Shown: one piece after another, positions 1 through 64,000 of the stretch
Numbering within the stretch: position 1 is the stretch's first letter
Layout: every line of letters begins with the position of its first letter
Assembly: GCF_030028105.1 (NCBI RefSeq)
Contig: NC_092376.1
Span: 163,710,212 to 163,774,211, forward strand
DNA length: 64,000 nt
Direction of reading: 5' to 3'
Origin: Mobula birostris
Taxonomy: Eukaryota
The notes under the pieces: generated by a model
Databases searched by the model: none
What the model saw: only the letters and a program-made list of their open reading frames with translations
Told to the model about the DNA's origin: nothing
Position numbers and translations under genes: made by a program

Positions 1-99
1 CGCAAATTTCCTCCAGACCATGGATTGCTCCTTTTAGAGCCTGCCACAGGCCTGTTTCAATATATATTCCTTTATGACTCTGCTGGCTTTGTCAAAGTT

Positions 100-605
100 A
101 AAAATCAAAGCCAAAGTATATTCATTATCAAAGTATGTATGTATACGTTACCTTATACAACCTTGGGATTCATTTTCTTGCACACCTTTACAGAAAAATA
201 AATACAATAGAATTTAAGAAAAACTATGCATAAACAAAGACAAACAAATAACTAATGAAGAAAAGAAGACAAAGTGCAAATAAAGAGTAATACTGAGAAC
301 ATGAGTTATAAAGAGTTCTTGGAAATGAGTTTATAGGTTGCCGAATCAGTTCAGAGTTGTGGTGAGTGATGCTTTGCATGCCAGTTCAATAGCCTTATAG
401 TTCAGGGTAATTCCTGTTCCTGAACCTGATGGTGTGGGATCCAAGGCTCTTGCAACTCTTTCCTGATGGCAGCAGCAAGAAGAGAGCATGGCCTTGATGC
501 TTGGTGGGGGTCTTTGATGATAGATGCTGCTTTCTTGTGACAGTGCTCCTTGGAGATGTGCTCAATGGTGGGGAGGGCTTTGGCTGTGATGGGTCTGGGT
601 TGTAG
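100..605 (-). mobile_element. Degraded Rex1/Babar-like LINE 3' fragment
   Basis: Similar to 27240-27780 (cctgatggtgtgggat...cctgatggcagcagcaagaagagagcatgg, the antisense of HALFxLLPSG). Boundaries approximate. Confidence 0.6.
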
Positions 606-1000
606 TCAGGGCTGCTAAGCTGTTTTGGTTAATAAACATTGAAGCCTCCATCTGCAATACATTTATGGTTTTTATTTTTACAAATGAAGCAAAAAAGCTT
701 CCAAATAAGCAATCTTATTTCAGTTTGAATGAAACTCTTTACACCATATTAACTGTGGTGTCCATTTTAAATAACTAAAGGAAATTTCTACATTTACAGT
801 TAGGAAATAAAGGAAACTGTCAAGAACTTGTGACACCGCTCTCATCTTCTGACCATCTTTGCCAATTAATGAATAGCCAATGGCTTTTCTACAGCTTCTG
901 GTCTGTTATCTATTAATGTAAGAGCCAGAATTTAATCCCCATCCCCATAAATGTGTGTTGAGGTTGATAGCTAAAATATCTCTTTTCTTTTCTAATGATC

Positions 1001-1547
1001 TACAAAACTGCGCAAAAAAGTCTTAGGCACATATTTATAGCTAGGATGCCTAAGACAGTATTGTACTTGTCATGGAGCAAAGAGCGAGTTTGCTAATCTA
1101 GCAGGAGCAAAGGATGTTGGAAACGGTGAGGGTAGAGCACCACAGAAGGGGTGTGGGACAGGAGGCAGAGAAGGAATGCCAGGGCTGATGGGGGAGGGTT
1201 GGCATGGATGTAGACACACCCAGCTCTGAGACACCAAGTAAGGTCACTTGATTCAAAATAATTGATTTAATGATCATTACTGAATGTCTCTCTGATACTT
1301 CCCACTCCCTCTTCTCTCCCTTCCCCTTTTCCCCACTCACGATTCCCCTCTCCTTTCCCTCATCTCACTCTCAGTCCACCATAGAGACCCATATCAGAAT
1401 CAAGTTTATCATCCCTCACATATGTCATGAAGTTTGGTTTTTTTTGTATGGCAGCAATATAGTGTAATACTTAAATTACTACAATACTGTAGCAAAGTCT
1501 TAGGCACCCTAGATAGATATACTGTATGGCTTGTGCACAGTATTGTA
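1001..1547. mobile_element. Non-autonomous Tc1/mariner-like element with palindromic ends
   Basis: Begins TACA and ends TGTA. Left end has a 10-bp inverted repeat gtcttaggca/tgcctaagac (1020-1029, 1047-1056). Right end has an 11-bp inverted repeat tacaatactgt/acagtattgta (1480-1490, 1537-1547). Confidence 0.6.
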
Positions 1548-1569
1548 TGCCTAAAATTCTGGGGTCACA

Positions 1570-1845
1570 TAGCATAGAAACATGCCCATCACTTACACCA
1601 ACCCTATATAAATCCCTCTTTATTTTCCTCACACTCTCATCAACTTTACTCCAGATTCTACCACTCAGCTACACACGAGGGGCAGTGGCCAAATAAATTG
1701 CCACCGTGTACCTCTTTGGAAGACCGGAGGAAAGTGGAGTGCCTAAGGGAAACCCACACAATTATAGGGACGATATGCAGACTACACAGAGCATCCAAGT
1801 TCAGGATTGAATCCAGGTTGCTGGGGATACGTAGCACCACCTGCT
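1570..1845 (-). mobile_element. V-SINE/HE1-like tRNA-derived SINE, degraded
   Basis: ggaggaaagtggagtgcctaagggaaacccacac...ggattgaatccagg is the antisense of a V-domain-like core and B box. Related copies occur near 3000, 3960, 38010 and 42240. Confidence 0.55.
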
Positions 1846-2379
1846 TGGAAGAGGTCTAAAGATAGGTCACCCATACATCTGACGATTCCTGCTTATCTCC
1901 CAATATGTGCTTCGCCAGTTTTATCAATTTGAAGATCCGATTCAATGTTTCACAATTGGACAAACACAAAAACTGTAAACAATTCAAACACTTAACCTCG
2001 ACTACAGGGTTTTCTATCTCATGTGAAAAAGCCAAGAGGCCCATATCAGTCACTTAAACACACACTGACATAGATTACACAGTCAAGCATTTTTTTTCAC
2101 ACTTTCATCGTCACTGCTACTTGCATATCAGAATTTATTCACCTGGAAGATTGATGAAGCTCTCAGCTACACACAATTAATTCCAGAATTTTGCTACTGG
2201 TTACCTGACAATGGAAACAAGTGGTTTACGATTATAAATAGTAGACAGGCAAAGTAAGTGAGAATTTTGTTTTGGCCTTTTTCTCTGAATAGAACCCCTG
2301 ACCTTCCTTGCAGACCTGATACGTCTTCCATTTGTGGCAAGAAATTCAGACTATCAGCTTTAAAACTAACGAATGTCGA

Positions 2380-2742
2380 CAGTTCCATCGCAGGCACCAA
2401 CCCCTCCCTCCCCAACCATTGAGGACATCTCAAGAGGTGGTACCTCAAGAACATGGCAACCATCACTCAGCACCTTCACTATGTGGCATGTTCCCTTCAC
2501 GTTACTACCATGAGGGAGGAGATACAGGAGCCTGAAGACCCATGCTCAACAATTTAGAAACAGCTCCTTCCCCTCTACCATCAGGTTTCTGAATGAGTGA
2601 TGAAGCCATGAACACTACCTCACTAATTCTTTTTCTTTGCACTATTTATTAATTTTCTTAATTTTATGTCTTTGCACCGTACTGCTGCCACAAAACAACA
2701 AATTTCATGTCATATGTCAGTGATAATAAACCTGATTCTGAT
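2380..2742 (+). mobile_element. Rex1/Babar-like LINE 3' fragment
   Basis: Degenerate LP-GRRYRSL-like coding remnant, then a 3' UTR ending aataaacctgattctga; antisense-similar to 17360-17670. Confidence 0.55.
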
Positions 2743-2999
2743 GAATAAAATCAGCAGGAAGAAGATGCTATTTTTTGCAATGAATGCAATACATGTGAGA
2801 TAGTTAAATAGGTGGTTGAAATGCTGCATGGTCAGATTTAATGATTTATTGAAATTGCACCAATACACTCAATCAGATTCTCTGCATTTGGACATCTGAC
2901 CACACCGATAGACAATTCTGTATCATGCTGCAACCAGTCAAGCCTCCTTTAATTGATCCTACCATTTCTAATGTTAATTGTTGCCAAATTGTCAAGCAT

Positions 3000-3200
3000 A
3001 TAGTGATACTGTGGCAGTTACAGCCAGCTCTGAGCTCCAGTCATCCAGATTCGATACTGACCTCCTGCTCAGTTTGCGTGAAACGTGACTGATAGAGTTT
3101 CCTCAGGTGTTCCAGTTTCCTACCAAACCCAAAACAATACTGGTGGGATTGTTAATTGGCTACTATAAACTACCCTTTGCGTACATGGCTGGTGGAAAAA
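3000..3200 (+). mobile_element. V-SINE-like SINE, degraded
   Basis: gattcgatactgacc B-box-like motif and gtttcctcaggtgttccagtttcctacc core. Confidence 0.45.
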
Positions 3201-3234
3201 TTAGTTGCGGAGAGGGTTGTCAACTAGCATGGAC

Positions 3235-3793
3235 ATTCATTAATTACTTTATTACGTACGTCCTGTACGTAGTAAAGTGATCACTGAGTTCATGGTCTTC
3301 TTTAGCTTTAGCCCACCCACTTCAGGGTTCAATGTGCTATGTGTTCAGAGATGTTCTTCTGTACAACACTCTTGTAATGCATGGTTATTCGGGTTACTGT
3401 TGCCCTCCTGTCAGCTTGAACCAATCTGGCCATTCTCCTCTGACCTCTCTGATAACAGTGTTGTTTTTTCTCACAGAATTGCTGCTCACTGGATGTTCTC
3501 TGTTTCTCGCACCATTCCCTGCAAGCTCCAGAGACTGTTGTGTGTGAAAATCCCAGGAGAACAGCGGTTTCTGAGATACTCGAATCAACCCGTCTGGAAC
3601 AAGCAATTATTACATGGTCAAAGTAGATCACATTTCTTCCCTATTCTGGTGTATGATCTAAAGAGCAACTGAAACTCTTGACTATGCCTGCATGCATTCA
3701 TGTATTGAGTTTGTGCCACATGATTGGCTGATTAGATATTTGCATTAACGTGCAGGTGTACAGATGTACCTAATAACGTGGCCGCTGAGTGTA
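3235..3793 (-). mobile_element. Non-autonomous Tc1-like transposon with transposase N-terminal (HTH) remnant
   Basis: ORF 3329-3631 reads SISETAVLLGFSHTTVS...GQRRMARLVQADRRATVTRIT. TIR gtacctaataacgtggccgctgagtgta ends in TA. A second copy lies at 19664-20210. Confidence 0.8.
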
Positions 3794-3809
3794 ATAAAGC
3801 CATAGATTA

Positions 3810-4130
3810 ATCAAGAGATACAGCAAAGAAACAGGCCCTACAGCCAATAATGCCCATGACTACTACCAGGCATTAATTTTATGCTATTTTATCCTATCCC
3901 AATCTGTTTCCTTCACATTCGGACCATTCTTTCCAATGTTGCTGTTCACCTGCACATAAGAGGCAATTTGCAGTAGTCAGTTAATTTATCCAACACCCAC
4001 ATCACTGGGAATGGACGAAACACACAAACTCATGAGAAGAACTCTCAGACTCCATACTGATAGAACCTGAGGTCAGGATCGAACTCTGGATTGTGAGTTT
4101 ACCAATCTAAATCTGTGTCACTGGCTGCTT
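3810..4130 (-). mobile_element. V-SINE-like SINE, degraded
   Basis: Similar to 1570-1845 (ggcaatttgcagtagtcagttaat...ggtcaggatcgaactctgg). Confidence 0.45.
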
Positions 4131-4310
4131 GCTTGTGGAGGAATAGGTGAAATAGAAATAAGTGGGACAATAAGAGCTAACCTAGATTTTCGGGGCTGCA
4201 TAATGCATTAGTATAAGGGAGATGTGAAAATCTACTCAACATAACATCAAAGTTCCTGTCATTGAACAATAACTGGCTCACCTTGGACAATCAGAACATG
4301 TGTAATAATG

Positions 4311-4815
4311 TGTAATACACTCAGGTTGGAAAGATGAAGCCACACTCAGGTTGGAGGAACAACACCTTATATTCCCTCTGGGTAGCCTCCAACCTGATGG
4401 CATGAACATCGACTTCTCTAACTTCCGCTAATGCCCCACCTCCCCCTCGTACCCCATCCGTTATTTATTTTTATACACACATTCTTTCTCTCACTCTCCT
4501 TTTTCTCCCTCTGTCCCTGTGAATATACCCCTTGCCCATCCTCTGGGTCCCCCCCCCCCCAGTCTTTCTTCCCGGACCTCCTGTCCCATGATCCTCTCGT
4601 ATCCCTTTTGCCTATCACCTGTCCAGCTCTTGGCTCCATCCCTCCCCCTCCTGTCTTCTCCTATCATTTTGGATCTCCCCCTCCCCCTCCAACTTTCAAA
4701 TCCCTTACTCACTCTTCCTTCAGTTAGTCCTGACGAAGGGTCTCGGCCTGAAATGTCGACTGCACCTCTTCCTAGAGATGCTGCCTGGCCTGCTGCGTTC
4801 ACCAGCAACTTTTGT
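4311..4815 (+). mobile_element. Penelope-like element, truncated (end of GIY-YIG ORF plus pseudo-LTR)
   Basis: Encodes DEATLRLEEQHLIFPLGSLQPDGMNIDFSNFR*, matching the ORFs at 35192 and 45685. Candidate 13-bp TSD atgtgtaataatg at 4298-4310 and 4816-4828. Confidence 0.85.
4726..4761 (+). ncRNA. Minimal type I hammerhead ribozyme motif
   Basis: agtc-CTGACGA-agggtctcggcct-GAAA-tGTC-gact: the conserved CUGANGA and GAAA cores with helix I (agtc/gact). Confidence 0.7.
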
Positions 4816-4858
4816 ATGTGTAATAATGGTTGCTTTAGAATGTAGAAGTACTGCACAG

Positions 4859-6700
4859 ATAGAAATATAGAAACATAGAAAATAGGTGCAGGAGTAGGCC
4901 ATTCGGCCCTTCGAGCCTGCACCGCCATTCAGTACAATCATGGCTGATCATCCAACTCAGAACCCTGTACCTGCCTTCTCTCCACACCCCCGATCCCTTT
5001 AGCCACAAGGGCCATATCTAACTCCCTCTTAAATATAGCCAATGAACTGGCCTCAACTGTTTCCTGTGGCAGAGAATTCCACAGATTCACCACTCTCTGT
5101 GAGAAGAAGTTTTTCCTCATCTCTGTCCTAAAAGGCTTCCCCTTTATCCTCAAACTGTGACCCCTCGTTTTGGACTTCCCCAACATCAGGAACAATCTTC
5201 CTGCATCTAGCCTGTCCAATCCCCTCAGAATTTTATACGTTTCAATCAGATCCCCCCTCAATCTTCTAAATTCCAGCGAGTATAAGCCTAGTCGATCCAG
5301 TCTTTCTGTATATGAAAGTCCTGCCATCCCAAGAATCAATCTGGTGAACCTTTTTTGTACTCCCTCTATGGCAAGAATGTCTTTCCTCAGATTAGGGGAC
5401 CAAAACTGCACACAATACTCCAGGTGTGGTCTCACCAAAGCCTTGTACAACTGCAGTAGAACCTCCCTGCTCCTGTATTTGAATCCTCTTGCTATGAATG
5501 CCAGCATACCATTCGCCTTTTTCACCGTCTGCTGTACCTGCATGCCCACTTTCAATGACTGGTGTACAATGACACCCAGGTCTCGTTGCACCTCCCCTTT
5601 TCCTAATCGGCCACCATTCAGATAATAATCTGTTTTCCTGTTCTTGCCACAAAAGTGGATAAACTCACATTTATCCACATTAAATTGCATCTGCCATGAA
5701 ATTGCCCACTCACCTAACCTATCCAAGTCACCCTGCATCCTCTTAGCATCCTCCTCACAGCTAACAGTGCCTCCCAGCTTCATGTCATCCGCAAACTTGG
5801 AGATGCTGCATATAGTTCCCTCGTCTAAGTCATTAATATATATTGTAATCAACTGGGGTCCCAGCACTGAGCCTTGCGGTACCCCACTAGCCACCGCCTG
5901 CCATTCTGAAAAGGTCCCGTTTATTCCCACTCTTTGCTTCCTGTCTGCCAACCAATTCTCTATCCACATCAATACTATACCCCCAATACCATGTGCTTTA
6001 AGTTTGCACACTAATCTCCTGTGTGGGACCTTGTCAAAAGCCTTTTGAAAATCCAAATATACCACATCCACTGGTTCTCCCCTATCCACTCTACTAGTTA
6101 CATCCTCAAAAAATTCTATGAGATTCGTCAGACATGATTTTCCTTTCACAAATCCATGCTGACTTTGTCTGATGATTTCACCGCTTTCCAAATGTCCTGT
6201 TATCACATCTTTGATAACTGACACCAGCATTTTCCCCACCACCGATGTCAGACTTACCAGTCTATAACTCCCCAGTTTCTCTCTCCCTCCTTTTTTAAAT
6301 ACCGGGGTTACATTAGCCACCCTCCAATCCTCAGAAACTAATCCAGAAGAGTTTTGAAAAATTATCACCAATGCATCCACTATTTCTTGGGCCACTTCCT
6401 TAAGCATCTGGGATGCAGACCATCTGGCTCTGGGGATTTATTTGCCTTTAATCCCTTCAATTTACCTAACAGCACTTCCCTACTAACATGTATTTCCTTC
6501 AGTTCCTCCATTTCACTAGACCCTCGGTCCCCTACTATTTCCGGAAGATTATTTATGTCCTCCTTAGTGAAAACAGAACCGAAGAAGTTATTCAATTGGT
6601 CTGCCATGTCCTTGTTCCCCATGATCAGTTCATCTGTTTCTGACTGTAAGGGACCTACATTTGTCTTAACCAATCTTTTTCTTTTCACATATCTATAAAA
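4859..6700 (-). mobile_element. CR1 LINE, 5'-truncated, relatively young
   Basis: ORF2 pieces 6380-6688 and 4938-6407 are joined by a frameshift. The 3' tail is an (atagaaac)n-type microsatellite at 4859-4882. Confidence 0.95.
4938..6688 (-). pseudogene. CR1 ORF2 reverse transcriptase domain (partial, frameshifted near 6400)
   Basis: Motifs QHGFVKGKSCLTNL, YLDFQKAFDKVPH, GVPQGSVLGP, KFADD, RPHLEYCVQFWSP. Confidence 0.95.
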
Positions 6701-6809
6701 TAGATAGTTGGCTATTCCTGAGGTTGAGATATAATTTTAGTTAATCAATAAAGAAAAATATATGATCAATTAGCGATAGTTACACTGTAAGTAATCCTGC
6801 TTGTTACAC

Positions 6810-7745
6810 TGTTATAGAACACTACAGCCCACTATACCTTCAGCCCAATACAGTATATCTGTGCTGAACATGGTGACACATTAAACTAAATCTCTTCTGC
6901 CTGCATATGACCTACATCCCACCATTCCATCTATATCATGCTTCCATTTAGAAATCTCTTAAACATCGCTATTGTATCTGCATACACCACTCTTCATGGC
7001 AGCTTTTCCAGGCATCTATGACTGCCTGTGTAAAAAATCTTGCCCTGAACATTTCCTTTAAACTCTCCTTCCCCACTACCCACCCACCCCCACCCACCCC
7101 CACCACAGTCTTAAAGGCAGGTCGTCTAGCATTTGATATTTTAAATAATGTTAGAATCATGGAGTCATATAACACTATAGCACAGAAACAGACTCCTCGA
7201 CCCATATGCTGAACTATTAATCTGCCTACTCCCATCCACCTGTACCCGGACCACATCCTTCCATATTCCTCCCATCCATATATCTATACAAGCTTCTTTT
7301 AAATGTTCAAAATGAACCTGCATCCACCACTTGTGCTGGCAGCTCGTTCCACTGTAAATCGCCACACTCTGAGTGAAGAAATTCCACCTCATGTTCCTCT
7401 TAAACATTTCACCTTTCACCCTTTACCCATGCTCTCTGGATCTTATTTCACCCAACTTCATTGGGAAAAGACTGCTTGCATTTACCCTATCTATACCCCT
7501 CATAATTTTGTATACATCTATTAAATCTCCCTTCATTCTATTATGCTCTAGGTTATAGTCTTCTCCTATACAACCTTTCCCTATAACTCAGGCTCTCAAG
7601 TCCAGGTAACGTCCTCATAAACTTTCTGTACGGTCTACCCTATCAACATCTCTCACAACTTTATAAACTTCTATAAGTCCCCCTCTCATCCTCCAATGCT
7701 CCAGAGAAACCAACTCAAATTTGTCCAGCCTTTTCTTTTTAGCTT
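6810..7745 (-). mobile_element. Cluster of old CR1 3' fragments
   Basis: Antisense FFTQxV..W motifs (ORFs 6969-7256 and 7165-7419) and CR1-type 3' UTRs. Confidence 0.75.
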
Positions 7746-7869
7746 ATGTTCAAAATCCATCAAAATTCTAAACAAAGATGTCGCATTCTCTTCAATGGAA
7801 TTAAACATCTGGCTGTTTTCTCCTATCCTTACAATCATCTCTCAATAGCGTTGTTGGATAATCACTTAA

Positions 7870-8381
7870 AATTTATACCATAATTGCACATGACTGCATA
7901 ACCAAACACCCGAGTAATCACATTATCAAGTTCTCTGATGATAGGACAGTGGTGGGGCTCAATATCAACAATGATAAGTTGTACTATGGAGAGGCGAAGG
8001 AAGAGCATGAGGGTTGGTGCCAGGCAAATAACCTCATCCTCAATGTCAACAGAACAAAAGAGCAATGGAAACTGAAAGCAATTTCAAACTTCTGGGAGTG
8101 CACATCTCACACAACCTCTCATGGTCCCTGAACACACTCTACACAATCTGGAAAGGTCACCAACACCTCCACTTTCTTTGGAGGCTGAAGAGAGCTGGAC
8201 TATACAGTATGCATCTACTATACATCCACATCATTCTGCAGATGCACAGCAGAGAAAATCTTGATAAGCTGCATCATTGCATGGTTTGGAAACTGCACTG
8301 CGAGAAACAGGAAGGCTCTAGAAAAGGTAGTCAAAACTGCCTAACGCATCACTGACATCAGCATATCTGCCATCAAGGACA
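7870..8381 (+). mobile_element. Rex1/Babar-like LINE RT fragment
   Basis: WCQANNLILNVNRTKE, FKLLGVHISHNLSWSLNT, HLHFLWRLKRAG across shifted frames. Confidence 0.8.
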
Positions 8382-8383
8382 TA

Positions 8384-9225
8384 CAGTAGCATGCAAAAGT
8401 TTGGGCACCCCTGGTCAAAATTTCTGTTACTCTGAATAGCTAAGTGAGTAAAAGATGAACTGATTTCCAAAAGGCATAAAGTTAAAGATGACACATTTCT
8501 TTAATATTTTAAGCAAGAAAACTTTTCTATTTCCATCTTTTCCAGTTTCAAAGTAACGAAGAATGAAATGGGCCCAAAGCAAAAGTTTGGGCACCCTATA
8601 TGGTCAGTACTTAGTAACACCCCCTTTGGCAAGTATCACAGCCTGTAAAGACTTATTGTAGCTAGCTAAGAGTCTTTCAATTCTTGTTTGGGGGATTTTT
8701 GTCCATTCTTCCTTGCAAAATGCTTCTAGTTCTGTGAGATTCTTGGGTCATCTTGCATGCACTGCTCTTTTGAGGTCTATCCACAGATTCTCGATGATGT
8801 TTAGGTCAGGGGACTGTGAGGGCCATGGCAAAACTTTCAGCTTGCATCTCTTGAGGTAGTCCATTGTGGACTTTGAGGTGTGTTTAGGATCATTATCCTG
8901 TTGTAGAAGCCATCCTCTTTTCATCTTCAGCTTTTTTTACAGACAGTATGATGTTTGCTTCCAGAATTTGCTGGTATTTAATTGAATTCATTCTTCCCTC
9001 TACCAGTAAATGTTCCCCGTGCTATTGGCTGCAACGCAAGCCCAAAGCATGATCAATCCACCCTCATGCTTAACAGTTGGAGAGGTGTTATTTTCATGAA
9101 ATTCTGCACCCTTTTTTCTCCAAACATACCTTTGATCATTGCAGCCAAAAAGTTCTATTTTAACTTCATCAGTCCACAGGACTTGTTTCCAAAATTCATC
9201 AGGCTTGCTTAGATGTTCCTTTGAA
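8384..9225 (-). mobile_element. Tc1-like DNA transposon fragment (DD34E catalytic region, one IR/DR end)
   Basis: TA|CAGTAGCATGCAAAAGTTTGGGCACCC at 8382, with an inner direct repeat caaaagtttgggcaccc at 8580. Minus strand encodes [12 protein letters not shown] and [15 protein letters not shown]. Confidence 0.9.
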
Positions 9226-9239
9226 CCTTTTGAATAGAA

Positions 9240-10145
9240 CTTTCTGGCCTCTGGTTTCCTCCTCCTAAAGTCAATAATAAGCTCCTTGTTCTTGCTGATA
9301 TTGTGTAAGAGCTTGGCATGGCACCACTCAGCCAGATCACTAATCTCCCTCCTACGTGCTGATTTGTCACCACCTTTCATTCAGCCTACAACAGTGGTGT
9401 CATCAGCAAACTTTAATATGGCATTGGGCCTGTGCTTAGACACACAGTCATAAGTGTAAAGTGAATAGATCAGGGGGCTAAGTATACAGTCTTGCGATCC
9501 ACCTGTGCTGATGGAGCTTGTGGAGGAGATGTTGTTGCCAATCCCAATTGACAGGGGTCTGCAAGTGAGGAAATCGAGGATCCAATTGCACAAGGAGGGA
9601 ATGAGGTCAAGGTCTTGAAGCTTATTGGTTAGCTTTGAGAGGATGAAGATATTAAATGCCAAGCTGTGGTCAATAATGAGCATCCTGATGCATGTATCTT
9701 TGCTGTCCAGATGTTCCAGGGTTGAGTGAAGAGCCAGTGAGATGGCATCTGCTCTGGACCTGTTGCACCAGTAGGCAAATTGGACTGGATTCTAGTCTCT
9801 TCTCAGGAAGAGGTTGATATATTATCCTTCTTGTTATATATTATCCTTCTTGCATGCATTACTAAATGACAATAAAAGGGGACTGCGTGTCCTCATAATC
9901 ATAATAATAATATTTCAACACCAACCTCTCAAAGCAGTTCACCACTGAGGATGTAAGTGCTACTGGATGACACTCATTAAGGCAGGTTACCACATTCTTC
10001 TTAGGTACCGATTATAATTGAAGCCTGCTTGAAGCAGGTGTGTAGCTCATACTGCCAAGGTGAGGCATTAATGATCTCAGTGAACACTTCAGTCAGTTGA
10101 TCAGTACAGGTTTTTATGATTTGGCCAGGTACCCAATCTGGGCCG
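9240..10145 (-). mobile_element. Rex1/Babar-like LINE RT fragment, interrupted by the Gypsy element
   Basis: ORF 9381-9683 reads LCNWILDFLTCRP...LSPLIYSLYTYDC...KFADDTTVVG. It continues after 14697, collinear with the copy at 28000-28820. Confidence 0.85.
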
Positions 10146-10375
10146 TGTGGTAAGCCATGTATATATGTTGTAACTGGGTTACCTGTCTGGACACACCCCT
10201 CTGCTGACTGCCCCTGTGGCTCCTCCCACAGAGTCCTGTGTAAAGGTGTTCGCCTTGCCCCTCCCCCTCAGTCCGGGGGCAGACACTCACTATGGAGGTC
10301 GTATTGTACAGCGAATAAAAGCCTTTCAGTATTTTTACCAAACCTCAGTCTTTTGGAGTAATTGAAGGTGCTTCA
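10146..10375 (+). repeat. 5' LTR (230 bp)
   Basis: TGTGGTAA...GCTTCA with AATAAA at 10314. By manual alignment it differs from the 3' LTR by 7 substitutions and 1 indel. Confidence 0.97.
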
Positions 10376-10401
10376 ATTTTATTCGCTGTACGTTTTAAAA
10401 C

Positions 10402-13400
10402 ATGGAACAGGCCCTGAGACCAGAAAAATTAGACCTCAATCCGCAAACACCTGAAGCTGGAAGCGCTTTCGAATTCTGGCTGGCCTGCTTCAAAGCGTAT
10501 CTAGAGGAGATTAAAGCGACCGACCCCGTAGCGAAGCGCAGAGTTCTACTCTCCAGAGTCAGTCCACGGGTCTATTCGCTGATCAGAGACCAGCCGAACT
10601 ATGACGGCGCAATTGACACACTCAAAAGGCAATACCTGCGGCCGATAAACAGCGTCTATGCTCGGCATCGCTTAGCGACACGGCAACAACGGTCCGGGGA
10701 ATCGAGTGCTGAGTTCGTCCAGGCCCTACGGACACTCGTGCCAGCCTGCAATTGCCAGGAGCTGACGGCGGCGCAGCATGCAGAACTCCTAGTGAGAGAC
10801 GCCTTCGTTACGGGGACCAGGTCAGTGTACGTGCGCCAGCAGCTGCTGGAAAAAGTCGATCTTACCCTAAGTTCGACGATCGAGCTGGCCGACACACTGG
10901 AGGCTGCTCTGCATAACTCCGAGGCCCTCCAGGCACGCGATCCCCCGATGGCCTTGCGGGTGCCGCAGACCCCACAACCCGCCGGCGAATCAACCTCGGC
11001 TGCCTCCAGTCGTGAGTCCGCGAAGTGCTACTTCTGCGGACTGGAGAAGCACCCTCGGAAATGCTGCCCAGCCGGACAAGCTACCTGTTCCAGCTGCAGA
11101 AAGAAGGGCCACTTCACCAAGGTCTGTAAGTCAAAACTGCGAGCGGGATCGAGCAGCGCCGCGTGCGAGTCGTGGGGGTCGCCATCTTCCCTGCACACGG
11201 CCACCACGTGCGAGACATGAGGGCCGCCATCTTGCTTGCCGCCATCTTCCCTGCACGCCGCCACCACGTGCGAGACATGGGGGCCGCCATCTTGCTTGCC
11301 GCCATCTTCCCTGCACGCCGCCACCACGTGCGAGACATGGGAGCGGCCAGCTTGGTCGGCGCCACCTCCCACCGCCTACGACCAACAGGTGCTCACGGGG
11401 CACCCCACCACGCCGGACCAAGACAGCGACCCCAGCCTGGCTTCCGTGACCCTCAACCAAAGCACTCCCCACCAGCTCGCAAGGTCAATGATGGACATCC
11501 TGGTGGAGGGGCACAGGACAAGCTGCCTGTTTGACACAGGCAGCACGGAGAGTTTTATCCACCCGGCCACGGTGCAGCATTGTGGACTCATTATACGGCC
11601 GGTAAGTCGGAGGGTCACCACGGCCTCCAGGTCGCATACAACAGACATCCGGGGGGGTTGTGTAGCGACACTAGTGGTGCAGGGCACAGAATATCGGGAC
11701 TTTACGTTACTGGTCTTGCCTCAACTGTGTGCCCCTGTGCTGTTGGGGTTGGACTTCCAGAGCCACCTGAAAAACGTGACAATGAAGTATGATGGGCCCC
11801 TCCCACCAATTACTGCCATAAATCCCCTGTTTCGTGGAGATATGTCACGTACCCCGCTACTGACCACCCACACACACCGACCCGCGCATCCCACCCAACA
11901 TCATGCCAACTACCACACTATTGACACCACTTGCGGCCTCTCCACCCTCAGGATCCCTCCCCCACCGCTGTTTGCCAACCTGACCCCCGACTGTAAACCT
12001 GTTGCAACTAAAAGCAGGAGGTACAGCGCGGGGGACAGAGCTTTCATTAAGTCGGAGGTGCAGCGGCTGCTCAGGGAGGGGGTCATTGAGGCAAGCACAA
12101 GTTCTTGGAGGGCGCAGGTGGTGGTTGTTCGGAACGGGGAAAAGAATAGGATGGTCGTGGACTATAGCCAGACCATCAATAGGTTCACGCAGCTCGACGC
12201 GTACCCTCTACCCCGCAACGCGGATATGGTCAATCAGATAGCACAGTACAAGGTGTACTCGACCATAGACCTAAAATCCGCTTACCATCAGCTCCCCATC
12301 CACTGGGAGGAACGCCCTTACACTGCCTTCGAGGCGGACGGCAGGCTTTATCAATTCCTGCACGTCCCCCTTGGCATCACGAATGGTGTATCTGTCTTCC
12401 AGAGGGCAATGGACCGGATGGTGGACAAATGCCAACTGAAGGCCACGTTCCCATATCTGGATAACATCACCATCTGCGGTCACGACCAGCAGGATCATGA
12501 CAACAACCTCCAAAAATTTCTCCAAGCGGCCAAATCTTTCAACCTTACCTATAACAAGGACAAGTGTGTATTTGGGACCACCCGACTTGCTATCCTTGGG
12601 TGTGTCGTGGAGAATGGAGTCATTGGCCCTGACGCCGACCATATGTGCCCCTTGTTGGAACTCCCTCTTCCCAACACCCTCAGAGCCCTCAAAAGGTGCC
12701 TGGGCTTCTTTTCATATTATGCCCAATGAGTCTCTAACTATGCAGACAAGGCCCGCCCCCTGGTCAAGTCCACCACATTCCCCCTCTCTGCCGAGGCCCA
12801 CGCGGCCTTCAACCGCATAAAAGGGGACATTGCCAAAGCAGCAACGCATGCGGAGGATGAGGCCAGTCCCTTCCAAGTAGAGAGTGACGCCTCCGACTTT
12901 GCGCTGGCTGCTACCCTCAACCAGGCAGGAAGACCAGTGGCGTTCTTCTCCCGTACCCTTCAAGGCCCTGAAATTCGGCACTCTGCGGTAGAGAAAGCGG
13001 CCCAGGCCATAGTGGAAGCTATAAGGCACTGGAGGCACTATCTTGCCGGCAAAAGGTTCACCCTGCTAACTGACCAGCGCTCAGTCGCATTCATGTTTAA
13101 TAATCAGCAGCAGAGCAAAATCAAAAATGATAAAATTCTGAGGTGGAGAATCGAACTCCCCACCTACAACTATGACATCATGTACAGGCCTGGGAAGCTC
13201 AACAAGCCCTCCGATGCCCTATCCCGGGGAACATGCGCCAGCGCGCAGATCGACCGGCTATACGCCCTACATGTAGACCTTTGCCACCCGAGAGTCACCC
13301 AGCTTTTCCACTTCGTGAAAGCTCAGAACCTGCCTTACTCCCTTGAGGAGATCACGATGATGATCAGGGGCTGCCAAGTCTGCGCAGAGTGCAAACCACA

Positions 13401-14397
13401 CCTCTACCGACCCGAAAAGGCACCACTCCTCAAGGCCACCCGCCCCTTTGAGCGACTGAGTGTTGACTTTAAGGGCCCCCTTCCCTCCACCGACGGCAAT
13501 GTGTACTTTCTTAACGTAATTGACGAGTACTCGTGGTTCCCCTTCGCCATCCCCTGCCCCGACACCACTACCACGTCAGTTATAAAAGCCCTGCGCAAGC
13601 TCTTCACTCTGCTCGGATACCCATGCTATATCCACAGTGACAGAGGGTCCTCGTTTATGAGTGACGAGCTGCACCAATATCTACTGGCTAGGGGAATTGC
13701 AACCAGTAGGACCACGAGCTATAATCCCCGGGGGAGTGGACAGGTGGAAAAGGAGAATGCCATGGTGTGGAAGGCCACACTCTTAGCCCTCAGGTCAAAG
13801 GGACTGCTGGTCTCTCGCTGTCAGGAGGTCCTTCCCGAGGCACTCCACTCCATCCGCTCCCTGTTATGCACAGCTACCAATGCCACCCCTCATGAGCGGC
13901 TCTTTTCTTTTCCCAGAAAATCGACCACTGGAACCACCCTACCATCTTGGCTGACGTCCCCGGGGCCAGTGCTGCTCCGGAAACATGCGAGGAGCAATAA
14001 ATACTCCCCAATAGTCGAGAGGGTTCACTTACTTCATGCGAATCCTCAGTATGCCTACGTGGTTTTACCTGATGGGCGGGAGGACACGGTCTCCATCCGC
14101 GACCTGGCACCCGCAGGATCTCCGGGCCCCTACCCTGAACACTCCGTGGTGACTATTGACCCTGTACCCACCAATGTATGTATCTACGAGACACCGTGCA
14201 CCCCAAACCCTATACAGATACCACACGACACTCCCATACTGGGCGCGACGCACACGCACGAGGGATTACCGACGCCTAACGTGCTAGCACCTGAAGTCAG
14301 GCCGGAGCCAGCACAACTGCCATCGCCGGTGCAATCACCGCTGGTGCTACGTAGATCACAGCGACGGACTCGACCGCCTGATAGACTTAACCTGTAA
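10402..14397 (+). pseudogene. Gag-Pol polyprotein, single frame with two premature TGA codons (11218, 12727)
   Basis: ORFs 10402, 11236 and 12937 share one frame. Motifs: two CCHC knuckles, protease LFDTGS, RT IDLKSAYHQL and YLDN, RNase H ESDAS, integrase HHCC plus SVDFKGP, HSDRGS and GQVEKEN. Confidence 0.95.
11179..11340 (+). repeat. 60-bp in-frame tandem repeat (about 2.7 copies) between Gag and protease
   Basis: Unit gccgccatcttccctgcacgccgccaccacgtgcgagacatgggggccgccatcttgctt, encoding PPSSLHAATTCETWGPPSCL. Confidence 0.95.
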
Positions 14398-14448
14398 ATA
14401 TGCTTCTTGTAAATATTGTCAGTCACTTCACCCCGCGGGACTCTTTTT

Positions 14449-14467
14449 AAAAAAAAGGAGGGGTGAA
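14449..14467 (+). other. Polypurine tract
   Basis: aaaaaaaaggaggggtgaa lies immediately 5' of the 3' LTR. Confidence 0.85.
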
Positions 14468-14696
14468 TGTGGTAAACCATGTTTATATGTTGTAACTCGG
14501 TTACCTGTCTGGACACACCCCTCTGCTGACTGCCCCTGTGGCTCCTCCCACAGAGTCCTGTATAAAGGTGTCGCCTTGCCCCTCCCCCTCAGTCCGGGGG
14601 CAGACACTCACTGTGGTGGTCGTATTGTACAGCGATTAAAAGCCTTTCAGTATTTTTACCAAACCTCAGTCTTTTGGAGTAATTGAAGGTGCTTCA
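14468..14696 (+). repeat. 3' LTR (229 bp)
   Basis: Direct repeat of 10146-10375, with TATAAA at 14561 and an ATTAAA poly(A) variant at 14635. Confidence 0.97.
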
Positions 14697-15156
14697 GGCC
14701 GGATGCTTTTAAGGGTTCACTCTCCTGAAGGCTGCTCACACGTTGGCCTCAGGTGCTGAAATCGCAGGATTGGCAGGGGCTGTGTGAGTTTATTATGGTT
14801 CCTCCCATGTACAGACATTACGGAGCTTAGTGTCATTTTTGGGTGTAAAATCAATTTACGTAACATGCTATCTTATGCATTTATAAATATTTTGTTTTTT
14901 AAATGATTCTTGTGTCTATTATCTCATTGAGTTTTTTATGAGCTGCATCAAATCGAGAGTAACAAATATGTCATCTCCTTTATACTTGCATACTTGAAAT
15001 GACATTAAACAATCTTGATCTTGAAATACAAGTCAGATGGCTAAATATTCACTCACTGTGAAGACTGTCCAAATGAGGAGGCAAAAATGGGAAGAAGATG
15101 AGAGGAGATAGGAAAGAAGTAAAATTAGATGAGGAATCTTTGCTAGACTATTTTCA

Positions 15157-16025
15157 GTGGGGTCAGTGTTGGGACCACTTCTTTTTATGCTGTATATAAA
15201 TGATTTAGATGATGGAATCGATGACTTTGTTGCCAAGTTTGAAGATAATACAAAGATTGTTGGAGGGACAGGTAGGGTTAAGGAAACAGGTAGGATGCAG
15301 AAAAACTTAGACAGATTAGGAGAATGGGCAACAAAGTGGCAAATGAAATACAATGTTGGAAAATGCATGGTAATGCACTTTGGTAGAAGAAATAAATGTG
15401 CGGACTATTTTCTATATGTGGAGAAAATCCAGGATGTAATGCTGAGGCTTTATAAAGCACTGGTGAGGCCTCACCTTGAGTATTGTGAACAGTTTTGAGC
15501 CCCTCATCTTAGAAAAGATTGGAGAAGATCCAGAGGAGGTTCACAAGGATGATTCCAGGAATAAAAAGGTTATCATACGAGGAACGGTTAATGGTTCTGG
15601 GTCTGTACTTGCTGGAATTCAGATGGATGAGGGGGGATCTCATTGAAACCTTTCGAATGTTGAAAGGCCTAGACAGAGTAGGTGTGGAAAGGATGTTTCC
15701 CATGGTGGGAGTGTCCAGGAGAAGAGGGCACAGCCTCGGGATAGAGGGGCGCCCTTTTAAAACAAAGATGCAGGGAAATTTCTTTAGCCAAAGGGTGGTG
15801 AATTTGTGGAATTTGTTGCCACATGTAGCTGTGGAGGCCTGGTCACTGGGTGTATTTAAGGCAGAGATTGATAGGTTCTTGATTAGACATGGGATCAAAA
15901 GTTACTGGGAGAAAGCCAGGAACTGGGGTTGAGGAGGAGAAAAAAAAAGATCAGCCACGATCGAATGGCAGAGCAGACTCGATGGGCCTGGTGGCCTAAT
16001 TCTGCTCCTATGTCTTAGGGTCTTA
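15157..16025 (+). mobile_element. CR1 LINE 3' fragment with internal deletions
   Basis: GSVLGPLLFMLYINDLD, RPHLEYC, RGDLIETFR, FFSQRVVNLWN and a CR1-type 3' UTR. Confidence 0.92.
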
Positions 16026-16232
16026 TAAAGTCCAGCAGCATTCTGTCACTCATGATGTATCAGCTAATGGAAATCAAGACAAGAAGGATATCAAATAGGA
16101 AAAGTATAGCTTTTGTGAAAAAATGTATTTCAAATAGCACTTTATCTTTTAAAAGCCATTTTGTCGACATCGTTACGCTGCAAACAGCATACACTAATAT
16201 ATCCTGCAGCCCTTTTTTTAATGGAAGTTACC

Positions 16233-16548
16233 TAGTAAAGGTATCCGTTAGTCTTGCGAGACCATGGATCTGCGCCTGGAAAGTCTTCACTCTCCAGGGC
16301 GCAGGCCTGGGCAAGGTTGTAAGGAAGACCAGCAGTTGCCCATGCTGCAGGTCTCCCCTCTCCACAACACCGATGTTGTCCAAGGGAAGGGCATTAGGAT
16401 CCATACAGCTTGGCACCAGTGTCGTCACAGAGCAATGTGTGATTAAGTGCCTTGCTCAAGGACACAACACGTTGCCTCGGCTGGGGCTCGAACTCACAAC
16501 CTTCAGGTCGCTAGTCCAATGCCTTAACCACTTGGCCACATGCCCACA
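16233..16548 (-). mobile_element. tRNA-derived SINE, full length
   Basis: Minus strand has an A box (TGGCCAAGTGG) and a B box (GAGTTCGAGCC). 9-bp TSD gaagttacc at 16224-16232 and 16549-16557. Confidence 0.85.
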
Positions 16549-16854
16549 GAAGTTACCCACTTGAACACAATAAATGTGTTAAATTGCAATTACATTATTT
16601 TGTGAATGATGCTTATCATTAATTAAGGAAACTGTAATCACAAAGTAACATATTTACTTGGACCCGTATCCTGTATTTGAAAAGATGCCCAGTAAATCAG
16701 GAAAAAAGTTTTGATTCATTGTGTACTGTACATGAGAGTAGTGTGAATGATTCCCATGAATGACGGGTTTTCATCACAAAACTTGCATGCACCTTGTGAT
16801 CCATCTCCTATAGAAAAGTGACTGAGGACATGGGAGGGAATGATGATATACCAT

Positions 16855-17268
16855 ATACCAATTGCCCATCATTGAGAACATCTACCATAAACGCTGCCTG
16901 GGCGGGGCAAAAAGCATTATCAAGGATGCATCTCACCCTAACTATGGACTTTTTTCTCTCCTCCCATCCGGTAGGTGCTACAGGAGTCTCCACTCCCGCA
17001 CCAGCAGGCACAGGAAGAGCTTCTTCCCTGAGGCTGTGACCCTGCTGAACCTCACATCACAGCGCTAAGCAGTATTGCACCCATATTGTACTGTCTCAGT
17101 ACTTTTATATTTGTGTGCTGTAGCACTTACTTTTTATTCGCAATTATTTTGTAAATAACACTATTCTTTGCATTTCTGGTTAGATGCTAACTGGATTCTA
17201 TTGGCTTTGTATCTGTACTCGGCACAATGACAATAAATTTGAATCTAATCTAATCTAATCTAATCTAA
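16855..17268 (+). mobile_element. Rex1/Babar-like LINE 3' end
   Basis: IIKDASHPNYGLFSLLPSGRCYRSLHSRTSRHRKSFFPEAVTLLN*, then AATAAA and an (aatct)n tail. Confidence 0.85.
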
Positions 17269-17354
17269 TATTCTTCTACATCTCCAGGTAAATTTTTCTA
17301 AATGAAAATGTATCTTTTTCAAGAAGATTTTAGAGATCTGGTGTTGCATAATGT

Positions 17355-17670
17355 CAGAACCAAAATCAGGTTTATTATCATCTGTCATTAAATTTGTTAT
17401 TTTGCGACAGCAAAATGCAATACATAAAAATTTCTATAAGTTAGAATAAAAAATATTTTAAATGAATAAGTAGCACAAAAAGAGAGTGAAATAATGAGGT
17501 AGTTTTCATGGATTTGTAAACCGTTCAAAGATCTGATGGTGGACGGGAACAACCTATTCCTAAAACATTGAGTATGCATCTTCAGGATTCGGTACATCCT
17601 CCGTGATGGTATCATTGAGAAGAGAATGTGTCCTTAATGGTGAGGGTCCCTAACGATGGATGCCTCCATA
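17355..17670 (-). mobile_element. Rex1/Babar-like LINE 3' end, older
   Basis: ORF 17397-17615 reads PSRRMYRILKMHTQCFRNRLFPSTIRSLN. Confidence 0.65.
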
Positions 17671-17674
17671 GAGG

Positions 17675-17800
17675 GACACAAGAGACTTCAGATGCTGGAA
17701 TCTGAATCAATAAAAAAACATACTGGAGGAACTCATTTGTCAGGCAGCATCTATGGATATTTATGGTTAAGACCTTTCATCTGGACTGAAAAATAGAGGG
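17675..17800 (-). mobile_element. Short degenerate Penelope-derived element
   Basis: cagatgctggaa...ggaggaactca...caggcagcatctatgg...gacctttcatctggact, the same family as 34125-34630. Confidence 0.6.
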
Positions 17801-19284
17801 GAGATTGAAGTGTCTTCTCCACAGTTTATTTGAGCCATATATACACCTAGATTCCACAATTCAGATGTTATCATGTGAAGTTTCAAGGATTTATCTGGCA
17901 TGCTTCTTAATTTCCAGTCCAACCTGAGAAAAGATGTGATGAAAGTAGAGAATGTATTCTTATTGATTTGAAAGTTTTGATAAAGAAAGGCTATAAAGGT
18001 TTGATATAGAACCTATCAGAGTTTAATATCAAATTACAGAAACATTGCAACATTAGATGTGATATCTAGCATTTGTAAGTAGGAGATGGAACAATCACAT
18101 TTAGTCCAAACTGATGAGTATTGACCAGTTAGCTTACTCTGCCGATGTTTTCTAACCTGATGGATATTTCCAGCCTCATCTATTTTCCAGTATCTGCTGG
18201 GTTTTTTTTGATTTATGATTCCAACATATGCCATACAGACAATTTGAATACAGTAGTAAGAAGGATTATCCAAATTAATAATGGGGAGAAATGAAACATG
18301 AAAATGTTTCTCATCATTTGATGAATCTCCCTCAATCAACATCTCACTCTGCCCCCTGCATGAGGCTTCCTCGCATTTTACTCAAGAATGTTTTGCATCC
18401 CCTTGATTTTAATTCCTCTTGAGCTATTGTGAGCTTCTGCATATAAAACATGACACGTTTTTTTTCCCCTTGAGTAAAAAGAAAGAAATGAAGAAAAAAA
18501 TTCTCTCTTTCTCCCTGACGATCGTCAAAAAAAAAAGTAATGAATCCAAGTGAAACTGATTTGGTACAAAAAAAAATGAAAAGAAAATGCATTTTTTTAA
18601 AAAACTGATTAATTTAGGTCAAAACCAATTTCATTCAGTCAGTAGAAGTGAAAACAGACAGTAGCTGCCAGAGCTCCCAGAATGTATGCTGCAACAAGAT
18701 TAAGCAGGCTGTCTTTCAATAAGAAAGTGCCTGCCTCTGACTAATGCTTTGAAGATGATGAATGATGAAAAAGCTGAGGGATTACTTACCAAATCTATCT
18801 GGCTTAAAATGGCATCTGAAATGAATGTAAATAAAGTTAGATTTAGATTTTTTTCCTTCTCCAAGTAACAGTTTTCTACATAAGTCTTAAGGTCAATTGT
18901 ATTCACAGATGAACATGCTCCACGATATCTTTTATAAATCTGACTTCCCAATGGGGGAAAAATAACCTTCTTGCATAGTTCAGATGGTTTCATCATATCG
19001 TTCGGTTAGTGATAAGTTGTCACATGTTTGACAGATTCTGATTTCCGGGGATCCATCTTGCATTGGTTGCATTACGACAGAGAAAACTGCAACTCCAAAT
19101 TTCATCGCTGACCTGCAGGGGTATCCCAAAAGATATATAAATTGTGACTCATTCCTGTCACCGAAGTCCAGGGAAATTCTGCATCATACTTAAAACAAAT
19201 AATTGCACATTATTGTCACAAGTTGAATATGTTATTATTTAATTATACTCCACACAAAATGGCAGGTAAAAGCTAGTATCATTG

Positions 19285-19660
19285 AATTGTAGAAATATAC
19301 AGAGCAGAAACAGGTCTTTCTGGTTCACTTAACCCATGTTGACTATGATGCCTGTCTATGTTAATCTCACTTGCGTGCATTAGATTTGTATCCCACTGGA
19401 TCGTCCCTATCTAAATACCTGTCAAAATGCCTACTTCCCTCTTCCATCTCCTCTGAAGAGTTTCCTCAACCTCTGTGTGAAAAGTTGATCTCAGATCTGT
19501 TTTGAATTTCTTCTGTCACTTTAAAAGTGAGGCCTCAGGTTCCAGACATCTATGTCCCTCATAATTTGATAAGCCTCTGTAAAGGCACCCCTCAGCCTTC
19601 TCTGTTTCAGAAAGAATAAATCAAGCTTATCCAACCTCTCCTTACAAATAAAACTTTCAA
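19285..19660 (-). mobile_element. Old CR1 3' fragment
   Basis: cacccctcagccttctctgtttcagaaagaataaatcaagcttatccaacctctcc, the antisense of ERLDKLxLFxLxxRRLRG. Confidence 0.6.
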
Positions 19661-19663
19661 CCT

Positions 19664-20210
19664 TACACTCAGTGACCACCACTTTATTAGGTATCTCCTG
19701 CCCCTAATAAAGAGGCCGTTGAGTATATGTTTGTGATCTGCTGCTGTAGCTGATCCATTTCAAAGTTTGACGTGTTGTGCTTTCTTCTACGCACCACTGT
19801 TGAATTGTTTGGTTATTTGAGGTACTGTTGCCTTGTTGCCAGCTTGAGTCAGTCTGGCCATTCTCCTCTGACCTCTCTCATAAAGAAGGCATTTTCACCC
19901 ATAGAACTGTCGCTCACTGGATTTTATTTTTTTCTAATCGCACCATCCTCTGTAAACTCTAGGAATGGTTGTGTGTAAAAACCCCAGGAGATCAGTAGTT
20001 TCCAAGGTACTCAAACCATCCTATCTGGCAGCAACAATTATTCTACAGTCAAACTCATTTTGATCACATTTCTTCCCATTCTGGTGTTCGGTCTGAGCAA
20101 CAACTGAACCCCCTGACCGTGTCTGCATGTTTTTCTGCATTGAGGTGTTGCCGCATGATTGGCAGATTAGTTGTAGAGGTGTACTTAATAAAGTAATCAC
20201 TAACTGTATA
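19664..20210 (-). mobile_element. Non-autonomous Tc1-like transposon (same family as 3235-3793)
   Basis: TA|CACTCAGTGACCAC..CTTTATTAGGTA TIR and a shared internal sequence (tctggccattctcctctgacctctc). Confidence 0.8.
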
Positions 20211-20381
20211 TACTACTGCATACAGTATTTTTACATGATCAGTATCTTTTATTTTATTTTCTGTTGTTTCTCATGTTACTAGGTTCAATTTTCTTCCTGA
20301 ACTTATTACTTCCAATAAACTACCACTATCAAAAGAGGTAAAGTACTTTTTTTCTTGAAAATCCAAATAATGCATTCTTTC

Positions 20382-20573
20382 GCAAACACGAGGAATTCTG
20401 CAGATGCTGGAAATTCAAGCAACACACATCAAAGTTGCTGGTGAATGCAGCAGGCCAGGCAGCATCTCTAGGAAGAGTCCTGGCGAAGGGTCTCAGCCTG
20501 AACGTCGACCGTACCTCTTCCTAGAGATGCTGCCTGGCCTGCTGCGTTCACCAGCAATTTTGATGTGCGTTGC
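20382..20573. mobile_element. Fold-back mini Penelope derivative
   Basis: Inverted arms of about 60 bp of pseudo-LTR sequence surround a degenerate hammerhead. Perfect 14-bp TSD taatgcattctttc at 20368-20381 and 20574-20587. Confidence 0.85.
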
Positions 20574-20739
20574 TAATGCATTCTTTCACCTCTTTTAGGA
20601 TAAAGATTGATTGAATATAATATATAAAAACTCAATAAGTAAAAAATATTTTGATGTTGTAATTCATTATTTCCTGGAGAAACTGTCCAAGGCCTATTCT
20701 CCTTAGCCCTTCCCTCCAAACGACACAGGGTAGGTTGAC

Positions 20740-20965
20740 TTCTTATCCCTCCAGAGAGTGGAGGGTATATGGAATAAGCTGCCAGAAGAAATGGTAGAGG
20801 TGGGTAGAATTACAATGCTTAAAAGTCATTTGCACAGATACATGGATAGATGAGGTTTAGAGGAATATGGGCAGAATGCAGGCAAATAAGACTGGTTCAC
20901 ATGGACAACTTGGTTGGCATAGAAGAAATGGGTCAATGGACTCTTTCAGTGCTATCTCTTTCTAT
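20740..20965 (+). mobile_element. Old CR1 3' fragment
   Basis: cagagagtggagggtatatggaataagctgccagaagaaatggtagagg (QRVxxxWNxLPEE). Confidence 0.65.
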
Positions 20966-21309
20966 GATGGATGGATGCACTAAAGAAAGACTATTAATTC
21001 TAGAGGTGATGTCTGCACTATAGTAATTATAATGAAGTGAAATTTAAGATAAAGATTTTGCATGCCACAGTCCTAAGCAGACACTGGATTGCATAGAGGG
21101 TGAGAGAGTTCAAGTGGAGCAGCCATTGTGTGAGTGGGCCAGTGTTGGAGTGGGGAGCTGAGGATCTGGCTTATCAAGGCTTCAGTGAGGAGAGGTGTAG
21201 ACCATAGATAGGTTATTACCCATTATTTATTATTTATTTATTTCTTTTTGTGCATTTAGAGCAGTGAGGATGCTGAGGAGGATACTGAAATGTGCTGACA
21301 ATGGAAAAG

Positions 21310-21800
21310 TTTCAGAGCAGGTTCATGAAAATGGTTCCAGGAATGAAAGTCTTATTGTATGAGGAATGATTGATGGCTCTGGGCTCTATAGTTGCAGGGG
21401 GATGAAATTTAGAGGAATGAGGGGGTGAGGATCTCATTGAAACCTTTCGAATGTTGAAATGCCTAGATAGAATGGATGTGGAGAGGATCTTTCCTGTGGT
21501 GAGGAAGTCTAGAACAAAAGGCACAGCCTCAGAATAGAGTGACCCCCATTTAGAATAGAGATTATGAGGAATTTCTTTAGCTAGATGGTGGTGAATCTGC
21601 AGAATTCGTTAACACATGAGGCTGTGGAGGCCAGGTCATTGGGTGCATTTAAGACATAGGTTGATAGGTTTTTGATGAGTCAGGGTGTGAAAGGTTACAT
21701 GAAAAAGGCAAGAAAAATAGATCAGCCATGATGAAATGGCAGAGCAGTTTCAATGGACCGAATGGCATAATTCTGCCCCTACATCTTACGGTCTTATGGT
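21310..21800 (+). mobile_element. CR1 3' fragment
   Basis: Similar to 15520-16020. Confidence 0.85.
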
Positions 21801-21809
21801 CTGGCAGAC

Positions 21810-23177
21810 AGTGTTAAGGAGTTGGAGCTGGAACCAAATGAACCAGTGATATCGGTGAATCTGAAATCAGTTGTGGGAAAGTTAATGGAAGGTATTCTCA
21901 GGGACTTAATGTATAAGTATTTGGATGGACATGGACTGATTAAAGATAGTGGCTTTGTGCATACTAGATTTTGTCTAACCAATCTTAAAGAGTTCTTTGA
22001 GGAAGTTATCGGGAAAGTGGATGAAGGCAAGGCGATGGATGTTGTCCACGTGGACTTCAGCAAGGCATCTGATGAGGCCCTACTTGGGAGGTTGGCCAAG
22101 ATGGTTCAGTCGCTCAGCATTCAAGATGAGGTCATAAACTGGATTAGATATTGTGTTTGTGGGAGAAGCCAGAGAGTTGTAGTAGATGGTTGCCTCTCTG
22201 ACTGGAGGCCTGTGACCAGCGGAATATTGCAGAGATTGCTGCTAGGTCCTTTGTTGTTTGTCTTCTATGTAAGTGATCTGGATAATAAGATGGTTAAATG
22301 GATCAGCAAATCTTTGGATGACACCAAGATTGTGGGTGTAGTGAACAGTGAGGGAAGCTATTATGGCTTTCAGAGGGATCTAGACCAGCTGGAAAAATGT
22401 GCTGAAAAATGGCAGATAGAATTTAATGCAGACAACTGTGAGATTTTGCATTTCAGTAGGATCAATCAGGATAGGTCTTACACAGTTAATGGCTGGGCAC
22501 TAAAGAGTGTGGTAGAACAAAGTGATCTGGGGATACAGGTCTACAATTCATTGAAAGTGATGTCACAGGTAGAAAAGGTCATAAGGAAAGCTTTTGGCAC
22601 GTTGGCCTTCATAAGTCAATGTATTAAGTACAGGAGATGGGATGTTATGTTGAAGTTGTATAAGGTATTGTTGAGCCCTAATTTGGAGTACTGTGTGCAG
22701 TTTTTGGCCATCTACCTACAGGAAAGGTGTAAATCAGGTTGAACTACTACAGAGAAAATTTACAAGGATGTTGCTGGGTCTGGAGTACCCGAGTTATAAG
22801 GAAAGATTGAATAGGTTAGGACCTTATTCCTTAGAATTTAGAAGGTTGAGAAGAGATTTGATTTGATTTGATCAAGGTATACAAAATTATGAGGGGTGCA
22901 AACAGGCTTTTTCCACTGAGATTGGGTGGGACTACAACCAGAGGTCATGAGGTAAAGGTGAAAGGTAAAAAAATTTCAAAAGAACATGAGGGGAAACTCC
23001 TTCACTCAGAAGCTCATGAGAGTGTGGAACAAGCTGCCAGCACAAGTGGAAACATGGATGGTAGAAGGTATGGTCCCAGTGCAATTCAATGGGAGTAGCC
23101 AGTTTAAATGATTTGGACATGGACTAGATAGGCACAAAGAGCCTGTTTCTGTGCTGTACTTTTCTATGACTCTATGA
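21810..23177 (+). mobile_element. CR1 LINE fragment with degraded RT ORF (21822-22742)
   Basis: SVVGKLME, CLTNLKEFFEEV, VDFSKA, DDTKIVG, PNLEYCVQF and a (ctatga)n tail. Confidence 0.92.
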
Positions 23178-23179
23178 CT

Positions 23180-23925
23180 ATTTGACCTCTGGAACAATTG
23201 GGAGGCTAAGGGGTTGATAGACACATTGTACAGGGAGGTTATCATACACACAAGATGCAGGACGCAGGTAACACAGGTTGCTCTCCATGGAGACTGTGGG
23301 TTGACGGGTTTGTAGCCATGTTGGCGGCGTTTGGAAGGCTGGAGGTTGGCAGTGCAGCAGCCACTCTTCACTGAAGGACAGTTCAATTCTGACAGAAGGA
23401 TGTTTCAAAGCTCTGAGACATATATGATTATTGGACTGTAATTTATATTGTTCTCCTTCAGTTTTCTGTTTTCTCTCTTGTTGTCGATTAGGGTTCCGGG
23501 TGGGTGATATGTTTAGTATAAGAGGAAAGGCTTAGGGATTTGGGGTCTGATAGTCTTGTTGCTTTTTCTGTGTGGGCAATCTGTTGGTTTTTGTGTATGA
23601 GAGAGAGGGGTTGGGAGTCTGATAGTATTGTCACTGTTATTTTTTGCTAGGGAGGGTACAGGGAGTTTTTAATGCTATTTTCACTGTTTTTGTGAGGGAG
23701 GAGTTTGGAGGTTTGGGGTTTGATGTTCCAAACAGTGATCTGTTAACTTTTGTGCAAGGGAGAGGGTGGAGGGTTTAGGGCTTGCAAGTTTTTCTTTGTC
23801 CTTTTTGTGCAGGAAGGATGTTGATGTCTATTCTCTTTTCAGTATGTCATGGCTATCTGGAGAAGACGAATGTCAGTGTTGCATTGTACATGCATACTTT
23901 GACAATAAGATGAACCTTTGAACCT
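23180..23925 (+). repeat. Unclassified interspersed repeat with G/T-rich internal degenerate repeats
   Basis: The 3' end (ggctatctggagaagac...gaacctttgaaccttt) recurs in reverse complement at 58145-58230. Confidence 0.5.
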
Positions 23926-23949
23926 TTGGTTGTAGAGAAAGGTATCGTT

Positions 23950-24200
23950 AAGCCTACATACAAAGTCATGAATCAAAATGTTGAGCATGGTGGGACTAAC
24001 ATTCTGAGATGCGTATATTTCATTACAAAGAGTACTGTAGGAAAGGAAGATGAGCTTAGGGTGTGGGTCATCGCATGGAATTATGACGTTGTACCAATTA
24101 GTGAGACTTGGTTGCAGGAGGGGCAAGACTGATAGCTCAATGCTTCAAGGTTCAGTTGCTTTGGACGTGATAGAGTGGGAGGGAATAAAGGGGGAAGGGT
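23950..24200 (+). mobile_element. CR1 ORF2 endonuclease N-terminal fragment
   Basis: LRCVYF...DELRVWVIAWNYDVVPISETWLQEGQD, an APE-type ETW motif. Confidence 0.75.
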
Positions 24201-25279
24201 GGTCAAAATTACACCAATGCTCCTTCTACATTCACACTCTGCTTTACTAACGCAGCTTGGGGAACAACTGTAAACATTAACTTTATTTGCCACGTGTACA
24301 TTGAAACATATGATGAAATGTATCGTTTTGCATCAATGGCCAACATAATCCGAGAATGTACTGGGGCAGCCCACAAGTCAGATGCAAACATAGCATGCCA
24401 ACAACTTACTAACCCTAACCCATACGTCTTGGGAATGTAGGAGATAACTGCAGTAACCTATTTGTTGAGATAGTGGACTCATTCCAATTAATTTCCTTCT
24501 TAGAGACACCCTTCTCCCTTCCAAACTAAACCTGATGTGTTGATCTTTGCCACGATGTAATCAACCTCAGTTCAAGTTAACCGGATACTTTATGAACTCT
24601 TCAGGTACAGCTGCTGTTTACAACCCCATCCGCTTCCTGACAAGGGTTCACATTTCGAGCCTTCTTGCACATTGCTCTGTTAGTTTATTTATTTTGTTCT
24701 CTTGGCTTGGCAACCAGTACATTTATAACACTATGCAGACGTTGACATTTCACATACCACTATTAATCATGGCTTTTCATTCAGCACGTAACTGTGACAT
24801 ATATTACTGCACTAGAACCTAGGAATTTAGGGTGCATAACAGATGAATATTTCTTTTGCATAAAAGAAGGATTAATTTTCAAAATAAACCCACTCAGAAC
24901 AATTAATTAGTGTGTATCTTCCAAAGGGCATGTTGCCTCTGCTATCTAGCATGCAAATTCTCCTGTCTTGTATCATCACCTTGACTGGGTTAACACTTAA
25001 TATGTATGGTGCTGCTCCTGGCACACTCTTCTGCAGTTCTCTCTGAACCAGGTTCAAGCCCTTGGCTTCATAGTAAAGCGAGGGATGAGCTAGGCTTTGA
25101 CTCTACTTTTTCTGAAAGCCCACTTACCTCAGATGCCCAGTTTTGATCTACCAGATCTGTATCTGAAACTGCCTTATGTGACATAACAACAGTGCTTAAA
25201 AACACAGCAGAGGGTACCATTAGTATGAAAACTAACAAACTAACTGTTAGATGAAATAATAATTAGTTAGAGGACCGTG

Positions 25280-26360
25280 TTGTGAGTTGAGACTAGCTTT
25301 ATTTGTCACATTTGCAGTGAAATCATTGTGGAATTCAGGGAGGTATAGACAAACCACCCCCCTCTGCAAATACATGGCTCCTCCATAGAGAAAGATAAGT
25401 GCACCAAGTTCCTGGGAGTTCACATCATGGATGACCTCACCTGGTCCCTTAATATCACTTTCCTGAGGAAGAAGGCACAGCAGCATCTCCACTTCCTAAG
25501 AAGGTTAAGGCAAGCAAGGCTCCAACCCCTCCTCCACATTAACTGTGTTTTATAGGAGCACCATTGAGAGCATCCTGACAAGTTGCATCTCCATCTGGTG
25601 TGGGAGCAGTCGAGCATCGTACAATAAGTCCCTACAAAGGACTGTGACAACAGCTGAGAAGATCATAGGGGTCTCCCTAACATCCATCAGAGATATTTAT
25701 CAGGAACTCTGCACTCACAGAGTCCTTAGTATTATCAAGGATCCTACCTATCCATCCAGCATCCTGTTTGACTTGCTACCATCAGACAGGAGATGACGAT
25801 GAGTAAATCAAGAAAGGTCAGGATGAGAAACAGTTTCTTTCCATTAGGCTTCAGAACTCTTGCCGCATTGTATTTGAAGTGTCACTGGTTAACCTGTTCT
25901 GTACCTTGCAATATTTAATATTAGAGACATAGAAACATGGAAAACTTACAGCACAATACAGGCCCTTCGGCCCACAAAGCTGTGCTGAACATGTCCTTAC
26001 CTTAGAACTACATAGGCTTACCCATAGCCCTCTATTTTTCTAAGTTCCATGTATCCATTCAGGGGTCTCTTAAAAGACCCTATTGTTTCTGCCTCCACCA
26101 CCGCTGCCAGCAGCCCATTCCATGCACTCACCACTCTCTGTGTAAAAAAAACTTACCCCTGACATCTCCTCTGTACCTATTGCACTTTAGTTGTTATTTA
26201 TGTGTGATTCATCTGTAGATTTTATCTTTACCTTCATAAGTCATCGTGTGTTATGTGCTTTACACCCTAGTTCACAGAAACGTTGTCTCGTTTCTATATG
26301 CATTATATGGTTATATACGTTATATACATGTATGTAGTTTAATGACAATAAGACTTGATT
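25280..26360 (+). mobile_element. Rex1/Babar-like LINE fragment with a nested CR1 3' end (25925-26180, minus strand)
   Basis: KFLGVHI.DDLTWS and FYRSTIESILTSCISIWCG. The 3' UTR resumes after 26180 and matches 41170-41445. Confidence 0.8.
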
Positions 26361-26369
26361 TTGAAACAT

Positions 26370-26722
26370 CAAGACCCCAAATGTGTTTTTTTACATAAAT
26401 CACTAACACAGTCCAAGGATCGTGCTGGAGGCAGCCATCAGTGTTGCCATCCTTCCAGCGCCAACATAGCCTGCCCACAACTCACTAACCCGAACTTAGG
26501 CATTTAGGTGGGAGGGAGGAAAGGGGGGTGTTTTGCTGTTGCTGCTTTGTCACTTGTTGTGTTCTGTGTTGTTTTGCCAAGCACAATGGGCATGCTATAT
26601 TGGTGCCCGATGTGTGGCGACCCAGCACCTCCCCGTGTGTGTTGGTTGCTAATGCCAATGACACATTTCAGTGTACCTTTTGATGTCCATGTGATAAGTA
26701 AATCCAAATCTGAATCTGAATC
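26370..26722. repeat. SINE-like fragments in opposite orientations
   Basis: Shares ccaacatagc.tgcc.acaact.actaaccc with 24270-24450, and gtgttggttg..aatgc with 38200-38320. Confidence 0.45.
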
Positions 26723-27239
26723 TTGATAATAACTGTGTAATAGTTGTTCCTCAAGTACAATAACAGACAGATGCATCTACAAGAGCTAAATTGTTGAGGA
26801 CAAGGTCAAGTATGAGGACTGCAGGATCTAATACTGTCAATGTTGGAAGTGATAGAGCTGCAATGAAAGAGAGGTGAGACATTGTTATAAATAACCTTAT
26901 TATACTGTCTGAATCCATGCCAAGAGCAGAGTGCATGGACGTCCTGTGGCAAGAACATTATGCTTTACAACATCAGAATAAATGCCCCATTTGGGATTAG
27001 CTGAGCTACGCCCACCTATTTCAACCTCCAGACTCTGCATTAATGAAATGGCTTATAGGAAATGAGCATTATCAATCCATGGGAAATTTCTTGAATGTGA
27101 TTGAAAGTGCCAAGGTATACGAATAAAATAGAGTCATAGAGTCACACAGCACAGAAGAAGCCCTTCTACCGACACTGTCCATGCTGACTATCAAGTATGT
27201 ATCTAGTCCTATTTACGATAGGTGCAGTATTCCCTAACA

Positions 27240-29030
27240 GTACAAACTTCAAAGTAAATTTATTATCAAAGTACATATGGTATATGTCACCATATATAAA
27301 CCTGATATTCATTTTCTTGTGGGCATACTCAATAAATCCAACAAACATAATAGAACTAATGAAAGACAGCACCGAGTGTACAACCAGTGTGCAAAAGACA
27401 ACAAACTGTGCAAGGTTAAAAAAGGATGAAATGACAGACAGACAGATATTAGGAACATGAGATGAAGACTCCTTGAAAATGAGTCCATAGGTTGTGGGAA
27501 CTTTTCAGAGATGGGGCAAGTGAAGCTAAGTGAAGCTATCACATTTGTTTCAAGAGCCTGATGGTTGAGGGATAAAATCTCTTCCTAAACCATGTTGTAT
27601 GTGTCATGAGGCTCCTGTATCTTCTTTCTGATGGCAGCAGAGAGAAGAGAGCATGAGCTGGGTGGTGGGTCCCCGATGATGGATGCTGCATTCCTGCAAA
27701 AATGCTCGTGTTGATGTGTTGGATGGTGGGGAAGGCTTTATCCATGAGGAACAGGGCAATATCCACTACTTTTTGTAAGATTTTTTGTTCAAGGGCATTG
27801 GTGTTTCTGAACCAGGCTGTGATGCAGCCAGTCAATGTAGTCTCCACCACACATCAAAGTTTTAGATGTCATGCCGAATCTTCACAACCTCCTCGGAAAG
27901 TAGAGGGGCTGCCGTGTTTTCTCCATAATTGCACTTGCTTGCTGGGCCAGGACAGGTCCTCTGAAATGATAACACTGAGGAATTGAAAGTTGCTGACCTT
28001 CTCCATTTCTTATCTGTCAATGAGGACTGGCTCATGGATGTCTAATTTCCTCCTCCTGACATCAAACATCAGCTCCTTGGTTTTGCGTAAGATGTTGAGT
28101 AAGATGTTGTTCTGGCACCACTCAGCTAGATTTTCAACTTCCCTTCTATATGTTGATTCGTCACTACCTTTGATTCAGCCAAAGACAGTGGTGTCATCAG
28201 CAAACTTAAACATGGCATTGGAGCTGTGCTTAGCCACATAGTCATAAGTGTAAAGCAAGTGGGGCAGGGAAGCAAAGCACACAGCCTCCTGGTGTACCTG
28301 TCTTGAAGCTTTTTGATTAGTTTTGAGGGGATGATATTATTGAGTGTCAAGCTGTAGTTAATAACGAGCATCCTGATGTAACCATCTTGGCTGTCCAGAT
28401 GTAACAGTGGTGGATGGAGAGCTAATGAGATGGCATCCACTGTCGACCTGTTGTGCCGGTAGGCAGATTGGAGTGGATCCAAGTCACTTCTCAAGCAAAG
28501 GTTGATATGTTTCATCACCAACTACTCAAAATACTTCATCACTATGGGTGTAAGTGCTGCTGGATGGACTGTAGTCATTGATGCAGGTTACCATGTTCTT
28601 CTTAGGCACCAGTATAATTAAAGCCTGCTTGAAGCAGGTGGCTACATCAGACTGGCAAGGTAGAACCTCAGAGAACACTCCAGCTATTGATCAGCCCAGA
28701 TCTTTAGTACTTAGCCAGGTACCCAATCTGGACTTGATGCCTTCTGTGGATTCACCCTCCCGATAGATGCTTGCATGTCGACCTCAGAGACCAAAATCAC
28801 AGGATCATCACGGCCCATGGGAGTTCATAATGGTTCCTTCATATTTTCACTGTCAAGGTGAGCATAGAATGACACTGAGCTCATCTGGAAGTGAAACCCT
28901 GTTGTCGCTTATATCGCGTGATTTTACTTTATAAGAAGTGATATCCCATTCAAGCCTTGTCACAACAGGCAAGCATCCTTCATAGATTCACGTTAGTCTG
29001 GAATTGCCACTTTGCCTGTGAGATGGCTTC
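27240..29030 (-). mobile_element. Rex1/Babar-like LINE, about 1.8 kb, degraded ORF
   Basis: DLDPLQSAYRHNRSTVDAISLALH, KFADDTTV (antisense at 28185-28205), LTGCITAWF, HALFSLLPSERRYRSL. Confidence 0.88.
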
Positions 29031-29054
29031 TAGAGATTTTGCCTGGACCTGTTG

Positions 29055-29560
29055 TAACTTTCTTCATCAGTGGTAAGGAAAGTAAATGCAATGTTAGCAT
29101 TCATTTCAAGAGGACTAGAATATAAAAGCAAGGATGTGATGCTGACCACACTTAGAGTATTGTGAAGAGTTGTGGGCCACTTATCTGAGAAAAGATGAGC
29201 TGCATTGGAGAGGGCCCAGATGAAGTTCACAAGAATGATTCTAGGAATAAAAGGTTTATCATATGAGGAGCATTTGATGGCGCTGGGCCTGTACTCAATG
29301 GAGTTTAAAAGAATGAGGGGGAATCACTTTGAAACTTATTAATTATTAGACAGAGTGAATATGGAGAGGATGTTTCCTACAGTGGGTGAGGCTGATAGCA
29401 GAGGTTGATAGAGTCTTGGTTAGTCACGGCATCAAAGGAAACAGGGAGAAGGCAGGAGAAAAGGATAGAGAAGGATAATAAATCAGCCATGATGGAATGG
29501 CAGAGCAGACTCGATGGGCTCTGCCTAATTCTGCTCCTATGTCTCATGGTCTTATGGTCT
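29055..29560 (+). mobile_element. CR1 3' fragment with deletions
   Basis: aaagtaaatgcaatgttagcattcatttcaagaggactagaatataaaag and a CR1 3' UTR like 15950-16025. Confidence 0.8.
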
Positions 29561-29747
29561 TTACTAGCACTTAGTTCATAGCCATATATACCTTGGTGAT
29601 TCAAGTGCTTATCAAAGTACCTGTTTAATGCTGCGAGAATCTCTGCCTTCACTATCTTCTCAAGCAGTGCATTCTAAGCTCCAACCACCCTCAGAGTGAA
29701 AAAAAACACCTTATATACTCTGTAAATCTCTTATTCCTTGTCTTAAC

Positions 29748-29841
29748 CTTATATGATCTAGTTAAAGACATCTCTGATGTAGAAAAATAAAGGACTTATA
29801 TGATCTAGTTAAAGACATCTCTGATGTAGAAAAATAAAGGA
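29748..29841 (+). repeat. Perfect 47-bp tandem duplication
   Basis: cttatatgatctagttaaagacatctctgatgtagaaaaataaagga occurs twice. Confidence 0.95.
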
Positions 29842-30224
29842 ATGGGTCCTTCAACCCATGAAGTTGTGCTGATCCTTTAAACTATTCCTTGATCAATCTA
29901 ACCCTTCCATCCTACATAGTCTGTAACACACGATTTTCCTTTATCTGTGTACTTATCCGAGAGTCTCTATCCCTCATGTACCAGGCTCTAATATCATCCC
30001 TGTACCGCATTTCAGGCACTTACCACCCTCTGTGTAAAAAAAAAACTATCTCTGACATCTCCCCTAACCTTTCTTCCACACACATTAAAGAGGAAAAGTA
30101 GGGAGAAGTTTATTACTGTCTGCTCTGTCTTTGCCGTTCATAGTTCTGTTCTCCTCTAACAGGTTCATTGTAATTCTTCCCTATTTCATGGGAAACAAAC
30201 TATTGGAACATCCGGAAAAATTTA

Positions 30225-30703
30225 TGAAACGCTCGTTCGCTGCTGTCATTACTGCGTGGTCGGGAATCTTTCGGAGGAAAGGCCTCAAAATCCCCAGCTT
30301 TGCCTGCTGTTGGCGACCGAGAAGGAGGTCGAATCGTTCGGATAGAGATGGCGCTCAGTACTCGGTGTCGGACAGCTGATCAGAGCTCGAAGTTTTCAGA
30401 TGACTCAGAGTCAGACCGTGGTCAGGTATGGCAGGGAGAGGTTTTCTTCCTTCTCCTGTCTGCGTGAGATGTGAGACATCTGAGAGACTTTGAACTTTTA
30501 CTGTGCTCATAGATTTCTTCATCAAGTTATGGCATTGTTGCACTATTGTAACTATATGTTATAATTATGTGGTTTTGTTAGTTTTTCTCAGTCTTGGTCT
30601 GTCCTGTGTTTTGTGATATCACACGGGAGGAAATACTGTATCATTTCTTAATGCATGCATTACTAAATGACAATAAAAGAGGACTGCGTGTCTTCATAAT
30701 CTA
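30225..30703 (+). mobile_element. Unclassified non-coding retroposon, CpG-rich 5' half
   Basis: The 3' end gcatgcattactaaatgacaataaaagaggactgcgtgtcttcataatc recurs at 9852-9900 as a short truncated insertion. Confidence 0.55.
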
Positions 30704-30719
30704 AACCCTCCCCAACTAG

Positions 30720-31052
30720 TGCATGAGGGGTAAGAATTTTCCACTGAGGTTAGATGTGAAGAGAACTAGAGATCATGTGTCAAGGCTGGAGGGTAAGATA
30801 TCTTAGGGGAACCCGAGGGAGAACTTCTCTACTCAGAGGATAGCGCGAGTGTGGTTGAGCCGCCAATGGAAGTTGTATATGTGGTTTCAATTTCAACATT
30901 TAAGAGAAATTTGGATAAGTACATTTGTGACAAGGTATGGAGGACTCTGGTCTAGGTGCAGGTCAATGGGACTAGGCAAAATAACAATTCAGAATGGATT
31001 AGATGGTCTGAAGGGTTTGTTTCTGTGCTATAATGTTCTATGACTATGACTC
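30720..31052 (+). mobile_element. Old CR1 3' fragment
   Basis: Similar to 22890-23177. Confidence 0.7.
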
Positions 31053-31374
31053 TACAACTAATCTCTCCTCATAACAGACCCCTCCAAGCCAGGTAACATC
31101 CTGATGAATCTCCCTTGCACTTTCTTCAAAATAATGGTATTCTTCAAATATTTTAAACCATTGAGAAAAATCTTTTTGGAGTGACAACAGTAAATTAGTA
31201 AGGAGGGGACATATAGATTTGCTTTCAAATTCTATCTTGATTTTTCAATAATGCGATTTCATACTAAGAACTTTCTGCAAATAGTTTCTCTTTTTCTTAT
31301 TTATTTTCTTCCTCTTCTCTTACAAGGGCCCAGACTTATTTTCTGAAGGTATTTTCTGCCTGGCTGAACAAATT

Positions 31375-33340
31375 GCTTTACCAGTGTGGCAGGGAATCAC
31401 ATACTCCAAGCCAATGCAGATTTAAAGGCAAAACTTGCAGAAAATGCAATCGGACACATACAAAAGCATGTTAGACTGACAAAAATAGGTGATCTGCACA
31501 GGGAAGAGAAAAAGATAAAAAGTTAAGATGCAGTTTCAAAAACAGCACTAATTCGCATGCTGTTGATGAAAAATCTGATAGTGCAGAGAGTGACACAAGA
31601 CTGGATAGCCTTGAGATTTACAATGTTGAAACTGACAAGAGGCAAGCAATATGGCTCATATCAGAACTGAATGGCAAATTTATTAAAATGGAATTAGACA
31701 TTGGTTTGGCTATTCCAGTTATTTCACAAAATGAGTTTGAATGACATTTCAAAGATATTGAACTGAAGCCTGCAGATATCTAACTAAGAACTTATAATGA
31801 AGAAATGATAACTCCTGTCGGAATGACATGCGTAACAGAGAAATACAAAACCAATAAGCCACATTGAACTTATATGTAGTAAAAACAGGAGGGCCCACAT
31901 TGTGTGGGTACAATTAGCTGAGACAACTACAACTTAATTGGAAATCCATTCACCATTTGCATGCCACATCCCTGTAACAGAGTCAACTGAAAGCAAATTA
32001 AGAAAGGTACTGTATGATGCCACAGCAATGTTCAAGGATGGTATTGGAAAACTCAAATGTATCATGGGTAAAATAGTGTTAAGTGAAATTGCCACACCAC
32101 ATGGAGCCTGAAGGAATTCTTTCCAAAGCTGAGTGAAGTTCTATGGCCAATGTCAGTAGTCTCAGTAGCCAAGAAGAATGGGTCTGTCAGGATCTCTGGT
32201 GATTTTAAGGTAACTATCAACCCAGTACTGAAAGTTGATCAATGCCTTCTGTCCAGGATAGAGGATCTCTTTGCAAATCTTTCTGTAGGAAATCACTTCA
32301 GCAAAGTATACTTAACTGAGACATACCCACAGACAGAGATGGAAAATGAGTCCAAACTGCTCAGAAGATTAGACAGCTATGGGCTCAGAGTATGACACAA
32401 CAAATGTGAATTCTTTAAACCAAGCATCACTTACAGGAGTTATTCCATTGATGCAGAAAGATTACACAAGTGTACTGAGAAAATTCAAGCAGTGGTAGAT
32501 GTCCCAAGACCAAAGAATGTGTCACAGTTGCCGTCCTTTTTAGGATTTGTCAATTAGAATAACAGGCGTCTGCCTAACCTGGCTCTTGTGCTCCACACCT
32601 TAAACTCATTTGCGCAGGTCAGGAAGATATAACAATGGACAAAGCAGTGTGAGGTGGCTTTTCAAAATGTAAAGGAAATGGTGTTGGCAGACAGTGTACT
32701 CACATTATGATCCACATTGTCCAGTGAAGCTTGCCGTGGACTGTTCTGGTTGGCAACACATCCAGAAGAAAAGTGTCCATAGCTGTCAGAACCACTACTT
32801 GCAGTTCCAGATTCAACTCCTGCTACCACCAAGGAGGAGACCCCAGAACCTGAGATAGTTCCACAGTAATAAATCTCACCTGCCAAGCAGAGTGACTCCC
32901 CACCACCCCACCTCCCACCTTTGTCAGGAAGACATTATCCCACAAGAGTAAGAAGTCCTCCGCACTGATAAAATCTTCAGGACTGAATGGAAAAATCTAA
33001 AATTTACTATGCTGTGGACATCTATGTAATAGTTGTATTATATAGTATATTGAGATGCATCCTATGATGAGACAGAGCTTATAGCTAAGTGGTGAGGAGT
33101 GGTATATATTTAATATTTCAGTAATATTTGAATAACATTGTAAATATATTGCTTGATTAAGCATTCTTTGTTGTTTACATAATGCATTGTGTGTAATATA
33201 TAAAAGCACGTGAATGGCATATGTCATCACACCACCATGTCATACATGTGTGCCTCGCTTAAAGTTAAAACAAAACAAAGACCCATTCTCCCAGGCTCCC
33301 ATCTTTTTCATGCAATTAGATTTATGCTTTGGAGGTACAT
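31375..33340 (+). mobile_element. Old, internally deleted Gypsy (Mag-like) relic with probable 3' LTR near 33100-33340
   Basis: Protease-like IKMELDIGLAI (31682), RT VAKKNGSVRISGDFKVTINPVLKVDQ, and KCEFFKPSITY and SQLPSFLGFVN remnants, with many stops. Confidence 0.8.
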
Positions 33341-33559
33341 CATCTTCACTCTTCTGCTTTTCTCTAGTCTTATAACTCTTGTTGTTATACCAGTTTAGTG
33401 TTAGGCTATAGGTACATTTTTGCTTAAAGAGAACTATGTCAATTCCCTCTTTATGACACTGTATTTAATTCTCATCATGCCTGGTATCTTGGGCGTGACA
33501 ATAAAGAATGCAGCCAATGCTTACATCAATGCCAGGAATGTGGATCCAATTAAGATTGT

Positions 33560-33672
33560 CTCAGCAACACACACAAAGTGCTGGAGCAACTCAGCAAGGC
33601 AGGCAGCATCTATGGAAAAAGTACAGTTGACATTTCGGGCCAAGACCCTCCAGCAGGACTGGAGAAAAAAGA
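33560..33672 (-). mobile_element. Short Penelope-derived element with degenerate hammerhead
   Basis: gcaacacacacaaagtgctggagcaactcagc...gacatttcgggccaagaccctccagcaggact. Confidence 0.7.
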
Positions 33673-33679
33673 AATAAAA

Positions 33680-34055
33680 GTTGTCTAATATCATTTCCAA
33701 AGCACAAGTGTAAAAGAGAATGAAGTAATTGTTATTCCAGACCTGATGCAGCACAAAAAGGCACAATAAGATAAAGAACACAATTATAAAAAAATACAAT
33801 GAATACAAATTCATAAGTGTAACTTATATACATAGACTGATTGTATATACATCAAGCAACATCAAGCACAGGAGATTCTGTACATAAGGTGACCAATAGC
33901 AAATAATATAACAGTGGTGGAGGGTTGGTTGGAGGTATTGATCAGCCTTACTGCTTGAGGAAATTAATTGCTTTTGTGTCTGATAGTCTTGGTGTGGATG
34001 CTACTGTACATAGCTTCCTTCCTGATGAGATTGGGACAAACAGTCAATGAGCAGA
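33680..34055 (-). repeat. Interspersed repeat, LINE 3'-tail-like; copies at 37460-38000 and 54200-55650
   Basis: All three loci share ccagacctgatgcagcacaaaa and ttgatcagccttactgctt...gtggatgctac..tagcctcctccctga. Confidence 0.65.
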
Positions 34056-34122
34056 ATATATATGTAATTTCAAAAGCAGTTGGAGTTTACATTGGCAATA
34101 AGGATAAGTGATTTGGAAATGC

Positions 34123-34335
34123 TATCGCAAACAAGAGAAAATCTGCAGAAGCTGGAAATTCAAGCAACACACACAAAATGCTGGAGGAACTCAGCAGGCC
34201 AAGAAGCATCCATAGAAGAAAGTACAGTCAATCTTTCGGGACAAGACAGGAGGGTCTCGGCCTGAAATATTGACTGTATTTTTTTTCGATAGATGCTGCC
34301 TGGCCTGCTGAGTTCCTCCAGCATTTTGTGTGTGT
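34123..34335. mobile_element. Fold-back mini Penelope derivative
   Basis: Inverted arms caacacacacaaaatgctggaggaactcagcaggcca / tggcctgctgagttcctccagcattttgtgtgtgttg. 14-bp TSD tgatttggaaatgc at 34109-34122 and 34336-34349. Confidence 0.85.
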
Positions 34336-34411
34336 TGATTTGGAAATGCAGTTGCGATCAAATTGAACACTTTGCTCCAGTGAATACAATTCTAAATAAA
34401 TTACAGCAGTT

Positions 34412-34629
34412 CGTAAACACAAGAGATTCTGCAGATGCTGGAAATCTACAGTAACACACACAAAATGCTGGAGGAACTCAGCAGGTCAGGCAGCATCTAT
34501 GGAAAGAAATATTTGATGTTTCTGATTGAGACCCTTCATCAGGACTCCTCAGACCAAAACAGTGATTATTTATTCCTCTCCATAGGTGCTGTATGACCTT
34601 TGGAGTTCCTTCAGTATTTTGTGTGTGTT
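34412..34629. mobile_element. Fold-back mini Penelope derivative, older
   Basis: Same inverted architecture, with a degenerate TSD taaattacagcagtt/taaactactgctgtt. Confidence 0.7.
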
Positions 34630-34790
34630 AAACTACTGCTGTTATTTTTTTCAGTGATATCACTGTACAGGTCTTTTTGCTGTACCACTTCAGCTGTAAG
34701 GTGTAAGCTAAAGTTTGATGACAAACTAGTCATCAAGACTGAAGCCCATGAAATCAGGGGGGCTGTAGAAGGATAAAGAAAAAGTAGGTT

Positions 34791-35524
34791 AAGCAACACA
34801 CATCAAAGTTTCTGGTGAATGCAGCAGGCCAGGCAGCATTTCTAGGAAGAGGTACAGTCGACGTTTCGGGCTGAGACTCTTCGTCAGGACTAACTGAAGG
34901 AAGAGGTAGTAAGAGATTTGAAAGTGGGAGGGGGAGGGGGAGATCCAAAATGATAGGAGAAGACAGGAGGGGGAGAGATAGAGCCAAGAGCTGGACAGTT
35001 GATTGGCAAAAGGGATATGAGAGGATCATGGGACAGGAGGCCCAGGGAGAAGGAAAAGGGGGATGGGGGAAAAAACCCAGAGGATGGGCAAGGGGTATAG
35101 TCAGAGGGACAGAGGGAGAAAAAGGAGAGAGAGAGAAAGAATGTGTGTATATAAATAAATAACAGATGGGGTACGAGGGGGAGGTGGGTCATTAGTGGAA
35201 GTTAGAGAAGTCAATGTTTATGCCATCAGGTTGGAGGCTACCCAGACGGAATATAAGGTGTTGTTCCTCCAACCTGAGTGTGGCATCATCTTTACAGTAG
35301 AGGAGGCCGTGGATAGACATATCAGAATGGGAATGGGATGTGGAATTAAAATGTGTGGCCACTGGGAGATCCTGCTTTCTCTGGCGGACAGAGCATAGGT
35401 GTTCAGCAAAACGATCTCCCAGTCTGCGTCGGGTCTTGCCAATATATAGAAGGCCACATCGGGAGCACCGGACACAGTATATCACCCCAGCGGACTCACA
35501 GGTGAAGAATCACCTCACCTGGAA
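34791..35524 (-). mobile_element. Penelope-like element with GIY-YIG endonuclease fragment
   Basis: ORF 35192-35485 reads IYCVRCSRCGLLYIGKTRRRLGDRFAEH...GINID. Pseudo-LTR has a hammerhead motif at 34857-34891. Confidence 0.93.
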
Positions 35525-35985
35525 GCATGAACATTGACTTCTCTAACTTCTGCTAATGCCCCACCTCCCCCTCGTACCCCATCCGTTATTTATTTATATA
35601 CACACATTCTTTCTCTCTCTTCTTTTTCTCCCACTGTCCCCCTCACTATACCCCTTGTCCATCCTCTGGGTTTTTTCCCCCTTCTCCCTGGGCCTCCTGT
35701 TCCATGATCCTCTCATATCCCTTTTGCCAATCACCTGTCCAGCTCTTGGCTCCATCCCTCCCCCTCCTGTCTTCTCCGGTCTTCTCCTATCATTTTGGAT
35801 CTCCCCCTCCCCCTCCCACTTTCAAATCTCTTACTTACTCTTCCTTCAGTTAGTCCTGACGAAGGGTCTCGGCCCAAAACGTCAACTGTACCTCTTCCTA
35901 GAGATGCTGCCTGGCCTGCTGCGTTCACCAGCAACTTTTATGTGTGTTGCTTGAATTTCCAGCATCTGCAGAATTCCTCGTGTTT
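35525..35985 (+). mobile_element. Penelope pseudo-LTR, inverted relative to the adjacent copy
   Basis: Reverse complement of 34791-35225, directly abutting it. The hammerhead GAAA is mutated to AAAA at 35876. Confidence 0.9.
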
Positions 35986-38009
35986 AAGTAGAGGAAGGTA
36001 ATTTTTTCTTCTGGCGGGAATTATACGGTGAAACCCCAGGCATCAGTGTGAGATGGTGTTGCTGAAAGTAAGGACTGCTTACTGGTGGTTAACAAAACAA
36101 GGAATATGACTAATTGTTTAATGAATAAAACATTTTCTATTAAAAAAATTATGGTAAATGATCACCGTTACCAATGAAGAGGCAAGCGAAGGTGAGACTG
36201 AGGCGGGGGTCGAAGCTTGCCGATGTGAGGCATAGTCAGGGCAAAGTTCAGGCGTGTTCAAGGCAAAGTCAAGGCAAGTGTAGTGGACCAAAGTCAGAGT
36301 GGAGGAGAGGCAGATTTGAGGCCCATTCACCTAAACTGAGAATGAGGTCCGATTGATCGAAGCACTGGGCTGATTTGGGAAGGTTAGGTATGGCCGAAAC
36401 ATGGCAGCTGGGTCTGGACCAGGAGCGTATCACTATGACAGGGTGAGGAATGACTCAATGTTCGGACAATTTAAAAGTCAGGCAAGATAGATTGAAAAGA
36501 TAGGGTGTCAGGACCAGAGGCGAGGGTTGGACCAGTTCTGCTCGCAGCTGTGCAGCGTTTCCTCTGCTCTGCATTACACTGAGGCTGTTGCTTGGTTGAT
36601 CCAGGCATTGTGTCTGCCAACTCACTTTTCATCTAAATGCTATTTGCTTACTTTTAATGTTCGCACAATTTGTTTTTTTTTCTTCTCTGTAAATTGGGGT
36701 TCGACGGTCATTTTTTTTGTGGGTTCTTTCTGGTTTCTTCGTTTTGTGGCTGTCTGTAAAGGGACAAATCTCAAGGTTGTCTAATGTATGCATAATGATT
36801 TTATTGGATGTTCAGGATGTAAGGTTATAAATCTATAAGTTTACAAATTTGTAGGTGTAATAAATTACAAGAAGATTAGCAATAAAATTAGGACAAATAA
36901 TTATAACCTGGTGAAAAGAGCTGACAGATCAGAATTAATACCAACTATAAGTCACCTATATGTTATGTTATATAAAATCACAACCTATGGATTCATTTTC
37001 AATGACTCTTCATCTTATGTTCTTGATATTTATTGCTTATTTATTTATTATTATTATTATTATTTCTTCTTCCTTTGTACTTGCACAGTGTGTTGTCTTT
37101 TGCACACTTGTTGAACACCAGAGTCGGTGCAGTCTTTAACTGATATGGTTACTGGGTTTATTGAACATGCCCGCAAGAAAGTGAATCTCAGGGCTGTATT
37201 TGTAACATATATGTACTTTGATGATAACTTTATTTTGAACATTAAACTTTGAACATGTCAAGAAGATATGGAAATATAAACCAGGGAGCACTATTCTAAA
37301 GGAACACTGTAATTTTCGGTAAATGTGCGCAGTTTTGTATCAGGGCAGATTGATAAAATGGCTAAAACTTTATGTTTATGGAGGCCTTGACTACAAGAGT
37401 AAAGAGGTAGAGATAATTCCTTATAAAGAACTGGTGGGGGTGGTGGAATTCAAGCTTGCTTAAGATTTAAATTCATGCTTACTTTATGTCATTTCCTGTA
37501 TATAAGTGTAAAAGGGAACAAATTAATTGTTACTCCTGATCTAATGCAGTGCAAAACTAAAACACAATAAGATAAAGAACACAATAATCAAATGCACAAT
37601 AGATGTAAATACATAAGAAAGCATATATACAAGATTGATTGTATGTCCATTAAGTTATGCTTGGCACAGGAATGCCTGTACATAAGGTGACTCTGATAGT
37701 AGGGGTGGTGGGGTTAGTGGAAGGGTGGGTTAGTAGGTGCAGGTGTTGATCAGCCTTACTGCTTAGGGAAAGCAACTGTTTTTGAGACTGGCGTTCCTGG
37801 TGTGGATGCTACATAGCCTCCTCCCTGAAGGAAGTGGGACAAACAGCCCATGAGTAAGGTGGGTGGGATCATTCATGAAGGTACTGATCCTTTTCTGGCA
37901 CCTTTCTGTATATATGTCCTTGACGGCAGAGGGGCTGGTGCTGATGATGCGTTGGGCAGTTTTATCTACCTGTTGTAAAGCCTTCCTATCCGTTGCAGTG
38001 CCGTTTGCA

Positions 38010-38325
38010 ATGATAGTGTAGCACTTAGGACGGTCGCTTTACAGCACTAGCAATCAGCAATCCCGACACTCTCTGTAAGGAATTTTTACATTCTGTCCAT
38101 GACCACCTGGGTTTCCTCTAAGTGCTCTGCTTTCCTCCCACATTCCAAAGATGTACAATTTAGGGCTTAGTGAGCTGTGAGCATGCAAGTTTGATACCAG
38201 AAGTATGATGACTCTTGTGGGATTTCCACAGCACAATCCTCAGAATGTGTTGGTTGTTGATGCAAACAGCAACACATTCCACCGTATGCTTTGATGTTTC
38301 AAAGGACGTGCAACAAATGAAGGTA
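38010..38325 (+). mobile_element. V-SINE-like SINE
   Basis: tgggtttcctctaagtgctctgctttcctcccacattccaaagatgtac core. Confidence 0.6.
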
Positions 38326-39099
38326 ATCTTTGCTTGGGACAAAATTAGAAGTTTCTCTCTAATTCTAGATGCCACTCAAGAGGAAAGTTATATAAGTTTT
38401 AAGGAAAATGTAGAAGAAATTGACTAATATTATTTTAGAGATGAATATTTCAGTTGTTTGGATAGAATGGAAGAGCAAGGATTATTTTCCATGGAATATA
38501 CAAGGTTTTATATGATCTGTTTGACAGGATACCTAAAATAATGAGGAGTATTGGCACACTAGGTAAGGGGAAACATTCCCCAGTGGTGGAGGGCTCAGGA
38601 AGCAGTATTCATAAAATGAAGGTGTTTGGCTAAAGAATCAATAGTGATAGGAGAAAGAACTAGTCATAGTCATAGTCATAGCCATACTTTATTGATCCCG
38701 GGGGAAAATGGTTTTCGGTACAGTTGCACCATAAATAATTAAATAGTAATAAAACCATAAATAATTAAATAGTAATATGTAAATTATGCCAGGAAATAAG
38801 ACCAGGACCAGCCTATTGGCTCAGGGTGTCTGACCCTGACCCTGACTATCTCACGGAGTGACTGATTAGGCCCTGGAATACACTGCAAGGCAGGTACATT
38901 CAATTGTGCCAAACAAAAGGAACTGTGTGGGTATCTATGAGGAAAGAATTTGCCAGACTCCAGAAAGCAGGCTGGAGAGTATGCCCAGCTGTATTGTTTT
39001 TGCTTTATTTGCTATAATTAGTCTGCAATTCAGTGATTCACAAGTGATTCAACCTGCTATTTAAATCTGTAGCTTTAAATGAAACCATATATTCTGACA

Positions 39100-39236
39100 A
39101 TTGTCCTGATGACTGGTCTTGGTCCAAAACATTGACTCTTTATTGCCATCCATAGATGCTGCCTGGTGTGCTGAGTTCCCCCAGCATTTTCCCTACATTC
39201 CTCCAGATTTCCAGCATCTGCAGAATCTCTTGTGTT
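39100..39236 (+). mobile_element. Short Penelope-derived element with degenerate hammerhead
   Basis: gtcctgatgactggtcttggtccaaaacattgact...tagatgctgcctgg...ccagcatctgcagaatctcttgtgt. Confidence 0.7.
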
Positions 39237-41627
39237 CAGATTCTGACAACTAATCTAATTATAACACATTTGAGCAGGGGCAGGATTTGGAATCAGAACA
39301 ATGACATAAGAAATAAAATATTGCTGTTACATAATGGTTAGAAGAATTACAAGGTGTTTTTGAAACATTACCACCTGCAACTGACTACATCACAGGGTCA
39401 AAATCTCAGATGGCTGCATAACTAACTCCAAACCAGACTGCTGTGTCTGAGAAAATTATACTTTACTGCATAAGGCAAAAAGAAACCTAAAATACTGTGT
39501 CATGTTGCATAGATCTGAAACAACTCGGATAGTATACGTGTTTCCCAAACTTAAGCAGAAGTTGTGACTCAAAGTCAACAAGGATATGCCAGGATGCTTC
39601 TTTCTTATTATTTTAAACCTGGGTCATTCTGTTCATGACATTGAAATCCAAGAACGTTAAACAATGTAATCTGAGGTGACTATGATACTCTTCAGAGTTT
39701 TTACACAGTGAATGATCGCCATAACAAAGATCATATATCCATGTCATGTTCAGAGATCACTTTACTATGCATTGAAAAACTGAAGGACATCAAGTACAAG
39801 TTGCAACTTGGCTTTTGTATAGAGTCGGTTGTCCAGCCGTATTGCAGAGGGCAGTGAAGAGGCTCAGTTGATGGATATAGTCAACAAAGTTACAGAATTT
39901 GACAAAGTTATAGAATTATGAGGTTTAGTGCAGTAAAGTAGTCCTGAGGTAAAAAAAAAATCAGCCAGGATCAGGCAGGCACAGGGTGTCACTCCGACTC
40001 CTACAGTATTTCTCACCCAGGATCTTCCTGGATCACAAACGTTCTAACTTAAAACCTGACTTTACACCAACTCTCCCATACATATTTAATACATTTTTCA
40101 AGCTTTAAACAGTTATTACCCTACAACCATCAGGTTCCTGAACTGGTTCCTTGTCACCCTGTAATTCTTCCAACTATTATGTAACAAAAGTACTTTATAT
40201 CTTATGTCACTCACTCACCACTATTCTGAACTGATTCTATGATCTACAGACTCACTTTAGAACTCATATTCTAGGTATTATTTTCATTTTCACAGTTTGT
40301 CTTCTCGTACATTGGTGCCAGTTTGTCTTTGTCTGCTAATGTACAGTGTTCTTGTAAAATTTTGTTGCATCTCTTTCATTCCTGCAAGAAAATGAATCTC
40401 AAGCTAGTATATGGTAATATAAACTCACTTTGATTTAGATTTACTTTGAAATTTGAAGTTAGTGATAAGAATGTTTCATGGTATTCGGTACTTGATATCG
40501 TATACATTCATTAATTTAATTATGGGCAGTGTTAAGGTGATTATTGAACAAAATGAAGCAAAAAGAATGATAAAATATGGCTTACTATAGAAAATGGATG
40601 TTTCTGATTTCGGGAGAAATCAACTTACGGATGGTTGCCAGGACCAGAGCCCTTACCTAATCCAGGGATTGTCTGTATTCTCGACTCTGTCATGGAGATT
40701 TAAGATTGGGAATTCACTATTTCCCCAAAAATCACAGGTCAGGTAGGGCTTTTGTGAAATGTGAAACAGACTGAGAACTTCTCTCACCCATTTTTCACCA
40801 ACAAACGAACAAAATCTTTCAAAAGTATCCAAGTTTAACTTTAGCTAAGAAAATCAATGTTAATTCAAACTGGACCACTTGAATCGCAGCATAGCTTGCC
40901 AGTGTAATTCCAGTGTCAGTGATATCAGAAAACTCCATGAATGAAGTTTAGTTCCTTATCATGGGTAAAGGCTAGTTATTTCCATCCATTTTCTCTTAAG
41001 TTCAATTATACCTGATAGTGGCTTACAAAATTGTAAAAGGCATCCACAGGGTAGATAGAAAGAAATACTTCCCAATTACAGAAATGGCTAAGACTAGAAG
41101 ACATAACTTTAAGGTTAAAAGTAAAATGGTTAGAATGGATCGGAAGAATCATTAAAACAAGAACAGTCTGGATGGGGACAGTTTCTTCCCTCAGACTATT
41201 AGGCTACTGAACTTCCTGCCGCATTGCATTCGAAGTGTCACTGGTCAATTTGTTCTAGACCTTGCAACATTTAATTTATGCATTTTATTTGTTTATTTAT
41301 GTGTAATTTGTTGGTGATTTTATTCTTACTTTCCTAAATTATTGTGTGTTATCCTGTGCTTTACACCCTGGTCCAGAGAAACGTTGTCTCGTTTGACAGT
41401 ATACATGTACAGTATATAGTTAAATGACAATGAATTTGACTTGACAAAAATTATTTTCACCTAGTGGTGGTTGAAATCTGATACACAGTGCCTGAAAAGA
41501 TGGGAAAGACAGGCACCCTCAACATTTGAGAAGCATCAGGACAAACATTTTTGAATTGCCAACACATGGTACACTGTGTGGCTAAGTGCTGATAAGTGGG
41601 ATGTAGATAGGTAATTGGCAGTGTGCG

Positions 41628-41654
41628 TACACACACACATACACACACACACAC
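41628..41654. repeat. (CA)n microsatellite
   Basis: Read directly from the sequence. Confidence 0.9.
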
Positions 41655-43216
41655 AAAATCAAAATTCCTCCATTTTGGAACTCGGATATACTTGACTCTG
41701 TATATCAATTATACCCAAAAAGATAATCAGGAATTGAATTAGCACAAGTAGCAAAGAATCTTATTTGCCTGCTCCTTTACTTGGACTTTATTCTAAAACT
41801 TGTCAACAAAAATTATCAATGTGAGCAATAGAAGGTGAAAGAATATTAAAGAGAGAATAGTAAATTTCTAGTTTTCTGCCTGGGGATGTCTAATATGGTG
41901 CAAGTGAAAATCAACTGGTTTCTACAACAAGGAGTTAACTTTCAACGTCATTCCTGGATGACAAGTAGGATATCTTACACAGATAAACCAACAATCCCTG
42001 AACACAGGGGAATAAAACAATGGCATTCAGCAAATTAATATGGGATTTATCGGATGCTGCCTAGACTTTATATCTATGGGCTCTGTTTACCTATGGTCTC
42101 CAGATTCAAAGAGTTGGAGAAACTGACTCTTCGTCAGTGATAATCACCCAGTGAGAACAAAACCTCAAGTACTACAGCTGGGCATTCTAACCCACATTTG
42201 CCCAACACCGTTTGATAGCCCAGATTAATGATTAAAAATTAGCTTTATTTGTCACATGCACATCAAAACAGAGTGAAATGTATAATTTAGTTCAACCACC
42301 ACTGTAGTCCGAGGATGTACTAGTGTCGCCAAACCTCCTGCACCAACTTAAAGCTCTAGTTGCACTTCTTTAGGAGGGTGCCAGAGCAACTGAAGGAAAC
42401 ACACTCTGTCATGAGAAGGATTTACAAGCTCCTTACAGACAGGGGAAGGAATTGAACCCCAACCTTCCAATCATTGGCACTGTAAAGTACTTATGCTAAC
42501 TGCTACACTATTGTGCCACCAACTGCTTTAAAAAAGCCTTTGCAGTTGTTAATTGTCTCTGATGGTGACATTTTTTTAAAGTGTTTGGATAAGGTTTAAA
42601 ATTTTTAACTTCATACTATTAATAAAAGTTTTAAAAAACAAATTAAAACTCCCAACAAATAAAATTATTCAAATAATGAATGAAGCACTTACCTTTCTTT
42701 TATTGGATGATGTGACATCCAGCCCTAGTGTAAAGCTGAGGGCTGGGTGCAAATTGCAGTTCAACATGCTATAGCATATTACTAAAACCACAATTGAACT
42801 CAGTGCTGAGTCCAGTTACGTACAATTACATGCTCAATTACCTGACCTCAGGCACAAGGATGTCCAAGGCAGCATGAGGCCGATAACCAGCAGTTCATTT
42901 CAAAACTGTTTGATGTCAGTCAGCAGACTTCAGCCTGTGAAAAAATACAGCCCCGCGTTCTGCCCAGAGGAGTCATTTGGATTATCAGCTTCGTCTATTT
43001 GCAGTATTTCCTTGATATGTTTTAAATAATCCTGAATCACAGCTGTTTCTTTTCTGAAATCTGTTCTTGTTACATTACCTACGCCGGCAATTTCCTTGAT
43101 CAAATTCTTACACTTTTGCTCAAGAAAAAGATCATCCTGAATTTCCTATTTTTTCCCATTATTAATATGAAAGTTGACTTTGTGTGCAAGTGCAGAAAGC
43201 TCACTTTGATCTAAGT

Positions 43217-43712
43217 CAAGCAACACACATCAAAGTTGCTGGTGAACGCAGCAGGCCAGGCAGCATCTCTAGGAAGAGGTACAGTCGATGTTTCGGGCCG
43301 AGACCCTTCGTCAGGACTAACTGAAGGAAGAGCTAGTAAGAGATTTGAAAGTGGGAAGGGGAGGGGGAGGGGGAGATCCAAAATGCTAGGAGAAGACAGG
43401 AGGGGGAGGGATGGATCCAAGAGCTGGACAGGTGATTGGCAAAAGGGATATGAGAGGATCATGGGACAGGAGGCCCAGGGAGAAGGAAAAGGGGGAGGGG
43501 GGAAAAACCCAGAGGATGGGCAAGGGGTATAGTCAGAGGGATAGAGTGAGAAAAAGGAGAGAGAGAGAAAGAATGTGTGTATATAAAGAAATAACGGATG
43601 GGGTACGAGGGGGAGGCAGGGCATCAGCGGAAGTTAGAGAAGTCAATGTTCATGCCATCAGGTTGGAGGCTACCCAGACGGAACATAAGCTGTTGTTCCT
43701 CCAACCTGAGTG
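43217..43712 (-). mobile_element. Penelope-like element, truncated, hammerhead core at 43283-43318
   Basis: Close match to 34791-35280. Minus strand reads agtc-CTGACGA-agggtctcggccc-GAAA-cATC-gact. Confidence 0.9.
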
Positions 43713-45258
43713 TGAGTCATTGTCTAAGTAACTCCTTTCAAAGAGGGAAGACCAGGGGATAGTGAGTTTGGGTAATTTCTGAGACGGTAGGTTCATCAAA
43801 TGCTGAGAGCACCTGTACTATCTTTAGAAGAATTGGAAAATTCTGAAGGAACTTGAGAGCAACAAAATGGAGTTGAGATTTCTCTTATCTGGGTCTCTAA
43901 AACTAAGGGTAACAGTCTCAAAATAAGGGGAGGTGAGATAAGGAGATTTATTTTTTCACCCAGAAGTTTGTGAATCCTTCAAAGTCACCACATGAGAGCT
44001 GTGGAAGTTCAACAGATTTTTACATATTAAGGAAATTATTGTTTATTGGAGTTAGTCCAGAAGGTGAAGCTGAGACAAAAGACTGGATGTGATCTCTCTG
44101 AAGGCCAGAGAAGATACTGGATGTCTTCATATCTTATGTTCTCACTTTATCATTTTGGGATTATTATGACATCAAACTCTGCTGCACATCAAATGTAAGT
44201 GAATGTTCTTTAAAAAATAGATGGAATAAAATGGTGTGCATACTGCATATGCATAAGACCAAGTACAGCTTTAAAATGATTCTCTGCATTTACAGATTAT
44301 ACCCCTCATTATGCATCCTGTCAGGAAATGTAGAGGAGGCATTACCCAAAAGCAGAGCAGTGGATCCGATTCAGCAGAGATCGATAATTTTAATAATAGA
44401 CTACAAAATAACAAACCATGACAGAACGCCAAACAAGAGAGAAAAGGTACAACAAGCAACAAGGTAACAGAAGGCCAGGAGTAACTGGTTGAGTCCAGCT
44501 GATTCAAAGAGTGAACAAGGACAGTGACTGAGAGCTGGGTTTGAATAGGCTGCAGGTGATCAGTTTGAAAGAAGTGGCAGGTGACTCCTATTACCCAGGT
44601 GGAGATGGGAAGTGCCTATATGTACAGGCCTGAGAGGACAACCCCCACATCCACTCCAATGGTGCAGGATGGTCTGGATGGGTCCAGGAGAGCTACTTAA
44701 TGAGTGATTTACCCAAGATGTAACTGGATAGCACACATGACCTCTCCAGGCCGTACCTCTCCAAACAAACAGGTACTGCTAACACTGTCCACGACAACCA
44801 GAATCCAACAGCCAATGAACATGTACTCTGAACTACCTTCCGCCATCCTAGTTCTGGAGGTGCAGGCTCAGGAGGGTTGAGTGGTCTGTAGATAACTGGC
44901 TGGAAGCAGGACACATGGAAGGTAGGTGTGATCCTGAGGGATGGTGGCAACTGGACACGGTAATTGACTGTATTGTTGTGATGGGTAATCTTAAAGGAAC
45001 CTATGAACTAGAGCTAGAGCTTGCGAGAGTCAATGAGCAGGGGCAGATCTCAGGTGAACAGCCAGACACAGTCTCCAGGATAGAGTAGTCTGGCTGCGGG
45101 CTGACAGCAGTTGGCCTGGCAGCAGTAGGCATGATTGGCTGCTAGGATGGCCCTCCATGCCCTCTTCCAAGCATCCTGGCACTGGTGAAACAGGGCCTCT
45201 GCCATTGCTCCCTGCAAAGGAACCATTGGGAGCAGGTAGCCATGATTGAAGTTCTTCA

Positions 45259-46085
45259 AACAACAGGAATTCTGCAGATGCTGGAAATTCAAGCAACACA
45301 CATCAAAGTTGGCTGGTGAACGCAGCAGGCCAAGCAGCATCTGTAGGAAGAGGTGCAGTCGACGTTTCAGGCCGAGACCCTTCGTCAGGACTAACTGAAG
45401 GAAGAGTGAGTAAGGGATTTGAAAGTTGGAGGGGTAGGGGGCAATCCAAAATGATAGGAGAAGACAGGAGGGGGAGAGATAGAGCCAAGAGCTGGACAGG
45501 TGATTGGCAAAAGGGGATATGAGAGGATCATGGGACAGGAGGTCCGGGAAGAAAGACAAGGGGGGGGGACCCAGAAGATGGGCAAGAGGTATATTCAGAG
45601 GGACAGAGGGAGAAAAAGGAGAGTGAGAGAAAGAATGTGTGCATAAAAATAAGTAACAGATGGGGTACGAGGGGGAGGTGGGGCCTAGCGGAAGTTAGAG
45701 AAATCAATGTTCATGCCATCAGGTTGGAGGCTACCCAGATGGAATATAAGGTGTTGTTCCTCCAACCTGAGCGTGGCTTCATCTTTACAGTAGAGGAGGC
45801 TGTGGATAGACATGTCAGAATGGGAATGGGATGTGGAATTAAAATGTGTGGCCAGTGGGAGATCCTGCTTTCTCTGGTGGACAGAGCGTAGATGTTCAGC
45901 AAAGCGGTCTCCCAGTCTGCGTCGGGTCTCGCCAATATATAAAAGGCCACATCGGGAGCACCGGACGCAGTATATCACCCAGTCGACTCACAGGTGAAGT
46001 GTTGCCTCACCTGGAAGGACTGTTTGGGGCCTTGAATGGTGGTAAGGGAGGAAGTGTAAGGGCATGTGTAGCACTTGTTCTGCTT
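45259..46085 (-). mobile_element. Penelope-like element with GIY-YIG endonuclease fragment
   Basis: ORF 45685-45978 (IYCVRCSRCGLLYIGETRRRL). Perfect 14-bp TSD attgaagttcttca at 45245-45258 and 46086-46099. Confidence 0.95.
45357..45392 (-). ncRNA. Minimal type I hammerhead ribozyme motif, best-preserved copy
   Basis: agtc-CTGACGA-agggtctcggcct-GAAA-cGTC-gact, with a palindromic ACGT helix III and a GUC cleavage triplet. Confidence 0.78.
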
Positions 46086-48875
46086 ATTGAAGTTCTTCAT
46101 ACCTGTTGCAGAAGAGTTGTGTAGATGGTGGGATAGTTCAGCCCAAAGCAGTTACTTCTTCCCGATCGAAGGGTTAGAAGCAGCGAAGCATTGCAGAAAC
46201 TTCTCCACTTGCTGATTGACTCTTTGACTGACTGTTGGCTTGCAGATGATAGCCATAGGACAAACTCACCGAGGTGCGGCGGTGGAGCAGAAGGCTCACT
46301 AGAAGTGGAAGACAAATTGTGAGACCGGGTCCAACACAATATCCTGATAGAAGGCAAACTACATGTTGGAGAACCAGTTATGCAGTCACGGCAGCTGACT
46401 GAAGTGTGGGGAGGCCAATGAAGTGAGGTGCCTTGGAGAACTGAAACATCACTGTTCTGATCACCACAGCCCCATCACAGGTGGCAAAGCTGTGATGAAA
46501 TCCCTGGTGATGTGGAACCACGGGTGTCAAGGGACTGGTAGTCCAGGAGTCCAGAGGGCTGCCGGTTAGAAGAATTGGACTGGGCACAATGGAGGCAGGC
46601 AGCAATAAAATGATGTACATCTGTGATCATGGTGGTCACCAGAACCAGTGTTGCAGAAAATCCAGAGTCTGTCATGCACGTGGATAGCCAGGGAGGGGTG
46701 AGGCTTGGGCCTACTGGCGTTACTAGCACATACATGCATTTGTCAGGAGCAGGCTTGTGCTGTAGGGCCTGGCATATATGGTTATCAAGATCCCAGGCAA
46801 TCTGGGTGTGAATCTGAAAGGATGGAACAGTGGGCTGATGATCGATCCCTGTTTCATCTGGGTCAAACTGTCATGACAGGGCATCAGCTTCAGTATTCTT
46901 GGAAGCAGGTTGGTAGGAGATGGTCAAGTTGAATTTTTCGAAGAAGGCGGCCCAGCCAGCCTGATGTGGGTTGAGTTGGTGGGTCTGTTGTATGGATATG
47001 AGGTTCTGGTGGTCACTCCAGATCAGAAAGCGCTCTGTGTTTCCCATCAGCCAATGTCTCTATTCCCCCATTTTAGGGCAAGTAGCTCCCAGTCTCCTAT
47101 TCCATTGTATAGAGAAGAAGGCACAATGTTATGTCTTCCTATCCAGTCAGACATCCTCCACCTCTGCTACAAAAGGGTCTGGAGGGCTTCAGATGGTAGA
47201 GAATGGGAGCAGAGGAGAAGCTCCTCGAAAGCATGCTCTGAAACATGCCTTGGGGTGAAAGGACGTAGCCCAGGAAGGAAATAACTGGGGTGTGGAAATG
47301 GCATTTTCAAAATTGCAGTACAGTAGACACTGAAGGACTGAATGGATGTGATGGACATAGTCTTGGGGGTCCTTGGAGAAGATGAGGATGTCATCGAGGT
47401 AGACGAACACATATATTTGTAGCATGTCTCAGATCACATTAATGAAGGCATGGAATATGGCTGGACTGTTGGAAAGTGCGAAAGGCAACAACAAGTATTC
47501 ATAATGCCCAGAGGGTGTTATGAGCACCATCTTCCACTCATCCCTCTGGCAGATGAGAATCAGATTGTACGTATTCCAGAGATCCAGTTAGGTGAAGATC
47601 TAGGCCCCACAGAGAGTTTCGAACGCACTATCCATCAAGGAGAGAGGGTAGTGGTTCTTAAAGGTGATTTTGTAGAGTGCACAGTAGTCAATGCGGGGAC
47701 AAAGATACCCATCTTTTTTTTGACAAAGGAGAATGTTGCACTGGTTGAGTACTGAGATGGTCAAATGAAGCCATGCTGTAGTGCTTTGGCATTATAGTCA
47801 TTCATGGCTTGGGTCTCAGGTGGGGAGAGGGGGAACAGACAGCCTCAGGGAGGGGTAGTGCCAGGAGAAGGTCAATCATGCAGTCATATGATCTGTGCCC
47901 TCTTCTGTTTTACTGAAGGTGATGGCTAAATTGTGGTACGGATTTATGGGGTGAAGTTAACTGAGGTTGCAGGCAGTTGGATCCCCAACTCAGCAGTGAA
48001 CTGAATGAGCAAGGTGAGCCAAGGATAGCCCAAAATGAGAGAGAGGTTGGGTGAGTCAATCAGGTGGAATTGGGTGGACTCACGGTTTTCTATAACACAT
48101 GAACAGAGTTGTGTGTGCATTCTGACCATCCCAGACCCCGTTGGACATCCATCAGTGGTTGGGATGTAGAAGGGGTGAGAGACAGACCTGATAAAGAGAC
48201 CAGGCTGCACACACAGAGTCTGATCCAGAATGTTGCCTGCTGTGCCAGAATCCACCAGAGCCTCCTATGCACCTAGAGCTGTTGTGGTGTGGAGGCGGAC
48301 AGTGAGAGTGAGATGGGCTATGGTGTTGACAATGAGGGGTCAGGGTGGAGCTTACCATTTAGAAAGCTCCTCGCTCCTACCTGGTGACAGCCTGCATTTG
48401 ATGTATGGGTGAACAACTGCTCCTCAGTAAGCATACAGGTTGTTTCTCCACTGATGCTTGCACTCTTGGAAGGCTAAGGGAGCCCTCCCTAACTGTATGG
48501 GCTCTGGAGACATGAATAACAAGGGTCTTGCAGCCTGAAATTGTTCTGGGTATGGAACTAGGGTTCTGTCTGACGATCTGTAAGGTCGTTCCATATGGAG
48601 GCTTTGAAAGTTAGTAGGTATCTCCCCAGCAGATAGCTCATCTTTCAAGTGCTTCAAGATGCCATAATGATAATGGGTCAGCAGTACTCCTGTGTTCCAG
48701 CCACACTCCACTGCAAGGGTCCTGAACTCCACGGTATAATCCAACACATTGCATGAACCTTGACACAGGCAAAGTATCTGATCTGCTGCTTCCTTTCCAC
48801 TTCCCAGATGGACAAAAGCCCTGCACATCTCAGACGCAACACTCTCATATTTGTTGCAAATGGTGGTTTTATTGT

Positions 48876-50792
48876 ACCAGTCCACAAGGGAGCATTTACA
48901 ATCCTGTCTTGTTCAATATTACGACAAATGATATTTTTTCTAAGGTTGATCCTGACATTTCTAACTCCTTATATGCAGATGATGGGACAGTATGGAAAAG
49001 GGGCAGGAATCTAAATTTTGTAAACAGGTTGCTGTACAGGGTGAGCACTGAGGGGTTTAAGTTTTCAACAGCAAAAACTCAGGTTATTTGTTTTAGTACA
49101 CAGGTCAATAGACCCATTGTTGACAGACTGTATGGGAAGATGTTGGAACAAGTATCTGTGATTAGGTTATTCTGTATGTGGATGGACGCCAAACTTACAT
49201 GGAAGTATCATGTCAATAAAATACTTGGGAGACGTAAGGTTGTCCGTCATATGTTTGGTGGGATATGATTGGGGGGAAATAGAGTATCAATGATTATTTT
49301 GTACTATGTATTGATTAAAGTAGTCTTAGACTATGGCTGTGTTGCCTATGGGTCTGCTACCCCGTCATTTTCGAAATTGCTGAATGGTGTTCAGTTCCAG
49401 GCTTCATGTCTATGTTGTGGTACCGTTAGGTCTTCTGCTGTCTCTGCTCTACAGGATCAGATGCCATAGTATTTGCGAAGATTGCAGATGGCTATGAATT
49501 ATTGGGGACGTCTCAGTGGTCCTGAAGATGATCATTCAACTAGAAATATATTGAAAGATTGTTGGGAACATCAAGATGACAAGATTTGCAGTTTTGGGTG
49601 GGAAGAAAATAAGCAGGCAGGGAACATGACTCTGTCTAATATGACTTATACTCCTAGTGTGACATTATCCATTATTTCCTTTACCTGGGGTAGATTTGAC
49701 TGTTCAGGGGAGGCCGTCAGATCGTGCCTGGAGTGTGTCTGAAGAGGTAGTGGTGACTCTGTATGTTCATTTTCAATATTATGGAATGGTTCTAGTGTTT
49801 ACAGATGACTCTGAAGACCCAGAGTCTCATAACACTGGGGGCAGTCTACATCCCAGAATTTCTGGTATTAATTAGAAAAGGGTTATCTAATAAACTTCCA
49901 ATTTATACCCTTGAAATGGTGGCAATCCTTCTTGCATTGCAGTGGATTGAGGATGTACAGTCTAATTGGGTTGTTGTCTGTTCTGATTCCTTCTTTGCAT
50001 TGTGTAGACAAAAGCTGGATGTGTCCAGTAGTTATCCAGACATTTTGTTGGAAGTTAGACCAACATTTAGGAGTATTTAGGAGTGTAGGTCTGCTTTTTG
50101 TGGATCCCAGTTCACGTAGGTGTAGAAGGGAATGAAGTAGTCTATAGGTAGGGTAAACAATCTATGAAGGTCAGTTCTGTTGATATTGATATTCCACTAA
50201 GTAAGTGGGAGGACAAAGGTTTTAATTAAGTACCATGGCAGGTACTGTGGAACACACAATTAAAATGGAATTCAGAAAAAGCTTACTTCACTTTGGAGGA
50301 GAGGAGGACCCAGAAGGGAGGTAGTTATAATTACTCAGCTTAGACTTGGCCATACTGTTTAAATGCAACATTGTTTATACTTGGTAAGCACACTTCAAGT
50401 GAATATTGACAGTGTCATCTTCAAGAGGCAGTCTCATCTGTTATTGAACTGTACCAGGGAAGCAATATTGTTACTTTGGATAGTTTGGCGGGGTACGGTC
50501 AAGAAGCACGAGAGAAACATAAGCAAATATTTAAGTTCTTGAAACGTGTTGTCTTGTTTAATACAATTTAAGTCAATAGCATTGGGTGTTTCTATTTTTA
50601 TTTAGTTAGTTATTATTATCATTATTGTCCTTATTGTTAGTATTATTTCTTCTTGTGGTGGTGGTGGTAGGTGTTGGGATCACTCTCCTGAATTCTCCTC
50701 ACACTCCAGTTCAGTAGATGGTGGTAATGCATGTTTTTAGTTGGTCTGCCAACCACCAATAACAAACACTAGAAGAAGAAGAAGAAGAAGAA
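48876..50792 (+). mobile_element. Nimb/I-clade LINE, 5'-truncated (RT plus RNase H)
   Basis: PQGSIYNPVLFNI, LYADD, LDYGCVAYGSA; RNase H IYTLEMVAILLALQWI..VVCSDS and WIPVHVGVEGNE; (AGA)n tail at 50771-50792. Confidence 0.88.
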
Positions 50793-51549
50793 GTGGAAGG
50801 CCTGACACATCCCAGCATCCTGCCTAGGTTTCCAATAATCTGCAACATTGTGCTGAAGCTTTTAATGTCTGATCAGGAGTAGCTTTCATACTTCAATATC
50901 TGTTTCACCCATATCAACTTCCCCCTGCCAGATCTTATAACCATGCATGTCTTTTACTTTACTTTATTGTCACCAAACAATTGATACTAAAGTGTACAAT
51001 CATCACAGCGATATTACACTGCGTCTGAGTTTGTGGACCCATTTAATGATAACATCAAAATCACTACAGTTTTGTACATTACAGGGTATCTTTTGCCACT
51101 GCTCTTCATTATGTATCACCTGAGGATTTATGGATTGTATGGACACCAGGCTCAAACATCAAATTGTATAGCACTGAGCTTAATACCAACAGATATTTGA
51201 ACAGCTATCCAGTCTAAAGCTCATTACAATGGTCCCGTGAGCTACCTCAGGTGGCACAAAACAAGAATGGAAGTAAGTCACCTCAATCACAAGGGACTGT
51301 CTATGATTGCTTATTATGTACAAGACAATCATCTGGCAACCTCTTTGAAAAAAATTCTTGTTTATTATTTGAATCATGTAGAGTAGCCATTTTAATGCCT
51401 GAATGTTGAAAATTCGCTTGGTAAAGCATAGGGACACTAAAGGTAACCTCATCTTCTTTAATCTCAGCAATGTGCATGACTCTTCATATATGTTGTTTGT
51501 TCCTGTCTTTCTCCCAGGTAGTGCTTGGAAGAACCAGAGAAGTTTTATA

Positions 51550-51922
51550 AGATTGAGGGGGTATCTGACTGAAATCTAGATCGAGTGGACATGGAGAGGA
51601 TGTTTCCTAATAATTAACGTAAGAGTTAAGGACCGGAGGGCACCGCCTAGAATAGAAGAATACCCCTTTAGATCAGGGATTGTGAAGAATGTCTTTAATC
51701 AGAGTGTGGTGGATCTGTGGGATTTATCGCCACAGATGGCTAAGGAAGTCAAGTCATTGGGTATATTTAAAGCTGAGGGTGATAGGTTCTTGATTACTAA
51801 GGGCATCAAAGGTTATGGGAAGAAAGCAGGAGAGTGATGTTGAGAGGGAAAATAAATCAGCTATGTTGAATGGCAGAGCAGACTTGATGCAATTCTGCTC
51901 CTGTCTGAAGGTTTTATGGTCT
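51550..51922 (+). mobile_element. CR1 3' fragment
   Basis: Similar to 15640-16020. Confidence 0.75.
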
Positions 51923-52966
51923 TTTTCCCAGACTAAGGACAAGTATCCAAAGCACTGTTTCTTCATATTACTTAAGGCACAAGTATAAGGATAATACAGA
52001 GTAGCTTCCAGCTGCTTTGGATGATTGCAAATCTATTTCCCAGCATAAAAGGAGCTGAGCTGATGAAAAGAGGAAGCTTGGAGAGTAGAGAGGGTCCACT
52101 GGAGGTGTGTCACTGACAGCAAATTACTACAGAGGACAGCTCTTCTTAATCCAAATCAACTACTGAGGCTGGAGGGAGGATAATTCTCTAACGGGGATAC
52201 ACTTTATCAGAAAGACTACAATTGTTTCCCACAGGAGATGCAGTCTACAGAAGCACACGCAACCATCTGCATGATAGTGCCACTGGCAGTGACGGTCAAT
52301 GATACTCATTAAATGTCTGGTCATCTGGAACGTGCCTCTACCTACAGGGAGCATGGGAGCAGGAAGCTTAAGGACATTCAAAGGGAATCTAGGTGGAAAG
52401 ACTAAACACAGAAAGATTAGACATGACTTTCAACCTCCTCATCCCCTAGAATGAGTTGAAGATCCAATATTAATATTGAAAGGTCGAAATGCAGATCTGC
52501 TTAAACTTATTGATGTAATGTATGGCACAGAAATCTAGAAATTCTATAACTTTGCACAATGTTTGGAGATCTTAAATAATTGAATTTTCAAAGGGATAAG
52601 AAACCTTTGTCAACTGAGATCAGTTTTGTTGAATATAGATTGCCAATTCTATGATTTTCTCTGCAAGTACACAGAAATGCATGTAGGAACCAAGAGCTAT
52701 GCAGTAGTAGCCAATTGGTCAGATGTGCATGACCTGAGCTAATGCAGGACGCTGTTCAGAAACGTGTATAATCACATTGCCTGCTTCATCAGAAGTTAAA
52801 TTTGATCTCTCTGGGTAGGATGTAGTCCACAGAGATTGGTGAATATTTGTTTCAGATCCATCTACATTAACATAAAGGCTGAGTCTGCTTCAGTCCCCGC
52901 AATCCTCATCTGAAGTTAACACCTCAACACCTATGTGGCCAATCAGAACTCCACACACCCTTACCC

Positions 52967-54126
52967 CTGCGGCCAATGGCAACACCACCACATATATTCT
53001 GAATGCTCAGGTCCAAATCTCATGGTCTGATCGGCTATTCTCCCAATGATTAATAAACCAATTTTCCATACAACACAAGCCACTCGTAATAATGCTCTCC
53101 TCTCTCATCATCTGTGTTACGTACCCCGTAACTGGGTTGCCAATCCAGCAGAAATGGACCACTCAGTTGGAGTCTGGATTACTGGAACTAAGAAAGTTTT
53201 ATTAAAGAAATAAGCAACACAGTACTCTAATCACAAGGATAATAAATGCAACAGTTCAGCAATGATAAAACACACATGTACACAGAACTAGGATAATAGG
53301 ATCAATCAAGCTCTATCGCAGTCTAGGGGTAAATGACCAGTTTCAAGTGACGCAAAGTTCAGTTCAATTGAGTTCAGTTCGCAGTAATCACTGTTGTGCC
53401 ATTGGGCGGGGAAAAGGAGAGAGAGCGAAAGCAAATGAATATTCAAAACGGATTCCACACAGACCTTCGATATTCCTCGCAGTTAGCTTTCAGGCGAGTC
53501 CTTGGTAATGTCTTCCGAGGTCACCGACTGTGACCCCTCCGTTCCAGATACGATTGTTCTTCTGTGGTGAACCCAGCACCCAGGCAAGGGTGGACACACA
53601 CACCAGGTTCCCGCCGATCCGTACCTTTCTACCCTGTGCGTCTATGGCTGGTCCCGCGACCACACCTCCAACAACTCTCACCAACTAGTGGGGGGGTGCA
53701 CACTGCTTTCAGGGTCTCGTTACCTCATGGAGTCGTGTGTCCCTTGCCTTAGCGAACCTGTCCCTTTTTATCCCCTTGCTGGGGTATCGCCTGTCCATCA
53801 CTTCAAACAGTTCAGGGTTCAAAAGAAGCCGGTCTTGACAATACTCAGACCGGTGTCTCCTTCCGTTAAACTCTCTCGTCTCTTCATTAACATTTCCAAA
53901 TGCTGCTCCATTGTCTTACTTATCTCTCTCTCCTGAAGACAGGTGGCAGATCAACTGTTGATCCCACTGATGCTAGCGCTGCGGCCAATAGCAACACCAC
54001 CACATATATTCTGAATGCTCAGGTCCAAATCTCATGGTCTGATCAGCCATTCTCCCAGTGATTAATAAACCAATTTTCCATACAACACAAGCCACTCGTA
54101 ATAATGCTCTCCTCTCTCATCATCTG
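52967..54126 (+). repeat. 148-bp direct repeats (52967-53114, 53979-54126) flanking an LTR
   Basis: ctgcggccaat...ctctcatcatctg occurs twice, with 4 mismatches by manual comparison. Confidence 0.93.
53115..53978 (-). mobile_element. Solo LTR, truncated at its 5' end
   Basis: Starts TGTTAC and is reverse-complement homologous to 54471-55291. No terminal ...ACA at the right junction. Confidence 0.85.
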
Positions 54127-54309
54127 CAATCCATGACCAACAAGATCTTGCACCTTGTGTGAAAGAAATAATAGTCACAGACCCTTCAGAGATTCAAGAT
54201 TCAAGGCTGTTTAATATCATTTTCGGTACACATATGTAACGGAGAATAAAGTAATTGTAACTCCAGACCTGATGCAGCACAAAAAAACACAATAAGAAAA
54301 ATTATATTT

Positions 54310-54445
54310 CAGTCCTGAAGAAGGGTCTTGGCTTGAAACATTGACTGTTTATTTATTCCATAATGCTGCCTGTCCTGCTGAGTTCCTCCAGAATTTTTTG
54401 TGAGTTGCTTTGGATCTTCAGCATCTGCAAACTTTTTCATGTTTA
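54310..54445 (+). mobile_element. Short Penelope-derived element with hammerhead-like core
   Basis: cagtc-CTGAAGA-agggtcttggctt-GAAA-cATT-gactg. Confidence 0.7.
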
Positions 54446-54470
54446 TAATAAGAAATATAACTCAATAATA

Positions 54471-55291
54471 TGTGACGACAAAAAAAGTTATCAGAAGATT
54501 GATGCTGATGAGAGATATAAGGAAGACAATGGAGGAACGTTCAAAATGTTAATGAGAGAGATTAACGAGAAAGAAACACATTTCAGAATATTGACAGACC
54601 GGTTGCTTTGAACCTGAACTGTTTGAAGTTTGATGGACAGGTAATACCCCAGCAGGAGGATAAAAAGAACAGGTTCACTAAGGCACGACACACACCACGA
54701 GATCACAAGATAATGAGACCCTGGAAGAGCGGTGTGCCCCCACAAGTTGGTGGAAGTTGGAGGTCTGGTTCGAGGGAACCGACCATAGACTGACAGGGTG
54801 AAAAGGGATGATCAGCAGGAACCTGGTCTGTGTGTCCGCCCTTGCCTGGGTGCCGGGTTCGCCGCGGAAGAACGGTCATATCCGGAATGGAGGGGTCACA
54901 GTCGGTGACCACAGAAGACATAAAAGGGTTCGCCCGAAAGCTAACTGCGAAGAACATCAAAGGTCTGTTTGAATCAAAATTTGCATCCTCTCTCTCTCTC
55001 CAACGGCACAACAGCGATTACTGTGAACTGTGCTAAGCTGAACTGAACTCTGTGTCACTTGAGACTGATCATTTTACGCCTAGACTGCGATAGAGCTTGG
55101 TTGATTCCTATTACCCTAGTTCTGTGTACATGTGTGTTTTATCATTGCTAACCTGTTGCATTTATATCCTTACAATTAGAGCATTGTGTTACTTATTTCT
55201 TTAATAAAATTTTATTCGTTTCTCTTAAACCAGACTCCAACACGTGGTCCATTTCTGCTGGTTTGGCAACCCAGTTACAGAGTATGTAACA
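54471..55291 (+). mobile_element. Solo LTR (821 bp)
   Basis: TGTGAC...GTAACA termini, 4-bp TSD AATA (54467-54470, 55292-55295), AATAAA at 55203. Confidence 0.88.
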
Positions 55292-56127
55292 AATAAAAAC
55301 ACACAAATATAAATACATAAAGATAGCTTATATTGTTTGATCGTTATATTCATAAAGTGACACTAGTCACAGGGGTGTGTACTTAAGATGACTGACAGGA
55401 CATGATGGGGGATGTGGAGGGGTGAGTTAGTGGGTGGGTGGGTTAAGGTATTGGTCAGCTTTAAAACTTAGGGAAGTAACTGTTTTTAAGTCTGGTGGTC
55501 CTGGCGTAGATGCTACATAGCCTCCTCCCTGATGGAAGTGGGACAAACAGTCCAAGAGCAGGGTGAGATCCTTCATGATGTTATTGGCCCTTTTCCAGCA
55601 CCTTCCGATATATATACAGTATGTCCTTGATGGTGGATAGGCTGCTGCTTCTATCTCAATGTTAAAAAAAGCCTTATCTCAAATTTGCAAGCACAGGAGG
55701 ATTTCGAGGCTGAAGTCTCTCCAGTGAGTGAGCCTAAATTCACATCATCTGTGTACAAAAAATGTTTTAATGCATTTGAGTCTCAACATCTATTAAAGAA
55801 GCTCACACAAAGAAAATAATATAATTATTTCTCACAATGCTCTTTTGTGATTGAAGTCATCCTTTTTGATATAATTTAAAAATACATTACCTCTGTGTTA
55901 CTTGATGCCTGCTATTTTGACATAGGTATTAATCTAAATAAAGGATGTGAAATTGAACTCATAGCATCCATTATGATTACAAGTACCATTTCTGGACCAA
56001 ATAGCATCCACTGAGGGAACGTGCACATTTTTGGCATTAACCATATTGAAGAGAACATCAGCAGGCAAGGACTGAACATCCATTAGAAGTGTCTAAGCCA
56101 GTCAAATGATGGTGATATTCAGTCTAT

Positions 56128-56670
56128 TTTAGAGTCATGGAATTATGGCATGGAAACAGATCCTTCAGTACAACTTATCCACACCAACAAGATGCCCACC
56201 TGAGCTAGTCCCATTCCTCACAATCTTTCCTATCCATGCACCTCTCCAAATGTCTTTAAAATGTTGCTGTTCTACCTGCCTCCACCACTTTCTCTAGATC
56301 TTGTTCATATACAGTATGTATCATCCTCGGTATGAAAATATTCCTCCTCAGGTTCGTATTAAATCTCTCCCCTCACACATTAAACATATGCCCTCTAGGT
56401 CTTGATTCCCCATTCCTGGGGAAAGGACTTTGTGCATTCACATACCTATGCCTCTCATGATTTTATATACCTCCATAACATTACCCATCAATGTCTTATA
56501 TTCTAAGGAGTAATGGCCAAGCCTGCTGAGCCTCTTCCAATCACCCAGTGCCTCGAGTACTGGCAACATCCTCATATATCTTCTTTTCACTCTTTCTAGA
56601 CTCATGGTATCTTTCCTGTGGCAGGGTAACAAAAACTGTATGCAATACTGCAAGTTTGGCGGCACCACTT
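56128..56670 (-). mobile_element. Old CR1 3' fragment
   Basis: ORF 56438-56668 reads PNLQYCIQF..LERVKRRYMRMLP..EVYKIMRGI. Confidence 0.8.
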
Positions 56671-57324
56671 GGAGGTTCTGTTGTGCTTGATTGACAGTAA
56701 TTTAGAGAGAGGAAGGACACCTCTTCCAAAAGCATTAACCTGATCCTTATTGAAAAAGAATGTTTGAAATGGCCATTGCTGAGCTTTTCCTGCCCAGATG
56801 GTTTGATTACATTGCATAAGAGTTTAGAATCATTAAAGATTTCACCCAGCACGATTTTCTTTCCATATACATCTAAATAAGGGGAGCTTGGATATCTGAG
56901 TGGTGAATGTGTGGGGAAGATCACAGAGAAGAAAATCCAGCCCACTATATCTATTTCTACTATTTTCGATATTAATGCCTGTTAATGCTACAGAGCAAGA
57001 TCTCTATTCCATATTACAAAGAACATACAGCAGAATACAGACCCTTCAGCCCACGATGTTGTACTGACCTTTTAACCTACTCTGAAAGCAATCTAAGACT
57101 TTACTCCTACACGGGCCTCCATCTTGCTATCATCCATACTCTTTCAGATTAAGCATTCCATTCATAGAATAATCCACATTATAGATCCATATTATTTTTA
57201 TGTATTGGATGCAAATGCTAATCTTAATTCAATATTATGTTTGTTTAATTAATATTATGCATATACAATGATTTTAAAAAGGGACATTCACTTATTCTAT
57301 TTGTTTATACAATTTGTAAACATT

Positions 57325-57495
57325 CACAAGATCACAAGACAAAGGAGCAGAAGTAGGCCATTCGGCCCATCGAGTCTGCTCCGCCACTCCACAATGAGCT
57401 AAGCTATTCTCCCATCTAGTTCCAATTTCTGGCTTTTCCCCATATCCCTTGATACCCTAACTAATTAGATACCTATCAATCTCCTCCTTAAATGT
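57325..57495 (-). mobile_element. CR1 3' terminal fragment
   Basis: cacaagatcacaagacaaaggagcagaagtaggccattcggcccatcgagtctgctcc. Confidence 0.75.
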
Positions 57496-58144
57496 TTCTG
57501 GAAGACTAACTTGCTCCATGAGGTATGGATTTTGAATGTTGCTAGGATAAATATATCCAAACTTGAGTTCCTCGTCTGAACTTTTGTAGAAAATATTATT
57601 TGCTTCAAGTTCAAGTTTAATTATCATTGAACCATACATGAATAACCATGAATATAGTCAAACGAAACAGTGTTCCTCCAGGACCAAGGTACAAAACACA
57701 GTCCCAGCAGTCATACACAGCACAAGGCACATATGGCACCAATAATTAAGAAACAGTAACCATATAGTCACATAAAAATAAAAATATATAGCCCAAGTCC
57801 CTGAGTAACATGTCCTGTAAACTGATGGTGCATGGGTGTCGTCGGCAAGAACAAACAGTTCTCAGCAGTCCACAGACAAACATATGCATGCACGCGCACA
57901 CACAATCCAGTTTATCTTCCAATGAGCAAACTCTGGAGGGGCAGCTCCAACAGGATTGGCCAGCTCCCAACCCAGCAAGAATGCCGCACCAGACCACTTT
58001 CGATGGTTCCACTCCGGGCCTTCTGCAACAGCCAAGTCAGCGCCATATGGCCTAGTCCTTGCTACAGCCGAGGCCAAGCAACTCCCCCATGGTCAATCTC
58101 ACCATAAACCAGTGAATCAGTTGTATTTTACATTACTGACGTTC

Positions 58145-58500
58145 AACAAAGGTTCAAAGGTCCATTTTTTATCAAAGCATGTATCTGTATACAACCCTGA
58201 AATTTGTCTTCTCCAGATAGCCACGAGACAAGAAAGAACATGAAAGTCATCCAGAAACATCAACCCCAGCCCCCCACCATCCACACAAAGTGGAACAGGA
58301 ACATCGACCCCCAACATACACCCTCTCTCCTGCACAAAAAAATCTAGCAGCACCTCAACTCCCAAACACCCTCCCCTCACACAATAAAAAGGAAAATGAA
58401 CAGGTGATCCTTGTGATTGCAACAAGATCTTGCAATCACAAGAAAAACATCCAAAACAATCACTGTCTGTTAGGCTGTGTATTGACTTCAATGCCTCTCA
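58145..58500 (-). repeat. Unclassified repeat (family of 23180-23925)
   Basis: aaaggttcaaaggtcca...tcttctccagatagcca. Confidence 0.5.
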
Positions 58501-59103
58501 GTGGCAAGCAGCAACACCAAGTCCAGCTTCTCCAGCTCTTCCTCTATCGAGCAACTCAATGATGGGGTAGACCTGCAGTACCTGAAGTTCTTAATGTCTG
58601 GCAGTGTATTGCACTCATAAAAAAGATGTTTTTTTTTAAAAAAGAGATTAACAAACCTTCTATTGGCCCATGAGAGGCTGTTGCATTCAAATGCACCAAC
58701 ATCTTACCAGTTCATAGAACTCCCTCCACGATCTTGATATAACTATTGATATGCTTGTACTAAATTGCTGAAATCCTTTATTTTAAATAGCCGGAAGAGG
58801 AATTTGGTGGAAGCATTTTAAATGTTAAAGAATAACATCACTAGCAATAAATTCTGCTATGCAGTCTGCGTCTTCTTTGCAGCAGTACATTCATAATAAA
58901 GTTTTTATTGATGGTAGGGACCACTCCTTGACATGCAAAAAAAGGTACATTTATCCCACTGGTATAATTCAGAACTAAATCCAAACCAATGCAGAGCAAA
59001 CAAACATGAAAAACTAAAATCATCCTAATCCCTGAACAATAGTTAATCCAGGTTGAATGTTGCATTTGTGTTTGTCCAACGTTCAGTTGTTAATTATTTC
59101 CTT

Positions 59104-59106
<3 letters not shown>

Positions 59107-59148
<42 letters not shown>
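59107..59148. repeat. (CT)n microsatellite
   Basis: Read directly from the sequence. Confidence 0.95.
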
Positions 59149-59152
<4 letters not shown>

Positions 59153-59992
59153 GTAATTAAATATTCAGCATTCCAAGGTTTACATGGTGATCTTTGTAAC
59201 AAGATAACATTCAAACCCTTAAATCTGTTCCAATCACCTGTCTGAGATCAACTCTACTTTAATGAGAAAAGTGGTGATCCCAACTTGAAAATTCCTCTCA
59301 GTGTTTTGCATTGCAAACAAAATGAGGCACCTTCCATTTTTCGCCCAAAAGGATCAAGTTAATTACATTGTAATTGATCCTTCTGGTTGAGTAAGGCCCA
59401 GATAAAAGACTCCCTGCCCTGAGGGTGTCCTTGGAGTGAATGAACATGTGAAGCAGCAGTGCCATCAAGTGGAATTATTGAAAGCTAGCCATCAGACAAG
59501 ATGATTTGTGTTGCCTGGAATGTGAGCTGTTCCAGATTCTAGAGAAGCCAAATTATCTGCATTAAATCTACAGCCTTTGCCCAAGGCAGATTTAATGCTG
59601 TTTAGTTTGTCAGGTGATTGCATGTCTGGAACTCCTTGGAATGAATAATTATGAAGGAAGAGAGGAAATAGCAATAAAAGAGAGCAGAAAAACAAGCAAA
59701 AAACAAGCAGCAACCTCAGTAAATTACAAAATCACTATAACCGTGGCAAAAGACATTTGAAATAGAAGCAAGAATTGACTAGCGTCCTGTTATTCAATAA
59801 AATCAGGTCCTCATTTCTGCCTTTCTTCTTGTTTACCATCTGCTTAGACCAGAAATGTAGTCTATCATGATTTTGAACATATTCAATGATTATGAATCCA
59901 TAACTCTTTGAGGTGGAGAATGCCAAAGATTCACAACTGGCTTATCTCCATCCATCCCATTAACCAGTCATCCCTTATTCTAAATTCATGAC

Positions 59993-60516
59993 AAGCAACA
60001 CACACAAAAGTTGCTGGTGAACACAGCAGGCCAGGCAGCATCTCTAGGAAGAGGTACAGTCGATGTTTCAGGCCGAGACCCTTCATCAGGACTAACTGAA
60101 AGAAGAGCTAGTAAGAGATTTGAAAGTGGGAAGGGGAGGGGGAGATCTGAAATGAGTGAGTCTGAGTCAAAATGTGGTTGAAAAGTTGAAGAGCTGAAGA
60201 AATTACAGATGGGGAGCAGTGAGAGATGGTTTCACTGAACTCCCGTCGAAGAGAAGATTTAAACTTCTTCAGTGTAGACATCACCGGAAGAGGCTTCGCA
60301 GTAGTGAATTTAAAAACGCAAACACAAGGAAATCTGCAGATGCTGGAATTTCAAGCAACACACATGAGAGTTGCTGGTGAACGCAGCAGGCCAGGCAGCA
60401 TCTCTAGGAAGAGGTACAGTCGACGTTTCGGGCCGAGACACCACGTCAGGACTAAGTGAAAGAAGAGCTAGTAAGAGATTTGAAAGTGGGAGGGGGAGCG
60501 GGGAGATCCGAAATGA
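59993..60516 (-). mobile_element. Internally deleted Penelope: pLTR, ORF start, pLTR
   Basis: Two direct pLTR copies (59993-60154, about 60318-60516) flank an ATG at 60281 reading MSTLKKFKSSLRREFSETISHCSPSVISSALQLFNH. Confidence 0.8.
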
Positions 60517-60779
60517 CCCTTAGTTATAGATTCCTCAACATGTACTCTTTCAAACCCCTACAAAATCTAGTGTGTTTCAGTAAGTTCCAATGCAAGCATA
60601 TTATCACTTAAACTTTCATACTTCCATGAGAGAGGGCAAGACAATGAAGAGTTGTGCAGACAAGGATGAGACCATTTAAATTATGGTGCTTGTCATCTCA
60701 AATTTAACGTGGTTGTCTGGGAACAAGCTTGAGAGTTTAGCTTTAAGTGAAGTAAAGAGGATAACTCCATTCAAATTCA

Positions 60780-61072
60780 CTTGCCCCATCATTGAAATGT
60801 TTCCACAACCAACGGACTCACTTTCAGGGACTTTACATCTCATGTTTTCAATATTTATTGTTTATTTATTATTATTATTGTTTCCTTCTTTATGTGTTTA
60901 CACAGTTTGTGGACCTCTGGTTGAATGCCAAGTTGGGTAGTCTTTTGTAGATTTCATTCTTGGTTTTAATTCTATAGATTTATTGAACATGCTCGCAAGA
61001 ACATGGATCTCAGGGCTGTATATGGTGACATATATGTACTTTGATGCCAAATTTACCTTTAAACTTTGAAGT
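60780..61072 (+). repeat. LINE 3' tail fragment (copies at 36970-37255, 40120-40460; reverse at 27240-27530)
   Basis: Shared gaatctcagggctgtatatggtgacatatatgtactttgat...aaatttac motif. Confidence 0.65.
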
Positions 61073-61559
61073 GAAAACTTGAAGCCGATACCTGTAATTT
61101 GGATTATTAGAATGGGTGAAAGAGAAAGAATAAATTGAATTTGCCCTGTCATAAATTGGAATAGAAAAGCCAACCTTTGTGTTAAACCCTGAAAATTAGA
61201 CAGAGGGTAGTTAGAGTAGTTAATAAAAGTTCTTTGCAAGTTAATTGCTTTTACTTCATGAATGCTAGTTGTAAAGAGTGTCAGGTGTAAACCTCAAGAG
61301 TTTTAATCTTAAAGAGTGTGATCTTGCCTTTAATGGAGTCAACTAACTTTCTTCAGCCAACTCCTCATGTCCCACTCCATCTCACCCATATCCTACTCAC
61401 TTGGACAAATGAGCTTGATTTCCACTGAGCAAAAATAGGGGCCTTCGTTAAAAGTGCTAATCCAGTAGATACAATTCAAAATTTCAGTCAAAGTCCTATA
61501 GTTTACAGAGTTCTGATCTGGGCTTCAGAAGAAACCACAGAGTCTCTTATGCTACAACA

Positions 61560-61587
61560 GATGCACGTATGTGCACGCGTGCGCGCG

Positions 61588-61631
<44 letters not shown>
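61560..61631. repeat. Alternating purine-pyrimidine tract plus (CA)n microsatellite
   Basis: atgcacgtatgtgcacgcgtgcgcgcg followed by about 21 CA units. Confidence 0.95.
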
Positions 61632-61632
<1 letters not shown>

Positions 61633-62749
61633 CCACACTTATCATTAATGATCTTGCAAGTCTCTGCCTGTGGGTTTCAGACATTGAAGTTTCACTCCCA
61701 TGCAATTGAAAAGAACTTGATTTGAACATATTTGGGTGGGAGTCAAAGGAAATAACTGGAAAACAGCCCCAGTTATTAAGACCGGCTTTCAGCCCAGACT
61801 GGCCACTCACTTTGAAGTTTCTTCACATTATACTTGCAATTGCCTCCCACATTAAATCAGGTCAGTCAAACCATGAGAGGAACTCATGTACACTGCATTA
61901 ATGCAGAAACTAATAGAGCTGGTCAGACAGTTGCTACGAATTTTAAATTAAGCAGTTATTTGAATGTTCATACATTGAGTCAATGAGAAGACTGGGAATG
62001 AGATGCCTAATTAGATGTAAATAAAAGTGTTGAATTTATCTGATGCCTGATTGACTCTCTCAGAAACTCATCATTCACTGAATTGCCAACCACCCCAACA
62101 GTTCCGCAAACACCAGTGAGATGAATCAAATCTGTGTTAGGGTGGTGTTCTAACAAAACAAAATGCTAATCAAACTCTGCTTAACCTGTTGCCAGTATAC
62201 GGGCAAGTATACGGATTCCCAGTCCATCATATGTGAAACAAGAATGAGAGAATTTTCCATCTCTCCAGCAAGCTACTGAGGTTGACCATTAAGTCACACA
62301 ACAGAGATATCCCTCGGCAATACACCAGTCTCACTAAGTAAGTAAATGCACACCTGCTCTGACAAAGTTCCTTGCTTTTCTCTCTCATGATTCATACTTT
62401 GTAGATGGGGTAAGTGCCATACCATGAGTCATTGGGTGGAGGACACCAAGCCCCTGACCTGCTCTTGAAGATCACTTGTTACTTGACATGTATCATTGAA
62501 TTGAATTGACTTTATCACTTACATCCATCATATACATAAGGAGTAAACATCTTTCTGGTACGTCTCTGTCTAAATGTGCCTTACATTGTTAAGGTCTTGC
62601 TGACTGTAAGTACGGACTAGTTCATTTGCTGTGGAAGTCTATTGATGCAGCAGCCAAAGATGGTTGGTATGAAGGTACTGACCAGAGGGCTCATACCACT
62701 GTCAGCAACTTGAGAAGTAATGTATTATGAATAAAGACTTAAGAGCATA

Positions 62750-63171
62750 CCTCAAGAGGAGCACAAACTTGTCATGGTTTGGAGGATTGTATGCCTCAAT
62801 GACCCAGAGAGCTGTGTTGGCTGGATCCAGGCTACATGCTTTAGCTCTCGGTAGAGTCATCCATGCCAAACAGGTCAAGGGGTCGAGGACAGACTAAGAG
62901 TCGTCCACAGGTCCTCCAGGTCCGGCGGTTCTGTTCAGGACTAACAGCCCTGACAGGTAAAACAAAATTGTTATGGTAAAGCAATGAAGAATCCTTCTAC
63001 ACCTGAGTGTGACAGCATTCCTGGGTCTCCACCTGGGACTTGAATGACTGACAGTGGAAACTGGGAGGAAGCCACTGACACGATGAAGGAAGCCCTGAAC
63101 ATGACCAGAGATGGAGGACCTTCATTGCTGCCCTAAATGCCAGTGGAATAACAGACATTAAGTAAGTAAGT
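62750..63171 (+). mobile_element. Short RTE-related non-autonomous retroposon
   Basis: (taag)n tail and 13-bp TSD acttaagagcata at 62737-62749 and 63172-63184. The 3' part ggaggaccttcattgctgcccta resembles the end of an RTE ORF. Confidence 0.7.
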
Positions 63172-63704
63172 ACTTAAGAGCATAAGGTCATTGGAAAGAG
63201 GAGCAGGAATATGCAAATCAGCCAATTTGTAACTCAGTACATCAATCAATCAAGTCACGACCAATCCAGTCTTGGACTGAACACCAATTCATTGCTCTCT
63301 TCCCGAACTATGATTTTATTATAGTTCAAATGACATAAATAAAATTGATTGAAACAGACTGAAATATATGAAGCTCAATTGGTAATGTATCAGTGTGGGG
63401 ACTCTGATGAATTAATGATACTAATTTATTCTTATGAAGCACTTGTTAAGTCTACATCAGACATGAATCATTAGGCTGGAGTATTTCACACTATGTAGGC
63501 ATACATAGTTACAGTTCTGATCAGATTCAATTCATTCAATCATTATACTTTGTCTTATTATAATAATATAAATTAATGAGCTCACTGTGATTCACCACAT
63601 TAGTTGGCCTTCTTACATGGTTTAAGTAATGTAACTTCTAAGAAGCCTTGTTAGATTTTCCTTCTGTATTGGGCCAAAATAAATTCTAACAATTTATTTT
63701 TTTT

Positions 63705-64000
63705 CAAGTATGAGTCAATATGCAGCATTTGTTCAGTTCTGGTTACCCACCTGCAGGAAAGACATCAATATCCTTGAAACAGTACAGAGAAAATTTACAC
63801 GGATGTCGCTGGGACTTGGAACACCTGAGTTACAGGGATAGGCTGATTAGGTTAGAACATCATTTCCTGAAGCATGGGAGAATGAGGGGAAATCTTTTAG
63901 AAGTAAAACAAAATTATGAGGTGTTTAAGTAGGGCGAATGCATACAGGCTGTTTCCCCCAGGTCAGGTAAGACTGGAACTAGAGGTCATAGGTTTAGGGT
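63705..64000 (+). mobile_element. Old CR1 fragment running off the window
   Basis: LEHLSYRDRLIRLE..RMRGNLLEV. Confidence 0.7.

Follow-up and report, generated by a model that had tools for sequence, protein, structure and literature searches.

The complementarity between the leader and the LTR of a Gypsy element in Mobula birostris is a real feature, conserved among its relatives, and it likely allows reverse transcription to start from the element's own RNA, working like Tf1 and without a tRNA. The element lies in the window, by which we mean the whole 64,000-nucleotide stretch analysed here, and is a full-length, broken copy of 4.55 kb (10146-14696). Its two LTRs, both TG...CA, differ by 7 substitutions and 1 gap over 230 nt, and a single reading frame in the order gag-PR-RT-RH-IN is interrupted by in-frame stops at 11218 and 12727 (Table 1). 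The TG...CA termini of the LTRs, the target duplication, the polypurine tract (PPT) and this gene order identify it as a Ty3/Gypsy LTR retrotransposon, and Ty3 Gag-Pol is the top solved-structure match of the lineage's profile.

Table 1. Features of the Gypsy element and its flanks, in window coordinates
Feature	Positions	Strand	Remarks
Left target-site duplication, GGCCG	10141-10145	+	flanks of the element
5' LTR, 230 bp, TG...CA	10146-10375	+	
TATA-box position	10239-10244	+	TGTAAA in the 5' LTR; TATAAA in the 3' LTR and in 49/56 family copies
Initiator-like TCAGT; predicted start site 10270, 31 nt past the TATA position	10268-10272	+	inferred; spacing 31-33 nt in 52/56 copies
Pairing arm, likely self-primer, GTACAGCGAATAAAA	10306-10320	+	AATAAA at 10314-10319
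Predicted inner stem	10321-10373	+	begins GCCT, pairs with AGGT close to the LTR end; CCT/AGGY pair in 12/18 families examined
AT after the terminal CA	10376-10377	+	mirrors AA preceding the 3' LTR; likely 2-nt cDNA overhang
Leader at the primer-binding-site position	10377-10391	+	exact arm complement, no TGG
gag	10402-11220	+	two zinc-knuckle motifs (11026, 11086); terminates at in-frame stop
Three 60-bp tandem repeats	11180-11370	+	gag/protease interval
Protease and reverse transcriptase	11488-12729	+	catalytic motif YLDN at 12454; in-frame stop 12727
RNase H	12730-13092	+	
Integrase	13093-14397	+	no chromodomain match
Polypurine tract, then TGAA	14449-14467	+	
3' LTR	14468-14696	+	arm copy 14627-14641 has ATTAAA, no complementary partner downstream
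Right target-site duplication, GGCCG	14697-14701	+	

Numerous decayed reverse-transcriptase pieces, which we take from their motifs to be of LINE type, surround the element on both strands (4938-6407, 9381-9683, 15187-16026 and 21302-22742). A short element with 60-nt arms, 95% complementary and 37 nt apart, occupies 20418-20574; given similar letters in other fetched stretches, it is probably a common repeat.

The leader/LTR complement in the window element

The original prediction of a 15-nt perfect complement was confirmed: the leader at 10377-10391 is the exact reverse complement of the LTR segment at 10306-10320, here called the arm, and a single A (10376) separates it from the LTR end. 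When leaders were shuffled (n=5000), none matched the LTR over 13 nt and the maximum was 12, and 11 of 5000 random adjacent pairs of 230- and 26-nt windows contained a match of at least 15 nt. The expected spacing of 26 nt between LTR and ATG holds as well (ATG at 10402), as does the claimed lack of a TGG-type tRNA primer site, TGG being absent from the first 8 nt past the 5' LTR. The arm copy in the 3' LTR, where ATTAAA stands in place of the AATAAA of the 5' LTR, was correctly said to have no partner downstream. Folding of the LTR/leader region (10270-10404) predicted a stable structure of -38.1 kcal/mol (z -3.7; 2 of 200 shuffles equally stable). It also returned the imperfect inner stem by which the pairing had been proposed to extend, yet in the minimum-energy fold this stem takes the last A of the arm, so that the two helices compete by one pair.

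Other Gypsy stretches in the same genome have a different junction. A TGG site follows the LTR in 14 of 20 such controls, each taken around another Gypsy integrase, and leader and LTR share a longest match of 5-10 nt in the 19 of them with a repeat pair. Loci L171-L190 include two or more further Gypsy groups that carry TGG primer sites; one of these groups is very young, having identical LTRs and 1515-codon frames in many copies.

It is very improbable that a tRNA, a tRNA half or another cellular small RNA primes the window element and that its LTR match is incidental. Most Gypsy elements do use tRNAs, and half-tRNA priming is described for Copia lineages (PMC6317226); no TGG, however, follows the LTR here, and the leaders vary among families, each tracking its own LTR. 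The longest match to 34 host tRNA genes is 6 nt, a weak comparison in that these genes cover 3 isotypes only (Lys, Cys and Thr) and two positive-control primer sites had no cognate tRNA in the set.

Conservation of the duplex among divergent families

A profile of 53 Pol proteins was used to collect relatives, and 80 metagenome loci were taken, the best 80 of 463 confirmed. A Gag match was present in 55 and absent from 25; ten of the 55 were dropped, leaving 45 in which the start of Gag and sufficient sequence upstream of it were available. Sorting by eye and by an RT tree placed these 45 and the window copy into 23 families (the window family and 22 from metagenome contigs), each represented by its best-paired copy.

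A perfect leader/LTR match of 10-18 nt was found in 35 of the 45 metagenome loci. The other ten were placed, by eye and by the RT tree, in families whose sister copy has the match, with the exception of L096, which pairs over 9 nt, has 2 mismatches and then pairs over 5 more. In L095 and L097 a short inverted-repeat element is inserted upstream of gag, within the arm, so that the arm retains only its last 6 nt. The apparent TGG primer site in L095, L097 and L101 was rejected, being the ATGG of gag.

When the longest inverted repeat was sought without an anchor, the leader arm fell at +2 past the CA in 21 of the 23 families and at +3 in the remaining 2, and 20 families beat the best of 40 leader shuffles. 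The loops between arm and leader span about 24-87 nt, and their letters differ among families. Leader positions +3 to +12 hold 227 Watson-Crick pairs, 3 mismatches and not one G-U among 230, against 32 G-U among 227 pairs in the predicted inner stems; this contrast is biased in favour of self-priming, as best-paired copies were picked after the match results and the inner stems are predicted only. In one locus, L038, a transversion present in both LTR arms is accompanied by the matching leader change, unlike in its sisters L039, L057 and L061; in L042 a change is present in both LTRs with the leader unaltered. The complementarity expected of relatives is kept in 23 families with wholly changed letters, its spacing from the LTR end being fixed.

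In 12 elements from 7 families whose LTR end is fixed by a direct repeat, AT follows the CA in all 12, AA precedes the 3' LTR in 11 and a 5-bp target duplication is present in 11; TGG occurred within 8 nt of the LTR in none of the 12 elements with both LTR ends defined. The ATG lies 15-45 nt past the LTR end (18 families). Contigs L065 and L093 have the arm as their very first bases, 55 nt ahead of the LTR end; we read this as an assembly k-mer overlap and rejected it as a mark of the start site. Among the viral contigs scanned there was no relative.

In the M. birostris genome, a DNA search for the window family gave 1839 candidates, 40 of them scored, and an exact-pattern search gave 400 copies with both arms perfect; the leader/arm match is perfect in 34 of 57 distinct fetched copies. 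A check for compensatory changes within this genome gave a null result, double CpG changes being compensated in 11 cases and not in 8 (p 0.32), with no excess of compensation. Among 20 copies chosen for their variants, arm changes were mostly confined to one LTR; only 2 copies were changed in both LTRs, and the leader base of each was the usual one. The window family is too young to display compensation well. Its closest named protein relatives come from rays.

Position of the arm and a candidate priming route

As further controls we used 20 stretches around chromodomain matches in the M. birostris genome, 15 of them with a readable junction. In these sushi-type elements (L283-L300) one G follows the CA, and the 11-nt leader that comes next is complementary to an arm in the LTR. 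This arm lies 166-283 nt from the LTR end and begins 31 nt past a TATA-like box in 11 of 15, an arrangement known from Tf1. In copies of the window family, TATAAA was present in 49 of 56, an initiator-like A followed 31-33 nt later in 52 of 56, and the arm began 67-69 nt past the TATA in 55 of 56 (67 nt in the window element). This spacing of 67 nt against 31 nt speaks for an internal arm, which probably lies about 36 nt inside the transcript rather than at the RNA 5' end. On the other side, LTRs of the metagenome families showed no consistent TATA spacing. For the window family we lean towards an RNA start near 10270 and a capped primer of about 50 nt, of which the last 14-15 nt would pair, in place of an 11-nt 5' end.

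A possible alternative geometry, which falls within the probability that we give to self-priming as such, has transcription starting at the arm itself (AG at 10310), so that an 11-nt primer would form the RNA 5' end as in Tf1, whose primer is the first 11 bases (PMC7175516). The eleventh and tenth positions before the arm end are A in 18 and G in 21 of the 23 families, and an AG stands precisely there in 17 of 23 against a background of 4.7%; pairing also weakens past about 13 nt. Yet pairing goes on upstream of the conserved AG, in 21, 20 and 15 of 23 families at the next three positions, and in the window family the TATAAA and its initiator point to a start well upstream of the arm, at the same 31 nt that separates TATA from arm in the chromodomain elements. 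The conserved AG was also considered as a splice acceptor. We rejected this reading, since unspliced bases upstream of the AG take part in the pairing with the leader.

Priming from the arm copy of the 3' LTR at the RNA 3' end, folding back or acting in trans and trimmed after the arm, is unlikely. The arm is present in both LTRs, its two copies are indistinguishable by sequence alone, and an RNA from 10270 to past the poly(A) signal would carry it at both ends. The 5' arm, however, sits only about 24-87 nt away from the leader, a predicted stem connects the two, and the Tf1 precedent employs the 5' copy (PMC7175516, bioRxiv 2022.12.06.519325).

In the route that we favour, the arm of the 5' LTR would anneal to the leader directly beyond the LTR end and prime minus-strand synthesis. 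In Tf1, RNase H cuts after the 11-nt primer (PMC7175516); by analogy, the element's RNase H would probably cut the arm at its 3' end and free a 3'-OH. The cut would fall at 10319/10320 or 10320/10321, right after AAUAAA, with an overhang of 2 or 1 nt past the CA. Retroviral cDNA ends carry two extra bases; if the AA/AT pattern likewise stands for two extra bases on both cDNA ends, the primer would end at 10319, immediately behind the AAUAAA. Even when no tRNA site is present, synthesis must begin beside the LTR end, the very place at which the duplex is fixed. The first strand transfer could then rely on the short segment that runs from the cut to the poly(A) site. In retroviral plus-strand synthesis the primer site is copied from the primer, and here the same step would copy the arm-derived primer back into the leader every round; the match would thereby stay strictly Watson-Crick, which would explain the missing G-U pairs and the paired change in L038. 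Where duplex and hexamer overlap, the pairing may also mask the AAUAAA of the 5' LTR.

That overlap does not hold throughout the lineage. The arm ends in AATAAA or ATTAAA in 13 of 23 families, and the hexamer is absent there from the other 10, of which 3 have a canonical one further down the loop. Each of the arm's final three positions holds an A in 21-22 of 23 families, C, C and T stand at +2 to +4 in 18-19 of 23, and a CCT/AGGY stem adjoining the duplex can form in 12 of 18 examined. This pattern suggests that the conserved thing is the duplex end with its neighbouring stem, which likely is the cleavage site. In the L062 family the arm lacks a poly(A)-like hexamer and still pairs over 15 nt. 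With the hexamer overlapping in 13 of 23 families only, masking of the poly(A) signal is at most a second role; for the window family, hiding of the signal in the 5' LTR alone is plausible.

Could the hairpin solely mask the 5' poly(A) signal, or set translation, while priming takes another, unseen route? The hexamer at the arm end, a partner that is present only after the 5' LTR and the ATG close to the LTR end would all suit such a role. We nevertheless consider it improbable, as the duplex is kept in the 10 families without an arm hexamer, including the 3 that have theirs downstream, masking would not require a stem to begin precisely at 2-3 nt beyond the LTR end, nor to shun G-U, and no other primer site is visible. 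Priming without a tRNA in a non-sushi element is the supported part of the original prediction. Its comparison with Tf1 would hold for the kind of priming but probably not for the exact layout, promoter motifs putting the start about 36 nt upstream of the arm, and its poly(A) partner does not generalize.

Relationship to known self-priming elements

As had been predicted, no Chromo or SH3_Tf2-1 domain was found in the window integrase, and none in 14 of 14 full-length relatives. The lineage was placed by an RT tree of 73 rows, which included 20 family representatives, 20 deeper proteins, 8 RTs of chromodomain elements, tRNA-primed controls and 3 stand-ins that we judged Mag-like from their motifs. 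One branch (SH-aLRT 99) unites the 20 representatives with the 20 deeper proteins, the 8 chromodomain-element RTs form a separate one (SH-aLRT 100), and the base of the tree is without resolution. A sister relation to the chromodomain elements, which stand in for labelled Tf1/sushi-ichi, was not rejected (p-AU 0.71); nor was one to the three Mag-like RTs, used without labelled Mag, SURL or Gulliver sequences (p-AU 0.86), which the lineage did not join with support. The AU tests revealed better trees than the quick tree search had found. Several deeper relatives (P0201, P0207, P0228, P0240, P0253, P0259 and others) have different Gag N-termini and fall in the same RT clade.

Tf1 and Tf2 of Schizosaccharomyces pombe, Tj1, Tosmo/Tcry and the Tf1/sushi chromoviruses likewise lack a tRNA site and have a leader complementary to an LTR segment. 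This group shares with the window lineage a duplex of at least 11 nt and a further stem in the enclosed loop (PMC7175516, PMC4600332, bioRxiv 2022.12.06.519325). Unlike it, the window lineage has no chromodomain, forms its own RT clade in which YxDN is common, and often ends its arm in a poly(A) hexamer. Its RT is 25-31% identical to those of the chromodomain elements in the M. birostris genome. The arm is probably internal, 67 nt after the TATA as opposed to 31 nt, and about 24-87 nt separate arm and leader, compared with an arm 166-283 nt from the LTR end in the chromodomain elements. There was no sign of the third duplex that completes the Tf1 'pretzel': in 18 of the 23 families, a simple contiguous-helix test gave a mean pairing 3' of the leader of 6.4 bp, the same as shuffled (6.4). 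With a leader/LTR complement but no chromodomain and a separate RT branch, the lineage would work like Tf1/sushi without being a member, and the geometry suggests that its self-priming likely had an independent origin.

In Mag-type animal Gypsy elements, as in the window element, a single compact ORF encodes two zinc knuckles, one residue is inserted behind the 'DY' of the RT, and there is no chromodomain. Mag elements carry tRNA sites, however, and the window lineage has none. Beyond these groups, self-priming is predicted from leader/LTR complements in the plant lineages Tcn1 (Gypsy) and TAR (Copia) (PMC6317226). The latter indicates that self-priming can arise outside chromoviruses, as proposed for the window lineage; both differ from it in host and clade, Tcn1 having chromodomains and TAR being Copia. 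The fungal GalEa Conserved Hairpin Site, bivalve TRIMs and Dictyostelium Skipper also have no tRNA site, but they either lack inverted repeats or have them within the internal region (PMC6934838, PMC5006619), whereas in the window lineage one arm is in the LTR.

In the literature covered, Gypsy self-priming is treated as a mark of Tf1/sushi chromoviruses, and searches that took in PMC3601003, PMC6238403, PMC2864245, PMC2836005 and PMC5341516 found no account of it in a chromodomain-free animal Gypsy clade; curation of the lineage in Repbase, Dfam or GyDB is possible. Motifs of the lineage were absent from the searched supplements of PMC6238403 and PMC8556966, which bear on the named mollusc, annelid and tunicate clades MolGy, PolGy and Cigr-1; one and three further files, respectively, may name the clade. 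This is likely a known mechanism with a probably different geometry, in a clade for which we found no report. The named protein relatives come from rays, sharks, crustaceans, spiders, corals, molluscs and flatworms.

A chromodomain-free clade that primes itself would, if true, break the link between self-priming and chromoviruses, and it would matter to the question whether hairpin priming is ancient or has arisen repeatedly. An internal primer would mean that a 5'-terminal position is not needed, and M. birostris carries both layouts, the probably internal arm and the Tf1-like arm, for comparison in one host. The lineage would presumably escape tRNA-fragment silencing aimed at primer sites, and annotation tools that require a tRNA site would miss or mis-score it. 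Only tentatively do we put forward the whole picture: a large animal Gypsy clade without chromodomains that evolved self-priming independently, cuts its primer inside R after the poly(A) hexamer, uses one duplex to prime, to set the cDNA end and to silence the 5' poly(A) site, and has an RT that mostly reads YxDN in place of YxDD.

The frequent YxDN is a second oddity of the lineage. A literature search for YLDN with reverse transcriptase found no match. The window motif is YLDN (12454-12465), 117 of 168 database RTs of the window type with a readable motif end in DN, and most of the metagenome loci share this ending.
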